Source: Nitrososphaeraceae archaeon (GTDB taxonomy: Archaea; Thermoproteota; Nitrososphaeria; Nitrososphaerales; Nitrososphaeraceae). From it: a stretch of DNA of 64,000 bases. Under the pieces are notes generated by a model, which saw only the letters and a list, made by a program, of their open reading frames with translations, did no database searches and was not told the origin of the DNA. Positions within the stretch are counted from its first letter, which is position 1, and every line of letters begins with the position of its first letter. The position numbers were made by a program, and so were the translations under genes. Shown here piece after piece: positions 1 through 64,000 of the stretch. The stretch covers positions 10,225 through 74,224 of the forward strand of contig DATGZA010000062.1 in the NCBI GenBank assembly GCA_035297365.1, read 5' to 3'.

Positions 1-119
1 AGAGTTTAAAATTTTAAGATTTTCTGAAATTTTGAGGGTTACAAAGAAAGAATTATTATTATTACTGTTATTTTCCTTGTTTTATGCTCTGCCATTTTCC
101 TGTATTTTCTTGCTCTTAT

Positions 120-1553
120 TTACAAAAAAGTTTCGATGATGCGAGTATATTCTCTTATCTTTGAATTCAGTAAAGTTTCTGAAGTTGACTCACCATACAT
201 TCTAACCAGTGGTTCAGTTCCACTAGGCCTTATCATTATCCATGTTTCTTCATCGATCCATAACTTTGCCCCGTCCAATGTATCAATTTTCATGGGATTT
301 CCATGTTCTATACATCTGGTAACTATTTTATCTGCAACTTCCTTTGAGGCACAGTTGAACTTTGTTTTATATTGTGAAATATTTCTCAAAGAACCTATTA
401 GATCAGAAAACGTTTTGAGATTTATTTTGCTGTTATTTTGTCCACCGCTACCATAGGTATTGGGTTGAGAATCGAAAGAATTATTGTTTGCTAACATCTC
501 TAGAATCAATGTAGTTGTCATTGCGCCGTCTCTTACTTGATTCATTTTTCCGTACATGAAACCTCCATTTTCTTCCAATCCGATTATAGCATTTCTTTTT
601 AACATCTCTCTTGATACCTCTACACTTCCAACCTTTGTGTATATAACTTTGGATCCGAGTTCTTCAGCTACAAAGGAAACATTCATTGAAGTATTTAATG
701 GACAGACTATTTCTGCTCCTTGGTGCTTACTACTTAAAAGATATTTTACTAATATCGCAGCGGTTCTGTCACCAGGATGAACGGTTCCTTTCTCATCGCA
801 GAAGATACTTCTGTCTCCGTCACCATCATACGCCACTCCGAAGTCGGCATTTGTATCTCTTACCATATTCGATAGATTACCTAGATTTTCAACTGTAGGT
901 TCGGGACCTCTTCCTGGAAAATTTCCATCGATATCACTATGAATGGTAGTAACCTCACAGCCAAGGTTTTCCAAAAGATATGGCGCTACGAGAGACTGTA
1001 CTCCATTTCCTAGGTCAAGAACAACTTTAAATGATCTAGATCGTATTTTTTCAGCATCAACCAATGCCAGAACTGCGTCCGTATACTCCTTTGTAACGTT
1101 ATTGTCTATGTAAGTCTTATGTGTACCATTAATCTTTGCAAATTCTTTTGAATAAAAAATTTCTTCAACTTTTAATTCATCCTCCCTTGATATTTCTACA
1201 CCTTCTTTTGAACAGGGCTTAATCCCATTGTACTCTGCAGGATTGTGAGAAGCTGTAATCATTATTCCACCGTTACAATTCTTGCTCTTTATGGCATATT
1301 GAAGACATGGGGTTGGAACCTGTCCTGCAAAGATGACATCTAAACCTCCTGAATTTAAAGTGGCCGTAACAATATTTGAAAGGATGTGGCCTGAATTTCT
1401 TCCATCATATCCAACTATTATTGGTCCCTTGGCAAAATAGGTCGCTAGTGCATATGTCAAATCCACTGCCAGTTCAAATGTCAGTTCTTTTCCGTAAATT
1501 CCTCTAACTCCATTTGTTCCAAATAGCCTTTTTCTAGGGACGTCTTCTGTCAA
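120..1553 (-). CDS. glmM: Phosphoglucosamine mutase / phosphomannomutase (alpha-D-phosphohexomutase)
   Basis: LFGTNGVRG, TASHNP phosphoserine loop, DGDGDR metal loop, RPSGTEP; TTG start. Confidence 0.9.
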   Translation of the reverse strand: MTEDVPRKRLFGTNGVRGIYGKELTFELAVDLTYALATYFAKGPIIVGYDGRNSGHILSNIVTATLNSGGLDVIFAGQVPTPCLQYAIKSKNCNGGIMITASHNPAEYNGIKPCSKEGVEISREDELKVEEIFYSKEFAKINGTHKTYIDNNVTKEYTDAVLALVDAEKIRSRSFKVVLDLGNGVQSLVAPYLLENLGCEVTTIHSDIDGNFPGRGPEPTVENLGNLSNMVRDTNADFGVAYDGDGDRSIFCDEKGTVHPGDRTAAILVKYLLSSKHQGAEIVCPLNTSMNVSFVAEELGSKVIYTKVGSVEVSREMLKRNAIIGLEENGGFMYGKMNQVRDGAMTTTLILEMLANNNSFDSQPNTYGSGGQNNSKINLKTFSDLIGSLRNISQYKTKFNCASKEVADKIVTRCIEHGNPMKIDTLDGAKLWIDEETWIMIRPSGTEPLVRMYGESTSETLLNSKIREYTRIIETFL

Positions 1554-1622
1554 TTGAATTCCAATATCTAATTAATTTAAGAATAGATAAATTTGGCTGT
1601 TTTAAATTGAAATTTAATTGCT

Positions 1623-1781
1623 GCGGGGATTGCCAAGCCTGGCCAACGGCGCAGGTCTATCAATCGTCCTTCGATGGTTGATGGTGCGAAGCTTAGAATG
1701 AATTGGTCAGCCTATTATCAATGATCATATCCTATAACCCTGTTCCTCAGGGATTCGTGGGTTCAAATCCCACTCCCCGCA
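1623..1781 (+). tRNA. tRNA-Leu(TAG) with two introns (1656-1690 at 30/31; about 1698-1736 at 37/38 or 38/39)
   Basis: Acceptor stem GCGGGGA/TCCCCGC, T arm GTGGGTTCAAATCCCAC, long variable arm. Removing both inserts gives CAGGG-CT-TAG-AA-CCCTG. Intron 1 forms a clean bulge-helix-bulge. Confidence 0.88.
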
Positions 1782-2000
1782 CTATTTTCGTGGATACACA
1801 TGAACGGTTCATTATAATTCAGAATTAGACAAATTTCTGTATTTTGCATATTTTTCTTTCTTATATGTATTTTTTAGAACGGTATTAATTGACTGTGAGT
1901 AACACTGACTATGTATTAAGAAGCTAAATTAATTATGTTAAAAATAATTAGATAATAGTATGAATTTATGTTAGTTAGTATCTTATCTGGTTACTGGCAA

Positions 2001-2984
2001 TCATTTTGTAATTGTAAACGAATCAAATATTTTTCCATTGTTTTGAATAAATTTTGCTGTAAGAAGTTGACCACTGTTAGTTATGTCAATATTTATATGA
2101 CCAAAAGTGGAGCTTTGTTGTTTTGCATTAAATGGTTGCTGACCAATAAGTTTATGAAAGTTAATACCTCCGGTACCTACTATCATATATATTTCTCCCT
2201 CTGGGTTATTATATTTTGATGTATCTTTAGTAGTAACAATAGGATTAGTAACACTCTTAGAGTTGTATTTTAATGGAAATGATCTTTGATAATCATGTAT
2301 GTGAGCTTCCAGTACCAAATCTATATCATATTGATTGAAAATCGGATGATATACATCTCTTAAACTTGCACTTCCCTGGCAGGATGTAATTTTGCAACTT
2401 GTAGGTGAAGTATAAAGAGGTTTATGCAAGAGTACAATTATCCACTCAGTATTTTTCCCATTAGTAGCCTTTGCTAGATCACTTTTTACAAATTTATATT
2501 GAGATGAGTGTGGAGAGTAGGATGTTTCGGTATTCATGACAATGAAATGAACATTCTGATAATCAAATGAATAATATGCATTAGATGGAAAAGGGAATTT
2601 TTGCTTGTATTGATTAAATCCTAACTTGGTAGTACTTTCATGATTGCCAACAGCAATTTTCATGTTGTCATGAATATTTCCTACTTTGGTCAACCAACAG
2701 CTGGCTGTAGGTTGATAGGAATAATCTCCCAAACCTAACACTAGTTCTGGAGAGCCTAGTTTGTTTTTGTTACTTTCACTTGCTATTCCCTTTGTGGTTG
2801 CATCAGTATTTGAATTACAACCCCAATCACCGACTGCTGCAAAGTTAAAGTCAGGTGTAACTGAATAAGCTTGAGGAATGTTTACCAAAATTCCAAAAAT
2901 GAATAACAACGATGATGCCATTGTTATCATGATATTCCTTTCAATGATACATTTAAAATTTCTAACTTTCACTTTTCTAATCAT
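2001..2984 (-). CDS. Secreted calcineurin-like metallophosphoesterase (purple acid phosphatase-like)
   Basis: GDWG, GDYSY, GNHE, HKPLY, AHIHDYQR motifs; N-terminal hydrophobic signal segment. Confidence 0.88.
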   Translation of the reverse strand: MIRKVKVRNFKCIIERNIMITMASSLLFIFGILVNIPQAYSVTPDFNFAAVGDWGCNSNTDATTKGIASESNKNKLGSPELVLGLGDYSYQPTASCWLTKVGNIHDNMKIAVGNHESTTKLGFNQYKQKFPFPSNAYYSFDYQNVHFIVMNTETSYSPHSSQYKFVKSDLAKATNGKNTEWIIVLLHKPLYTSPTSCKITSCQGSASLRDVYHPIFNQYDIDLVLEAHIHDYQRSFPLKYNSKSVTNPIVTTKDTSKYNNPEGEIYMIVGTGGINFHKLIGQQPFNAKQQSSTFGHINIDITNSGQLLTAKFIQNNGKIFDSFTITK

Positions 2985-3008
2985 ATGTATTTATTATCTC
3001 CATTATAG

Positions 3009-3434
3009 TCAATTAACACATGGTATAGATAGATTTGTGAATATTGCTGTTCTTCCAGAATCAACTTTCTCATCACTATTAATATCGTCGAAGAAATTTA
3101 TTATATATTTTCCAGGTGGAAGGTCATCAGCAAAGGTAGGTTCTTCAAAACCTCCTGTGCTATTTGTTTTAAAATATCCAGAAAGACCAGTAGAATTATC
3201 TTCCGCATTCATCAAATCCCAATGTACATTGCTATTAGGCAAAAATCCTCTGGTTTCCAAAAAAATATTAAAACCTTCTATCGGTCCACAATTAGGAGTA
3301 ACAGTAGCATTAAGTTCTCCATATACAGGCACTTGTAAAGTAATCAAGAGGATATTACTAACTAAAATAATTAGCCAAAAAAATAGATTCAACGATCCCA
3401 GATTAATATTTGGCGTATTTAAATAAATCGCCAT
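3009..3434 (-). CDS. Secreted hypothetical protein (Ig-like beta-sandwich)
   Basis: Signal-like N-terminus; VTPNCGP...GFLPNS...LPPGKYII pattern; terminal Cys pair. Confidence 0.6.
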   Translation of the reverse strand: MAIYLNTPNINLGSLNLFFWLIILVSNILLITLQVPVYGELNATVTPNCGPIEGFNIFLETRGFLPNSNVHWDLMNAEDNSTGLSGYFKTNSTGGFEEPTFADDLPPGKYIINFFDDINSDEKVDSGRTAIFTNLSIPCVN

Positions 3435-3485
3435 GATATATTGTCAATATATACTTGATGTAGTTAGACTTGTGTTATAAAATGC

Positions 3486-3680
3486 TTGGAGCCACAACAA
3501 ACAACAACAAGAATTGTCTATGAACTGTTAAGAGATAGGATAGAAGAAACCAAACTTACTACTGTTGTTGGATTTGTTGGAGATAAAATGATCAATGCTC
3601 TGAAGAGGGGAGAAGTATTTACTTTTTACGGACAACAGTGTGGAAGATGTACCTATTTTACAGGTGTACAAAGATTTTGA
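3486..3680 (+). CDS. Small hypothetical protein
   Basis: 64-aa ORF with TTG start and protein-like composition; CGRC near the C-terminus. Confidence 0.35.
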   Translation: MEPQQTTTRIVYELLRDRIEETKLTTVVGFVGDKMINALKRGEVFTFYGQQCGRCTYFTGVQRF

Positions 3681-3858
3681 TACATGTTTCTGGTGGCAGT
3701 AAATAGAATCAAACTAAGCCTGACCAAACATGAAATGTATTCATTAATCTGTGCGTTTATTTTCTGAAAGATGTTCTTTTATTGGTAATCATTTTCTTTA
3801 GCACAACTCTGCTAAATTACTATACAATATCTGACCTAAGTAATATTACAATTTCTCT

Positions 3859-4056
3859 CTATTTACATTGATTGTTATCTTTGTGCGCTTGATAATGTTG
3901 ACCACAATAATCTTTACCGCATTCATAACAATGCCAACCTGACAAAGTATAACAAACACTACATCTTCTAACTGGATTGTTATGGTCGTAATCTTTTCTC
4001 CCTTTTTTTGGACTCGGCTTTAGTTTAGGGCTATGACCACCTGATCCACGTTTCAT
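3859..4056 (-). CDS. Small basic zinc-finger protein (B-box/AN1-like)
   Basis: CSVC-x7-CYEC-x4-CGQH-x3-H; Lys/Arg/Pro-rich N-terminus. Confidence 0.7.
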   Translation of the reverse strand: MKRGSGGHSPKLKPSPKKGRKDYDHNNPVRRCSVCYTLSGWHCYECGKDYCGQHYQAHKDNNQCK

Positions 4057-4518
4057 CTAAATCTTCTCCTTACTCAAAATGAATAACCGATTGTAGTTTC
4101 AAATAATACACATCCTTGTTTATACATGAGAATATTTCGAGGGTTTTCCATATTCTGGATACAACTTTAAAGTTTGCTTCAAATTTCTTTAAATATTAAA
4201 CAATCTATTATATTAGTTTTAGCTTTAATGATCGCACACTACAAAAAAATATTGTTATTTTTATAATGTGAATTGAAATTTTATTTTAACTATATATCAA
4301 TTTTGATCAGCAAATTATTATTTAGAATTAGTTTGTAAAAAAGGAATTAATGTCTGGAGCAAAAGAATCTGTTTTATTGAAAAAGGAATGAATGATTTAA
4401 AAATTATCAAAACTTTTGTATCTATAAACAACTCTTCAAAAGAATTATGACTGAGGTAACGTTTTAATATGCTATATTTTGTAGAAAGATGGATGATCCC
4501 AAAGGGTGATATTAACTA

Positions 4519-4917
4519 ATGAGTAAACCGTATTATGTTAAATTTCAAGTTCCAAAGGATTTAGTAACAGCTATTTACGAGGCAGTTAGAGTTTCTAGAG
4601 AAAGTGGAAAAGTAAGAAAAGGAACAAATGAAACAACTAAAGCTATCGAACGTGGAGTAAGCAAATTGGCCGTCATAGCAGAGGATGTCGAACCACCAGA
4701 AGTTGTTGCTCATCTTCCAATTATATGTGAAGAAAGAAACACACCTTATGTTTTTGTGCCGAGTAAACAGCAACTAGGCGAGTCTCTTGGAATTTCTGTA
4801 GGCTCGGCTGCAGCTACGATAATAGATGCGGGTGATTCTCAACACATTGTTGACGAAATAATTATCGCTTTAAAGAATCAGAATCCCAAATCAGATAAAC
4901 AACAGCAACAACAATAG
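4519..4917 (+). CDS. rpl7ae: 50S ribosomal protein L7Ae
   Basis: [17 protein letters not shown]...[15 protein letters not shown]; conserved operon context. Confidence 0.98.
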
Positions 4918-4942
4918 TAAGTTCTGAGGTGAAAAATGATCT

Positions 4943-5158
4943 ATGAGTAAGACTATGGAAGAAAAGATTGTTCCTGCCGAAGTTATTCAGATAGTTGGTA
5001 GGACTGGAATTGCTGGAGAGGTAATTCAGGTCAGAGTAAAGGTATTAGACGGAAAAGACAAGGGAAGGATACTGACGAGAAATGTAAAAGGCGCAGTTCG
5101 CATGAATGATGTTCTTATACTCCGAGAAACCGAACGCGAGGCAAGAAAGATCAAGTAA
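4943..5158 (+). CDS. rps28e: 30S ribosomal protein S28e
   Basis: [14 protein letters not shown]...RNVKG...LRETEREAR. Confidence 0.98.
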
Positions 5159-5227
5159 TAAGAAAAGTGGTGGAAACGTAACGTTATTAAATTATAACCA
5201 GCTACAATGTTTTTTAGGTAACTAAAA

Positions 5228-5443
5228 ATGAGTAGAACAGCTGCATCTTTACGTAATTGCTTCTTCTGTGGTGAACGTATTCAGTCTGGAACTGGTATTA
5301 TGCTAGTCAAAAATGATGGCTCGATTCAATGGACCTGTTCAAATAAATGTAAAAAAAATCTTAGAAACCTAAAAAGAGACCCTAGGAAATTCAAATGGAC
5401 AAAGAAATACGTAAAAGGCGGGTTAAAAGCTGCTAAAGGATAA
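5228..5443 (+). CDS. rpl24e: 50S ribosomal protein L24e
   Basis: CFFCG...GTGIMLVKNDG...CSNKC...RDPRKFKWT. Confidence 0.97.
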   Translation: MSRTAASLRNCFFCGERIQSGTGIMLVKNDGSIQWTCSNKCKKNLRNLKRDPRKFKWTKKYVKGGLKAAKG

Positions 5444-5523
5444 CCGAATAGCTAAATAGATAACTATAATCTTTAAAGGAAAAATAAAGCTTAGTTTCAA
5501 AAAATAATAATCAAAATAGAGAG

Positions 5524-5949
5524 ATGAATTTGATGTCTGAACAAACATTAATTGTTATTAAACCAGATGCCTTTTCCAGAAAATTGACTGGAAAAATCCT
5601 GTCACGATTTGAAGATAAAGGTTTTATTATAAAGGAACTAAAAACTTTCAATTTTACAAAGGAGAGAGCAGAAGAGTTTTATTCTGCACATAAACATAAA
5701 TCATTTTTCGGAGACCTTGTCGCTTTTATTTCATCATCCACGGTCGTATCTTGCATTTTGGAAGGTGAAAACGCTATAAACACTGTTAGACTTATGATCG
5801 GTTCTACTAGATCTTTTGATGCCCAACCAGGTACTATTCGTGGTGATTATGGTCTGGGAGTAACTGATAATATTATACACGCGTCAGACTCTTATGAAAG
5901 CTTCATAAAAGAGTCGCAAGTGATTTTTGATAGTAGTATACCTAAGTGA
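5524..5949 (+). CDS. ndk: Nucleoside diphosphate kinase
   Basis: IKPDA, PGTIRGDYG, NIIHASDS (start may be ATG at 5533). Confidence 0.97.
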   Translation: MNLMSEQTLIVIKPDAFSRKLTGKILSRFEDKGFIIKELKTFNFTKERAEEFYSAHKHKSFFGDLVAFISSSTVVSCILEGENAINTVRLMIGSTRSFDAQPGTIRGDYGLGVTDNIIHASDSYESFIKESQVIFDSSIPK

Positions 5950-7799
5950 ATTTAAGACAGCCCGTTGTTGTAGTTTTGGGTCACGTAGACTCAGGAAAGA
6001 CCTCATTGCTAGATAAGATTAGAGGAACGGGAGTGCAAGCTAGAGAGGCAGGTGGAATCACACAACACATTGGTGCCAGTTTTTTTCCAATTGAAACGAT
6101 AAAAAAAATAACAGGAGTTCTATATGAGAAACTTGCCAAAGCCGATGAAAAGATTCCTGGTCTTTTATTTATCGATACTCCTGGACATGAGGTCTTTGCA
6201 AATCTTCGAACCAGGGGGGGTTCTGCTGCAGATATAGCTATTGTAGTAGCAGATGTCAATAAAGGTTTTGAACCTCAAACGCTGGAAAGTATTGAGATTT
6301 TAAAGAAAAGAAGAGTTCCGTTCGTTGTAGCGCTAAATAAAATCGACATGATCTCAGGATGGAAAGTATTAGGAGGATTAGGAAAAAAAAGTTCAAAAAA
6401 AACAGCCGCTAGCGCCCGTTATAGTAATAAAGATATCAAATTACCATTCATTACTGAAGAGATAAAACATCAAGACGCGAACATTCTTACACAACTAGAT
6501 GAAAAAATTTACACAGTTGTAGGATCACTTTCGAGATTAGGATATACTTCTGAAGCATTCTGGAGAGTAAAAGAGTTTGATAAGGAACTTGCAATAGTTC
6601 CTATAAGTGCTGTTACTGGTGTTGGGATACCAGAACTCTTAACGGTATTGGTTGGACTAACCCAGCAATATATGAAAAAAAGATTAGAACGACGATCTGA
6701 TCAAGTAAGGGGAATAGTTCTTGAAGTCAACGAGGAAACGGGCTTAGGACAATCTGCCAACATAATTCTGTTAGATGGTACTTTAAGACAGGGTGACATG
6801 GTTATGGTTTCTAAACGAGATGAGATTATAGTAACAAAATTAAAAGCATTACTTCTTCCAAAACCACTCGATGAAATGAGGGATCCCCGCGATAAATTTA
6901 GATCTGTCGACGAAGTTGTCTCTGCGGCAGGATTGAAAATTGTCTCTCCAGACCTTGATGGAGTTCTTGCAGGTACTCCTATCTATGTTGTAAATAGTAA
7001 AAGCGAGGAGGAAACAATAAGATCATTAATAGAATCTGAGGTAAAAGGAACATTCATTAGCAATACAGACTCTAACGGCGTGATTTTAAAATGCGATACA
7101 CTTGGTTCTCTTGAAGCTATAATTGACATGCTTAAAAAGGAACATATTCCAATCCAGACTGCGGATATTGGTAATATTACAAGGAGGGATGTTCTTGCAT
7201 CCTATGCAGTCAAAGAAAAGGATCGATATCTCGGTGTGATCTTGGGGTTCAATGTTAAACTTCTGGAAGATGCTAGTAAGGAGGCTTTTGAAAGAAATGT
7301 TACCATTTTTAATGAAAATATAATATATAATCTGGTTAGATCGTATACTGACTGGGTTCAGTACCAACGAGATCATGCTGATTCAATAATATTTAATGAA
7401 ATACCTCCAATGTGTAAATTCCAGTTCATGAAAGGATTTGTATTCCGACGAAACGATCCTGCAGTATTTGGAGCCGAAATTCTTGTGGGAAAATTAAGAC
7501 AAAAAATTAACGTTATAAACGAAGATGGTGCAAAAATCGGGACGATTCACCAAATTCAAGATAAGGGAAAGAATCTTGACGAAGCCACAAAGGGAATGCA
7601 GGTTGCCGTTTCGATTCGAGGACCTACCATAGGAAGACAGATAAACGAAGGTGAAATATTTTTAACTGATCTTTCAAGTAAACAGGCCAAACTTTTGTTA
7701 GAGAGGTTTGAACACAGATTGAACGAAGAAGAAAAGGAGATCTTTGAAACTATTCTTCGACTCAAAAGAGCAAAAGATCAAGCTTTTGGTTATCTTTAA
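5946..7799 (+). CDS. infB: Translation initiation factor IF-2 (aIF5B)
   Basis: GHVDSGKT, AGGITQHIGA, DTPGHE, NKID; GTG start overlapping the ndk stop. Confidence 0.97.
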   Translation: MNLRQPVVVVLGHVDSGKTSLLDKIRGTGVQAREAGGITQHIGASFFPIETIKKITGVLYEKLAKADEKIPGLLFIDTPGHEVFANLRTRGGSAADIAIVVADVNKGFEPQTLESIEILKKRRVPFVVALNKIDMISGWKVLGGLGKKSSKKTAASARYSNKDIKLPFITEEIKHQDANILTQLDEKIYTVVGSLSRLGYTSEAFWRVKEFDKELAIVPISAVTGVGIPELLTVLVGLTQQYMKKRLERRSDQVRGIVLEVNEETGLGQSANIILLDGTLRQGDMVMVSKRDEIIVTKLKALLLPKPLDEMRDPRDKFRSVDEVVSAAGLKIVSPDLDGVLAGTPIYVVNSKSEEETIRSLIESEVKGTFISNTDSNGVILKCDTLGSLEAIIDMLKKEHIPIQTADIGNITRRDVLASYAVKEKDRYLGVILGFNVKLLEDASKEAFERNVTIFNENIIYNLVRSYTDWVQYQRDHADSIIFNEIPPMCKFQFMKGFVFRRNDPAVFGAEILVGKLRQKINVINEDGAKIGTIHQIQDKGKNLDEATKGMQVAVSIRGPTIGRQINEGEIFLTDLSSKQAKLLLERFEHRLNEEEKEIFETILRLKRAKDQAFGYL

Positions 7800-8894
7800 T
7801 ATAATGACCAACCCTACACAATATATTTAACTTCTGTAAATCCTATATTTATTTATTGTTTATATCAGTTAAATTGAATTTTATATAGCAGTAATATTCC
7901 TGATATCACTATTATTATCAATGTACAAATAAACATTAAAAGAAAGCAAGAAAGACATCATTTGGGGAATAGTCGAAGAAACAATAGATCCAGTAATCCA
8001 CGAGAATCTTAAAAATTTAAATGTTATTGACAGGACTTGGAACAACCTGGAAATCCACCTGAGGATTAAATTTAAAATTAGAATTATTAGTTATCTATTG
8101 ATTCGTATGTTTTAAATGCATTTTATAAATATATTAGTTTCTTTAATTGATTGTCATGAAAACTATTGTGACGATTCAATTACAGCATGTTACTTTTGTA
8201 CATTCTGTTATACCACGAAAATATCTAATCAAAGAAATTATTTTCCAAAATACAATCCAGCAAATAAGAACATTATATAACGATCAAGACTTGATATGTA
8301 TTTGATATCTTATGGGTTACAAATTAGGAATTAGCGCATTACATGACTAACCGAATTCGATCATAAGTTATTACAGTAAGTAATAAATAATTATACGAAA
8401 CAAAATTAATTCATGAAGATGTATAATGATTTATATGTTGAAATAATTCTAATCTTAAACGTAATTTTGATCCTATCTTGATAGTTTCATATTTTGAGAG
8501 ATAATGTGTAAAATCTAAATATATTTTATGCTCTTAAAATAAGAAAAATATTATTTATTATTCATTTTTTATCAAATCGTAACATTATCTTTCTGTGAAT
8601 AAGTTATTTTGTAAATAGATAAAATAAAAAAAATGACTATAAAAATATATTTTTTGTACGATGTTTATAGATACTTCGTGACCATTTTACTTTTAAGGTT
8701 GGTACCGAAATTGTAAAGCCAGCATTACTGAAGCTATAAAATAGATTCAACTAACCCAATATTTAGATCTACTTTTAGCCAATTTTTGGTATTATTTCAT
8801 TATGTTATACCAGAAAATCAAATACCATTGGTATAATGGTATTTTGTTATTTTATTTACGCCCAGATGTTAATGTTAGATTTATGGGCACTCAA

Positions 8895-9104
8895 TTATTT
8901 AGACAACCTTCTAAGAATCTCATTATTTATTTCTTCCAATTTTATTTGTTCACCCTTTCTTCCTGGAGTTTTCATAATTTGTTGTTTAACCCTTCTAAAT
9001 TCTTCTTCTAATTTATCTTCATACAAAGAGTGTTTGCTACGTAGTTCGTTAATATACAATATTCTAAATTCTTCTTCTTTTATTTCGTCTAAATTGTCTG
9101 ACAT
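8895..9104 (-). CDS. Small charged helical hypothetical protein
   Basis: 69-aa ORF with E/K/R-rich amphipathic pattern; TTTAAATA box about 25-30 nt upstream. Confidence 0.55.
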   Translation of the reverse strand: MSDNLDEIKEEEFRILYINELRSKHSLYEDKLEEEFRRVKQQIMKTPGRKGEQIKLEEINNEILRRLSK

Positions 9105-9709
9105 AATATATATATTATATTCGATACTATATTTAAAGTATCTATTTTTTAGAAATTTATTTATTTTAACATGTTTAATCTTATAATATTTACAAACGCA
9201 GTTATAAATAATTCAATCAATTTTAACTTTTGATTCGGTTCTTCTATAACTTTTTTTATTTTTATTTTACTTACCTGTATTATATTTCGCAATTGATTAT
9301 AATCGAAGTAGTTATAAAAGTAATTATCTATATAGATCACAGCAGAGTTGTTACAATTTGTCTAGTAAATTATTAATAATATGTCAAATTGGCATCCTGA
9401 TACTATTAATATTATCAAGCCGTTCGACGAATATAATTTTTCTTTATATACGACCTAAATTGATTTTATGAGACAAGCAACAAATCTGCTGATTCGACCT
9501 TTTGGATATTATTACAGATGTATTTACTTAAGGGAATCTACTAACTAAATAAAAAATTCATTTAATATCGAGTAATAAACATATTTAAAAAATAATATCT
9601 TGCCTATTAATTCAAAGTTAACATAGTAATTCCAAGGATATGATTAAAAATATAAATAGAAATTGAAATAAATACAGTAATATATATACAATGGAACAAA
9701 TTATATATT

Positions 9710-9913
9710 ATGTCAAGTCTTATAATAGAATCATATCAAAATTCAACTGTGAACACAATTCTGGATGACATTGCTAAAAAATACACTATTGATACTTCGA
9801 AAGATCGACTAAGCAAAGATGCATCTATTCAAGAAATCAAATTTAAGTATAGGACCTACTCCGAATGTGTAAAAATGTTGTATAAAAAAGTACAAGATCT
9901 GCAGGAGATTTAG
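9710..9913 (+). CDS. Small hypothetical protein
   Basis: 67-aa ORF with TATA-like box upstream; stop overlaps the convergent ORF. Confidence 0.5.
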   Translation: MSSLIIESYQNSTVNTILDDIAKKYTIDTSKDRLSKDASIQEIKFKYRTYSECVKMLYKKVQDLQEI

Positions 9914-10068
9914 GTTCGTACCTTCATTAGTTCAATGTCACCTGATGTACAGTTTTGTGAACCCCCGATGTGAGCATGTAAAAGTTCCTTTGCTTTTTCC
10001 TTCGATAGCTTTTCCATAGAAATATGGCCACATTTTTTACACGTAATGATATAACTCCACTTAATCAA
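9910..10068 (-). CDS. Small zinc-binding protein (probable TTG start at 10068; track ORF extends to 10155)
   Basis: CKKCGH...HAHIGGSQNC ligand pattern; the upstream extension looks like promoter DNA. Confidence 0.6.
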   Translation of the reverse strand: MIKWSYIITCKKCGHISMEKLSKEKAKELLHAHIGGSQNCTSGDIELMKVRT

Positions 10069-11200
10069 ATGTCTAACACTAAGATTGTTTTGTATTATCC
10101 TTATAACTGTTATAGAAATAATTGAATACCAGAAAAGATAATTATCTGTGAACATATGAAAACCTATCTGTATAATGTTACTTTCATTTCCGTTTAGCCT
10201 TCTTTAGCTATATAGTCCCCTGCAACACCGTTCTTTACAACATTTACAACAGGGTCAACTAGAAACCATTATCAGTAGTCTTCCTGACGATTTGATATTG
10301 TTTGTTATCTACTAATATTGTTTGTTATATATGCATCATCTTTCGAAATTCAATCTCTGCTTCCTTGTTCTTGTTTATTGTTATCCTGACTGGAACCTGG
10401 CAGTATTATCTTAAAACATTCCGTAAATTACTGCTTGCAATTATGGGATTCGTCTGGATTGAGTTTGTATTTTCTGCAAGGTTCAATAATTGTAATATTT
10501 ATAAAGTCATTTAGTCACAATCCTTTTCTTGTCTTCTGCTGCTTGTACAACTCACTATAATTGCAGTAACAGTAGTGAAAACAACCTATCTCAAAGAGTT
10601 CTAATTAAAAGGATTCATACCCAGGTAACATCGTGTTGGTATCAATCATTATCTACTCTTAAAATGTTCCTTATAAAATAAATATTAAATAATTCTCTAC
10701 CTTTGAGGAATTGAAGCAGATAGAAAGTATATTTATATTGATAGACAATTTGTTATTTATAGGAAGTAATGCGATATGAATTTTACATACCTGTCATATG
10801 CTATTTATTTTGTTATATAGTGAACTTATTCCTTTACAGTCATCGAATATGGAAAAATAAGAGATGATATTCTAAACCAGTATGGTTTATAATCTAGAAT
10901 AAGAATCATGTATAGCATTTGAAACGACCTTTACTCATGAATTCAATCCTCTTATTTAATCTAAAAAATTCATTTTTGGAATATTATTTTAATTAAACAA
11001 ACCAGAAAATATATCGAGAAAAATGTTCTTCTAGCAGTCAGGTGTAACTATTGAGCACATTCTATCAGAAAACATGGTTAATGATGCATTTATTTAAATT
11101 CAGTTCTAGTGTATTTAATTTCCTATTCTCAGGTAATTTATCTTGATATAAGTATAATAATGTGGAACACCTATTATAACGTATAGGATAGTGAAAAAAA

Positions 11201-11377
11201 ATGCCGATGCTTATGTTAAAATGTAAAACCTGTGGCCAGGTTTTTCCAGGACTTTATGTCCCTGAAGGTAGTACTGATTCTTACAAATCAGCTAATACAA
11301 ATACTGATACTCTTTATACCTGTTCAAGGGGACATCAGAATAAATATAATTCCCCCGATTATACGGATTTGTCATAA
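11201..11377 (+). CDS. 58-aa zinc-ribbon microprotein (not in ORF track)
   Basis: Manual translation MPMLMLKCKTCGQVFPG...YTCSRGHQNKYNSPDYTDLS*; CxxC and CxxGH knuckles; ends 3 nt before the hflX start. Confidence 0.8.
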   Translation: MPMLMLKCKTCGQVFPGLYVPEGSTDSYKSANTNTDTLYTCSRGHQNKYNSPDYTDLS

Positions 11378-11380
11378 TTT

Positions 11381-12460
11381 TTGAGCCTTACCAAAGTAGT
11401 ATTAGTATCGTATCCAGATAATTTTAGATTACAAGAAGCTAAAAGTCTAATAGAATCATCATTTGCAGAAAAAAAATATAAAATTGTGAAAGTGGTTACT
11501 CATAAATTTTTAAACCACTCTAAATTTGGTCTGGGTTCTGGTAAAGCAGATGAAATTAAAAATTTAGTAAAAGAATCCGGAGCGGATCAAATAATTGTTG
11601 ATGAGCGATTGACTTCTAAACAGACATACAATCTAGAGGATCATACGAATACAAATGTAATCGATAGAGAACGATTAATACTTAACATATTTTATTCTAA
11701 AGCTACTACGAATGAATCTAAATTGCAGATTCAACTTGCTGAAATTAAATACGAAATGCCTCGAGTCCGAGAAAGCGCAAGGATTTCTTCAGGAACTGAA
11801 CGAGCGGGAAAAGGCGGAATGGGTGAGTACGTAGTCGATGTAAAGTTTAGAGATCTAAAAAGACGGGCTTCTTTTATCAAAGAAAAATTAGATAATGCAC
11901 AACGAAAAAGAGAACTTTATCATCAACAAAGATTGAAAAGTAAAATGCCAGTTATTTCGCTGGTAGGATATACAAGTTCTGGAAAAACTTCGTTATTCAA
12001 TCTCTTAACAGATCAAAACAAGGAAATATCAAATAATTTATTCACAACACTAACAACAACGACCAGATCATTTAAAATAAACGATAAAGCACTGTTGCTT
12101 ACAGACACAATTGGCTTTATTAGCAGGTTACCTCATTATATGATCGACGCGTTTAAATCAACATTAGAAGAATCCATCGCCGCGGACTTGATTTTACTTT
12201 TAATTGATTCGTCAGAGAAAATAGAAGATATCAGAATAAAGTATAATAGCTGTCGTGAAGTTCTAAATGAGCTAAATGTGGATAAATCAAAAGTTCTAAT
12301 ACTATTAACTAAATTAGACAGGGTTAATTCAGATAAAATTGAGGAGATTATAAAAGATTTAAGAATTTCAAATCCAATAGCAATATCTTCGCTGAGTGGA
12401 TATGGGATACATAAATTAAAGACAATAATAGACACGTATTCAAATAACCATGGAAAGTAA
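11381..12460 (+). CDS. hflX: Ribosome-associated GTPase HflX
   Basis: GSGKADE, VIDRERLILNIF, GYTSSGKTS, LFTTL, DTIGFI, TKLD. Confidence 0.95.
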   Translation: MSLTKVVLVSYPDNFRLQEAKSLIESSFAEKKYKIVKVVTHKFLNHSKFGLGSGKADEIKNLVKESGADQIIVDERLTSKQTYNLEDHTNTNVIDRERLILNIFYSKATTNESKLQIQLAEIKYEMPRVRESARISSGTERAGKGGMGEYVVDVKFRDLKRRASFIKEKLDNAQRKRELYHQQRLKSKMPVISLVGYTSSGKTSLFNLLTDQNKEISNNLFTTLTTTTRSFKINDKALLLTDTIGFISRLPHYMIDAFKSTLEESIAADLILLLIDSSEKIEDIRIKYNSCREVLNELNVDKSKVLILLTKLDRVNSDKIEEIIKDLRISNPIAISSLSGYGIHKLKTIIDTYSNNHGK

Positions 12461-12944
12461 CAATATTGATATTAATTCTTAATATTTAGATTTTTAAAAT
12501 ATACTTTTAAAAAAAGTATTAGAAGAATTTGTAGGAATCTGATTTCATGAGAATTGAGTCCTCGCATTCTTGGCAAGGTTTTAGAATCAGAACTTGAAGA
12601 AACTCTCTAAATTGGTAAGTCGATTGAAGTTAAATATAATGTAATTGGTCATGCATTAAAAACTGGGTTTGAATCTGTTTCTGATAAAATCGTTGTAAGG
12701 AAAAATACCAACAAGAAAGTATTATCAATAATCACAAAAATCAAAATTATTCCCCATCAACTATCTTTTCCTTTCAATAATCGTTATCTAGTATTAAACT
12801 CTACCAACTTGATAGGACCAGTATAGAATGTTAATATATTTGATTGAATAATATATAAACGTAGTAATTAGAAATAGAAAAATTCCAAATAACTGTAATT
12901 AATTTATTGCTTGTTACCTATAATATTAATGAAGTGAAGAAAAA

Positions 12945-14159
12945 ATGAAAAACGAAAATAATTTAAAAGTACTGATGGTTTCCACCGAATATCCTCCGAT
13001 GCAAGGGGGAATAGGAAGATATACAAATAATTTAGTGAACGCCCTAAGAAATATTGACATTGATGTCTATGTGTGTTCTGGAAGTGAAGGAAATGGAGAA
13101 TACAAAGGACTATCTCCACACAATACAAATAATTCTCAATTTTTACTTAAAGTTGTAGATCAATTGCACCCAGATATTGTACATATTCAAATGGAACATG
13201 GATTATATGGATTAAAACTTAATTCTTTGCTACCAGGTCCGATAACTACTTCGCTAGATCATTTTTATTCCAAATGTGTGCAGCCCATAATTACTACTTT
13301 CCATTCTTCATATGACTTTAAACAATGGTTAAATTTAGTGTCTATTAACCAACATAAATTCAATATTAAAAAAATAACTGAATATTGGCAACGAATTATA
13401 AACTATAAAGCATTTCATGATTTAAATAAGCGAATTTTCCGTCAAAGTAGGGCCAATATAGTATGTTCTGATTATTTATCAAAGTTGATACCAGGATGTA
13501 AAGTGATATATCATGGTGCAAATTCGTATTTGTCTCAAAATGTTTCTAAACAAGAAGCAAGGACAAAATTGTCTTTACCAACCAGTTCAAAAATCGCTTT
13601 AGCGCAAGGATTTTTTACTTCTACTAAGGGATGGGATATTATTAACAAGATGAAAATTCCTGATGATTGGGTGATAGTTTTAAATCATTCAAAAAATCAT
13701 TATAGTCAACAGAATTTTGATATAGATATCGTTAACACTAAAAATAAGAACAGAATAATCAATCTTGACAAAAAGTATCTTTCTGAATCTGAACTATCAT
13801 TACTATTCTATTCATCAGATGTTGTAATTTTGCCGTATATAGTATGTTCTGGTTCAGGAGTAATGTTTGATGCATTAGCACATGGAACGCCTTTTATTGC
13901 ATCTGACTTGGATTTTTTTAAAGAATTCAAAGAAATGAACTTGGGAATAGTAGTAAAAAGAAAACCAGATGAATTTGTAAAAGCATTAAAACAGATGGAT
14001 GAAAATTATTTATCTTATAGGGCCACTATAGAGAAATTTAAAATGAGATTAGATTGGAATAGTATTGCCAATCAACATATGAAAATATATGTTGATACAA
14101 TAATGAGAACACATTCACCTATTGGAGAAAAAGACGAACAGGTAATAATTCAGAGATAG
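12945..14159 (+). CDS. Glycosyltransferase family 4
   Basis: EYPPMQGGIGRY, PDIVHIQ, SGSGVMFDALAHGTPFIASD. Confidence 0.88.
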   Translation: MKNENNLKVLMVSTEYPPMQGGIGRYTNNLVNALRNIDIDVYVCSGSEGNGEYKGLSPHNTNNSQFLLKVVDQLHPDIVHIQMEHGLYGLKLNSLLPGPITTSLDHFYSKCVQPIITTFHSSYDFKQWLNLVSINQHKFNIKKITEYWQRIINYKAFHDLNKRIFRQSRANIVCSDYLSKLIPGCKVIYHGANSYLSQNVSKQEARTKLSLPTSSKIALAQGFFTSTKGWDIINKMKIPDDWVIVLNHSKNHYSQQNFDIDIVNTKNKNRIINLDKKYLSESELSLLFYSSDVVILPYIVCSGSGVMFDALAHGTPFIASDLDFFKEFKEMNLGIVVKRKPDEFVKALKQMDENYLSYRATIEKFKMRLDWNSIANQHMKIYVDTIMRTHSPIGEKDEQVIIQR

Positions 14160-15150
14160 GTTCTTAATTGATATGCTGAATAAAACAGAGATAATTTAAA
14201 AAATTAGTAAAAAATATCTTTCTTAAATTTTAGTAAAATAATTGTTATTTCAGTATTTTTATATAAAAGATTTTTGATGTCAATGAACTGTCTATTCACA
14301 AGCTGCTCTTTTTTCTAGGCTGCATGAAATATTATTATCTTCTATTTTAGAAAATTATTGAAAATCTTTATTTTAAAATATTTGATATAATAAGGAACAA
14401 ATCTAGCCAGTTAGTAAAGTAATATGCCGGAACGATATGACCTTCAATTCATATCTAAGCTAACAGATTGGAAAATACAATAAAATTGTTCTTGTAACTA
14501 TTTTCCTTCTTCAAATGAATCTATCATCTTTTTCACGACAGGTATGTAATTAGAAAGTATAGCATCTTGAGCTGTAAATCTGATCAAATATACTTTACTT
14601 TTAAATATTGTATATACTTGCATCTTTTGATCAATTCATCTTTTCCTGCTGTAGTAGAAGAAACCAAGGTATAAGTAGATTGATTTTCTTTTAACATATA
14701 GGGTTCAGATTCGTTTATTAGAAAATATTCCAACAATTTATAAAAAGGAATATCAAAAAATGATACTGCAATTATGATATATAAAACAACAAACCACAAA
14801 ATCACTAATCCATTAAATTTATAAAGGACTATGAAGAATACACAAAAGACGTTGGAGTAATAATTCCTAGAGGATAAGCATTTTCCAATGATATAAAGAA
14901 GATAATCCCTCCACTTAATCAATCTAGGGTAACAATCGGTTTGAAAGATATAGATCATAGTCTGTTTGAGAATGTCTTGGATTGAATCGCCATCATAGTA
15001 AATCCTCTCCAGGGCTCAATGAATTTGTCCACTTTACCAGTACCAGCAAGTATAAAACTCATAGTAGGAAAAACTGTTTGCTATATTAAATTGGACACTA
15101 CATGAAATAATTTAAACATTTTTATATTAAATATCTAACCTAATTTTTTA

Positions 15151-16638
15151 ATGACTGACTTTATGCAAAATATTAAGATCGGATCTCTTATTATTTTTCT
15201 ATCTCTTTCTCTACTGGCTCCATCTACTGTCTTTTTCTCACAAAAGGTAAATGCTCAAGCCCAAACCACTGCTTTATCGCAAGAACAACTATATACAGCC
15301 ATGGCAAATATATCAAACTCTGACAAACCAAAAGACATTGCTACACTAGCTTATCTCTGGGGATATTCACCAATAACTGCACATCGGAGCTTTGACTATT
15401 TTACCAATCCTAATACTCCTCACGTAACGGGACAAGGTCCTGCAAACGAAATAAACTGCGCAAGCCAACTTGTAAATGCAAGTTTTACAGATGTAGTAAC
15501 CCCTAACGATGATACACTATACTGTCAATCTTGGATGGATCTAGCAAAAGAACCACTCGTTCTCGAAGTTCCGTCAGTGCAAGACAGATATATTACATTC
15601 GAGTTCTTGGATGCCTTTACTAATGATTATACATATCTTGGGACACGTGCATCAGGTGCCTCAGAAGGTACTTACCTTATCACAGGTCCAGACTGGGATG
15701 GAAAGGTTCCAGCAGATATGACAAAGATATGGTCTCCAACAAATATTGCATGGCTTCTTAACCGGATTCTGGTTAAAGGTGATTCAGACGTGCAAAATGT
15801 TTATTCTATCCAAGATAAGATCAGTTTGACTCCACTTTCAGTATTTGAAGGAAATACAACAAAAACGCATGGAGCAGATGAAATAGTGGTTTCTAACCAA
15901 GTTCCGATTAAACCCCAGCCCGCTAACATACCATCAAGTGGTATCAAACTATATGATGAACTAGGACAAGCAATGATGGATAATCCACTTAATCCTCCAG
16001 ACCTAGACCTCGTAGCCAAGCTTGCAAGCATAGGTATTGGACCAGGAAAAACACCATCAGTTGAGACAAATGACACAATAAAGACTGCACTGGAAACAGG
16101 AATACAAGAAGGTGAGAAGATGATAGAAGCAAGAATAGCAAATATTGGAACTGTTGTGAATGGATGGTCATTTAATACTGAAACAGGAATTTATGGAAAT
16201 GACTATCTCACTCGAGCTGCTATTACTAAATTGGGATTTGGTGCCAATATTCCTCAGGAAGCTATCTATCCAACCACGTTTACAGACATCCAAGGGAAAC
16301 CATATAATGGTGAAAACAAGTACGAAATTCACTTTGAACCTGGACAGACTCCACCAGTATATGGTTTCTGGTCTATCACAATGTATAACGAGGAGAAATA
16401 TTTCTATGACAATCCGCTTAATCGTTATTCTATAGGAGGGTACACAAATGGATTAAAGACTAACCCAGATGGTTCACTTGATATCTATATACAGAATCAA
16501 AGTCCTGGCGCGGATAAAGAGTCAAATTGGCTTCCATCTCCTGCCGACGGTTTCTTCATGATCTTGCGTATGTATTTGCCGGCAGAACAGGTTCTGAATG
16601 GAACCTGGACACCCCCACCAGTACAGACAACAGGATGA
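15151..16638 (+). CDS. Secreted DUF1254/DUF1214 domain protein
   Basis: PNDDTLY, DLAKEPLVL, GFWSITMY, NPLNRYSIG, NPDGSLDIYIQ, NWLPSP, LRMYLP; signal peptide. Confidence 0.9.
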   Translation: MTDFMQNIKIGSLIIFLSLSLLAPSTVFFSQKVNAQAQTTALSQEQLYTAMANISNSDKPKDIATLAYLWGYSPITAHRSFDYFTNPNTPHVTGQGPANEINCASQLVNASFTDVVTPNDDTLYCQSWMDLAKEPLVLEVPSVQDRYITFEFLDAFTNDYTYLGTRASGASEGTYLITGPDWDGKVPADMTKIWSPTNIAWLLNRILVKGDSDVQNVYSIQDKISLTPLSVFEGNTTKTHGADEIVVSNQVPIKPQPANIPSSGIKLYDELGQAMMDNPLNPPDLDLVAKLASIGIGPGKTPSVETNDTIKTALETGIQEGEKMIEARIANIGTVVNGWSFNTETGIYGNDYLTRAAITKLGFGANIPQEAIYPTTFTDIQGKPYNGENKYEIHFEPGQTPPVYGFWSITMYNEEKYFYDNPLNRYSIGGYTNGLKTNPDGSLDIYIQNQSPGADKESNWLPSPADGFFMILRMYLPAEQVLNGTWTPPPVQTTG

Positions 16639-16675
16639 AAATAGAAGAAAATAATTAGGATATATGAAATTTTAG

Positions 16676-16707
16676 AGAAGGTAATCTAAAAAACCTTCTT
16701 TTTTTTA
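16676..16707 (+). terminator. Hairpin plus T-tract downstream of the DUF1254 gene
   Basis: AGAAGGT...ACCTTCT followed by a T run. Confidence 0.5.
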
Positions 16708-17550
16708 GCTTGGTATATGTCCAATTTGTGTTACATATGATAGCAAAATGTTTTTTAATTGCATCAAAGTCTACAAAAATAATACATTACTTGAGTAAAA
16801 ATTTTACATGTTGGTAAGTAATTGTGTCATGATACTTGTCGTAATTATTTGTCTATAAATTTAGTTAAATTATGTTTATTTTGCATTATGAAAACATTTT
16901 ATATAAAATATTATTCAAATTTTACAATTCCATCTATTAGTCATCAATAATAATGGAATACTGAATTTTATTCTATTTTATATATATTCTTCAAATCCCG
17001 AGATAGTTTATACAACTTCATCGTTATAATTTTTTTTATAGATTATGTTGAGTTAATATGAATATTAAAACTGTCATCTTTATTGGAATGTTTTCGGTTT
17101 GAAAAAAATATATATTAATTATACTAACAAGCATTGTCATCATTGAAGTCATAATCCATATAATTTTGTCACTGACCTTTTGCTAATTGGTAAAGATCTT
17201 GCGAGTGAATACTAAGATATTCCAGAAAATATGATATCTTACCCAGAACATAAAACAAAATTAAAGGATTGGTTACAAAATGGAACAAACCTTCTTTTGT
17301 ATTTTTGAGATTTGGGGGAATATTTTATTATACGTAAAAATCCATACATGTTTTTAATTTTTGTAAATCTTTAAAAAACAACGGGATTCATCTTTTTGGA
17401 AATATTACCTTTGCAGACTAACGCCCTATTGGAAACGACAGTTTAAATAAATACCGTTTTTTGTTTAGAACATTTCCAATATAAAATATTTTTTTTATTG
17501 GTAAGCAATATATGATAGTACAGTGGTACTAAGGATAAGAATCATTTATC

Positions 17551-17844
17551 ATGTCTTCACTTAAAGTATACAAAAGAAATTCGAATTTCGTAGATTTATC
17601 TGATCTGGTTGCAGATATTAGTAGTCTTGGTCTAAGTAGTGCCCTTGAAAAGTATTACGATAAACCACTTGAAAAAGAAGCCAAAAGTATAGTAGCAGGT
17701 CCTAGTTTTTTAATGTTCTTGAACAAATTATTTCATATTCATATAACTACTGGCGATATAATAAAATTGGAATGTGGAAATGAAAGCAAATACTATATGC
17801 TATCCTTAACTGGGACGTGGGATGAGATAATCAAATTACAATAA
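17551..17844 (+). CDS. Hypothetical protein
   Basis: 97-aa ORF with normal codon pattern in an AT-rich spacer. Confidence 0.65.
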   Translation: MSSLKVYKRNSNFVDLSDLVADISSLGLSSALEKYYDKPLEKEAKSIVAGPSFLMFLNKLFHIHITTGDIIKLECGNESKYYMLSLTGTWDEIIKLQ

Positions 17845-18253
17845 TTCTAATCGGAATGAGTGAATTCATAGCAAACATAATCACTTTATAAAATTCTGAT
17901 CTATTGAAAAGATCATCTCATAATTAACAGGGATTTAAAACCCTCCACAGATGTGACTACGTTCAATTATAAAAATTAAATTAAATTAAAATTGTAAGTC
18001 CGATATTTTCAGTTTTTATCCTATCTTTTATAACTTTTGATCTTGTTGAAGTATCGAATTAAAGTAGAAATTGTGTAGAGGTTATATCAAAAAACTGTCC
18101 ATTTGTCAAAAGAACAAAATTACCTATTGAAGTATTGCTATGATGTATTATTTGAAGACAATAGAACAGTAATATACTATAAGATATGAACATTACAACA
18201 TAAATTATTTGAAATGAATTATTGAATACTGAACTTATTGAAACAGTTCATCA

Positions 18254-18442
18254 TTATTTTAATTCCTTCCATCCTTCTTCTTTAGTCATCATTTCAAAAT
18301 CTGGAACGATAAGTACATCCTCATCCAACAACTGATCTCCATCTTTTTTATAAAATCTTACAAAATCTCCCTCATATATTGCTAAGATTTCGTTCTTTCC
18401 ATCTTTATCTTCATATGTTTTCTCTGTTTTTTCTCTATACAT
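18254..18442 (-). CDS. Small acidic hypothetical protein
   Basis: 62-aa ORF with protein-like composition (EEGWKELK end). Confidence 0.6.
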   Translation of the reverse strand: MYREKTEKTYEDKDGKNEILAIYEGDFVRFYKKDGDQLLDEDVLIVPDFEMMTKEEGWKELK

Positions 18443-18952
18443 AGTATATATAATACATTGCCTTTAATCTATATGTTTCTATGGGTTTGGTGAATAATTA
18501 GATAATACACTGAATAACCAAGAATATCTCCCGAAAATAGATGGGGATATAGCTATTTGGTTTCTTTATCATAGTCATAATTGAATCACAACAATAAGAC
18601 AAGAGGAGATGTTAGAACAATTATGCATATGCGAGATGATCTGTGTAATGACATTAAAAATTTTTTAGCCTTGAGCAACTAGAAAACATATTACGCACCA
18701 AAGTCGTTCTTTGTGGACTAGTCACTAAAGATATCATTTTGATTTGAGAACTGGACGTCGGTAGAAATGATATCAGGCTGATATGGATCTAGTTCCAGCT
18801 TCATTTCATAGAAGGTTTCCCGAATCAGGACAATCAGATAAGCAGAAAAGAAAAGAAGGAATCTCGGAAGAAACATCATGCAGGAAAAAGTTTGGTTAGA
18901 AAGAGAACACATTCATGGCCAGAATTCACTATCCTAATGTAAATCAACTTTA

Positions 18953-19927
18953 TTACTTTTGAAGACCGTTGATTCCTTGGGCAACTAGGATGGAATAACA
19001 ACCAAGACCGCATTTTTCGCATATAGGTTTTAATCCTTTATTATCTGCACTTCCTATACAACAAGGCTGTTTGACTCTTCCCATGTGATCTAGAGAAATA
19101 ATAGCCCATGAAGGACATTGAACAGGGGTGGTTTCGACCCCTCCCCAGTTACCTTTCATCAAAGATATTTGTTTCTCAGAATTCACTATATAATCAGGAT
19201 ATATTCGTTTCATTGATATAATTTCATCTACGACACTATCACGAATGTCCCCAAAAGACAACCAAAGAGGATCATCTTTTATAAATGGAGTATGAAATTG
19301 AAATCCTATTTTGTTTACTTTTCCCCTCCATTCTTGTGCTAAAGGAATTGCGGTTGTATAATTAAGAGAATTGATGGTCATAGTAATCCATATATCCTTC
19401 CAAGCAGGTTTTCCTTTCCTGACTCCTACTTTTTCGATATATTCTAATATGTTGTTTCTTGTCTTTGAATAGGATCCTTTTCCCCTGATACTGTCATGAA
19501 CTTCTTCTGTTCCATCAAGTGAGACCCAATAAAAATATAGATTCTCAAACTTCTTTAAAGGAAACGTACCATTCGTGACCACACAAACCCTTCTAGGCAT
19601 TTCATTACAGAACAATTGTATGATATCAGGCCTTAACAATGGTTCACCGCCAACGAGGGTAACCACAAAGATATTTTGCTTTTTAAATGTATTATCAATT
19701 ATCTTTTTCCAATCCTCAACACCTAGATCATGTTCCTCCTTTCTATTAAGCCACCAGTAGCAATGAGAACAATGTAAATTGCAAACATTATTGATATCTA
19801 CCGAACCATATAATGCCTGTTTAGAATGAAATACCTTTATTCCTATAATTTTTTTTATGAAATTAAGATGAAATGGCATCTCGTGTATTAAATCAGTTAT
19901 TCCACGGCCATAGATTAGATCTACCAT
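18953..19927 (-). CDS. Radical SAM protein with Cys-containing C-terminal (twitch/SPASM-like) region
   Basis: CNLHCSHC, GGEPLL, TNG, SLDG...HDSIRG; C-terminal CPSW...PCC...CEKCGLGC. Confidence 0.9.
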   Translation of the reverse strand: MVDLIYGRGITDLIHEMPFHLNFIKKIIGIKVFHSKQALYGSVDINNVCNLHCSHCYWWLNRKEEHDLGVEDWKKIIDNTFKKQNIFVVTLVGGEPLLRPDIIQLFCNEMPRRVCVVTNGTFPLKKFENLYFYWVSLDGTEEVHDSIRGKGSYSKTRNNILEYIEKVGVRKGKPAWKDIWITMTINSLNYTTAIPLAQEWRGKVNKIGFQFHTPFIKDDPLWLSFGDIRDSVVDEIISMKRIYPDYIVNSEKQISLMKGNWGGVETTPVQCPSWAIISLDHMGRVKQPCCIGSADNKGLKPICEKCGLGCYSILVAQGINGLQK

Positions 19928-20337
19928 AAATTTATTAGAATATACAAATAAATAAATATATTTATAAAGAAAATAGATAACTATTAAGTTAGATTTTAAT
20001 GATCAATTTAGTTCTAGTAATAAAATAAAGAATTAGAAAATCATTATAATCTTATAATATTAAGTGTTGAATATTCTTATTTTATTTTCTAAATATTAGT
20101 ATATTATATGGAATTTGATATCTTATTCATTATTAGCCTCGTTAATTTAAAGAAAAAACCTAGATCCCTATTTTCATTTCAAAATCCATGTTCAATTTTG
20201 GTCAAATTTGATTATTAAATAATGTATTTTTTTGAAAAATAAGGCATTCATGACTTTAATGACTTTAACTTTGAAAAATTTAGATCATTATATATATCAG
20301 TTTAGCGTATAATATATTACTAGATTTAGGATAAAAA

Positions 20338-20646
20338 ATGTCATTTTTTCCGCTTAGAGATTGGCATCTCAAACATATGGAAAATACAGTAGTCAAATTT
20401 GTAAAGGGACTATCTGAAAACTCCACTAATTACGAAAGAAGAATGCATAGAAAATATGGTACTATTTATAATATTCGAAGACAAATAAGTCATGATATTG
20501 TACACGGTGTAACAAATCATGAAGTTATTTCATTTTTGCAAAAAATTGAAGGAGATCCGACATTTTCTGATTTATTAAAAAGTAATGGTGCCGTTGACAG
20601 AGTATGCGAAATAAAGAAATATTTTGGATTAAATAACGAAATTTAG
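20338..20646 (+). CDS. Conserved thaumarchaeal hypothetical protein
   Basis: 102-aa ORF with TATA box upstream; resembles small AOA-specific proteins (LRDWHLKH...RKYG). Confidence 0.7.
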   Translation: MSFFPLRDWHLKHMENTVVKFVKGLSENSTNYERRMHRKYGTIYNIRRQISHDIVHGVTNHEVISFLQKIEGDPTFSDLLKSNGAVDRVCEIKKYFGLNNEI

Positions 20647-20894
20647 CTTTAATACCTTCTCTTTTTTTAACCGTGGTTAGTAATCTCTTCTGTGTAGTTA
20701 AAATTTATTCTAACATGAACTATATAGAATTTGATACCCATTATAATAGAAAATGAAGATCGCTAAAATCGTGATATCTAAATAACAATGCAAGTAACTT
20801 CTATTGTATCTTGCGACTCTAATTATAATAGATAAATTTCATTTTCCAGAATATGAAGTATGAGTTTCTAACGTCTTTCAATCTCTAATTCTCT

Positions 20895-21269
20895 TTATTT
20901 GTATTTTTCTAGGATTCCTTCTAATCCTTTTTCACCAACTGCACCTACGGCCCTTTCGGCAACTTCTCCATTTAAAAATACAATGAAAGTTGGAATCGCA
21001 TATACATCATATTTTACAGCAATTGATTGGTGATCATCCACATTGAGCCTTCCAAAACTTATTTTATCTGAATATTTACTCGAGAGCTTATCAAATACAG
21101 GCAGCATAAATTTACATGGACCGCACCACGTAGCCCAAAAGTCAACTAATAAAGGCTTAGTACTTTTTATTGCATAATCAAAATTTTTTTCGGATAACTC
21201 TATAATGTTAGCTTTGCTTGCATCCGTATCATTAGGATAATTTCCAATATCTTCATTCCCTTCATACAT
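20895..21269 (-). CDS. trxA: Thioredoxin
   Basis: VDFWATWCGPCK, AIPTF. Confidence 0.95.
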   Translation of the reverse strand: MYEGNEDIGNYPNDTDASKANIIELSEKNFDYAIKSTKPLLVDFWATWCGPCKFMLPVFDKLSSKYSDKISFGRLNVDDHQSIAVKYDVYAIPTFIVFLNGEVAERAVGAVGEKGLEGILEKYK

Positions 21270-21740
21270 AGATTCTTTTTTAAAAAATGATATTTAAAAT
21301 TTATTGTAGAAAAACAGTAACTCAATCAAATACATTTAAAACCAACATTGATCTAAAAATAAAAGAAATAATGATATAAAAGCATTTAATGGATAAAAAA
21401 TTCTACAAAAAGTATTTAAATACCATTTATGAAAAGTACATCTAAGAAAAGTGGATAATAGTTTGACTAAACATATATTTTATGGAATATTTTAAAGGTC
21501 ACTAAAGATAGTAGATTCGATAAGCGATAAAAATAAAATATTTTTCATAATCTTTCCCTAAAAAATTGAAGATAATAAACCGCAATTTGTTATTAAGGTA
21601 GAGAAAATGAAATAAAATAATTCGAATATCTCTCAACATATTTGGTGTAACTTGGTATTTTTAAAAATCAAGATTTTTACGCTTCATTTATCTAGCGAAA
21701 AATATTTGTAACATTCAGTAAATAATGCCGAGATTTCAAA

Positions 21741-22481
21741 TTAAAGGTCAAGCAAAAATTTTACTCTATATTTCTTTGTATTTTCATCATAATCAATTTC
21801 CATCTCATGGTAGGTAACCGACTTTATTTCCAATTTATAATTGTGTTTAGAAATATCAGGAGATTCTCCCGAACCTACACATTCAATTTCATAGGCGACA
21901 GATCCTATTCGTCCCACATCTATTTTTTTTTCTTCAAGAATTAAATTCATTTCTGCTTTATCTTCGTTTATATGATTGTTCTTAAAAGTAGAAACAATCT
22001 GACTCTTGATTCTGTTACCGTTATCATCTTTTATGACTATACGGAGTTCGAAATATTCAAAGTCATTTATGATTATTTTACCAATATAAATTGCCAAGAG
22101 TATCTTTTCTATCCAATCGTATAACAAACTTTTCAGATCATGCCCTTGTGCCACTATTTTTGTGGTGATTTTTGATTCAACCTTTTCTACATCAAACATA
22201 GAGTTCAATGTACCCGTTGCTGCATTGAGAAAAGTTTCTGTTAGAGTATTGCCGTGTGCTTCCACTATCAAATCAGTCATATGATCCAGATATCTATATC
22301 CTCTTTTCTCAACCGAATCTTCTTCTTTTTCTCTTTCATTCTCAAATTTGCTCCCATTATTTTTACCATTAAGGTATTGGCTTTCATTGATGCCCTTTTC
22401 CTTTTCATTTTTGAATTCACTCCTGAAAAAATTACTGCTATTGTTATTGTCTGATGATCCTTGATAACTTTCTCCCAGCAT
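21741..22481 (-). CDS. Archease with N-terminal extension and internal insertion
   Basis: YRYLDHMTDLIVEAHG...EIKSVTYHEM...FLLDL. Confidence 0.88.
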   Translation of the reverse strand: MLGESYQGSSDNNNSSNFFRSEFKNEKEKGINESQYLNGKNNGSKFENEREKEEDSVEKRGYRYLDHMTDLIVEAHGNTLTETFLNAATGTLNSMFDVEKVESKITTKIVAQGHDLKSLLYDWIEKILLAIYIGKIIINDFEYFELRIVIKDDNGNRIKSQIVSTFKNNHINEDKAEMNLILEEKKIDVGRIGSVAYEIECVGSGESPDISKHNYKLEIKSVTYHEMEIDYDENTKKYRVKFLLDL

Positions 22482-22576
22482 TATGTCAAATACCAGAAAA
22501 AGATACCATATATTCTATATAATATTTTAATAAATCGGAAAATCTAAATCCCAACCTTTTCATCCCTTATCATACT

Positions 22577-23866
22577 TTGAAAGTAGATCTTCCAAGAGGA
22601 ATGAGAGATTTAACCAGTAACGATTCATACTATATTGATTATATAAAGAGAAAATTTTTTGAAGTTGTATCAACTTACAATTTTCAGATATTAGAACCAT
22701 CTCCACTGGAACTTTTGTCTACACTCGAGGTAAAGAGTGGCGCTTCAATAATAAACGAGATTTATGGATTTACGGATAAAGGCGGAAGAAGTATAGCACT
22801 TCGATATGACCTTACAGTTGGAATGACAAGGTTTGCAACCTCAAGACGTGATATGCGTCTTCCAATAAAGCTAGCATCCTTTGGTGGAGTCTGGAGATAT
22901 GACGAACCTCAGGCAGGGCGATATAGATATTTCCATCAATGGGATATCGAGCTTTATGATAGCTTCGACATCGATTCAGATGCAGAAATCATAGAATTTG
23001 TTTCCAATTTCTTTGACAAACTTGGTATTGGTAATAGCATTATAATAGAGGTAAGTGATAGAAGGATACTTGAAGAATATATTAAATTAAACTTCAAGCT
23101 GGAAAATGAGAGTCTATTATCTGAAATCTTTAGAGCTATAGATAAAGTACCCAAAAAGGGCATACAAGATGTCTGTCGGGAATACAAAGAAGTAATAGAT
23201 GAAAATTTATTAAAGGATCTTTTACAAGTTTTCTCATTTAAAGGAGATCTGGAAGATTTAAAATCCAATCCAAAAATAAATAATCTAGAATGTATAAAAT
23301 ACCTTGAGGAACTGCTTGTATCCTTAAAATATAGAAATGTTCCAAACGTTAGAATAAATTTGGGAATAGTTAGAGGTTTGGACTATTATTCTGGAATGGT
23401 ATTCGAAGTATTTGATACCAAATCTGATGTAGGCTCTCTAGTTGGAGGAGGTCGTTACGACAAACTTACAAGCGTATTTGGAAGATCGGATATTGGAGCA
23501 GCTGGTGCTGCTGGAGGAGTAGAAAGGATCATTTTAGCATTACAATCTCGCGAAAATTTCCTACCGTCTGAGGAAAAAAATATAATTTATCTTGCAAATT
23601 CAGGAGAGGAGGTTCGAAATCATTTATTACGTCTGGTGAATTTTCTGAGAAAAAAAGGGTTTATTATAGAATATGATATCTCCAATAGGACACTAAAAAA
23701 GCAACTAAGTGATGCCTCATCAAAAAAGGCAAAAATTGCGATTATAGTGGGCCCAGAAGAAATAAGCCGTCAAAAGTTAAAGTTACGCAATATGAAAACA
23801 GGTTCAGAATCAATGGAGAAAATAAACGGAATAGAAAAAAGGATAGCTGAACTTCTTTTATTATAG
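22577..23866 (+). CDS. hisS: Histidine--tRNA ligase
   Basis: PRGMRD, LRYDLT, WRYDEPQAGRYR, VRGLDYY, GGGRYD. Confidence 0.97.
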   Translation: MKVDLPRGMRDLTSNDSYYIDYIKRKFFEVVSTYNFQILEPSPLELLSTLEVKSGASIINEIYGFTDKGGRSIALRYDLTVGMTRFATSRRDMRLPIKLASFGGVWRYDEPQAGRYRYFHQWDIELYDSFDIDSDAEIIEFVSNFFDKLGIGNSIIIEVSDRRILEEYIKLNFKLENESLLSEIFRAIDKVPKKGIQDVCREYKEVIDENLLKDLLQVFSFKGDLEDLKSNPKINNLECIKYLEELLVSLKYRNVPNVRINLGIVRGLDYYSGMVFEVFDTKSDVGSLVGGGRYDKLTSVFGRSDIGAAGAAGGVERIILALQSRENFLPSEEKNIIYLANSGEEVRNHLLRLVNFLRKKGFIIEYDISNRTLKKQLSDASSKKAKIAIIVGPEEISRQKLKLRNMKTGSESMEKINGIEKRIAELLLL

Positions 23867-24133
23867 TTTTAACATTTGAATACTTTTCATTTTTATTATT
23901 CCACTTCGTTTTTTCTCGTATACATTTCTGATAACAAGATCAGGTGGGTCATAACTTATGAATAAATCTCCTTCCTCTAATTCATTGGTATTATAGCTAA
24001 TCAGGATATCATCCTTATCAATGCCATTGTAGACAAGTAAATTTTTGGCCTTTAGTATTATTTCTTCATCGGATGTGTTTGGAGCTAGAAAGACTCTCTT
24101 TGAGTAATTTATTACCATAATTATTAACAACAA
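23861..24133 (-). CDS. Hypothetical protein
   Basis: Convergent 90-aa ORF (true start possibly ATG of MVINYS). Confidence 0.55.
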   Translation of the reverse strand: MLLIIMVINYSKRVFLAPNTSDEEIILKAKNLLVYNGIDKDDILISYNTNELEEGDLFISYDPPDLVIRNVYEKKRSGIIKMKSIQMLKL

Positions 24134-24479
24134 GATACTTGAATAACCAATAATTAAATGTAAAAAATAATACTATAGTTTTATGCATTTGGTTGTTTTT
24201 TCTTGAAATTACTAAAATCAAATTTTGGTGACTTATCGTGACGGTCTGATCTGTTTTATTCATTCCATCTATTTCTTCTTATAGATCATTTCTCTTCTTG
24301 GATTCCACTTGATTCTTCGAATAAATGATTTTATCCTTATATGTTACAAACTAACCTCCCTCATACTTAGCTGCAAATTTTTTTTATAATTTGTCATTAC
24401 AAGAACTAAAAATACGTACCAATCAAGCAAAAGGTATATTTGTATTACCTATCTATTCGTTTTTGGGATAATATTTACT

Positions 24480-26207
24480 GTGACAGATTCGATTCATCAT
24501 GATGTTGTTATAATAGGTTCGGGGTTAGCAGGTCTTCGAGCTGCTATAGCTGCTGCGTCTACAGGAAAAAACAAGACTAGCATCGGTGTCTTCTCCAAGG
24601 TACAGGTCATGCGATCACACTCAGTTTCTGCGGAGGGAGGTACTGCAGCAGTGATCTTTGAAGATGAAGGAGATAACCAAGAGTCTCATATTTACGATAC
24701 AATAAAAGGAAGTGACTTTCTTGCAGATCAAGACGTTGCTGAAAGACTAGCAAGCAATATCCCTCATGAAATATATCAACTTGATCATTGGGGTATGCCT
24801 TGGTCTAGGCGAGAAGATGGTAGAATAGGACAAAGGAAATTTGGAGGATATTCTTTTCCGAGAGCAACATTTGCCCAAGACAAGGTTGGATTCTACCTGA
24901 TGCAAACTCTATACGATACCTGTCTTAAGTTTGATAATATTCATTTTTACAATGAATGGTTCTGTACAAGTATTTTAAAAGACAACAGTAAATTCAGAGG
25001 TCTTACTGCAATAGAGCTGAAAAACGGTAACTTTATCACTGTGAAATCACCAGCAGGAATTATCTGTACTGGAGGAGCGGGTCGAATCTACAGTTTCTCG
25101 ACTTATGCATATTCTTCTACGCCTGATGGAATTGATATAGCATTTAGAGCTGGACTTGCTTTGAAGGATATGGAATTTGTTCAGTTCCACCCTACCGGTA
25201 TCCTTCCTTCAGGTATTTTAATAACAGAAGGAGCTAGAGGAGAGGGCGGTTATTTGATAAATAATACTGGAGAAAGATTCATGAAAAATTATGCTCCAGA
25301 AAAATTGGAACTCGCGCCGAGAGATGTGGTCTCTAGATCGATGATAAAGGAGATAGAGGCTGGTCGTGGATTCAAACATGAATCTGGTTACGATTGTTTA
25401 AAATTGGATTTAACGCATCTTGGAGATGAAAAGATAAAAGAACGATTAGCAGGAATAAGAGAAATTGGAATCAAATTTTCTGGTGTAGATGTAATAGATG
25501 AACCAATAGAGATAAGACCTGTCTGTCACTACATGATGGGAGGAATTCATACTGATGTCGACGGTAGGACAGAATTGGCTGGTTTGTGGGCGGCTGGTGA
25601 GGCCGCATGTAACAGCACACACGGTGCCAATCGTCTGGGGGCAAATTCTACCTCCGAATGTATCGTATGGGGACGAATAACTGGCGAATTTGCTGCCAGT
25701 TTTGCACTGTCGAGCAAAGAAAAAAATAGAACTCATGATTCTTCAACAGAACAGGTTCAGACAGAGGAAAAAAGGATCTATGATGGCATTTTCAGAGGAA
25801 AAGGAGACGTAAATCCATACCAGGCCAGAAAAGAACTAACTGATACCATGGATGCTAAATCCTATGTATTTAGAAATGAAGAGTCTCTTGTTGAAGGATT
25901 GAAAAAAATAAGAGAATTAAAGAGTCAAACATGGAAGCACGTAGATGATAAATCAAAAGAATATAATACTAATTTTGTAAACGTCATGGAGATTGATGCA
26001 ATGATGAGAACTGCAGAAGTAGTGTTATTAGGCGCAATAAATAGAAGAGAATCTAGAGGAGCTCATTCCAGATTAGATTTTCCTAATCGTGATGATGTTA
26101 ACTTTTTAAAACATACTCTTGCCTATTACAGTGCAGATGGGGAACCTAAAATGACGTGGCACCCTGTGATAATTACTAGATATGCCCCCGTGGAGAGGAG
26201 ATACTGA
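24480..26207 (+). CDS. sdhA: Succinate dehydrogenase flavoprotein subunit
   Basis: GSGLAG, RSHSVSAEGG, QFHPTG, TEGARGEGG, LAPRDVVSR, HYMMGG, HGANRLGANS. Confidence 0.96.
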   Translation: MTDSIHHDVVIIGSGLAGLRAAIAAASTGKNKTSIGVFSKVQVMRSHSVSAEGGTAAVIFEDEGDNQESHIYDTIKGSDFLADQDVAERLASNIPHEIYQLDHWGMPWSRREDGRIGQRKFGGYSFPRATFAQDKVGFYLMQTLYDTCLKFDNIHFYNEWFCTSILKDNSKFRGLTAIELKNGNFITVKSPAGIICTGGAGRIYSFSTYAYSSTPDGIDIAFRAGLALKDMEFVQFHPTGILPSGILITEGARGEGGYLINNTGERFMKNYAPEKLELAPRDVVSRSMIKEIEAGRGFKHESGYDCLKLDLTHLGDEKIKERLAGIREIGIKFSGVDVIDEPIEIRPVCHYMMGGIHTDVDGRTELAGLWAAGEAACNSTHGANRLGANSTSECIVWGRITGEFAASFALSSKEKNRTHDSSTEQVQTEEKRIYDGIFRGKGDVNPYQARKELTDTMDAKSYVFRNEESLVEGLKKIRELKSQTWKHVDDKSKEYNTNFVNVMEIDAMMRTAEVVLLGAINRRESRGAHSRLDFPNRDDVNFLKHTLAYYSADGEPKMTWHPVIITRYAPVERRY

Positions 26208-26708
26208 ATGACTGTGTCTGAGAATTTAGATTCATCATCCTCTGACTCTAATGTGAACAAAAAGAGCATTGAAGCAAATCTTAGAACAAATAGGGAGGGG
26301 TTGAAAGGATGGCTAAACCCTTCACGATATGGATGGGAAAGAGTATCATATTGGTTGCAGCGTCTGACAGGCGTATTTCTTTTAGTGTACTTTGTGGGAC
26401 ACGTTTATGAAACTAGCTCTCTTGTTAGTGGTCCTGATGCATGGGCTACAATGCTCGAAATGACCCAGACAATATGGGGACATCTCTTCTTGATGACTGT
26501 GATAGGTGCAAGTACCTTTCATACTATAAACGGTATACGACTGATCTTTACACACGTGGGAATGGGTTTAGGCAAACCCGGTAGACCAGATTATCCATAC
26601 GATCCTACTTCTATCAATACAAAAGAGCGTTCTGGAATATGGATAGCTCTTGTATTGGCAGCTGTAGCCATGCTTTATGGTGCAAGTGTCTTGTTTGGAG
26701 GCGAATAA
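26208..26708 (+). CDS. sdhC: Succinate dehydrogenase cytochrome b subunit
   Basis: LQRLTG, FHTINGIR; three TM helices; operon position. Confidence 0.9.
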   Translation: MTVSENLDSSSSDSNVNKKSIEANLRTNREGLKGWLNPSRYGWERVSYWLQRLTGVFLLVYFVGHVYETSSLVSGPDAWATMLEMTQTIWGHLFLMTVIGASTFHTINGIRLIFTHVGMGLGKPGRPDYPYDPTSINTKERSGIWIALVLAAVAMLYGASVLFGGE

Positions 26709-26711
26709 AAA

Positions 26712-27101
26712 TTGAAGAACGATTCACGAAGAACCGGAATTAGCACATCTCTTCTAAAAGAAAGCCAAATTATGAAGATCCATTATATCACTGGAGTTTG
26801 TGCACTAGTTGTTGTAGCAATACATATCATGATGCGTTTAATAATGCCATACAACATGTCGTTGGAATTTGAAAATGTTATTTTAAACTACAAGAACATA
26901 TTTTATGCTATTTTGCTAGAAACAATTTTAGTACTTATTGCTATACATGGGTTTAACGGTCTCAGGATTATATTATTGGAGTTTAGACAGAATGAACTAT
27001 GGGAGAAGAGTGTAAACATTTTTGTAATAATTGCGATGATAGGAATAATTGCCTTTGGAACTAGAACTATAATAGTTGCAAATGGCTTATCTTTAGGTTA
27101 A
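26712..27101 (+). CDS. sdhD: Succinate dehydrogenase membrane anchor subunit
   Basis: HYITG, IHGFNGLRIILLE; three TM helices. Confidence 0.88.
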   Translation: MKNDSRRTGISTSLLKESQIMKIHYITGVCALVVVAIHIMMRLIMPYNMSLEFENVILNYKNIFYAILLETILVLIAIHGFNGLRIILLEFRQNELWEKSVNIFVIIAMIGIIAFGTRTIIVANGLSLG

Positions 27102-27129
27102 AAGAATGGGAAACATGAAGTGAAATAGA

Positions 27130-28044
27130 ATGGAAAATAATAAAAACAAAAAAAGTTTTAATAATGAGAACAAAAGTAAAATTGAAAAGGAAATCAGTTT
27201 CGAGAATAAAAAAGAAAATATGAAAAATGAAGGGAATGGCAATGAACATTTTAAAGAAAGCATCAAGCTTAAAGTATTCAGGATGAATGCTGTCAGAGAG
27301 ACAAAGAAGGATTCACCACATTACGATGAATTCCAAGTACCTGTTAAAAGATGGACAACTGTACTTGACGCTTTATTGCATGCAAAAAGCTATCAAGATA
27401 GTAGTATTGGTATAAGATATTCATGTAGGATGGCTACATGTGGATCCTGTGGAATGAAAATAAATGGAAAACCAAGACTGGCATGTTACACTAAAATATC
27501 TGAATTAGAAGGAGATACTATTACTTGTGAACCCTTGGCAAACTTTCCCTATATCAGAGACCTTGTTACTGATTTTTCACAGTTCTTTCAACACCACAAG
27601 AATATCATGCCTTACATACAGAATGAAAATGCAGACATGAAAGATAATAGTGAACTATCTGAATATTTGCAGACTCCTGAAGATGTAGACAAATTCCTAC
27701 AATTCTCATATTGTATTAAATGTGGATTGTGTTATTCGGCATGTCCAACAGTTGCAACAGACACAAAATTTCCTGGACCCCAAGCACTATCACAGGCATA
27801 TAGGTATTTTTCCGATTCGAGGGATTCAGATAAAACCAATCGACTGAATGTCCTTGATGATAGGCATGGTATATGGAGGTGTCATTTTGCAGGATCCTGC
27901 AGTCATGTCTGTCCAAAGGGAGTTGATCCAGCTTTGGGAATACAACTACTAAGAAACCATTTGCTAGGATTCTCAAAAAATGAAAAAAAGATATCTTCCT
28001 TGCAAGATAGATCATCTAAAGACAAAACAGAAAACGATATATAA
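27130..28044 (+). CDS. sdhB: Succinate dehydrogenase iron-sulfur subunit
   Basis: SCRMATCGSC, CIKCGLCYSACP, CHFAGSCSHVCP. Confidence 0.96.
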   Translation: MENNKNKKSFNNENKSKIEKEISFENKKENMKNEGNGNEHFKESIKLKVFRMNAVRETKKDSPHYDEFQVPVKRWTTVLDALLHAKSYQDSSIGIRYSCRMATCGSCGMKINGKPRLACYTKISELEGDTITCEPLANFPYIRDLVTDFSQFFQHHKNIMPYIQNENADMKDNSELSEYLQTPEDVDKFLQFSYCIKCGLCYSACPTVATDTKFPGPQALSQAYRYFSDSRDSDKTNRLNVLDDRHGIWRCHFAGSCSHVCPKGVDPALGIQLLRNHLLGFSKNEKKISSLQDRSSKDKTENDI

Positions 28045-28380
28045 AATAGAATTAATGATATTTTATTCTTTTAATCTTTTGTTATCGAAATTTTTAATCT
28101 ACCTCCTTGTTTAAACTATATGATTTACTTTTTGCGTTTCTTTCAATATTGTATAATAATACTACACATTTTCTGTACACGGCGGTTGATTTTAGATTGT
28201 CTTCAGGATAGATCTCAAATCTGTGGAATCAGTATCACAATGAGGATACACCGTCTCCTCCTTAAATCTTGTACATGATATAAAATAAAAAATAAGTCTT
28301 ACAAAGATATTCTATTTAGAACATATTTTTCTTTTAACAAGTTGATTTATATCACTTGAATAAGGTTTGAATTTACTATC

Positions 28381-28740
28381 TTACTTTTCTTCTGCTTTGT
28401 CCTTTTCAGGAAATTTACTTTCGTTTACCTGTTTGTTTATTGCCTCTGCCATAAAGTGATTACTCACATTTACCTTTACTTGTTCGATGTTTCCTATCTT
28501 GTAAATGTTATCTCTGACATCCTGAGCAATTTTAAAACCAAATACTGCTGGACAAAACGGACTTGTTAAATGTAAATCAACGTTTACTTGATTATCATTA
28601 ATATCCACCTTATCAACCAATTCCAATTCCATTATCGAGACTCCGATTTCCGGATCTACTATTTTCGACAATTCATCAAAGATTAACCTACGGGTTTGTT
28701 GAATATCCTCAGACATCATACAAATTTTATCAAAAACCAT
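28381..28740 (-). CDS. DUF59/MIP18/SufT-family Fe-S cluster assembly factor
   Basis: IVDPEIGVSIMELELV, LTSPFCP (true start probably at MMSED). Confidence 0.9.
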   Translation of the reverse strand: MVFDKICMMSEDIQQTRRLIFDELSKIVDPEIGVSIMELELVDKVDINDNQVNVDLHLTSPFCPAVFGFKIAQDVRDNIYKIGNIEQVKVNVSNHFMAEAINKQVNESKFPEKDKAEEK

Positions 28741-28890
28741 ATTTAATGATTGATGTGGATTAAAGATGTTCCAATATAATAACAGATTATTTACTGAATT
28801 GAGTTTAGATTACTAATGGAATAATATGCCATCTTTTGAGAATAGATAAATATATTATATTGAAATCCTGTTTAATATTGATAAATATTC

Positions 28891-30399
28891 TTGTATAGAT
28901 CTAGACAGACCGAAAATCTAGATAAAAATGTTCTTGATTATCTTTCTTCCCTAGATGATGATATTAACTTATTTTATTATGATATTGTTGGAACTCAAGC
29001 ACATTGTATGATGTTAAACAAAATTGGAATTTTAGACCATCAAGAATTATCAAGACTTCTATCTTCTTTAAGTGAACTAAAGGATAATTGCATTGATCAG
29101 GCGAAGGTTAGAAAGATACTATCATCAGATTCCTCTGAAGATATTCATGAACAGATTGAAGCCCTAGTAACGCAAAGTATAGGTTTAGAAGTGGGTGGTA
29201 AGATGCATACAGGACGTTCCAGAAATGATCAGGTAGCATTAGATATTATTATGAAAGCAAGGGATGACCTCCTAGTTATATCCAACCTCATAACTAACCT
29301 ACTAAGATCCTTGATAACAAGATCAAAAGAATATCAAACAACGATTGTCTCTCTATACACTCATTTACAACAGGCACAAATAGGCACCTTTTCTCACTAT
29401 CTACTATCATATTCTTACAGTCTATTAAGAGATCTCGAACGCTTTAATATGATCTTTGATAGGATAAATAAATCTCCGTTGGGTGCATGTGCAATTGGTG
29501 GTACTAGCATACCCATAGATAGAAAGTACACCGCTTCTCTGCTAGGATTTGATGGACTGGTAGAAAATTCTATTGATGCTACTAGTTCTAGAGATGTAAT
29601 TATCGAATTTTTATCTTCACACGCAATCTTAATGACTTCCTTAAGCCGAATTGCCGAAGATTTTATTATCTGGTCAACTTCAGAATTTAATTATATCGAA
29701 CTTGCAGACAAATATAGTTCAACATCGAGTGTAATGCCACAAAAGAAAAATCCAGATCCCTTAGAAATTTTGCGTTCACATTCATCTATTGTTACAGGCA
29801 ATCTCCTTTCAGCATTGACAATAATAAAGAGCCTTCCAACCGGTTATAGTAGAGACCTGCAAAATATCAAGCCCTTATTGTGGAAATCTACTGCTATAGT
29901 AACAAATTCTTTGATAATAATGGTAGGAATAATAGATACATTTAAAGTGAACAAAAACATCGCATTAGAGCAAGCTAATAAGAGCTATGCAGTCTCTTTA
30001 GATATTGCTGAACAGTTGGTGATCAAATACAATATCCCATTTCGGCAAGCTCACAAATTGGTAGGACGTCTTGTACAATATGCGATAAAAAATAACGACA
30101 GTATTAGTTTAAAGGACATTCCAAAGGAAGAACTTTCAAAGAGTCTTGATTCTATTAATATACATATAGATATAGATGATTTACATACAATTGTTAGAGA
30201 CACAATTTCAGAAAATTCTATATACTTAAGAAAATCAACAGGTTCTCCGAATCCGAATGAACAGAAAAAAATGCTGGAATCAATAGAAAATTTACTTATA
30301 GATACAGAAAATATCTTATCTAAAAGAACTAATATGGTAGATCAGGCTTTTAAAAATCTTCAACAACTGGTAATTGAAAAATGTAAATTAGATAAATAA
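28891..30399 (+). CDS. argH: Argininosuccinate lyase
   Basis: EDIHE, HTGRSRNDQ, YTHLQQAQ, SSVMPQKKNPD. Confidence 0.96.
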   Translation: MYRSRQTENLDKNVLDYLSSLDDDINLFYYDIVGTQAHCMMLNKIGILDHQELSRLLSSLSELKDNCIDQAKVRKILSSDSSEDIHEQIEALVTQSIGLEVGGKMHTGRSRNDQVALDIIMKARDDLLVISNLITNLLRSLITRSKEYQTTIVSLYTHLQQAQIGTFSHYLLSYSYSLLRDLERFNMIFDRINKSPLGACAIGGTSIPIDRKYTASLLGFDGLVENSIDATSSRDVIIEFLSSHAILMTSLSRIAEDFIIWSTSEFNYIELADKYSSTSSVMPQKKNPDPLEILRSHSSIVTGNLLSALTIIKSLPTGYSRDLQNIKPLLWKSTAIVTNSLIIMVGIIDTFKVNKNIALEQANKSYAVSLDIAEQLVIKYNIPFRQAHKLVGRLVQYAIKNNDSISLKDIPKEELSKSLDSINIHIDIDDLHTIVRDTISENSIYLRKSTGSPNPNEQKKMLESIENLLIDTENILSKRTNMVDQAFKNLQQLVIEKCKLDK

Positions 30400-30519
30400 T
30401 ATTTTTTATTAATAGTGACTTTGAAATGATAAAGAAATATTTTTTTAGGTTTTATTAATATTAAGTCATTCAGATATTAGTTCTAAATGAACGGAAACAT
30501 TAATTGCAATACATAAAAG

Positions 30520-30618
30520 TAGCCCGGCCCAGATTCGAACTGGGGTCAAAGGCTCCAAAGGCCTTTATGCTTGGCCGCTACACTCGGCGGAAAAATATAT
30601 TTTTCCCTCCACCGGGCT
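30520..30618 (-). tRNA. tRNA-Gln(TTG) with 26-nt non-canonical intron (30608-30583) at position 10/11
   Basis: Acceptor stem AGCCCGG/CCGGGCT (A1-U72), anticodon arm AAGGC-CT-TTG-GA-GCCTT, T arm CCCAGTTCGAATCTGGG; BHB flanks the insert. Confidence 0.92.
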
Positions 30619-30666
30619 TCCGGGCATTATTTCGTATTAATAACTTGAATTATAATGTTATGAATT

Positions 30667-31821
30667 TCAAATAAATTTCTTAAATTGTACTATTGGGTCT
30701 TCCATACTATCTATAAATTTCAAAGATTTTTCACACAATCTTTTTTGAAATCCCGATACTTTGTATTTTTTTAGTTTATCATTATTTTTAAAATCTTTTT
30801 TCTCGTTTTTAATTTTAGAGAAAATGTTGTGTGTATATCTAGTTAACTCTTTTTCATTTCTTATTTTCTTTACAAATCCGCATCTTATAAGAAAGTTTTC
30901 CACGTAAAAGCTAATAGGTGCAATAGAAATGACTGGTTTACCAAGCAATGCTGCCTCCGCGCTCATAGTACCTCCAGCACCAATAAACAGATCTATCTCT
31001 CTTAATAACGAGGTTCCATCCACCACATTTTCGAGTATTTGAACTTTATTTTCATATCTCTGTTTGAAAAAATCTATTTGATCTTGGTATCTTCCAAGAA
31101 GTAATACCTTAGAGTAAAGGGAAAAATTTTTAACAATACTATCAATCAACGCTACAGAATTTTTCAGATTTTTGTTATCTGTTATATAGGATGCCTTTGC
31201 TTCTTCCGGCCTAATTAAGATAGTGAATTGGTTTTTTTTATTTTTTTTCGATATTGTATTTGACCATCCTCCACACTCTTTAATTTTTTCCCTCTCTCTT
31301 TTTACCCAAACAACAGGGTCAATTGCTCTATATCTGGTAATTTTTTCTCTATTGATTCCTAGATTTAACCATGCTTTATATGGTATAATCCATGGACAGA
31401 AAAGCCGGTCACAAATTGGGACACTTAGTTTCGCTACAGCCAATGCATGTGGAGAATCATTGAAGATATAGTGTTTTACACCTAATCCAAACGATACTCT
31501 TGAAGCTTCTGGGGAGGAAAAGGAGACAGTTAGATCAGGTTCAAAGGAGTTAATAATGTCTGCAAGTTTTCGAATTCTTTCACTGCTAGCTACTAATTTT
31601 TCATATCTGTCCTTTCCTCCATGTTTGCCAACTATTTTTATTCTTACTTTTTTTATTTTTGCTAACTCTATTGCCTCTCTGTAGTCTCGTCCAGTACAGA
31701 ATATTTCATGTCCAGATTCTTCCAGATCTTCAACGAAATATTTGAAGAACATTATCTGTTTGGGGGTAAGAATATCGAACCAGATTCTCAAGTTATTGTG
31801 ATAGTTACCATTACTTATCAA
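30667..31821 (-). CDS. DUF354 family GT-B fold protein
   Basis: IWFDILTPKQ, VGKHGG, SFSSPEA, GAGGTMSAEAALLGKP. Confidence 0.88.
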   Translation of the reverse strand: MISNGNYHNNLRIWFDILTPKQIMFFKYFVEDLEESGHEIFCTGRDYREAIELAKIKKVRIKIVGKHGGKDRYEKLVASSERIRKLADIINSFEPDLTVSFSSPEASRVSFGLGVKHYIFNDSPHALAVAKLSVPICDRLFCPWIIPYKAWLNLGINREKITRYRAIDPVVWVKREREKIKECGGWSNTISKKNKKNQFTILIRPEEAKASYITDNKNLKNSVALIDSIVKNFSLYSKVLLLGRYQDQIDFFKQRYENKVQILENVVDGTSLLREIDLFIGAGGTMSAEAALLGKPVISIAPISFYVENFLIRCGFVKKIRNEKELTRYTHNIFSKIKNEKKDFKNNDKLKKYKVSGFQKRLCEKSLKFIDSMEDPIVQFKKFI

Positions 31822-31956
31822 TGAATACTTTTCTCTTTATCTTGAGAATAAGAAGATAAATCTGAATGAAAATTAGTTTATCCATTCATCGTCTGCTATA
31901 AAAAAATTAGGGAAAAAAAATAAATAACTTTACTAAGGAGGAAATTTCATATTTTA

Positions 31957-33138
31957 TTGTCAAAATTGCCCTCGTCTCCAGAATTAGCTATATTCGGATT
32001 AAGTACCGAGGGCTATAATTTTGCTACATCGCTTGTCAGTGCTGGATATAAAGTTTCTATTATAGATGAAGCATCGAAGATGGGGATAACCTTAAACAAT
32101 GATATTGCAAGAACCTATGCTACCGTATGTGATCTTATAGAAGACGAGCCGTTACTTCCTATTCAACCTTCAAACGATATCATTGGTAATGCTTCTTACC
32201 TATTCTTTTCACCAAAAATAAGGAAAATAGGTCAAGATGTAAAAATCGATATTTCTTCTAAATTTATAGATGCCATTAGATCGATCGATAGAGATACCTC
32301 AATTATTTATACACTTCCAACTGGTATTGGTGGAAATGATGAAAATATCGATATATTGGAACATACTACCGGAATGATGGTCGGAGAGAATATCCCTTAT
32401 TATTACATGCCAATTAACTCTGGACCGATTCTCTCATCTAATACAGTAGTAGGAGGTTTTAATACAAGAAAGGATCCATTCCTTGAAAAGATACTCCAGA
32501 TTATTAACAATCAACCGATATATCTGACCAATATTGTATCTGCCGAATTGACTTATGTTTCCAGGATACTAAGACATTATTCTGGTATTGCCAGCGTATT
32601 GGAAGTTTGTAAATATGCAAGTGGCTACGAGGGTGATAACCAAATAGTCGATAATTTCTACAAAGATCTATATCTAGATGATATTACAAACGGGTTACAT
32701 GATCTAAGGATAATTCAACATTCCTTGCAAGGTAATAATCCATTGATATATCTGGTTAATGGCACTATCAAGAGCATAGAAAGCTACCTGAAAAATTTGA
32801 TAGATAAAATCCGTTATTTGCTAAAAAAGAAGGAATTGAAAGCAAGTAAAACAAGAATTTCAATTTTTTGGGCATTAGATCTTTTTGAAATGCGAGGTGA
32901 TAAAATCGATATATCTTTATTATTAGAATCTCGACTAAGAGATTATATAGGTGAGGTGGAGCATGGCGGAGGGAATAGTCTTGACAATTATCCCAGTGAT
33001 AAGACTACAATCTTTATTGCCTGCTCTAAAACGGATTATCATCTCATAACTAAAGCCAATAATGTCGATTCAATAGTTATAAAGGCTAATCCCATTTGTG
33101 AGGTTAATTCTGATCTAATAAATGTCGAGAGATATTGA
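31957..33138 (+). CDS. Divergent UDP-sugar dehydrogenase-like protein
   Basis: Rossmann-like start (AIFGLSTEG), DEPLL, YTLPTG, SAEL in the order seen in UDP-glucose/UDP-GlcNAc dehydrogenases; catalytic GGxC not visible. Confidence 0.6.
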   Translation: MSKLPSSPELAIFGLSTEGYNFATSLVSAGYKVSIIDEASKMGITLNNDIARTYATVCDLIEDEPLLPIQPSNDIIGNASYLFFSPKIRKIGQDVKIDISSKFIDAIRSIDRDTSIIYTLPTGIGGNDENIDILEHTTGMMVGENIPYYYMPINSGPILSSNTVVGGFNTRKDPFLEKILQIINNQPIYLTNIVSAELTYVSRILRHYSGIASVLEVCKYASGYEGDNQIVDNFYKDLYLDDITNGLHDLRIIQHSLQGNNPLIYLVNGTIKSIESYLKNLIDKIRYLLKKKELKASKTRISIFWALDLFEMRGDKIDISLLLESRLRDYIGEVEHGGGNSLDNYPSDKTTIFIACSKTDYHLITKANNVDSIVIKANPICEVNSDLINVERY

Positions 33139-33272
33139 ATATTATCTGAACCATTCAAGTGTGCTAAAAAATTAACAACAAGAGATCTTGTAATTTTTCA
33201 AAAAGAATATATCAATATATGATAAAATCCATTGTGATGTTTTTGTTTGATACTCTTTAGTTTTCTTTTTAT

Positions 33273-33875
33273 TTACTTCTTTGATTCCCATTCTGACTTT
33301 TTCTTATCATATTCTTTTCTTGAATAAACAACTTTAGCGGGATGTCCTATCACCACAGTTTCTTCAGGTACGTCTTTGGTAACAACAGAACCCATTCCTA
33401 CAACAGAATTTTTTCCTATTAGGATTCCCGGTTTTATTACTGCTCTCGCAGCAATTATTGCCCCATCATTCACTACGGTTCCAATCATCTTAGGACTCAT
33501 TGGATAAGGATCATTAGTAAATGTAGCTCCAGGACCTATGAATACATTCTTTCCTATGACAGTCAGTGGAGGAATATACACAGACCCTTCAATCCTAGTA
33601 TTATCGCCTATTTTTACATTGTAATCTATATGTGCAAGAGAACCAATCATAACATTCTTTCCAATTTCTGTATTATCTCCAACATATGCATAATGCCAAA
33701 TCTTTACATTTTTTCCAATCTTTGCTGTATCAGAAATGTAATGAGTAACAAATCTTTTTTCATCTCGAGATATTTTTTGCTTCTTTTTTCTATTTTTTTC
33801 GGTAATATTTTCTGAGATACTATCTTTCTTCTTCGATTCTATTTTCTTTTCCTTTTCTTTATTATTCCTGCTCAT
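33273..33875 (-). CDS. Hexapeptide-repeat N-acetyltransferase (WbpD-like)
   Basis: Hexapeptide repeats, FIGPGATFTNDPYP, VVTKDVP, GHPAK. Confidence 0.9.
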   Translation of the reverse strand: MSRNNKEKEKKIESKKKDSISENITEKNRKKKQKISRDEKRFVTHYISDTAKIGKNVKIWHYAYVGDNTEIGKNVMIGSLAHIDYNVKIGDNTRIEGSVYIPPLTVIGKNVFIGPGATFTNDPYPMSPKMIGTVVNDGAIIAARAVIKPGILIGKNSVVGMGSVVTKDVPEETVVIGHPAKVVYSRKEYDKKKSEWESKK

Positions 33876-33945
33876 TTTTAATATTTCATCTCTACCCTTC
33901 TTTCTTCGTACATATTAGGTAAGTCTTATTATTTTTATATCTTTA

Positions 33946-34353
33946 TTATAGGTGCCAAGGATTTGCATGTTTTAGAATCTTTTCAGGTATATTGTCTTTC
34001 CATTTTGCCAGAAATTCCAAATCTTTTCCTTTTTCTCTTAACTCATCGGGTAACATAATAGGTATCTCGTCTATGATAGGATAGAAACGGACACATTTAT
34101 TACAGTATAAAATACCATCAACAATTACAATAACCTTGTCTTGACGGGTGTACTCCTCAGATAATCGACTATCTCTGAAAGCAATATCATTGTTATTATT
34201 ATTTTTTTGAATATTTTTTTCATCGTTTTCTTTTCCTTTTTTCTTATTTTCTCTAAGTTCATTAATTTCTTCTTTAGTATCCAACTCTATCAATTCAAGA
34301 GGATAATGTTTATCGATTGGACATGCCAAGATATCTAAGATGTTTCTTTTCAT
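33946..34353 (-). CDS. Trm112 family methyltransferase activator
   Basis: LDILACPIDK...GILYCNKCVRFYPIIDEIPIMLP; ATGA overlap with the upstream gene. Confidence 0.9.
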   Translation of the reverse strand: MKRNILDILACPIDKHYPLELIELDTKEEINELRENKKKGKENDEKNIQKNNNNNDIAFRDSRLSEEYTRQDKVIVIVDGILYCNKCVRFYPIIDEIPIMLPDELREKGKDLEFLAKWKDNIPEKILKHANPWHL

Positions 34354-35363
34354 CTGTTTCTCCCATTCTTCAAATTCAAATATATTGGTGCTCCAGTTTT
34401 ACTGGATAAAATTGCAGCTTCAGCTATTTTTGTTACGTTTGCTGCTTCCATTGGAGAAACCTCAGGCTCATTTTTCCTTCCCTCTATTACATTAACAAAA
34501 CTATTTAATTCCAATGAAAGAGGTTCAACAAGATTTAATCTTCTTGGGGTAATGGAGGATCTTTCGTCTTCTATTGTTATCTCCTGTTTTATGAAATCGC
34601 CATTAATTATAGCATCAGTGCAAACAGCACTAAATTTTCTAACTTTTTTGGGTGTAATCCAGTTAGATGATATTACTGCAACTTTATCAATCCCAAAGCC
34701 AAGAATTATTGTTGAGAAGTCCTCAAATGAATGAAATATTTTTCCAGAACGAGCAAAGACAACATGCGGTTTCATTCCAAAAAGGTATATTGCAGTATCG
34801 ATGTCATGTACTGCTGTATCATAGATTATCCCTACATCCTTGATATGTAATGGCATTCTGTTTTCCCTATGAAATTCCATCATTATTAAATCACCATAAG
34901 TTTTTTCTATCAGTATTTTTTTCACGTCTTGTACTGCGGGATTGAATCTTTCAATATATCCGCAGGTCAGAATGACCTGATTTTTTTTTGCGGTTTCTAT
35001 CATCTCTTCACATTCCTTAAACGAGTAGGAAAGGGGTTTTTCAACGAATACATTTATCTTATTCTCCATTAACTTTTTTGAAACAATATGATGTGTTTTT
35101 GTGGGTGTGCAAACAAGACATCCATCCAATTTTTCAGAATTTATCATATCTTCGACTGAGTCAAAGTAATTCACATCATATTTTTCAGCAAGAAGCTTTG
35201 CTCTATTAATATCGGTATCACAAATACTTCTTAGTACTCCGATATCATGAAGGACTCTAACATGGTTTTTCCCCCATCCTCCAACTCCTATAATTGCTAT
35301 CCTTGATTTCTCTTCTGTCTTTTTCTTTGGTAAACGTATTGATTTTTCCTCTGTGAGTGTCAT
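34350..35363 (-). CDS. Gfo/Idh/MocA oxidoreductase (WbpB-like)
   Basis: GVGGWGKNH, VFVEKP, GYIERFNPA, DTAVHDID. Confidence 0.9.
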   Translation of the reverse strand: MTLTEEKSIRLPKKKTEEKSRIAIIGVGGWGKNHVRVLHDIGVLRSICDTDINRAKLLAEKYDVNYFDSVEDMINSEKLDGCLVCTPTKTHHIVSKKLMENKINVFVEKPLSYSFKECEEMIETAKKNQVILTCGYIERFNPAVQDVKKILIEKTYGDLIMMEFHRENRMPLHIKDVGIIYDTAVHDIDTAIYLFGMKPHVVFARSGKIFHSFEDFSTIILGFGIDKVAVISSNWITPKKVRKFSAVCTDAIINGDFIKQEITIEDERSSITPRRLNLVEPLSLELNSFVNVIEGRKNEPEVSPMEAANVTKIAEAAILSSKTGAPIYLNLKNGRNR

Positions 35364-35432
35364 TATGGTATCTATTTTTTTATTTTTCTGAAATATGTTT
35401 TCTTGCTTTTATCTTGTTATTTGTAAATCTTA

Positions 35433-36356
35433 TTACCATACTGGTGTGACCCATTGGCGGTACTTTTCGTTTGGACTACTTGCTGAAACTATCTTTTGGT
35501 ATAAATCCCGTATCGACCTTGTTATCTTTCCTTCTTTACCTTTGCTAATTTCTTTCCCATCTACGCTTATTACGGCTACTATCTCTGCCGCTGTTCCTGT
35601 GAGAAAGATTTCATCTGCAATATATAGTTCAGTACGAGATATAGGTCTTTGTACTATTTCATAACCTAGATCTCTTGCTAGTGTTATGACAGTATCCCTC
35701 GTTATGCCTTCCAAAATTGATGAAGACATATCAGGGGTATGGATGACGTTGTTTCTAAGAATAAATATATTCTCCCCAGGAGCCTCGCTTACATTTCCTT
35801 CTCTATCCAACATTATTGCTTCATCATATCCATTTCTCTTGCATTCTTGTGTTGCCAATACCGAATTCAGATAATTTCCTCCTGCCTTTGCTATCGGTGG
35901 TGTGGAGCAATCGTGGATTCTTCTCCAAGAAGAAATTCCTACTTTAATCCCTTCAGCACTGAAGTATTTATCAAATGGAAAAACTATGATTACAGTATGA
36001 GTCGGAGATCTCACGCTTACATTAAGATCTATACCATGTGTTCCTACAAATGTAATTGGTCTAATATAACAAGATTGTCTCATGTTACATTTTTGCAGTA
36101 ATTCTACTATTCCATTCATTAAATCTTCTATAGAATGATTAATAGTCATTGAATAGATTGAAGCAGACTGAAATACCCTTTCAACATGTTCTCTTAATTT
36201 AAAAATATATAGATTATCCTTAGAACTATAAGCTCTAATCCCCTCAAAAACGGAAGTTCCATAATGTAATGCATGAGTTGTTATTGGAACTTGGGCCTTA
36301 TCCCATTCAACAAACTCTCCATTAAGCCACACATACTGAGCTCCTTTAGTTTTCAT
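35433..36356 (-). CDS. ilvE: Branched-chain amino acid aminotransferase
   Basis: HALHYGTSVFEGIR, YIRP, AKAGGNY, EAPGENIF, LEGITR, TGTAAE. Confidence 0.95.
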   Translation of the reverse strand: MKTKGAQYVWLNGEFVEWDKAQVPITTHALHYGTSVFEGIRAYSSKDNLYIFKLREHVERVFQSASIYSMTINHSIEDLMNGIVELLQKCNMRQSCYIRPITFVGTHGIDLNVSVRSPTHTVIIVFPFDKYFSAEGIKVGISSWRRIHDCSTPPIAKAGGNYLNSVLATQECKRNGYDEAIMLDREGNVSEAPGENIFILRNNVIHTPDMSSSILEGITRDTVITLARDLGYEIVQRPISRTELYIADEIFLTGTAAEIVAVISVDGKEISKGKEGKITRSIRDLYQKIVSASSPNEKYRQWVTPVW

Positions 36357-36404
36357 ATTTAAGAAACGTAAATTAGAGAATTAATAAAAGTTTTCTTTAG
36401 TACG

Positions 36405-37067
36405 CTAAAAAAAACCTCTCCTCGGAAATTTTACTCCTAATATTTTTATTGTTTCATCTTGTGCAGTTGCATACTTGTCGATAACACTCCAATTTTCTTT
36501 GATTATCTTCACTGCCTTAGTTGGTACTTTATCTTCCCACATTTCACCTTCTTTTAAACTTTCTCTTTTTCTGCTTTCAGTATTCTTGTTTCTGGATCTG
36601 ACATCTGTAGCTTCTTTATAGATTAGCTCCTTGATATGGCTTGCAGAAATAGGGAGCCTCTTTGCTTTGATTGGATTGAATCTATATATTTTAAGTATAT
36701 ATCGTTCCATAGGGTCACCTGTATATGAGATAAACTTCTTTTCTGAGATTGTATTTATGACTTGTTCCCTTATCTTCCATGAATACGGTGAAAAAATTGG
36801 TGGAAAATATCTAATAAATGGTGAGTAAAACGCATAATTTGGAGATATAACAATATTATTATCATTAGGAAATACCTCCCTGATCATCAATTTTCTTAAC
36901 TCATACGAAAAAGGAAAACTTCTAGTGCTGATTTCTTTCCCATTTAATAAAAATCTCACGGGGAAGATATATACCGTGTATTTTTTTTTAAGCCTGTTTA
37001 TTATTTCCTCATGAGCTTTTGTAAAGGGGTTAAGATGCGCAAGGTACAGTGCTGCAATTTTATTCAT
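36405..37067 (-). CDS. HIGH-type nucleotidyltransferase-like protein
   Basis: LAHLNPFTKAH (HxGH-like), PFSYELRKLMI, ISASHIKE. Confidence 0.7.
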   Translation of the reverse strand: MNKIAALYLAHLNPFTKAHEEIINRLKKKYTVYIFPVRFLLNGKEISTRSFPFSYELRKLMIREVFPNDNNIVISPNYAFYSPFIRYFPPIFSPYSWKIREQVINTISEKKFISYTGDPMERYILKIYRFNPIKAKRLPISASHIKELIYKEATDVRSRNKNTESRKRESLKEGEMWEDKVPTKAVKIIKENWSVIDKYATAQDETIKILGVKFPRRGFF

Positions 37068-37174
37068 TTAAATCATTTTCAAATTACAAAAAATACTGAT
37101 AAGATATAAAGACTGATCCAAAATCCAAAAATTGATGTTAGTTTTATTAACTAACTAACTAACTATTGATTATC

Positions 37175-37498
37175 TTATGTCCTTTTGACTTCTATTTCTA
37201 TGGTTGAAACATTTCTAGTTCTTCCGTCTTCAGATTGTACGGTTTCAGAACCAATCTTCACATCTCCTATCACATAGCCAGCATTTTCCATTCTCTTCAG
37301 TATGATTTGAGATACGTCTACTGCTCTTCCTATACTCAATCCTCTTGCCTTTATTGTTACTGTAGGTTGGTTCGCGAGTTGAATTAATGTTGATGTAACG
37401 TATGCCATTAATGGTTTTTTACCAATGTATATTGCATCTCTCAATTGAACTTGGTTGGGTTGTGTTTCCGTAACATTTTCATGTGCTTCTTCAGACAT
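37175..37498 (-). CDS. albA: DNA/RNA-binding protein Alba (start corrected to 37498)
   Basis: IYIGKKPLMAY, IKARGLSIGRAVDV, RNVSTIEI. Confidence 0.95.
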   Translation of the reverse strand: MSEEAHENVTETQPNQVQLRDAIYIGKKPLMAYVTSTLIQLANQPTVTIKARGLSIGRAVDVSQIILKRMENAGYVIGDVKIGSETVQSEDGRTRNVSTIEIEVKRT

Positions 37499-37606
37499 AC
37501 TAGATGTATTTGAAAAGGATAATTTAAATCTAAAAGTCACTACCCGGTATTTTTCTAAATAAAATAATCTCTTAATTAAAATAGCGTTGTACCAAAAATG
37601 TAACTT

Positions 37607-38395
37607 ATGAAAAAAGAGAGAAACAAACAACGAAATCGAGAAGATTCTTTTAAAATTTTTTTAATATCAAAATTACGTAGATCGAATTTATTTCAAGCTG
37701 GTGAGTTACGATTTTTTTTCAGCATTTTGGTTGCGATTTCTATCTCATTTACACTTTTTTTCCTACCAGATATCGAAACAGGAGGTTATGATCAAAAATA
37801 TGCGAAAGGTTATACTGATTTCTTTAGATTGGTATTCGCTGAAGAGATAAACGGAACAGAGAACGCAGATAATATTACTGGTACCATTAATCAAGATACT
37901 ATTAAAGGACTTGGAGGAAATGATACTCTTTATGGAGGTGAAGCAGGAGACGATCTAAGTGGTGGAAATGGATCTGATGTGATTTATGGCGGAGATGGAA
38001 GAGATTTCTTACGTGGAAAAACTGGTGACGATCAACTAGATGGTGGAAAAGGAAATGATAGATTATTTGGAGACAAGGGTAATGACGTATTAGTAGGTGG
38101 CAGCGGTAACGATACATTGATTGGAGGGCCAGGACAAGATATATTTATTTGCAATAATGGAAAAGACACAATCATTGATTTTAATCAGACAGAAGGTGAT
38201 GTCATCCCCAATAAGGATTGTGAAATCATAAACAATTCTAATAATTATCCGACAAAAGATACAAAACCATCAAATCAACAAAAGATCTCTGGATTAGTAA
38301 ATCAAAAGATTGATGAAGTATCTAAACAAGAAAGGCAAGATAGTATTGCTCAAACAAAAGATCCTTCTTCTAACATATTCGGGTTCTTTAAATGA
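37607..38395 (+). CDS. RTX-type (GGxGxD) calcium-binding repeat protein, membrane-anchored or secreted
   Basis: About ten GGxGxDxLx nonapeptides, DTIIDF motif, N-terminal TM segment. Confidence 0.88.
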
Positions 38396-39571
38396 TCACA
38401 TATAAAAAGAAACAAAATTTTGATTTTTTTTATACGGAATTTAACAAGGTCAGCCAAAGGTTTGATCCAATTCAAAAAAAATTAAGATAAATTAAAATGG
38501 ATTATAGTTCCAATCTTTATAAAGTATTTATTCAAAAAATATGTAATTTTTCAGATGAAGATCATTCATACACTCAACTAACTGTTCTCGATTATCTGCT
38601 GTCACTCTTTACTTATCAGCATTTTGTATCATGGCAACTAGTGCCTGATATGGCAAATCATCGATTTATTAATTTCTTTGACACAAGTAACTTGAGATAA
38701 ATAATATAAAAGATATATAGATAATTTGGTGATCTGGGGGATTAGGTGTTAGACGGTATTAAAGAGAAAATCAATATTGATGCCTATGACGGATCAGATA
38801 AAGACGATATATTTGAAGCAATTAGAAACCTGTATAGAAGAGGATCTTGATTTTTATTCAATTTTGTATTTAGAATCTGTATACTAAAAATATCAAATTT
38901 TGCTGGAATAACAATATTGTTAATTTTTAGTTATATCTATTTTGGACATTCACATAATATCAGATAGTTCTTTACGACGTACCGTAATAATATATGCAAT
39001 TGTAATTATTTATCTTTTGTGTTATTGTCCTTTCTGTTAGTCACATTATTGAAATTATTGCAGAATAATATTATCTTTTTTTGTTGTTGAATTATTGAGT
39101 CAAGTATTTTGAGTATGTTTTAGTGTGTATCTTTAAGTGTTTTATCTTCAACAGATAACGCTTTGTCGTATTTTATCCCTGCCTGAAATAAAAAGGATTG
39201 TTCTCGTTACATCCTGCAGCTTTTTCAAATCCTATGTGTCCAGACGTGGTTACCATTTAAAAATAATTCTAAACCAAAACACGGAAAAGACCTATCTTCT
39301 TTTCTAAATCTATACGATATTAGTTTTTTTCATCACCACACCTACATCTGTCATTATCCAACGGATGTGTAAAATTCTGCTGACTAGATGCGATATCCTT
39401 CTAAATGTCTTAGACTTAAGAATTAGCCTTTCTCTAATTATACTTGATATCATTTTGTCGAACCTATTCTTTTTTTATTGTGGGTAGACGACCTATTTTT
39501 TTAGTTTTGTTCTGAATAATTCTATAGTCTTCATAACACATAAATATAAATATTTAAAAAAGATAATTAGA

Positions 39572-40858
39572 ATGAATATTAAAATTTTGTTAATAGGTAT
39601 ATCTATTACTTTTCTAATTAGTGTATTATCATTTCTAGAACCTTTTTCTTATTATGGACTAATATCGGGTCAAGAAATATCAGATTCAATTGAAAAATCT
39701 AAAAGTGACTCGAATTTAAGTCTAGAAGATATATTTAATCGTACATCCAACTCTGTTGTTCAAATTACAATTATAGATCCATCATCCGGTTTAGAAAAAG
39801 GCTTAGGTTCTGGTTTCGTTTTCGATAAAAACGGGTATATAATAACAAACAATCATGTAGTTCCTATTGATCAAAAATTGGCTCAATATATAGTAACTTT
39901 CCCAAACGGAAATACATATGATGCAGAAATTGTAGGAAAGGATCAATTTAGCGACCTAGCTGTGGTAAAAATCTCCCATTTTTCATCTTCTGATTTGATC
40001 CCACTTCCGTTAGGAAATTCATCGACTCTTAAAGTTGGAAATACTGTAGTTGCGATTGGAAATCCATTTGGACTTTCTGGTTCCCTGACTGTAGGTGTAG
40101 TAAGCGGCTTGGGCAGATTGCTCCCATCATCAGAAGAAAATAGTGATGGTCCTCGTTTTGGACCATCAACTGCAATGACCTTCAATATTCCTGATGTCAT
40201 ACAAACAGATGCTGCCATAAATCCTGGTAATTCCGGGGGACCTCTTTTGAATTTAAAGGGCGAAGTTATCGGAGTCAACTCTGCAATATTTTCAAATACA
40301 GGTTTATATTCAGGAATAGGATTTGCAGTTCCGTCCGATATTGTGAAGAAAGTCGCTCCGTCCATAATTGCAACTGGAAAGTATTCTCATCCTTACCTTG
40401 GAGTGGTAGGGATGGACGTCACCCCTGCGCTAGCAAAACTATTTGGATTAGAAAAGACAGCAGGATTTTTGGTGACTGACATAACTGAGGGTAGTCCAGC
40501 AGCAAAGTCAGGTCTGCGGGAGGGTACAATATCTTACAACAACAGAGGAGAGTTTATAGATGCACAAGGGGATATAATTGTTGGAATAGATGGAACTCCT
40601 GTTAGAAAAATAGATGATATACTTACTCATTTAGAAAAAGAGAAAAAAGTGGGCGATACAGTCATTTTAACTTTGATTCGCGACAAGAAATTTGTAAATG
40701 TAGAATTAAAGTTGGCAGAAAGACCTACTCACTCTGATATTTCTAGATCTTCTGGGACAGAATTGTTTGATGATTCACAATCCCAATCTCCCAACGGTGG
40801 TATGTATTCAGAATGTTTAAAGATTATGCCAAAAAGTTTGTGCGATCTACTTCGATGA
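39572..40858 (+). CDS. HtrA/DegP serine protease with PDZ domain
   Basis: GSGF, TNNHV, DLAV, QTDAAINPGNSGGPL, C-terminal PDZ; signal anchor. Confidence 0.95.
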   Translation: MNIKILLIGISITFLISVLSFLEPFSYYGLISGQEISDSIEKSKSDSNLSLEDIFNRTSNSVVQITIIDPSSGLEKGLGSGFVFDKNGYIITNNHVVPIDQKLAQYIVTFPNGNTYDAEIVGKDQFSDLAVVKISHFSSSDLIPLPLGNSSTLKVGNTVVAIGNPFGLSGSLTVGVVSGLGRLLPSSEENSDGPRFGPSTAMTFNIPDVIQTDAAINPGNSGGPLLNLKGEVIGVNSAIFSNTGLYSGIGFAVPSDIVKKVAPSIIATGKYSHPYLGVVGMDVTPALAKLFGLEKTAGFLVTDITEGSPAAKSGLREGTISYNNRGEFIDAQGDIIVGIDGTPVRKIDDILTHLEKEKKVGDTVILTLIRDKKFVNVELKLAERPTHSDISRSSGTELFDDSQSQSPNGGMYSECLKIMPKSLCDLLR

Positions 40859-41449
40859 TTTACACTATTTAATAGTACGAATAAGTTTTTAACTCAATAG
40901 ATTTCACTTTTTGCCAAATTTTCTACCAACGGAGGCACATAACAAAATACGGTCTAAATAATAAATGAAATTCATGGATTGGTCGTGAATATTTTCACAA
41001 AAAAAAACATAAAGATTAGTATTCTATTTCAATGATATGTTATGGATTCGCAACCATACTATTCGATTACTCGCTATTTGTAGTCTTTGGTCAGATTCAA
41101 TTAGTATTATTTAATTGATAGATTCAACATAAGTTAAAATCATATAAATAGGAGGTAAAAATTTTTAATTTTTACTTTTATCTAAAGATTTTTTTCTGTA
41201 TGTCTCCAATTTCCATCGAATTAAAACAGAAAACCCCCTAATATCTCACTTTCAACTCCGATTTTGGAGAATTTATCAAAATATGGAGATCGATAAGAAT
41301 GCTATTAAAGCTGAACATTTGGGAATATTCTGGATACAATATTTCATGAAAAAGACAAAGGTAACTATTATGAAGATTCTTTTTGTGTTGCCAGAAATCC
41401 AGTTAATAGAAAGATAAGTTCACATAGGACAAACGATAAACCACAAGCA

Positions 41450-42160
41450 ATGAATTTTTTCCGTAATGTAAGGGTATTTTTTACGAAATTGGTAAAAAGC
41501 AATTCAAATTTTTATGATTCTACCGAAAATAAAATCAGTAACTCATACATAGATAGTGAATTTATCTCATCCCTATCTTCCGCATCTCTAAAGTTAGAGA
41601 GTAATCTGGGAATAAAAAGTACAGGAAGGTGTGGAATATGTGTTAAAGATGTAAATTTAGAATCGTTTAATGACATGAAGAAATATGTTGAAAATTTTCT
41701 AGGGATAGCTTCCGATGAAAAAAAAAATGAAAATCTATCCTTTTCCTTTAATTCCTTTCTTGATGAATATAATTATCTTTGGTTTATATTAAATGGACAA
41801 AAAATTGAAGATGTAGTGGCTGGAATTAATGCGGTTGGAGATACTATTCACGAAAAGGGATTCTCTCGACAATTGCTTGCTGCTGTTTTTGAGTTTACAA
41901 GTGGATATGAAAATCGTAACGAAGAGACAAGGAATTTTGTTGAAGGTATGCAAGTTAATAATAAAGCCAGTCAATACCTTATCTATAATTATAAGCGTGA
42001 CAATTTCTATCCTTTTGTTCCAACCGGTACTATATCGCAGAATGGAAAAAGAAAAAGAGATAACCAAATGGAAGTAAAAATAATGAAGGAGATTTCAAAT
42101 GAAATACCCTTTGAAGAGGACCTTTCTCGATGGTATCCCATTTGGAATATACCATTTTAA
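41450..42160 (+). CDS. pspAB: PspA-associated protein PspAB
   Basis: DEYNYLWF, GFSRQLLAAVFEF, YLIYNYKRDNFYPFVP, EEDLSRWYPIW; adjacent to pspA. Confidence 0.85.
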   Translation: MNFFRNVRVFFTKLVKSNSNFYDSTENKISNSYIDSEFISSLSSASLKLESNLGIKSTGRCGICVKDVNLESFNDMKKYVENFLGIASDEKKNENLSFSFNSFLDEYNYLWFILNGQKIEDVVAGINAVGDTIHEKGFSRQLLAAVFEFTSGYENRNEETRNFVEGMQVNNKASQYLIYNYKRDNFYPFVPTGTISQNGKRKRDNQMEVKIMKEISNEIPFEEDLSRWYPIWNIPF

Positions 42161-42323
42161 AATAGAAATACATTTAGCAGAATTTCAATTATGTAAATCT
42201 AGACAAGAAAATATGAATGACGACATTCTGACTAAGATAAAAACACAAAATGAAACGTTCAGAAATCGAATTGATAAAAAAATAGATCTAATAAAAATAT
42301 AAAAATTTCCTTATTGATTGTTT

Positions 42324-42665
42324 TTAACTATCTGGAATTAAACCTTCTTCCTTGAAGATTTTTTTTAGGTCAGTCAGAGCGAGATCCTGGTTCGGTATAA
42401 TAATATCGGATGAGGTGATCTCAGAATTCTTAAGTTTTTCACCTTTTGAAGTAACTAGATCATTCATTTCTTCAATCTTTTCATGTATCTTCTTTTCGTT
42501 ATCGATATGATATTCAGCATCGGAGCTACTATTTTTTTTGACCAAGTCTACTATCTCATTATCTAATGTATTGACTTGATTAACTATTTCGCTACTTACT
42601 CTAAATTGACCTTTACCTGTTATTCTGACTATTTGAACTTGGTTTTCATAAGACATTAGTATCAC
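42324..42665 (-). CDS. pspAA: PspA-associated protein PspAA
   Basis: IVRITGKGQF...SDIIIP..DL...FKEEGLIP; directly downstream of pspA. Confidence 0.85.
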   Translation of the reverse strand: MILMSYENQVQIVRITGKGQFRVSSEIVNQVNTLDNEIVDLVKKNSSSDAEYHIDNEKKIHEKIEEMNDLVTSKGEKLKNSEITSSDIIIPNQDLALTDLKKIFKEEGLIPDS

Positions 42666-42676
42666 CAGTCTGAAAT

Positions 42677-43390
42677 TTATGGATTATTTGTTTCAGCCTT
42701 CATTTTCGCTAGTTCTTCTTCAACTGCGCTATCTAGTGATACTTTCTTGAGTTCTTTTTCGATATCTGTGTCATTTGGCTCATAGCTTTGTGTATAATCT
42801 GTAAGTACTCCGGACTCCATCATTTCGTCAAGAGCTTCTGCTTTAGCCTTCATCCTGTCCGTCTTTTCTTCAACTCTGTTAAGAATCATCCCAATGTCTC
42901 CCATCTCTTCAGAGATTCCGGAAAGATTTTCTTTTATCTTGACCTGTGCTTCTGCGGCGGAATATTCTGCTTTTATCATCTCTTTTCTGGTTTTAAATTC
43001 ATCAATTTTTGTCGTAAGACGTCGTTCAGCATCCTCTAACTTTTCTTGGTCTCTTTGTATTCCTTCTATCTGTTTATCTAGGTTGTTTATCTGAATTGTG
43101 ATAATATTCTTTCTCTCTAGTGCTAGTTTTGCCAGGTCCTCTCTGTTGGATTTCAGTGAGCGACGCGCCTGATCTTCCAAAGTCGCGATGTTAGCCGCAA
43201 GTTTTGCTCGTTGCATCTCAAGTCGTTTCTTTGAAGTTACAACTTTAGTAATATCTTGTCTTAACTTGTTTATCAGCTCTTGCTGTTTCTCAAAAGAATA
43301 ATTTAAAAGTTCTTCAGGATCTTCAAATTTTTCAGCAATATTGTGAGCTTTTGCCTTAAAAATTGATGTAAATCTTTCTAATAAACCCAT
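42677..43390 (-). CDS. pspA: PspA/IM30 family protein
   Basis: MGLLERF, EDPEELL, REDLAKLAL, KAEYSAAEAQ, VEEELAKMK coiled coil. Confidence 0.93.
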   Translation of the reverse strand: MGLLERFTSIFKAKAHNIAEKFEDPEELLNYSFEKQQELINKLRQDITKVVTSKKRLEMQRAKLAANIATLEDQARRSLKSNREDLAKLALERKNIITIQINNLDKQIEGIQRDQEKLEDAERRLTTKIDEFKTRKEMIKAEYSAAEAQVKIKENLSGISEEMGDIGMILNRVEEKTDRMKAKAEALDEMMESGVLTDYTQSYEPNDTDIEKELKKVSLDSAVEEELAKMKAETNNP

Positions 43391-43666
43391 CTTAGTTAAT
43401 AAAATACGTGAAGATTATATTAATGTTTATTGGTTCATATATTAGACAAGAATTGTTTTAGGTTTTTGAATGATGTGTTAGTATCTAACAACTTAATACA
43501 TAATAATTCTTGAGATTTGATATCGTTTTCAATTTTTTTCCAGTTTATTTTTTAATTTAATAATTATACTATAATTTTATATTGGAAAAGATACGCTATA
43601 AAATATGTATTCAAATCAATAATAATATTTTTCAAAACTACGTGAATTAAATTCGTATATAAAAAT

Positions 43667-44113
43667 ATGATAAATCAAGTGTTTATATCCTGTATGCATC
43701 ATAAAGAGATAAATATCGTTATCTTTTTTAGAAAATTATTGACGTTCAAGATTGTTATTCTAGGAATTATTATGATATTGATTTTTCATGCCCCTGCTAT
43801 TTTTGCTGTACCGTATGGAAGCTATCAAAGCGAGAATTTTAAAATAACAAATATGACAGCAATATACAAGGGTAAATACATAGAAGACAATTATGAAATT
43901 CTTGGGATAATTGAAAATATAGGAAATGAAACTTCCAGTGAAATCCATTTAATAGCAACTATCTTTGATAAAAACAATAATTTGATTGGAGTTTATGAAA
44001 CAATTCCTATTTTGGATATAAGTAAAAAAGGTAATGATTCACCATTTAGAATTGATATTTCTACTAACAGTTCATTGTTTGATCATTTTAATATAGAGAT
44101 TGGTGGTAAATAA
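43667..44113 (+). CDS. Secreted FxLYD-like Ig-fold protein
   Basis: ILGIIENIG...IATIFDKNNNLIG...SPFRI; signal or TM segment. Confidence 0.7.
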   Translation: MINQVFISCMHHKEINIVIFFRKLLTFKIVILGIIMILIFHAPAIFAVPYGSYQSENFKITNMTAIYKGKYIEDNYEILGIIENIGNETSSEIHLIATIFDKNNNLIGVYETIPILDISKKGNDSPFRIDISTNSSLFDHFNIEIGGK

Positions 44114-44555
44114 TACCTTTTACGGTATATCCTGAAACCAAGAACATATTTTATCCCTCGAAAAGACATTTATCGATATTAACTACGTAGAGTACTTCCC
44201 TTGTAGCATAACAATTTTTATTTTTTATCACAATTTTTTTCCCGGACACCATATCTTTAACTTTGTTCTTCTTTTTTTGTTATTATTCCTTTTATTGTAA
44301 TAGTCATCGAAGATGCGTTTCTATTTTGGATATAATAATTATGATTGTTTAACTATTCTATTAAGTGAATTGCTGGTTTTAATTGACAGATGGTCTTTTA
44401 TTCTGTGGAAGATTTTGTACTATTACTTAGAAAAATATTTTGATATTTCATAACATTGTGAATTGTGCTACATTTTGTTTTTCTTGTTTCCTTAAATAAT
44501 TATAGGGTTAAGGAATAATTTAATATTGGCAAGGTGTTGACTTAAAATATCTATC

Positions 44556-44951
44556 TTGTTTCGATCTTCGCCAAAAAGAATAATAGTTTTAGGAACTCTT
44601 GTTATTCTTCTTGTAGTTGTAACCCTTGTAGTTATTGGCTTGATGTCAGGAGGTAATTATGTTCAATACAATCCTCTACAAACACCATATCCAAATTCTC
44701 CCTATCCGGTCCCTGTTCCTGCACCTTATCCCTATGGCTCGCCATTTCCAATTCCTTTTCCTCCTCCTATTCCATATGGAGGAGATGGTTTTGATTTTGA
44801 TTTTCCTAGGGAAGAAGAACATCCACTTACGCCAGAAGATGACCTGCGTTCTTTTGATTCTCCATTCGAACGAGACGTTCCTTCATTTGATGACCAGTCT
44901 CCACTTATCCCAGAAGATGACCTAAGATTCGCAGATGATCTCTATAGATAG
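44556..44951 (+). CDS. Membrane-anchored Pro-rich, acidic low-complexity protein
   Basis: N-terminal TM helix, PYP/PFP repeats, duplicated PLxPEDDLR motif. Confidence 0.7.
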   Translation: MFRSSPKRIIVLGTLVILLVVVTLVVIGLMSGGNYVQYNPLQTPYPNSPYPVPVPAPYPYGSPFPIPFPPPIPYGGDGFDFDFPREEEHPLTPEDDLRSFDSPFERDVPSFDDQSPLIPEDDLRFADDLYR

Positions 44952-45016
44952 ATATTATTTATCAAACCGTATTTTCTTTCTATAGATAGATATTATTTAT
45001 CAAACCGTATTTTCTT
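44941..45016. repeat. Exact 38-bp tandem duplication
   Basis: TCTATAGATAGATATTATTTATCAAACCGTATTTTCTT at 44941-44978 and 44979-45016. Confidence 0.9.
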
Positions 45017-45182
45017 TTTGGTTTTAAAATAGTCTGACGCACAAATTTTTGACCTCAGTTTGGGCAACTGTTAACTATGATTATACCTATAGAATATTAT
45101 TCACCATTTTATTAGATGATTATTTGTAGAATATTCAGTAAAAACCAAATTTTATAAATGGATTAAAAATAATCATAAGATA

Positions 45183-45353
45183 ATGTCAGGAATAAAAAAA
45201 ATGGTCAATATCAAGGACATAATTATCATAATAATCTTGATTATTGTTGCTGCGATAATAATAAAAGTGTTCAGCTCGTTAATAATTATTTTAATTATTG
45301 CAATAGTTGGTTATTTTATATATAAGTGGTACATGCGTTATAAAGGCAGGTAA
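45183..45353 (+). CDS. 56-aa two-TM membrane microprotein (not in ORF track)
   Basis: MSGIKKMVNIKDIIIIIILIIVAAIIIKVFSSLIIILIIAIVGYFIYKWYMRYKGR*; TTTATAAA box at about 45151. Confidence 0.7.
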   Translation: MSGIKKMVNIKDIIIIIILIIVAAIIIKVFSSLIIILIIAIVGYFIYKWYMRYKGR

Positions 45354-45719
45354 TTTATCTCAGGTTGCTTATTACAAAGAGACTTAATATGAATCTCTTT
45401 GAAACAACTTAAAGTCAATTTGCTAAATTCTATAATATCGAAAAAACTATTGGTTGTCCGATAAATTACGGTATTATACTGGCTAACTAAATTCTCTATT
45501 TTCTATAAAGATACAAAATAAAAGTTTTCAAGCACATTAAAATCTTTATCCAAGAGAATAAATGAATTGTTGTTAATCTGTCTAAAATTATATAAAATTC
45601 CTTAAATTTAAGGAAATGGAGCCTAAATAAATTATGAGCTGTAAACAATATCATTCATAAAGCAATAAAACCAGAAAAAATACACTTATTACAAATCAAA
45701 ACTAGCAAGTGTTTTTAAT

Positions 45720-45850
45720 TTTAGTTTCCTGCACAGATACCTTGAATTCTCTTTTTTATAAACTCTTTAGGATAGTTAATCGCTGAGAATTGGCCAGAAA
45801 TGCAAATAATTCCTCGGCTTCCTCTAACTCTGAATTATCATGATTTTTTT
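45720..45850 (-). pseudogene. Remnant of an ArsR-like winged-helix regulator
   Basis: EAEELFAFLANSQR then, after a frameshift, LTILKSL*, matching the LF..LA...RL.IL ArsR start. Confidence 0.4.
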
Positions 45851-46027
45851 ATCCGATGCTCTTTAGCTTATAAACGGATGCACCATCAAAAAATATCATC
45901 TTACTCTATAATTATTTAAGATTGTCTAATTATATCGACGTACGTGAAATTTTTACTGGAAATGTCTTATTTTACTGGATTTCTTTAAGCTGTATTAAGT
46001 AACTATTGAAATTATAATATTCGCATA

Positions 46028-46578
46028 ATGACAACAGGAAAATATTTCAATCGAAATGTCTTAGATATAGATACTCCTTATGTGGGACATGTAGTAAGAG
46101 AAAAGCCCGATGAAATATTAGTTTTTGGGGAAAAAATATAAAATATGATATACAAATTTTTAGAATAAAATCTGTAGGCAGAAACGTATTGATTAACATG
46201 ACTTTCGATGATATTGAAAAATTTTCTTCGGTCAACAGAAATGCACCATTGCCTTCAAATAGTAGGCAATATGCATCTTGGAATGGAATCACTAGCGTGA
46301 ATCTTGCTTCATATGAAGGAAAGTATCCTAAATGTCTATTTAACAAAGGGGTAAGACTTGAAAATGAGGATCATGAAGGACATGTAATAAGAGAAACTGA
46401 GGATAAAATATTGATATTTGGGCACGAAAATTTTAAAAATGATGTGCCTAAATCAAAAATAGCTACTATGGATCGAAATGTCATACTCGGGTTCGGTTCG
46501 ATCTGGCTCTCAGTATACAAGGTTGGTATGTCTTCTCCTTTACCTCTCAATTCTCCTTCACTTCTAAGAGAAAATTAA
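46028..46578 (+). pseudogene. Frameshifted paralogue of the downstream tandem PRC-barrel-like protein
   Basis: MTTGKYFNRNV...GHVVREKPDEILVFGEK from 46028, then a 1-nt loss in GGGGAAAAAA (about 46127-46136), continuing KYDIQ...VGRNVLIN into the 46189 ORF. Confidence 0.8.
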
Positions 46579-46619
46579 TTCGTTTATGATAATTTTTAAA
46601 TTCATGTTTTGTAGTATAA

Positions 46620-47219
46620 ATGATTGATCATATGGTATCGGGAAAATATTTCAACAGGGGAGTTAAAGCGTTAGATTCACCAGACATTGGACGTGTAGTA
46701 AGAGAAACTCCTGATAAAATAGTAGTTTTTGGGGACAAAAATACAAGGTACGATATTCCAATCTCTGAGATTAATCAAGTGGGTGCAAACGTGCTTATTA
46801 ATCTCAATCTGGCAGAAATCGAAGAAAAATATAGTGTAAATCGTGAGGAACCACTTCCAACTAGCCGTAGAGACCCTTGGGGATCAGAAGATAATCAAGT
46901 GGATTTAGGTTCATATGAAGGGAAATATCCGAATTCTCTATTTAATAAAGGTGTAAGAACCGCAAATGAAGATTATGTAGGACATGTAATGAAAGAAACT
47001 CCTGACAAAATCGTAGTTTTCGGAATAGGGAACGATAGATTCGACATTCCAAAATCAGAAATAATAGCAGTAGGAAGAAATGTTATTGTTCAAAAGAATT
47101 TTCCAGAATTGGATGTCTACAAGGTGGATAGGAATTCGCCATTGCCAACCGGAGAACCCATAGAAAAATTGAATGAAGAAGCATATCCAGAATATTATCA
47201 TGGACCCAAAGATACTTAA
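46620..47219 (+). CDS. Protein with two internal PRC-barrel-like repeats
   Basis: Repeated unit FN(R/K)GV...G(R/H)V.(R/K)ETPDKIVVFG...R(Y/F)DIP.SEI..VG.NV...Y.V.R..PLPT. Confidence 0.8.
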   Translation: MIDHMVSGKYFNRGVKALDSPDIGRVVRETPDKIVVFGDKNTRYDIPISEINQVGANVLINLNLAEIEEKYSVNREEPLPTSRRDPWGSEDNQVDLGSYEGKYPNSLFNKGVRTANEDYVGHVMKETPDKIVVFGIGNDRFDIPKSEIIAVGRNVIVQKNFPELDVYKVDRNSPLPTGEPIEKLNEEAYPEYYHGPKDT

Positions 47220-47412
47220 AAATGGATCTGACGGATTCATGAAAAAATAATCTAAATTGTTTATTGAATCTTTGATTTCCTTGGTAAATAACCTTAATTT
47301 TTTTTTGGCTTGAAGATAGCTATATTCATCATAATTTTTAGAAATTTTTAAATCGACTCTGCTAATTCAGGCGATACACTTCGCATAGAATTTTGTGAAT
47401 CATATTCTTAGC

Positions 47413-47895
47413 TTAATTGAATAGTTTTTTCCTTCTTGCCATGATATTTGCTATAATCACATAAAAAATCCAAGCAAATAACGTTGTAATTATTGAGATT
47501 ATAAAAGCATCAAGGATAACGAATTCGAAAATTAAGTAAGTTGAAAGAAATTTAGCAAAAAGATAAGATATCTCTGCGAACCCAATTACAGTAATTATTT
47601 TTCCAAGACTGTATCTTAATTTCTGTATATTTTTTCTACGATCAAAATTTTGAGATCTACCGGTATTATCTATAAAATATAAAATTATAAATGAAGCATT
47701 ATAAATTGAAAAATCTGCTGCTAAAGAAACTGATGATATCAACACATAATTTGTAGTAAATACAAGTGCAGCATGATTTACTATGAAAATATCCAATATC
47801 GCAGTTATTATTGCTGCTACAAAGATATTCTTGTTAAAGAGAATTATATATTTATGTTTCTTGTAAAAATTTTTAATTGAGTAATCATCCATCAA
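47413..47895 (-). CDS. Four-TM membrane protein (GtrA-like)
   Basis: Four hydrophobic segments with a central charged loop. Confidence 0.6.
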   Translation of the reverse strand: MMDDYSIKNFYKKHKYIILFNKNIFVAAIITAILDIFIVNHAALVFTTNYVLISSVSLAADFSIYNASFIILYFIDNTGRSQNFDRRKNIQKLRYSLGKIITVIGFAEISYLFAKFLSTYLIFEFVILDAFIISIITTLFAWIFYVIIANIMARRKKLFN

Positions 47896-48000
47896 AGTTC
47901 ATCTTTAAAACCGTTTATAAATATATCTTATAATCAGAATCACCTTCATCAAGATATAACAAATTCTAAAATTACAGAAAGAGTATTTTTATATAATATT

Positions 48001-48527
48001 ATGAAACCTGCAGTAAAAAAAGCAAAACCCATTACTTTTAGGATAGAAAACAACATTTTAGAAACAATTAGAAAGAAAGGAGAAAGAGAACAACTAACTA
48101 ATAGTAATCTCATTAATAAAATTCTGGAAAGGTATGTTGAATGGGATGTGTACGAATCTAAAGTAGGCATGATGCCGATTCCAAAAGTTCTTTTAGACAA
48201 CCTTTTAATGGTCGAATCAAAGAAGAAGTTGTCGAGTTAGCTACTAAAGTTGGGAGATATGAACTAGAAGATGCTTCTTTATTTATGAATAAAAAGAATG
48301 ATTGGGAATCATTTCTGAGATGTTTGAAAAGAGAATGCAGAATACATCCATTGAAATTAATGATAAAAAAAGACAATAAAAAACATACTTTCATAATAAA
48401 ACACAATATTAGAGAGAATTGGTCACTTTATCATAAAACGATCTTTGAATTACTTGTTAAAGAAAATTATAAAAAACACGTGGAAATTAGATATAATAAT
48501 CGACTCATTTCGGGCCTGTTAACTTAA
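48001..48527 (+). pseudogene. Frameshifted RHH-type regulator with V4R-like C-terminal part, truncated by an IS end
   Basis: ITFRIENNILE...NLINKILERYVEWD (RHH-like); frameshift near 48205 joins the 48001 and 48285 ORFs; last stop lies inside the IS inverted repeat. Confidence 0.7.
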
Positions 48528-48830
48528 GGTAAAGTAATAGTCATATTATATAATTCTATTAAGTTCTGAGCTGTTCTGTGGTCACTTTAAGATTTTTTCA
48601 ATTCTATTCTTCTTTTTTCCTTAACTTAACAGGGCAGAATTGGATGCAGTATTTCAAAGACAGAACTGAATGTTTTGATGATTACTATCCTTGTACAAAG
48701 AATAGTATAAAATGTGATCTATCACATGGAGACAATTGGATCAAATTATTCATATATCTACATAACACCAAAATCAGAAAGACAAGAATATTCAATATAG
48801 CATGTGAAATAGCCTTAACTTAACAGGACC
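48512..48830 (+). mobile_element. IS6-family transposase remnant with a nested or adjacent MITE-sized element
   Basis: Inverted repeats GGGCCTGTTAACTTAAGG (48512-48529) and CCTTAACTTAACAGGACC (48813-48830), 16/18 match; third copy at 48619-48635. MQYFKDRTECFDDYYPC...NWIKLF..LHN resembles the C-terminus of Nitrososphaerales IS6-type transposases. Confidence 0.8.
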
Positions 48831-49229
48831 TCCAATTCTTTTTGTTATCTTTAAATTCAATATATTCTGTATCTTTTATTTTACAACTCGGTTGTGTATT
48901 GTGTGGTCTCCAGTCTTTATTTTGTTAATAACATATTCTATTTTCAAAATACTTGTCCTTCCAATTGTAGAACTTTTTCAGGATATGTAATATCCATTAC
49001 AAATACCAGTACAGCATCTCTTGTGTAATCTTTCTTATGAATTAAAATAAATTTTGTTTGTTAGTCTATTTATTATACGCTTCATAGCTGATCAGACACG
49101 TTAACTATCTCAATAAATGAAATTTTGATCTATATTGGAAAGTACAACAAATAGAATAGCACATCAGAAATTTTTCTAAATTCCGTGATTAATACAATTT
49201 TAGCAAGGAGAACAGGATTTATTTGTCTC

Positions 49230-49240
49230 TTAGGCACTAG
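49230..49240 (+). promoter_or_regulatory. TTAGGCACTA operator-like motif upstream of a TATA box
   Basis: TTAGGCACTAG, 6 nt before TTTATATA (49247). Confidence 0.55.
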
Positions 49241-49287
49241 TTATACTTTATATATATGTTTTAATACTATAAATACAAAATTAAGAT

Positions 49288-49698
49288 ATGCCAAAAACAT
49301 TTGCCAATGGTCCAACACTGATGATTTCTGGTTCTTGTATTAATTTTAACAAAGAAAGAATTAGAATAATTGAGCATATAAACGAATTAGAATTGATATC
49401 ACACACAAAAACTGATTACGAAGTGTCATCAGAGGGCTCTTCTTTAGGATGGGACTTTTTTCGGATTTATTTTGAGCAAAATTTTGTCGAACGAATATCC
49501 GAAATTTTTCCAGAGATGCAAAAAGAAGTAGGAGTTACTTTAGAACAACGCTTCGTAATTTGGTTATCCAAGAGATTTAAAAAAAGAAAATTAGATTATT
49601 ATTTGAAACTAGAAGAGATACCTTATGAAAAAACATTAGGTTTTAGACTTGATCCAGAAAACTATCGTAATGAAGAAGATCTGGTGGATTTACGCTAG
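49288..49698 (+). CDS. Hypothetical protein
   Basis: 136-aa ORF with promoter elements upstream. Confidence 0.75.
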   Translation: MPKTFANGPTLMISGSCINFNKERIRIIEHINELELISHTKTDYEVSSEGSSLGWDFFRIYFEQNFVERISEIFPEMQKEVGVTLEQRFVIWLSKRFKKRKLDYYLKLEEIPYEKTLGFRLDPENYRNEEDLVDLR

Positions 49699-49757
49699 CT
49701 TTACTTTCTATTAGCTTTATTTTATTTGTAATTTTCATTATTTTCCACATTTATTGG

Positions 49758-49771
49758 TTAGGCACTATGAA
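49758..49771 (+). promoter_or_regulatory. TTAGGCACTATG operator-like motif
   Basis: Shares TTAGGCACTA with the 49230 site; lies upstream of TATA at 49787. Confidence 0.6.
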
Positions 49772-49815
49772 TAATCTGTCATATACTTTATAGGACAAGT
49801 AACATATTCAAGATT

Positions 49816-50130
49816 ATGAGTTATGGATACGAGATAGGTCCCGGCGATAATCAGGGCATATCAAATAAACAACTTGCATTGATATTTGGACTAGGTATAA
49901 CAGGGATTTTTCTAGTATTTGCTATTTTTATTTTTCCAATACAAAATCTTTTTCGCGAATCAGTTAGTGAGCAAGTTGTAATAGTTAGTAAAAGTGATGG
50001 TGAATGTGTTGTAAATAGTCAAGATCACCCAAGAAGCATTCCTAACTGCAATTATGATGTGGGTGATAAAGTACAAATCACATACAAATATGGCACTGCT
50101 ATGGTTGAGGATCATAAAAAAATAAATTGA
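49816..50130 (+). CDS. Single-TM protein with small OB-like extracellular domain
   Basis: TM helix, then ECVV...PNCNYDVGDKVQITY. Confidence 0.75.
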   Translation: MSYGYEIGPGDNQGISNKQLALIFGLGITGIFLVFAIFIFPIQNLFRESVSEQVVIVSKSDGECVVNSQDHPRSIPNCNYDVGDKVQITYKYGTAMVEDHKKIN

Positions 50131-50233
50131 GGCTGTGATGTGATTTTTTTCTACACTCTCTTTAAAAATCTAAATTTACCTCATGATGAAAATATAAGAT
50201 AACATTAAATCTTTGAACAAGCAATAATTTGAT

Positions 50234-50530
50234 ATGGTATTAGAAGATGAATTAACCAGAAAGTTACTGGATAAAATAATCCAGAATGTTATTTCATGTT
50301 TGCCCATGATAGAAAGAATATCTAAAGTACAAAATGAAAGAATCAAAGAAGAGATAGGAGTCGTTAACCAAAGAGACTTTATCATAGGGGCTATATGGTG
50401 TACGATATTAGAGAAATTCCTCGTTTCTTCATATCTTTATACTGGAAAAACTATTACCTATGAACAAGGTTTAGAAATAAGTGAATATACATTAGATAGA
50501 ATTTCAGAGTTATCACCTGAGATCAAATAA
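50234..50530 (+). CDS. Hypothetical helical protein
   Basis: 98-aa ORF, DFIIGAIW motif. Confidence 0.65.
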   Translation: MVLEDELTRKLLDKIIQNVISCLPMIERISKVQNERIKEEIGVVNQRDFIIGAIWCTILEKFLVSSYLYTGKTITYEQGLEISEYTLDRISELSPEIK

Positions 50531-50675
50531 ATAGATAATTATTAAATGTGACAGTACGGTAATACTTTATATCATGAGGTTCACAGAATTTATATTAAAA
50601 AAACCCAGATATTGTCTTAAATTAAGAATTAAAATTATGAAACCGAATTACCAAGCCAATAACAAATTTAGTGAC

Positions 50676-51578
50676 CTATAAACCACTCATAATTTGATTT
50701 ATTAGTTTTAGTGCATTTTTAGCGCTTTTTTCTTTATCTTTTATCTCCAACATGATATCTAAATCAACAGAAGTAATTGCGAGAACAAATTCCTTGAATT
50801 GTTTCATATCCAAAGTAGTAGAATGTTTTCCTTTTCTTTCATTTGGCTCCTGATTACTATAATCAATCATTATTATTCCATCTCTATGATTATACCATGT
50901 ATCGCTAGCCCTTTGCAAGGCATCAATTAATGACAAATTATCTCCAAAACACTGATGATGAAATGTGTCAAAAAGAATTGGTATGTCTGTATTCGATTGA
51001 ATTTCTATACAATCATTCAAATTATAAAGATGATCGTCGTTTTCGATTACCAACCTTTTTTTTACTTTTTCAGAAAGCAAATTCTTGTAATTTGATATGA
51101 ATTTTTTCTTTGAATCTTCTCTGTCTCCATAAACTCCTCCAACATGAATTTGAACTTTTGCAGAGGTATCAAGTCTCATTAAATCCAGAACGTCTGTATG
51201 ATACTCTAGTTCTTTAATACTATTATTCACAATATCTGGGTTTTTTGAATTTATGAGAACGAATTGGTCTGGATGCATAGATATTCTCATATCATTTTCT
51301 TTTATCAATCTGCCAATTTTTATAAAATCAGATCTAAAAGATTCTTTCCAGTCGAATTTACATATTGAATGAGATGCGAATGGAATTATATCTGAACTTA
51401 TTCTAAAAAACATGAGATTGTTTTCTATATTATACTTTAATATTTCAACAAGAGTGTCAAGATTATATTTTATGGATTGAATCAATCTTTCTTCAGTGTA
51501 AGAAGATAATCGAAATGTTGATACAGTTTTTTTTCCAATTGAATGATTTATACATGGATAACCGATCTTCATAAGCAA
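50676..51578 (-). CDS. uvsE: UV DNA damage endonuclease UvsE/UvdE
   Basis: KIGYPCIN, FFRISSDIIPFASH, RISMHPDQF, IHVGG, RLVIENDD, FDTFHH, GKHS, DIMLEIKDKE. Confidence 0.95.
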   Translation of the reverse strand: MLMKIGYPCINHSIGKKTVSTFRLSSYTEERLIQSIKYNLDTLVEILKYNIENNLMFFRISSDIIPFASHSICKFDWKESFRSDFIKIGRLIKENDMRISMHPDQFVLINSKNPDIVNNSIKELEYHTDVLDLMRLDTSAKVQIHVGGVYGDREDSKKKFISNYKNLLSEKVKKRLVIENDDHLYNLNDCIEIQSNTDIPILFDTFHHQCFGDNLSLIDALQRASDTWYNHRDGIIMIDYSNQEPNERKGKHSTTLDMKQFKEFVLAITSVDLDIMLEIKDKEKSAKNALKLINQIMSGL

Positions 51579-51781
51579 TTATTTAATACCATCGAGAAAA
51601 TTAAGATTTTTTTACTTATTGAAAGACTCAATTTATTGTAAATTAAAAATATCAGTTTTGATAAAAATGTAGACAAATTTACGCGGCTTTTTTTCTTCTG
51701 AATTTGTGAATCATGTTATAATTAATCGACTTTTTTTCTTAGTTGAGTACGAAAATTTTGGTGATTGTATTTTCTAACAAG

Positions 51782-51794
51782 TTGGCACTATGTT
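51782..51794 (+). promoter_or_regulatory. TTGGCACTATGT operator-like motif in the uvsE divergent spacer
   Basis: Matches the reverse complement of the repeat at 55254/55273; upstream of TTTATATA at 51815. Confidence 0.6.
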
Positions 51795-51841
51795 AATTTT
51801 TTTTATCTCTAGTCTTTATATAAATAGGAAAAAGATATGAT

Positions 51842-52411
51842 ATGTTAAAACAAAAAGGTTGCAATATGGTGATTTTTTATTGTACCGTTGCTGGCTTCAT
51901 TTCAGCTTGGGCAATATCTGGATTACTTGTAATTGTAGATATTGTTTCAAATACTCCTACAGGTACATTTTTTTCGGTCATAGGAGTATCAATTGGAATA
52001 GAAGATCCTGTTGTGGCTCTGTATATTGGTTTTAGATTACATGTGCTAACTGGAACTGCGGCTGGAAATATTTTTGGACAAGTCGCATCTTTTTGGAATA
52101 AAGTATTTTCCAACTGGCATCAGACGGGGGATACCGTTTGGAGTAATTCAGGGAATAGCATTGTGGATTATAATGTTCGTTCCTTTAGTTACTCTGGCAA
52201 TACAAGCCAAACTTGAATCTCTTGTGACCATGGCTACAAATGAGAATTTCAAAAACATTGCATTTCATTTTATTTTGAAGGATTGTATCCAGTGATCATA
52301 GGTGGATCATTGATAGTTCATATAGTGTAGGGAGTTTTACTGGGATTTATTGTTGGGAGAATGTCAGAACTTGATTTGTTTGTTCACGTGACTTTCAATA
52401 AAAATGTATGA
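51842..52411 (+). pseudogene. Disrupted multi-TM membrane protein with intramembrane His residues
   Basis: Hydrophobic reading continues across frameshifts near 52105 and 52270 and a TAG at 52328 (...LHVLTG.../...GIALWIIMFVPL.../...GGSLIVHIV*GVLLGFIVG). Confidence 0.75.
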
Positions 52412-52635
52412 TGTCTTTGACGAAATTACATACAATAAGATAGTAAATATGATAGCCATATCAAAAATAAGTACATTCAATAAAAAGTGATCCAAAAATG
52501 GATACATTAACAAAGTCATATACAGATGATCAGTATAAAAGTGGATTCATTTTTTGTTACTAAGGATTAAAAAATATATATAAAATATCTATTTGAAAAT
52601 ATTATATAGTGTTCAACTATTGGAGAGAAAAATAA

Positions 52636-54012
52636 TTGAAAAATAATCAAAATCAAGAGAAAAAATTACGTATTTTAGTAACAGGAGCAACTGGATTTAT
52701 AGGTTCAAGGCTTACTAGAAGATTAATTGCCTTGGGAAAATATCATATTCGTTGCATGACTAGAAATCCAGATGAAATATACCAAAAGATATTTGGGTTA
52801 AGTAAGAATATTATTGAGATAGTAAGGGTAGATGCTACCAAATATGAAGAAGTATTAAAAGCCTTAGAAGATGTTGATGTAGTTTTTTATTTAATTCATT
52901 CAATGGAAGGTACATCTTTAAAATGGAAAGAATTCTCGTACAAAGATAGATTAATAGCTGAAAATTTTGCTAAAGCTGCCTCAGAAAAAAGAGTAAAAAG
53001 GATAATATATTTAGGAGGTCTAATTAATGAAATTAATAATCTTTCCGAACATATGCGAAGCAGGAAGGAAGTTGGAGAAATTCTCAAAAAATCTACGGCC
53101 AAAGTTACAGTATTCCGTGCCGCAATAATTTTAGGAGCAGGAGGTGGATCATTTCAAATGCTAAAATATCTAGTAGAAAGACTTCCGATTATGGTGTGTC
53201 CCAAGTGGGTTCAGACCAGATCACAGCCAATAGCAGTTGATGATGTTGTAAACTATCTTGTGACTTGTTTGGAGGTTTCAGAAACACAAGGAAAAGACTT
53301 TGATATTGGAGGGCCAGAAATAGTCACCTATTTTGAGTTAATGAAAAGATATGCAAGCACGTTCAATAAATCATTAAGAATACTAGTTATACCTTTTTTA
53401 ACTCCGAGATTATCTTCTTACTGGATAGACCTTGTCACGCCAGTTCAGGCATCTTTAGCAAGACCATTGATTGATAGTTTGAAACATGAAGCCACAGTTA
53501 AGGATGAACAAATTAGAAAATTAATACAATTTGATCTTTCTACTATTGAGCAAGCCATAAATACGTCTAAAAAAGAATCGGAAATCAAATCAAAAATTCT
53601 AAAAATAAATGAAAAAAGTTCCATTTCATTGAACAACAAAATACTAATTATATCACTTTTATTGTTGGCAGCAATTGGTTCAACATATTATTTTTTAGAT
53701 ACACGACAAGATGTTTTTCGGCCATATTGGATCGTTTTAAGTTGTTTATGGTATTTTGGAATATTCTTTTCTATTTATTTTGTTAGATATGGCGCAAGGC
53801 TTGGATCTCTCATTGCAGGGATTTTAGGATGGATAACAATAACATTTTGGTTATTAGATAACATTCGCTTGGTTTATGACACATCTATTATAACCTCCTC
53901 ACCACCAGACCTTATAATGACTATTAGGAATTTTCTAGGGGGTATGATATCTATTTTGGTAATATTATCATCTCATAATGTCTTTCACAAGATAAGATTA
54001 TATAAAATATGA
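52636..54012 (+). CDS. Atypical SDR / NAD(P)-binding protein (YbjT-like) with C-terminal four-TM extension
   Basis: VTGATGFIG, YLIHSM, IIYLGGL, SEHMRSR, QPIAVDDV, TPRLSSYWIDLVTPV; hydrophobic C-terminus. Confidence 0.88.
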   Translation: MKNNQNQEKKLRILVTGATGFIGSRLTRRLIALGKYHIRCMTRNPDEIYQKIFGLSKNIIEIVRVDATKYEEVLKALEDVDVVFYLIHSMEGTSLKWKEFSYKDRLIAENFAKAASEKRVKRIIYLGGLINEINNLSEHMRSRKEVGEILKKSTAKVTVFRAAIILGAGGGSFQMLKYLVERLPIMVCPKWVQTRSQPIAVDDVVNYLVTCLEVSETQGKDFDIGGPEIVTYFELMKRYASTFNKSLRILVIPFLTPRLSSYWIDLVTPVQASLARPLIDSLKHEATVKDEQIRKLIQFDLSTIEQAINTSKKESEIKSKILKINEKSSISLNNKILIISLLLLAAIGSTYYFLDTRQDVFRPYWIVLSCLWYFGIFFSIYFVRYGARLGSLIAGILGWITITFWLLDNIRLVYDTSIITSSPPDLIMTIRNFLGGMISILVILSSHNVFHKIRLYKI

Positions 54013-54290
54013 TAATGTGATCCAACGATAAGAAAATTAAATCTCTTCAAAATATATTTTTTATTCTGGGCGTATTAAAATTACCATTATCCATATATTT
54101 ATTATAAAAATATTTTGTTAATATTACCGCATTTCAATAATTATATTAAATTAGATTAAATACTGTGAAAACCTGATTTATTTGAATAATAATTTTTATA
54201 GTGCTATTATATTATAACCAATACTAAATTTGAACCTAAAAACAAGAAATTAACATTTTAAAAAAATCAAATTGAATAATAGGGTTAAAA

Positions 54291-55166
54291 TTAAACATTT
54301 ATGTATTCATTAATATGGCGTATAAAATTACTTATTGATTCATTATGCAAAATACTAATTTTGTTCTGTTTGTTTTGATTTTCTATCGCCATGTCCCCGT
54401 TAAATGCAATAACCCCTGCTCCAGCAACTACTATGTTAGTTGGATATTTTTTATTTATTTCATTTATTAATCTTATCGCGGTATTTTTGTGTTCTGATAA
54501 TGTCATGCATATTATTACTAAATTCGGACGTTCTTCACTGACATATTCAACTATTGATTCGTTTGGAGCTGATGGCGATATATTATATACGTGATATTTT
54601 TTTTCTAATAATAGCGATTCAAGTATCTCGGACCCAATCTTGTGTATTTCTCCCTCCGGAGTACATAAAATGACCTTTATCGGCTTTTTCTTTTCTGTAT
54701 CCAAACTATGAAACTTGTTATTTAATATACTTATTAGGTTCGAAGCTGCGTTACTACAAGCGTGTTCCGTGGCAACATCTAATTCTCCTTTCTCCCACAG
54801 GTTCCCTACCTTTTGCAATACAGGAATTAGAATAAATTCGTAAAAATCAATTAGATCAATCTTTTTCGTAGAGCTAGAATAAATGTTCAATACTTCATTT
54901 ATATCATAATTAATCAGGGCTTCAAATAATCGGTCTTGAAATATCTTTTCTGAATCTTTATCTCTTGCTTTATCACTAAATTTTCCAAAAAATGATATTA
55001 CGTTTTCTGTTTTGCGGTATTCTTCCGGAATATCATCCATGACTAATTTAGAAATATTTCCTAAATATTTGACTGTTATTTGTTTAGGTTTTTTTTCGGT
55101 CCAGACATTTTTTACTAAATAAGCATATGAATTATTTTTTAATTTTTTTACTCTGATATAGACCAT
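54291..55166 (-). CDS. CarH/LitR-like cobalamin-binding regulator with non-MerR N-terminal domain
   Basis: GNLWEKGELDVATEH (W-x9-EH, AdoCbl cap) and PEGEIHKIG (ExHxxG base-off His); basic beta-rich N-terminus. Confidence 0.85.
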   Translation of the reverse strand: MVYIRVKKLKNNSYAYLVKNVWTEKKPKQITVKYLGNISKLVMDDIPEEYRKTENVISFFGKFSDKARDKDSEKIFQDRLFEALINYDINEVLNIYSSSTKKIDLIDFYEFILIPVLQKVGNLWEKGELDVATEHACSNAASNLISILNNKFHSLDTEKKKPIKVILCTPEGEIHKIGSEILESLLLEKKYHVYNISPSAPNESIVEYVSEERPNLVIICMTLSEHKNTAIRLINEINKKYPTNIVVAGAGVIAFNGDMAIENQNKQNKISILHNESISNFIRHINEYINV

Positions 55167-55230
55167 TTTTAGTCACCGCCGTACAAGTTATACATAGAGA
55201 TAGTCAAGTTAATAGAATTTATCATAATTG

Positions 55231-55287
55231 TATTTAGTGTTCATGTCTATTTATACATAGTGCTAAATCTGTTACATAGTGCTAAAT
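55231..55287 (-). promoter_or_regulatory. Tandem operator-like direct repeats upstream of the B12-binding regulator
   Basis: TACATAGTGCTAAAT at 55254-55268 and 55273-55287 (identical); variant TAGTGTTCA at 55235-55243. Confidence 0.7.
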
Positions 55288-55447
55288 GTAAAATAAATAA
55301 AATAAAAATTTTATTCGACAAAATATTTATCATATTGCTTTGGAATCTGTAGAATATACTTAAAGTTCAAAACTATGTCATACACATTAATTAGATTTTT
55401 CTATCTTGTACCGTCTTTTTAGACCGAGATTCGAACCAGATATTCGA

Positions 55448-55521
55448 TGGGGTCGGCCGGATTTGAACCGGCGGTCTCCAGCGCCCGAGGCTGGAATCAT
55501 GCCAAACTAGACCACAACCCC
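55448..55521 (-). tRNA. tRNA-Pro(CGG)
   Basis: Acceptor stem GGGGTTG/CGACCCC, anticodon arm CCAGC-CT-CGG-GC-GCTGG, T arm GCCGGTTCAAATCCGGC; no intron. Confidence 0.95.
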
Positions 55522-55698
55522 GAAAATCAATAAATGTATTGAAGGTCACCGTAATTATTAACTTATTTTTCGATATAAAAAGTCAATTCTGCAAAAAACA
55601 TATGATTTCTATATCATTTTTCGAGATATTATTGTCTCATTATCCGAGTAAAAATAAACTTTTACATTGCATAATCTCGTCAGTTAATCTTTAAAAAA

Positions 55699-57051
55699 TC
55701 AATATCTAATTCTAGAATATATATCTTCAATGTTCCATAAATGTTCTGGAACACCTTGAGGAGTTTTAGTTTCTCGTATCTCATTTGTTATATTTTTTAG
55801 AATAATACCTTCCCTGACCAGATCATGTACAATCATTGCAGCCATAGGTAATGCACCAGTTGCGCCAGGGGAATTATAATTAAGGATATGCAACGATGAA
55901 ACATCTTTTAATAAGATAGTATCTGGGATAAATGAGCCTTTATTATTTATTAGAATTGATCTTATTCCGGAAATTCCTCTCCTATTAAATTTCTTAGGAT
56001 CTATCAATGGAAGAAATTGCTTTACTCTATTTATCATGGCTTTTTTAGATAGTGAACTATTTGTTTCTGTTAATATCAAAGAAAGAAATTCTTTATCCAT
56101 AACTAGTGACCAAAACCCCTTTTTTCTTACTACTTCTTGTATTCTTGGAAACACTTCTCTAAAATTTTTTCTTATGTTGTATGCATAGGCTCCACAAACT
56201 GGTAACGCATTTGGACCGACCTCACAATGACCATCAATCCTGACAATCCAATGAGGATCAAGAAAAGGAAATTTCTTTTGTCTAGGCACCGTGTAAATAC
56301 TACGAGACGTTAAAGATTCATATTGCTTCGGTGAAATCCAGTATTCTCCTCTAAAATATAAATTAATGAAGTCTTTTCCAATTCCGAAAGAATGTGCAAT
56401 TTCAAGAGAATTTCCTCCAGCAGCGTTGATGATGTAGTCGGTCTGAATTGTTTTTTCCTTTCCTTTGTCGGACTGTATTGTTAATGTGTTTTGACCCTCC
56501 GACTTTATTCTTTTTACCTTGTGAGAAAAAATGATACTCCCTCCTCTAAATAAATAATCATCCTTTAAAAACTTGGTTAGGAGAGAGTAATCTACACTTG
56601 CATCTCTTTTGCAGTATATCGATGCCCTGCATTTCACATTAGGTTCAATTTTTCGTGTCTGATTGAAATCAAGAAAAGAAATGTCTTTCTCATCGAGCCC
56701 ATTTTTTATTCCCCATTCTAAATATTTCCTTAGAGTATCTATGTCTTTATCTTCTTTTGCGATTTCTATTACTCCATCGTTTTTAAAATAAATATTCTTA
56801 GACAGAGAATATTTTTCCCACATCTCGTATCCTACGTAAGCGATTTTTCCAAAAATTTTCTTTTTTTCTGGATCATATAAGAAAGGTGAATGAACTTTTC
56901 CAGTGTTTCTAGAACTTGTGTGGTATCCCACATCTTTTTCCTGTTCAATGATTATTGTATTAGCTTTACTATTTGATGCCAAAAAATATCCGATAGAAAC
57001 CCCTAATATTCCTCCGCCAATGATTGCAATATTGTATTTTATTTCTTCCAC
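55699..57051 (-). CDS. FAD-dependent oxidoreductase, L-2-hydroxyglutarate oxidase (LhgO)-like
   Basis: IIGGGILG, HTSSRNTGKVH, FRGEY, PFLDPH, GPNA, SGIRS, NSPGATG. Confidence 0.85.
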   Translation of the reverse strand: MEEIKYNIAIIGGGILGVSIGYFLASNSKANTIIIEQEKDVGYHTSSRNTGKVHSPFLYDPEKKKIFGKIAYVGYEMWEKYSLSKNIYFKNDGVIEIAKEDKDIDTLRKYLEWGIKNGLDEKDISFLDFNQTRKIEPNVKCRASIYCKRDASVDYSLLTKFLKDDYLFRGGSIIFSHKVKRIKSEGQNTLTIQSDKGKEKTIQTDYIINAAGGNSLEIAHSFGIGKDFINLYFRGEYWISPKQYESLTSRSIYTVPRQKKFPFLDPHWIVRIDGHCEVGPNALPVCGAYAYNIRKNFREVFPRIQEVVRKKGFWSLVMDKEFLSLILTETNSSLSKKAMINRVKQFLPLIDPKKFNRRGISGIRSILINNKGSFIPDTILLKDVSSLHILNYNSPGATGALPMAAMIVHDLVREGIILKNITNEIRETKTPQGVPEHLWNIEDIYSRIRY

Positions 57052-57181
57052 CTTTTGTTTAGAATTAGATGAATGTAATTCTAATAAGATTTTTTTTATT
57101 AGCAGATATGAAATGTATCTTGTTTTAGGATAATCTTAATTACTAAGTTTCTATTTTTTAATATTTATTATTATTTTTATA

Positions 57182-57511
57182 CTATCTTTTGATGTCGACT
57201 TGTAAAATCTCTCCTACCTGCGGATTTCCCATAATTTGATATTTTCTTTTTGGCATTGTTATCTGTATAACGGTTTTAGGATATGTTTTAATGACTGTCT
57301 GTGGTTGTGATTTTAGTATAGCTTCTAGTAAGGGTTTTATCTGTTGTTTGACCTCGTCGTCTGTTACTGTTCTATCCACAGCCTCTAATATCATCTGTTG
57401 TTGTGAAATAGGTTCTAATTCTATATCTTCACTCAAAGATAATGTAACATTGGATCCATTGTCCACCAATTGTTTTATCATATACTTACTTGTTGCCTCA
57501 GAATTTTCCAA
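57182..57511 (-). CDS. Conserved hypothetical protein
   Basis: 109-aa ORF ending YQIMGNPQVGEILQVDI. Confidence 0.7.
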   Translation of the reverse strand: MENSEATSKYMIKQLVDNGSNVTLSLSEDIELEPISQQQMILEAVDRTVTDDEVKQQIKPLLEAILKSQPQTVIKTYPKTVIQITMPKRKYQIMGNPQVGEILQVDIKR

Positions 57512-57618
57512 ATTTTTATTACAAAGTAAAAAATAAATGTAATATTATTAATTGTTATTTTTTTATATTTTTACAATTCAAGTCAAAATATTGACTCTAA
57601 ATAATATTATTGAGTATT

Positions 57619-57936
57619 TTAAACAGAATACATTATTCCACCAGATACAATTGGCACTTGTTCAACTTTGGCAAGTTCTTTGATCCTAGCTATTATTGCA
57701 TTGAACCACAAGCTATCTATGCCTTGACTCCATATTGTTATCTTTTTGTAACTTTTTTTTACGCCATCGTGAAAATAGCCGGAGCAATCTTCTGCGGTAA
57801 TATTGCAGTATTTTTGACTAACTTCTTCTATTACATCTGAGGCACTTTCAGGTAAATACAAAATAGTTAGGGTTGGAAAGGGGATTGTACTAGACGTTTC
57901 TGTTGAACTGCTGCTATTCTTTTCGTTCATTTTCAA
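57619..57936 (-). CDS. Hypothetical protein
   Basis: 105-aa ORF co-oriented with flanking genes. Confidence 0.65.
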   Translation of the reverse strand: MKMNEKNSSSSTETSSTIPFPTLTILYLPESASDVIEEVSQKYCNITAEDCSGYFHDGVKKSYKKITIWSQGIDSLWFNAIIARIKELAKVEQVPIVSGGIMYSV

Positions 57937-58032
57937 TAGATTAAATATTTCCTGTAATAAGTAAATTTCGTCTTCATTGTATTGGTTATAAAACTAAAAA
58001 TTCATAATTCTTTGTAAAGGTATTAGAAATAT

Positions 58033-58794
58033 TTAGGATTCTGTTATCAATGAGATTATTTCGTCAAAGTTTTTCCTGTTTTTCTCCTTCTTATACTCTC
58101 TTAGGTTCTCAACCATCAAGTCTTCCTTGTTAAAATCCAATATCTTTTTTATTTTTTTTGCAAGTAATCCGCCTAAAATTAGAGAATGTGTTATCGAAGT
58201 AACATTTGTAGTTCTTCTATTGATTGAAGAGCTCTCAAAATCTATTATAACAACTTTTTTTTCATATGAGATAATTATATGATTATCTATTCTTGTTAAT
58301 TCACCATGATCAAGATAGATTCCATCCAAGTGATAACATTGTTCCAAGATCTCATTTATTACCTTTTTTACAGCCTGTTTGGAAATTAGATTATTGCAAT
58401 TACTCTGTTCATCAATCCATACAGAAATTTTTTTTCCATCTATTAATTCCATTAGAATAAAATCTTTTTTCTGATCTATGAGTTTTGGACCAATATCTAG
58501 TAAATTTGCAATTATCATCATTTTTGCTTCTTCATACGAATTCTTTCTAGGAGAATCAGACCTTCTGATTTTTAAGGCGAGATTCTTGCCCCTGTTCGTA
58601 TTTACTTTGACAACTATGCCAGAGTGACCTTTTCCGAGAATATCTAAATTATCTATTTTTGTAGTACCAGAAAAGATAACTTCTTCTACCCCCAGATCAA
58701 TTAATTCTTTAATCCTTTCTTGATATACAAAATAATTAAATTTTGGATACGAAATTAAATGCTGGACTATTGGAGAATTTATATCAATCTTCAA
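58033..58794 (-). CDS. Atypical (RIO/Bud32-like) Ser/Thr protein kinase
   Basis: LGKGHSGIV, ALKIRR, GPKL, MELIDG, DHGEL, IIDFE. Confidence 0.85.
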   Translation of the reverse strand: MKIDINSPIVQHLISYPKFNYFVYQERIKELIDLGVEEVIFSGTTKIDNLDILGKGHSGIVVKVNTNRGKNLALKIRRSDSPRKNSYEEAKMMIIANLLDIGPKLIDQKKDFILMELIDGKKISVWIDEQSNCNNLISKQAVKKVINEILEQCYHLDGIYLDHGELTRIDNHIIISYEKKVVIIDFESSSINRRTTNVTSITHSLILGGLLAKKIKKILDFNKEDLMVENLREYKKEKNRKNFDEIISLITES

Positions 58795-60319
58795 AGATCA
58801 TCGAATTCTTGAATATAAAGTCATATAATACATCCTGATATATAGGATCCTTTCTTATTTTTTTACTATCTAGGAAAAATAATCCAACTCCTTTCTTGAG
58901 GTCAGATCTCAATCCTTTTGGAATTCCTATCTCTGTGTTACTGGTGATTACTTCCTTTAAGAATTCTATTATGTCTTTATTCTTTCGTTCCTTCAGACAA
59001 GAAATTTTCATTTCCTCATTTATCCAAGTGAATATTGAATTGTTCTTGTTCTTTTTGATAAAATTGCTAACTTCGTCTTTCATAAAAATGTCTGGTCCTT
59101 TATTAACCATATAAGACGGTAATTTTTTAAATTCTAATAATAAGATGATTATTGCAAGATTGCCCTCATCCTTTATGTAGCATTGATTCTTTATTATATT
59201 GAATTTAAAAGAATTTGCTTGTTTGACAATAGCTTTTGTCAGTTTCTTTAATTGTCCGGATATTACATCTGGACTTCTACTACTGTAATTAAATTTTATA
59301 ACGACCAAATTTGAAAGTATATTATTCTTTCTCTGATCCGCAACTACTTTGGTTACTTTGTTAAATGATTGTTGAAAGTTAAAAAAGTACATCGAAGGAT
59401 GTTTCAAAAAAGTTCTGGAAGCCATTATGAATTTTGATAAACTTTCAGCTGAGATAGCAGCACCTAGATTTCTATTTTCATCAATTGGGTCAATAATGAT
59501 TATGGGACTACTAAATTTGATTTCGTCAATTTCCTTATTTTCGTGTGTAGAAATCACGGCTTCTTTTTTATCCAAATTGGAAATATTTACTAGCACATCT
59601 TTAAATGTATTATATTTTAAAACCAATACTTCAGAAACATATCCACTAAATCCAGAGGTAAGCATTTCTGCTCCATAGATTCCAATAGTTTTTAAAAATT
59701 TTTTTAAAATTCGTACTTGATCCTTTTGCTCCGTGGATAAATTCTTGGTCATATATTCTGTGTGATATTGGGACCTATCTGCAGCACTTTTCCAATTACC
59801 TTTTTCTACAGCATAGCAAGGTACAATGTTGATTCTGACTGGACACTCCTTTTTGTTTTTCCTTACAAAACCCTCGACATAAGGATGTTCTGAAAATCTT
59901 GTTCTTGGTGTGTACTTGGATAGTGATTTGAAACCAATGTCCATGGCAATTCCCTCAAAACGACTTTCGCTAACTTTTTTGTCTATTAAAATGAAAATAT
60001 CAATATCTGTGTCATTTTTTAGATTTGTACCTTTTGCAAATGAACCACCAGACTTTATAGCTACCACTTCTGGCACCAAGTTAGTTTTGATTTCATTTAT
60101 TATCTCTTTTTCAACGGAACGTAGTGTTTTTAATTCCAGCTTATTGGGTTGGCATGCTTTCAAGGCTTTTTCAATAACTCTATCGAGATCTAGTGCAATG
60201 TGATTTTTGATGTTATTATTACTTGTGGTAGCCGCCACTTGATGTTTGATGTTTGAATTTATTTTATTTTTTGTTACCATCTTCTTTTTTTGCACTTTGT
60301 ATTTATCTATTGATGGCAT
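58784..60319 (-). CDS. cca: Class I CCA-adding enzyme (start uncertain: 60319 or 60280; track start 60367)
   Basis: GGSFAKGTNL..DTDIDIF, SEHPYV, NIVPCY, SAADRS, GIYGAE, GFSGY, DPIDENRNLGAA. Confidence 0.95.
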   Translation of the reverse strand: MPSIDKYKVQKKKMVTKNKINSNIKHQVAATTSNNNIKNHIALDLDRVIEKALKACQPNKLELKTLRSVEKEIINEIKTNLVPEVVAIKSGGSFAKGTNLKNDTDIDIFILIDKKVSESRFEGIAMDIGFKSLSKYTPRTRFSEHPYVEGFVRKNKKECPVRINIVPCYAVEKGNWKSAADRSQYHTEYMTKNLSTEQKDQVRILKKFLKTIGIYGAEMLTSGFSGYVSEVLVLKYNTFKDVLVNISNLDKKEAVISTHENKEIDEIKFSSPIIIIDPIDENRNLGAAISAESLSKFIMASRTFLKHPSMYFFNFQQSFNKVTKVVADQRKNNILSNLVVIKFNYSSRSPDVISGQLKKLTKAIVKQANSFKFNIIKNQCYIKDEGNLAIIILLLEFKKLPSYMVNKGPDIFMKDEVSNFIKKNKNNSIFTWINEEMKISCLKERKNKDIIEFLKEVITSNTEIGIPKGLRSDLKKGVGLFFLDSKKIRKDPIYQDVLYDFIFKNSMIFED

Positions 60320-60860
60320 AAACCGATAATAGGTTGGAGTAAATTGGCCCAGTTGGTCTGATATCACTTTTCTTTAGATAAATCTTATCAATTATGTCCT
60401 GTCCAAATTTCATGCCCTCATATTTTTTACATATCTCTTTTATGTTTTGAATCTTTGTTTTCACCCTAAATATAGTTAAATGCGGTACAAATTTATTGTC
60501 TGTTTTAAAGCCAATTTGCTTCATTTTTTCGTTAATCATATTAAATATCTTTATTAGATGTTTGGTCCCCTCTTCATCTATTCCTATCCATATTATCTTT
60601 GGAAACTTTATAGAAGGAAATACTCCTATGCCGCTATATACTAATATTGTTTTCTCAAATTTTATTTGTGAAATTTCTTTTTTAACCTCTTCTACTTGAG
60701 AGTCATTTATCTCTCCTAAGAAAAATAATGTAAAATGCAAATTATTTACATCAACTGGTTTTAGATAGTTTTTATTCGCAATAACTTGATCTAAAACCTC
60801 TTGCTGTATCTCTCTAAACCTATCTTTTATTTCACAGTCTACAGCAATGAATGTTCTCAT
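60303..60860 (-). CDS. thpR: RNA 2',3'-cyclic phosphodiesterase
   Basis: MRTFIAV, two HxT motifs (HFTL, HLTI), GPIY. Confidence 0.93.
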   Translation of the reverse strand: MRTFIAVDCEIKDRFREIQQEVLDQVIANKNYLKPVDVNNLHFTLFFLGEINDSQVEEVKKEISQIKFEKTILVYSGIGVFPSIKFPKIIWIGIDEEGTKHLIKIFNMINEKMKQIGFKTDNKFVPHLTIFRVKTKIQNIKEICKKYEGMKFGQDIIDKIYLKKSDIRPTGPIYSNLLSVYAINR

Positions 60861-61032
60861 TATGGATAGTCAAAATACTAAAAACATATAATCATATCTT
60901 TTTAATCTGTCTTGTTAGATTAGTCTGAATATTAGTTTATGATTGATTTCTGTAGCTATTCGGTTTTATAGCTCTCAATTTTTTTATAATTCAGTTGTAT
61001 TTTTAGTGATTAGATTTTTAGATTATCAATTT

Positions 61033-61605
61033 TCAACTGTCTTTTTCCTGCATTATTTTATTGAAAACTCTGTCTATCTCTTCTATAGATTCGATATCTA
61101 TATCCTTGTAGTCTTTTTTTAGGATATCTTCCAACATGCTTTTAGTAAATGTTTTCATTTCAAAATGCTCATCTATTTTGTTTTCAACAATCCCGTCCTT
61201 TAATTTACAATTTGTTTGTTGACGTGTTTCAACAGTTGTTGTAGGTTCCAAAGTATGTAACGCATCACCAATATCATGAATCAACGAAATCCTGATAGAT
61301 GTCTGCTCAATGACTTTTTTTGATGTATCTAGAATTCCAATATCCCTTCTGATTCTATTCAATTCTTCAAATAGCTGTCTTGCTTCTTTATGTCTGCCTT
61401 TTTTAATTAGATCTAAAATCTTCATTAGCGTGTTATTTTCTTTTTCTTTTAACAATGGATAAGCCTGATTTATTTTAGACATTCTTTCAGGAAAATCACT
61501 GATGGAAAAAATATCACTCTTTTTTGAGTCTAGCGGAGGATCTTCTTTATCATTTTTATCATCTACTTTTTTATGATCTGCTGTTTTCCTGAAGAAATTC
61601 CACAT
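61033..61605 (-). CDS. Divergent CdvB/Snf7 (ESCRT-III) paralogue
   Basis: ARQLFEELNRIRR...SKKVIEQTSIRISLIHDIGD follows the CdvB core A...A.EL..IRK......ALEQ..LRL.TI.D.GD. Confidence 0.7.
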   Translation of the reverse strand: MWNFFRKTADHKKVDDKNDKEDPPLDSKKSDIFSISDFPERMSKINQAYPLLKEKENNTLMKILDLIKKGRHKEARQLFEELNRIRRDIGILDTSKKVIEQTSIRISLIHDIGDALHTLEPTTTVETRQQTNCKLKDGIVENKIDEHFEMKTFTKSMLEDILKKDYKDIDIESIEEIDRVFNKIMQEKDS

Positions 61606-62119
61606 GTCAAAAGAAATCTTTTATGATTTAATAATATCGTTGTTTGTTTATGTAAATTAATTGATTAACTTTCTTAAAGATCGTGATTCATTGTATTTAG
61701 TAAATAATTAATTGGATTTGAGATGTCGTAAGAAAAATCGAAGATAGTTCTATTAAAATCGAAATATTTTCAATAACCTATTATTTAATTGTTTTAAATT
61801 CTAATTTTGGTTTACTCGATTTATACTCTGTAGATTTTGATTACTTTTATGGATTATGAATCTAATATTGTCTTAATTTCTTTTTAACTGCTAATTTTTT
61901 GAAGTAAATTTTCTAAGGTAATAATAGGTAACATATTAAGTTCATTTAAGGAATTTTTCCGATCCTTGATGAAATACATAAAAGCAAAAATTAACTTTTA
62001 ATTTTGTAAATTCAGCTAATAGAATTAATTACTTGAAATGGGCTGATTAAAGAATTCACAATTTTGACCATTCTATTATCTGTAAACTTAAAATAATTGG
62101 AAGATTCTTTCAGTGTATT

Positions 62120-63070
62120 ATGTGGAAAGTAATGATGCCTAAAAAAATAGTTTTTGGGGCAAATGCTGCAAAGGAGTTTGAATATCCAAAAAATTCTTTG
62201 ATTATTACTACTACTAGCCCAGAAATTTATGAGAAATGGACAGAGTACATGGGAATAACAAATTACGAGATTTATGATAAAGTTACTCCGGATCCTTCCA
62301 TTGAAACAATTGAAAAGATAAAGAATGAATTTGAAGGAAAGAATATCTCTACTTATGTCGGACTTGGTGGTGGCAGCTCTATGGATGTCTGTAAATATCT
62401 TAGTAAATTGACAGGTGTCCCAAAGATTCTCATTCCGACGACATTTGGAACGGGAGCAGAAATGACTACGTATGCTGTAGTAAGCTTTAGTCACAAGAAA
62501 AAACTCTTACAGGATGAAGCCTTTCTGGCTGATACGGCAATAGTTGATCCGTACTTTCTACCAGGAACACCATTTAATATCATGAGAAATTCAGCTTGCG
62601 ATGCTGCTGCTCAAGCTTCTGAAGGATACGATAGCAAAATTGGAAATCCATTTACAAGATTTTTCTGTAAAGAGGCATTTGATATACTTGAAGATGCAAT
62701 AATGAATGACAAACCTGATCTTCTTCCATATGGCGCTATGCTGTCGGGAATTGGTTTTGGTAACTCTTCTACAACTTTGGGACATGCACTTTCATACGTA
62801 TTTTCTAATGAAGGTGTACCACATGGCTATTCTCTATCTTCTTGTACTACAGTAGCACACAAATTTAACAACTCTATTTTCTATGAAAGATTCAAGAAAA
62901 TATGTCAAAAGCTAAAATTCGAACCTCTTACTTTAAAACAACGACTTGACGAGGCAGGTGACGTCATCATGCCAGACAGAGGTCATCTTGATAACAATCC
63001 AATAGAAGTTACAAAGGAGGACATTATCAAGTGTCTAGACGAGATTGTGAATAAAAATCCTCTAGCATGA
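62120..63070 (+). CDS. Fe-ADH family enzyme, probable malonic semialdehyde reductase of the thaumarchaeal 3HP/4HB cycle
   Basis: GLGGGSSMD, IPTTFGTGAEMTTY, STTLGHALSYVFSNEGVPHGYSLSSCTTVAHK; strongly recalls Nitrosopumilus Nmar_1110. Confidence 0.85.
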   Translation: MWKVMMPKKIVFGANAAKEFEYPKNSLIITTTSPEIYEKWTEYMGITNYEIYDKVTPDPSIETIEKIKNEFEGKNISTYVGLGGGSSMDVCKYLSKLTGVPKILIPTTFGTGAEMTTYAVVSFSHKKKLLQDEAFLADTAIVDPYFLPGTPFNIMRNSACDAAAQASEGYDSKIGNPFTRFFCKEAFDILEDAIMNDKPDLLPYGAMLSGIGFGNSSTTLGHALSYVFSNEGVPHGYSLSSCTTVAHKFNNSIFYERFKKICQKLKFEPLTLKQRLDEAGDVIMPDRGHLDNNPIEVTKEDIIKCLDEIVNKNPLA

Positions 63071-63223
63071 TTTTTTACTTTCATTTCCCTATAAAGGATT
63101 CATAGTTATTAACATTGTAAAGGATATAATAAAAAAAGTAAATTGTAAATCTGTTTTAATATAATAATATCAGTTAAGAAACCTTTAAATTCATAATATT
63201 GAATATCAAGTCCAGATAGCGTT

Positions 63224-63823
63224 ATGACTACAACCATAAACAAGTCGATAACAATTAACTCTCCAGTTAGCGAAGTTTTCACGTATTTTGCTCGTCCTGA
63301 ACATATGGCTGATCAGTTTCCAGAAAACATGGGACTTAATGTTATTCCAATTGAAGTAAAAAATGGTTTTGGTATAGGGACGATTTTTAGAATAAGTGGC
63401 GATTTCGATGGTAAAAAATTAGAATGGGATTGTGAAACCATTGACTATATTCCACATAGAAAGATCGTAGCAAAAATGATTGAAGGTCCATTCAAAAAAT
63501 GGAAAATAGAGGTAGATTTTGAAGAAATTGGCGAAAAGACAACAAAAACAGGGATTAAGGTTGACTATGATATGCCAATGGGTCCATTAGGTGGATTTCT
63601 TGATAAAGTAAAGCTAAAGAAAATTGCAGAGAGGGGAATTGAGAATGGGTTGTATAGAGTCAAAGCTTTGTTGGAAGGAACAGGTTCAATTCCAGTATAT
63701 ATTACACTTGATGCATATCGCCAGATCTTGAAAGAGAAACAAAGACTGAATTGTTCCGTTTCTGATACTATTCTAAAATTGTTTGAGAACCAAAAACAAG
63801 AAACTGCCCAACAAACAGCATAA
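63224..63823 (+). CDS. SRPBCC/START-fold protein with C-terminal RHH-like extension
   Basis: SITINSPVSEVF, GPFKKW, VDYDMPMGPLG; extra tail VYITLDAYRQILKEK..LNCSVSDTILKL. Confidence 0.8.
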   Translation: MTTTINKSITINSPVSEVFTYFARPEHMADQFPENMGLNVIPIEVKNGFGIGTIFRISGDFDGKKLEWDCETIDYIPHRKIVAKMIEGPFKKWKIEVDFEEIGEKTTKTGIKVDYDMPMGPLGGFLDKVKLKKIAERGIENGLYRVKALLEGTGSIPVYITLDAYRQILKEKQRLNCSVSDTILKLFENQKQETAQQTA

Positions 63824-63928
63824 AAGCTCTTTTTTGTTTTTATCTTTTTAATTTTTCTGATAAGTCCCTCCAAATTTTACGTACACTTTGTGTTTTTCCA
63901 TTATGTCAACGCATCTGCAATATAATAT

Positions 63929-63976
63929 TACTCGGAGTAACTCCGAGTAGGGTTGAGTAACTCAGTCTAGGAGTAA
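63929..63976. repeat. Phased GAGTA / GAGTAACTC palindromic array
   Basis: TACTCGGAGT-A-ACTCCGAGTA (63929-63949), TGAGT-A-ACTCA (63954-63964); GAGTA at 63935, 63945, 63955, 63971. Confidence 0.75.
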
Positions 63977-64000
63977 ATCTGTTGTCTAGAATAAATTCAC

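Follow-up and report, generated by a model that had tools for sequence, protein, structure and literature searches.

The window, a 64,000-nt stretch of DNA from a soil ammonia-oxidizing archaeon of the Nitrososphaeraceae, encodes a 291-residue regulator that is probably a transcription factor of ammonia-oxidizing archaea, in which an N-terminal β domain reads the operator and a CarH-type cobalamin module is attached. The C-terminal part of this protein is a CarH-like B12 module in both sequence and fold. The operator motif shared by its own promoter and neighboring promoters is real, holds a fixed position and is conserved far beyond the source genome. The DNA-reading domain is previously undescribed, and the regulator is not a MerR-type CarH. 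It would thus represent a vitamin-B12 light-sensor module joined to a different DNA-reading domain. The features discussed are listed in Table 1.

Table 1. Regulator locus, operator sites and neighboring genes (positions within the window).
Feature	Position	Strand	Basis or remark
Motif copy upstream of p136	49230..49240	+	lineage-specific
p136	49288..49698	+	ORF
Operator site, p104 promoter	49758..49768	+	ends 48 nt before ATG
p104, one-TM protein	49816..50130	+	ORF
p98	50234..50530	+	ORF; conserved pair with p104 (49816..50530)
UvdE UV-damage endonuclease	50676..51578	-	Pfam PF03851, E 9.3e-59; neighbor
Operator site, p124/p200 promoter	51781..51791	+	ends 51 nt before ATG
p124, p200 pseudogene (~185-aa membrane protein)	51842..52400	+	compared with intact 181–188-aa orthologs
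SDR (NmrA/YbjT-like NAD(P)-binding) fused to C-terminal membrane domain	52636..54012	+	Pfam
Regulator gene, 291 aa	54291..55166	-	β domain (N-terminal), CarH-type four-helix bundle, Rossmann B12-binding domain
Rossmann-type B12-binding domain with E173-x-H175-x-x-G178	54294..54680	-	Pfam PF02310; E173/H175 invariant
Four-helix bundle with W124-x9-E134-H135	54708..54941	-	PDB sequence matches, ortholog invariance
Basic three-stranded β-sheet domain, ~45 residues, proposed DNA reader	55032..55166	-	model, composition, motif association
Proximal operator repeat, regulator promoter	55254..55268	-	last 2 nt within TATA box
Distal operator repeat, regulator promoter	55273..55287	-	exact 15-mer; kept in G017 and G014 although flanks diverge

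Pfam identifies a B12-binding_2 domain (PF02607, residues 78–148, E 1.1e-12) and a B12-binding domain (PF02310, residues 164–259, E 2.4e-9) in the regulator. Both cobalamin-photoreceptor signatures for which the initial annotation had singled out this reading frame, W-x9-EH and ExHxxG, are present, and W124, E134, H135, E173 and H175 are invariant across 15 aligned orthologs (34–92% identity). When the four-helix bundle alone is compared with PDB sequences, TtCarH and the B12 domain of a Chloracidobacterium MerR-family protein are the only matches at E < 0.01, and the W and EH align with those of TtCarH; the one extra row of this search was Cullin-3 (E 0.74). The best Foldseek matches of the AlphaFold model (pLDDT 84.6) in the PDB are all light-sensing B12 domains (8jbs, 8j2w and TtCarH 5c8a). 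Against the NCBIfam CarH model the regulator reaches 43 bits (cut-off 400), slightly less than the 53 bits obtained with a corrinoid-protein model (cut-off 215). A methyltransferase corrinoid carrier is not favored by this latter score, which is below the family cut-off, and no methyltransferase partner was found in 80 neighborhoods searched with 14 chosen query proteins; many members of the regulator family bear the automatic name 'MtbC1'. The sequence suggests that the regulator binds cobalamin, and its response to light, its oligomerization and a role in repression rather than activation are proposed by analogy with CarH. Because the Trp-adjacent residue is Glu, Ala or Val in the regulator family, in place of His132 of TtCarH, which we take to have a role in photochemistry, the reactions following Co–C cleavage may differ from those of TtCarH.

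Upstream of the regulator are two exact copies of ATTTAGCACTATGTA, confirming the identical 15-bp repeats reported initially. The TATA box (TATAAATA, 55248–55255, minus strand) overlaps the end of the proximal repeat, which thus covers the BRE position; in regulator orthologs, the proximal site abuts the TATA box likewise. Of 20 regions lying upstream of the regulator in the genus and one other family, 19 carry the motif, usually as two tandem copies beside the TATA box. In a wider set of 80 loci, it is present in 38 of 75 such regions, and 26 of the 37 regulators without it sit directly behind p200 or the SDR gene on the same strand.

The position of the motif is fixed. Upstream of the regulator, p104, p200, p107 and a 74-aa membrane ORF, its end precedes the ATG by some 50 nt and the TATA box by some 20 nt, with distances to the start clustering at 48–52 nt. 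Positions outside the selection are still constrained, with T at −2 and G or T at +7 in all 87 distinct sites. Many promoters, including the regulator's own, have a second site 17–21 bp downstream that abuts or overlaps BRE/TATA. In orthologous promoters, the shared motif is conserved across Nitrososphaeraceae and Nitrosopumilaceae. The 39 regulator-positive genomes contain 93 matches to the tandem pattern GCACTA-N10-16-GCACTA, compared with 25 for the control, and the 82 regulator-negative genomes 62, compared with 95; these counts are not phylogenetically independent and come from groups differing in G+C content. Some genomes scored regulator-negative (G032, G038, G088, G094 and others) carry tandem motifs with no control matches.

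A mechanism can be proposed in which the N-terminal β domain would read an asymmetric 11–12-bp site, (R)KTWRGCACTAK, whose strong distal copy lies at the position described above. In the dark, by analogy with CarH, the adenosylcobalamin-bound regulator would form oligomers in which at least two β domains occupy the tandem direct repeats, so that TBP/TFB is blocked; light would break the Co–C bond, dissociate the oligomer and open the promoters. Repression is not the sole reading, because the location of the distal site, upstream of BRE/TATA, is the one commonly occupied by archaeal activators. An alternative keeps the factor and the motif but makes the regulator an activator that recruits TBP/TFB, with light altering its activity and the proximal site providing negative autoregulation only. 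We consider this rather unlikely. The strict position and orientation of the distal site would suit an activator, as would the 58 promoters with no strong proximal site among the 72 that have no exact second site. However, 14 of these 72 score above 4 with the PWM at offset +19 or +20, compared with 0 or 1 at each other offset, so that a degenerate second site is enriched there, and 17 of 89 promoters have an exact proximal site that overlaps BRE/TATA. In addition, the site in relatives of ~175 aa (see below) is downstream of the TATA box and ahead of the ATG, where a repressor would sit, and a photolyase switched on in the dark would make little biological sense.

The motif-bearing genes of the source genome, judged from sequence, are the regulator, p104(-p98), the decayed p200 gene, p136, two small genes on contig C11 and p107 on contig C7; the set thus extends onto other contigs. 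Of 28 p104-family promoters evaluated in the genus, 15 have the exact motif at 43–51 nt and another 7 a one-mismatch version there. Neither p104 nor p98 has a Pfam match. RNA contigs span both genes, which are likely one transcription unit, and the pair also adjoins a regulator at another locus (L216). The motif precedes p200 in 26 of 27 promoters evaluated in the genus; in the wider loci it does so in 32 of 40, and p107 (14/14) and the 74-aa TM gene (5/5) always carry it. The p200 copy in the window, p124, has two frameshifts and an in-frame stop; orthologs show a weak DUF6789 match below the cut-off. The p136 site occurs only in the three closest genomes (G000, G017 and G014), and the motif is absent upstream of p136 orthologs with 52–59% identity (16 rows from 15 genomes with a start codon found; 7 further loci gave none). 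These orthologs start at the codon matching M12, such that the true start of p136 is probably 49321. Metatranscriptome contigs from four runs of three studies begin at 49292–49310 near p136, a weak hint from contigs only.

The SDR gene is the most conserved neighbor of the regulator, adjoining it in 39 of 80 loci. Direct control of its promoter through the variant TAGTGTTCA, as initially supposed, is not supported: the motif is found in 0 of 27 SDR promoters. The variant itself is present at 52607 and 55235, but it is no more frequent than chance, with at least two copies arising in 13 of 100 shuffles, and both are missing from the two closest relatives. In most cases the SDR gene comes after p107 or p200 in the same orientation, and behind the decayed p200 gene it is perhaps also within the motif-led set. 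In relatives, units made up of p107 and the SDR or of p200 and the regulator are proposed to be controlled by the same circuit, as are photolyase, UvdE or pyrimidine-dimer glycosylase in some lineages.

The suggested link with UV repair is supported for the family but not for uvdE (uvsE) in the source genome. The motif is oriented toward uvdE in 0 of 23 upstream regions in the genus and 0 of 6 in the wider loci, and the 51782 site is not supported as its operator, since it points to the other gene, with about 204 bp between it and the start of uvdE. Synteny with repair genes is nevertheless found elsewhere: operons that combine the regulator with photolyase (G036, L182), a motif-led operon holding the regulator and a pyrimidine-dimer glycosylase (Pyr_excise) in L233, and UvdE behind a motif-bearing p107 in L178. 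In L182 and L234, an amine-oxidase/CrtI-family flavoprotein gene likewise has the motif in front of it. A light/UV link of the regulator family is supported at the level of gene order, because photolyase, UvdE or the glycosylase is in or beside the regulator operon in several lineages. This context bears on the proposal, in our judgment quite unlikely, that the regulator senses cobalamin supply rather than light, as a corrinoid-bound switch resembling bacterial cobalamin riboswitches. Ammonia-oxidizing archaea make cobalamin, the B12 domains score about equally against the corrinoid-protein and CarH models, and the Trp-adjacent His is absent. Nevertheless, the identified motif-bearing or neighboring genes include none for cobalamin synthesis, salvage, transport or B12-dependent enzymes, the recurrent identifiable neighbors are three unrelated UV-damage repair enzymes, W-x9-EH is invariant, and all PDB sequence matches of the bundle at E < 0.01 are photoreceptors.

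The N-terminal domain is predicted to contain strands at residues 2–9, 12–22 and 27–37 (pLDDT about 90), and its 45 residues include 10 K/R and 3 D/E. Pfam and PDB sequence searches with this domain gave no match, and a fold search gave no convincing one. The three-stranded β fold is not a MerR helix-turn-helix. Otherwise unrelated proteins of ~175 aa have only this domain in common with the regulator. In 24 of 34 distinct regions upstream of their genes, T[AT]GGCAC is no more than 21 nt away from the ATG, a density of 5.74 per kb compared with 0.31 per kb in the remainder of those loci, and the core falls downstream of the TATA box and ahead of the ATG. Since the motif core recurs at the promoters of proteins that have just this domain in common with the regulator, the N-terminal domain very probably reads the motif. 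It is highly improbable that another protein (p107, a small zinc-ribbon cluster protein or a specialized TFB) reads it with the B12 protein as a partner, in the manner of AerR-CrtJ. In favor of this reading, the clusters conserve p107 and small zinc-ribbon genes that themselves bear the motif, and DNA binding by the N-terminal domain is deduced for a fold that matches no known DNA binder. However, the 24 of 34 promoters belong to other organisms, the p107 query finds none in G036, which has motif and regulator, and the domain is strongly basic and takes the place of CarH's MerR domain.

In the window, the cores TTAGGCACTAG (49230), TTAGGCACTATG (49758) and TTGGCACTATGT (51782) are each oriented toward the downstream gene, agreeing with the initial annotation in place and orientation. 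Its claim of local enrichment also stands: GCACTATG occurs 4 times, compared with 0.72 expected (2 of 100 shuffles reach 4), and although the 2.52-Mb genome has 18 copies and 17 of the reversed control, 4 of the 18 fall within 5.5 kb. For the extended motif KTWRGCACTAK, which was defined later from other genomes, the window contains 5 copies where 0.36 would be expected, a count attained by none of 100 shuffles; the whole genome contains 23 copies, and 16 of the control. The G000 genome scan gave 10 promoter-oriented matches, compared with 0–4 for each of eight permuted patterns; by distance to the start, the 48–53-nt bin held 12 matches and other bins about 3–4. The core is substituted in one close relative each at the p104 site (C to G, G017) and the p124 site (C to A, G014), that is, at two of three target sites in the clade; G000, G017 and G014 are too alike for footprinting. 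Functionless repeats and cores left by chance or local duplication are hardly credible: short AT-rich words are common at 30.5% G+C, the TAGTGTTCA variant is at chance level and the p136 site is confined to close genomes, but no shuffle reaches the KTWRGCACTAK count, and comparative data contradict this reading, with site position and sequence kept across two archaeal families while flanks diverged.

The regulator shares its Pfam domains, with comparable HMM scores, with the corrinoid proteins MtbC, MtaC and MttC, which lack its N-terminal basic domain and autoregulatory operator. AerR/PpaA, the CrtJ/PpsR antirepressors, also use a B12 module in light-responsive transcription control (7te2, a weak PDB profile match, E 1.4e-5), but AerR has no DNA-binding domain and works via a partner, whereas the regulator carries its own candidate DNA reader. 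The best profile and fold matches of the C-terminal module are a MerR-family protein of Chloracidobacterium thermophilum (8jbs/8jbt) and the photocobilins (8j2w–8j2y), light-sensing B12 domains with various output domains, none of which is the regulator's β domain. A close parallel in organization is provided by CarH/LitR, MerR-family adenosylcobalamin photoreceptor repressors of Thermus thermophilus, Myxococcus xanthus and Bacillus megaterium (5c8a, 5c8d, 5c8e). Shared features are the two-domain B12 module with W-x9-EH in the four-helix bundle and (E/D)xHxxG in the Rossmann domain, an N-terminal DNA-binding domain (a candidate here), autoregulation (suggested here by sequence), a tandem direct-repeat operator overlapping core promoter elements, and photolyase and an amine-oxidase/CrtI-family flavoprotein among neighbors or targets. 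Unlike CarH/LitR, the regulator has in place of the MerR winged helix a ~45-residue β domain without a Pfam, PDB or fold match, lacks the Trp-adjacent His and falls below the NCBIfam CarH cut-off. It would act in an archaeal TATA/BRE promoter context, on repeats with a period of 17–21 bp rather than the 11 bp of CarH operators, and its core targets are membrane proteins and an SDR rather than carotenoid genes.

The 291-residue regulator carries a cobalamin module that is of the photoreceptor type in both sequence and fold. The initial annotation had called the protein CarH-like on two signatures, and both are in place: W124-x9-E134-H135 and E173-x-H175-x-x-G178. The first lies in a four-helix bundle, where W-x9-EH caps the upper, adenosyl face in CarH/LitR, and the second in a Rossmann B12-binding domain (PF02310), where the histidine of (E/D)xHxxG is the lower ligand; the Pfam matches are B12-binding_2 and B12-binding. 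W124, E134, H135, E173 and H175 are invariant among 15 aligned orthologs (34–92% identity), and G178 is found in the regulator of this genome (G000). In the AlphaFold model (pLDDT 84.6), three long beta strands are followed by a helical linker, the helical bundle and the Rossmann domain. When the model was compared with the PDB by Foldseek, every top match was a light-sensing B12 domain: 8jbs (the B12 domain of a Chloracidobacterium MerR-family protein), photocobilin (8j2w) and TtCarH. With the bundle alone, the only matches at E<0.01 are TtCarH and 8jbs (a further row is Cullin-3, E 0.74), and the Trp and the Glu-His pair fall on their TtCarH counterparts in the alignment. The histidine next to the Trp in TtCarH (His132) is replaced by a glutamate. 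A homodimer prediction for residues 76–291, which is given no weight for or against, scored 0.41, with the mark at 0.42 and controls at 0.00. Automatic names of family members are "cobalamin B12-binding domain-containing protein", "MtbC1" and "MerR family, light-induced". Compared with the cognate corrinoid proteins of methyltransferases (TIGR02370), the regulator reaches 53 bits against a cut-off of 215.3, and no methyltransferase partner was found beside it among the neighbors screened (80 loci, 14 query proteins).

The N-terminal ~45 residues form a separate domain, with beta strands predicted at residues 2–9, 12–22 and 27–37 (pLDDT ~90 over residues 1–37). It is rich in basic residues (10 K/R versus 3 D/E in the first 45), and R5, K7, K10, Y14, Y16, W22, Q29, Y34, L35 and G36 are invariant in the 15 orthologs. 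Searches with this domain gave no Pfam match, no PDB sequence match and no convincing fold match (Foldseek, best E 0.67; VIA-align, best Z 4.4, to ribosomal proteins); a search of the ESM Atlas with residues 1–65 returned unnamed clusters (best score 0.77) and no lead. On the predicted model, it is a candidate new DNA-binding fold to which no family can be assigned. A protein of 294 residues from a high-G+C relative (P0216) has the same beta domain and B12 module, so the architecture extends beyond ammonia oxidizers of low G+C content.

The two 15-bp repeats upstream of the regulator are exact and identical, as first reported. The distal repeat is preceded, at a distance of 160 nt, by a tRNA-Pro(CGG) gene. 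Of 20 regulator upstream regions from the genus and one other family, 19 contain the motif, with differing flanks, and the usual form of this operator is TTAGCACTA-N8-10-TTAGGCACTA immediately before the TATA box. The tandem sites are 17–21 bp apart, with the proximal one on BRE/TATA. We collected 80 further loci from Nitrososphaeraceae (including Nitrososphaera, Nitrosocosmicus and Nitrosopolaris) and Nitrosopumilaceae (including Nitrosopumilus sp. b1). In this wider set, the motif lies within 130 nt of the regulator in 38 of 75 cases, and 26 of the 37 regulators that lack it are directly behind p200 or the SDR gene on the same strand.

The proposed sharing of this operator with neighboring genes holds: the motif is enriched in the window and conserved in the promoters of relatives. 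The core form GCACTATG occurs four times in the window versus 0.72 expected, and 18 times in the genome. The extended motif KTWRGCACTAK, which was derived from other genomes, occurs five times in the window versus 0.36 expected, a count reached by none of 100 shuffles, and 23 times genome-wide versus 16 for the control. The variant TAGTGTTCA, which had also been proposed, is at chance level and is not conserved among the closest relatives. A scan of G000 found 10 promoter-oriented matches, versus 0–4 per pattern for eight permuted patterns. The logo of 87 distinct sites reads r-k-T-w-R-G-C-A-C-T-A-k; all 87 have T at −2 and G/T at +7, although neither position was used for site selection, and the distance from the motif to the start of the TATA box is ~20 nt. 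In 72 promoters that lack an exact second site, a position weight matrix (PWM) finds a good second match at offset +19/+20 in 14, with 0 or 1 match at every other offset. This excess indicates that, in general, two direct repeats stand in tandem at a distance of about two helical turns, the proximal one covering BRE/TATA. Footprinting against the two closest genomes is uninformative because intergenic DNA is ~90% identical; the comparison revealed one substitution in the core of each of two target sites.

G000 (2.52 Mb, 30.5% G+C, 110 contigs, 97.1% complete) encodes archaeal AmoA, and DNA of the window (contig C62, 10225–74224) is present in soil and wetland metagenomes. All 24 genomes sampled from the genus have a match to the regulator at E≤0.001 (21 at E≤1e-40), and a further match comes from G036, a genome from another family; across the order, the regulator is found in 39 of 121 genomes of ≥90% completeness, with a patchy distribution by family. 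Tandem GCACTA-N10-16-GCACTA pairs number 93 versus 25 for the reversed control in regulator-positive genomes (at least one in 33/39), compared to 62 versus 95 in regulator-negative genomes (at least one in 31/82), in a comparison where genomes are related and G+C content differs between the groups. This pattern was used in place of counts of the motif plus TATA box (57 versus 37 for the control in five regulator-positive genomes, 14 versus 26 in five regulator-negative ones), which point in the expected direction and are noisy and confounded by G+C content. Five genomes scored as regulator-negative at a cut of E 1e-20 (G032, G038, G088, G094 and G096) contain several tandem pairs and zero reversed-control matches, and may have a divergent or differently built motif reader.

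The strongest argument that the N-terminal domain is the DNA reader is that the motif core accompanies it regardless of the C-terminal domain. A profile of the N-terminal 65 residues retrieved 762 clusters, including a class of ~165–215-residue proteins whose C-terminal part differs from that of the regulator and has no Pfam match. Eighty metagenome loci encoding such proteins were fetched, and 34 distinct upstream regions were evaluated. The motif core T[AT]GGCAC, in either orientation, lies within 21 nt of the ATG in 24 of them, in most cases downstream of the TATA box and ahead of the start codon, at a density of 5.74/kb versus 0.31/kb in the remainder of these loci. The same assignment is supported by G036 (99% complete), where p107 was not found with the query used, although motif and regulator are both there. 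The sequence evidence thus argues for the N-terminal domain as the motif reader. Members of the ~165–215-residue class (P0208, P0211, P0226, P0229, P0234, P0236, P0241 and P0250; loci L258–L294) come from uncultured organisms with archaeal-type promoters, and these proteins appear to be autoregulated via the same motif core.

Features of the window and related loci, with motif sites in the G000 genome
Feature	Location	Coordinates (strand)	Motif sites
Regulator	window	54291-55166(-)	two promoter-like sites, 55254-55268 and 55273-55287
p104(-p98)	window	49816-50530(+)	promoter-like site, 49758
p200 pseudogene, perhaps with SDR behind	window	51842-52400(+)	promoter-like site, 51782
p136	window	49288-49698(+)	promoter-like site, 49230
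SDR	window	52636-54012(+)	
uvdE	window	50676-51578(-)	
tRNA-Pro(CGG)	window	55448-55521(-)	
79-aa ORF	window	48001-48240(+)	
59-aa zinc-ribbon ORF	contig C11		two sites
66-aa membrane ORF	contig C11		two sites
p107	contig C7		promoter-like site
Zinc-ribbon-like protein	L234	5814-5999	
Zinc-ribbon-like protein	L233	5805-6014	
Zinc-ribbon-like protein	L036	12714-12905	
Zinc-ribbon-like protein	G000, contig C11	57390	

One conserved target is p200, a polytopic membrane protein of 181–188 residues whose intact orthologs have a weak DUF6789 match. The copy in the window, first read as a 124-aa ORF (p124), is decayed, with two frameshifts and a stop relative to intact p200. The motif is present in p200 promoters at 26/27 evaluated loci of the genus and 32/40 wider loci, and its end is 48–52 nt from the ATG; in one subclass, another copy at 29–30 nt abuts the TATA box. 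Two other genomes, G017 and G014, show the same break pattern as the window copy, and G017 also has an intact second copy beside a second regulator and SDR. The exact motif is found in p104 promoters at 15 of 28 evaluated loci, with a one-mismatch form, G[TC]CACTA, in the same place at seven more. It precedes p107 (101–118 aa, no Pfam match) at 14/14 loci, 57–58 nt upstream in G000, and a 74-aa membrane protein at 5/5. The SDR gene was rejected as a direct target, since its promoter has its own motif in 0/27 cases. This SDR-membrane fusion and p200 stand beside the regulator at 39 and 41 of the 80 loci, respectively; the common order on one strand is p107-SDR-p200-regulator, and this four-gene module is widespread in soil Nitrososphaeraceae. 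Small Cys-rich zinc-ribbon-like proteins (59–69 aa) are located directly upstream of the regulator in Nitrosopumilaceae or behind motif-bearing promoters.

The p136 site is restricted to G000, G014 and G017. No motif was seen upstream of distant p136 orthologs with a placeable start (16 rows; seven further loci gave no start). These orthologs begin at a codon equivalent to M12 (window 49321), and RNA contigs at p136, which begin at 49292–49310 (four runs, three studies), are weak evidence that fits this start. At four loci (L075, L078, L080 and L083), an opposite-orientation motif with a TATA-like box immediately after it lies ~115–125 nt upstream of the distant p136 orthologs. No conserved ORF was found behind it; a small RNA is one candidate for what it controls, and a very short ORF another. 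In G017, contigs C1 and C11 both show the uvdE-p104-p136 region with identical scores, probably reflecting assembly redundancy. The 79-aa ORF at 48001–48240 has a weak CopG-antitoxin-like match below cut-off (E 0.0062). Metatranscriptome contigs are present for p136, p104, p98, the p124 region, SDR and the regulator (the last from a relative), and none covers uvdE; such contigs cannot show absence, starts or levels. A sigma-70 promoter and terminator scan of 54000–54320 was set aside as inapplicable to archaea.

The initial annotation had placed uvdE (as uvsE) among the targets of the motif. UvdE is clearly identified (PF03851, 199.3 bits versus a cut-off of 24, profile positions 18–271 of 275), and the site between it and the p200 pseudogene points away from it, ~204 bp from its start. 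A motif oriented toward uvdE was found in 0/23 evaluated rows from the genus and 0/6 from wider loci, and uvdE was rejected as a regulon member in G000 on these counts. The uvdE promoters across the genus share another stretch, roughly TTCATTTAATTCTGAAATCATTTTATATTT including the TATA box (window 51579–51700; L040–L060), which bears no relation to the GCACTA motif and may represent a regulatory element of another kind.

Repair genes recur beside the regulator in other lineages. No photolyase was detected in G000 by PF00875. In G036, a photolyase starts 2 nt after the regulator (PF03441, E 3.8e-77; PF00875, E 7.8e-36) and is followed by a nitroreductase; close by, the motif precedes the ATG by 49 and 50 nt in two more divergent promoters. 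At locus L182, the regulator is also followed by a photolyase. Within 6 kb of the regulator, photolyase is found at 4/80 loci and uvdE at 6/80, and two of the four photolyase promoters contain the motif. In L233 (Nitrosopumilaceae), the motif leads five same-strand genes, among them those for the regulator and for a pyrimidine-dimer DNA glycosylase (PF03013, E 3.1e-27). In L178, it lies 50 nt before p107, and uvdE is 60 nt behind p107; this operon position is the sole link of uvdE to the motif. In L182 and L234, the motif precedes an amine-oxidase/CrtI-family flavoprotein by 53 and 49 nt, respectively; this flavoprotein is present in only 4/25 genomes of the genus and absent from G000. The recurrence of three unrelated UV-damage repair enzymes beside one regulator argues that the signal is light or UV rather than B12 supply. 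The observation behind the initial annotation is confirmed and its interpretation is supported in part: the link to light and UV, with synteny of the regulator and uvdE or photolyase, stands at the family level (G036, L182, L233 and L178) and fails for a uvdE motif in G000.

By analogy with CarH, the regulator would bind adenosylcobalamin, and its dark-state oligomers would set at least two DNA readers on repeats 17–21 bp apart, covering BRE/TATA; light would then release it from DNA. Activation from the distal site is a serious alternative, though we regard it as unlikely. With light-induced release as the preferred mechanism, we lean slightly towards reading this system as the first light-sensing transcription circuit from ammonia-oxidizing archaea and as the first counterpart of CarH in archaea. 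An unrecognized ~45-residue beta-sheet DNA-binding fold would read an 11-bp site, and be reused by other uncultured archaea with different sensors, while visible or near-UV light would turn on membrane-associated protection genes and, depending on lineage, photolyase, UvdE or pyrimidine-dimer glycosylase.

Inhibition of archaeal ammonia oxidation by light is well documented, and ammonia-oxidizing archaea make cobalamin. If true, the proposed circuit would make the long-known light sensitivity of archaeal nitrification accessible at the molecular level: it comprises a concrete, testable sensor candidate, its operator sequence and promoter architecture, and a short target list. The candidate DNA-binding fold, with its known target site, is of interest to structural biology and could serve archaeal genetics or optogenetics as a compact part, and the conserved module of p107, the SDR-membrane fusion, p200 and the regulator offers a function-by-association lead. 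In a full-text search of the literature, neither a CarH-like regulator from archaea nor a light sensor or light-responsive regulator from ammonia-oxidizing archaea was described. Passages of PMC9304148, PMC8156234 and PMC8717448 do not mention a photoreceptor in these organisms; B12-binding domains are described as coupled to many output domains in bacteria and archaea (PMC8717448).

Two defining features of CarH/LitR are missing from the regulator. CarH/LitR proteins have an N-terminal MerR-type winged helix-turn-helix, whereas the regulator has no MerR Pfam match, and it scores 43.2 bits against the cut-off of 400 of the curated CarH/LitR model (NCBIfam NF052513), with only the B12 module aligned. 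Both sequence signatures of the photoreceptor module are present. The repeat period of CarH operators is 11 bp, against 17–21 bp here. The operator has the CarH/LitR layout of tandem direct repeats over the promoter of the regulator's own gene, with autoregulation, a likeness of layout on what is here an archaeal promoter. By analogy, the protein would be a B12 photoreceptor transcription factor of a known kind, with a candidate new DNA-binding domain, in a new domain of life and with a defined operator.
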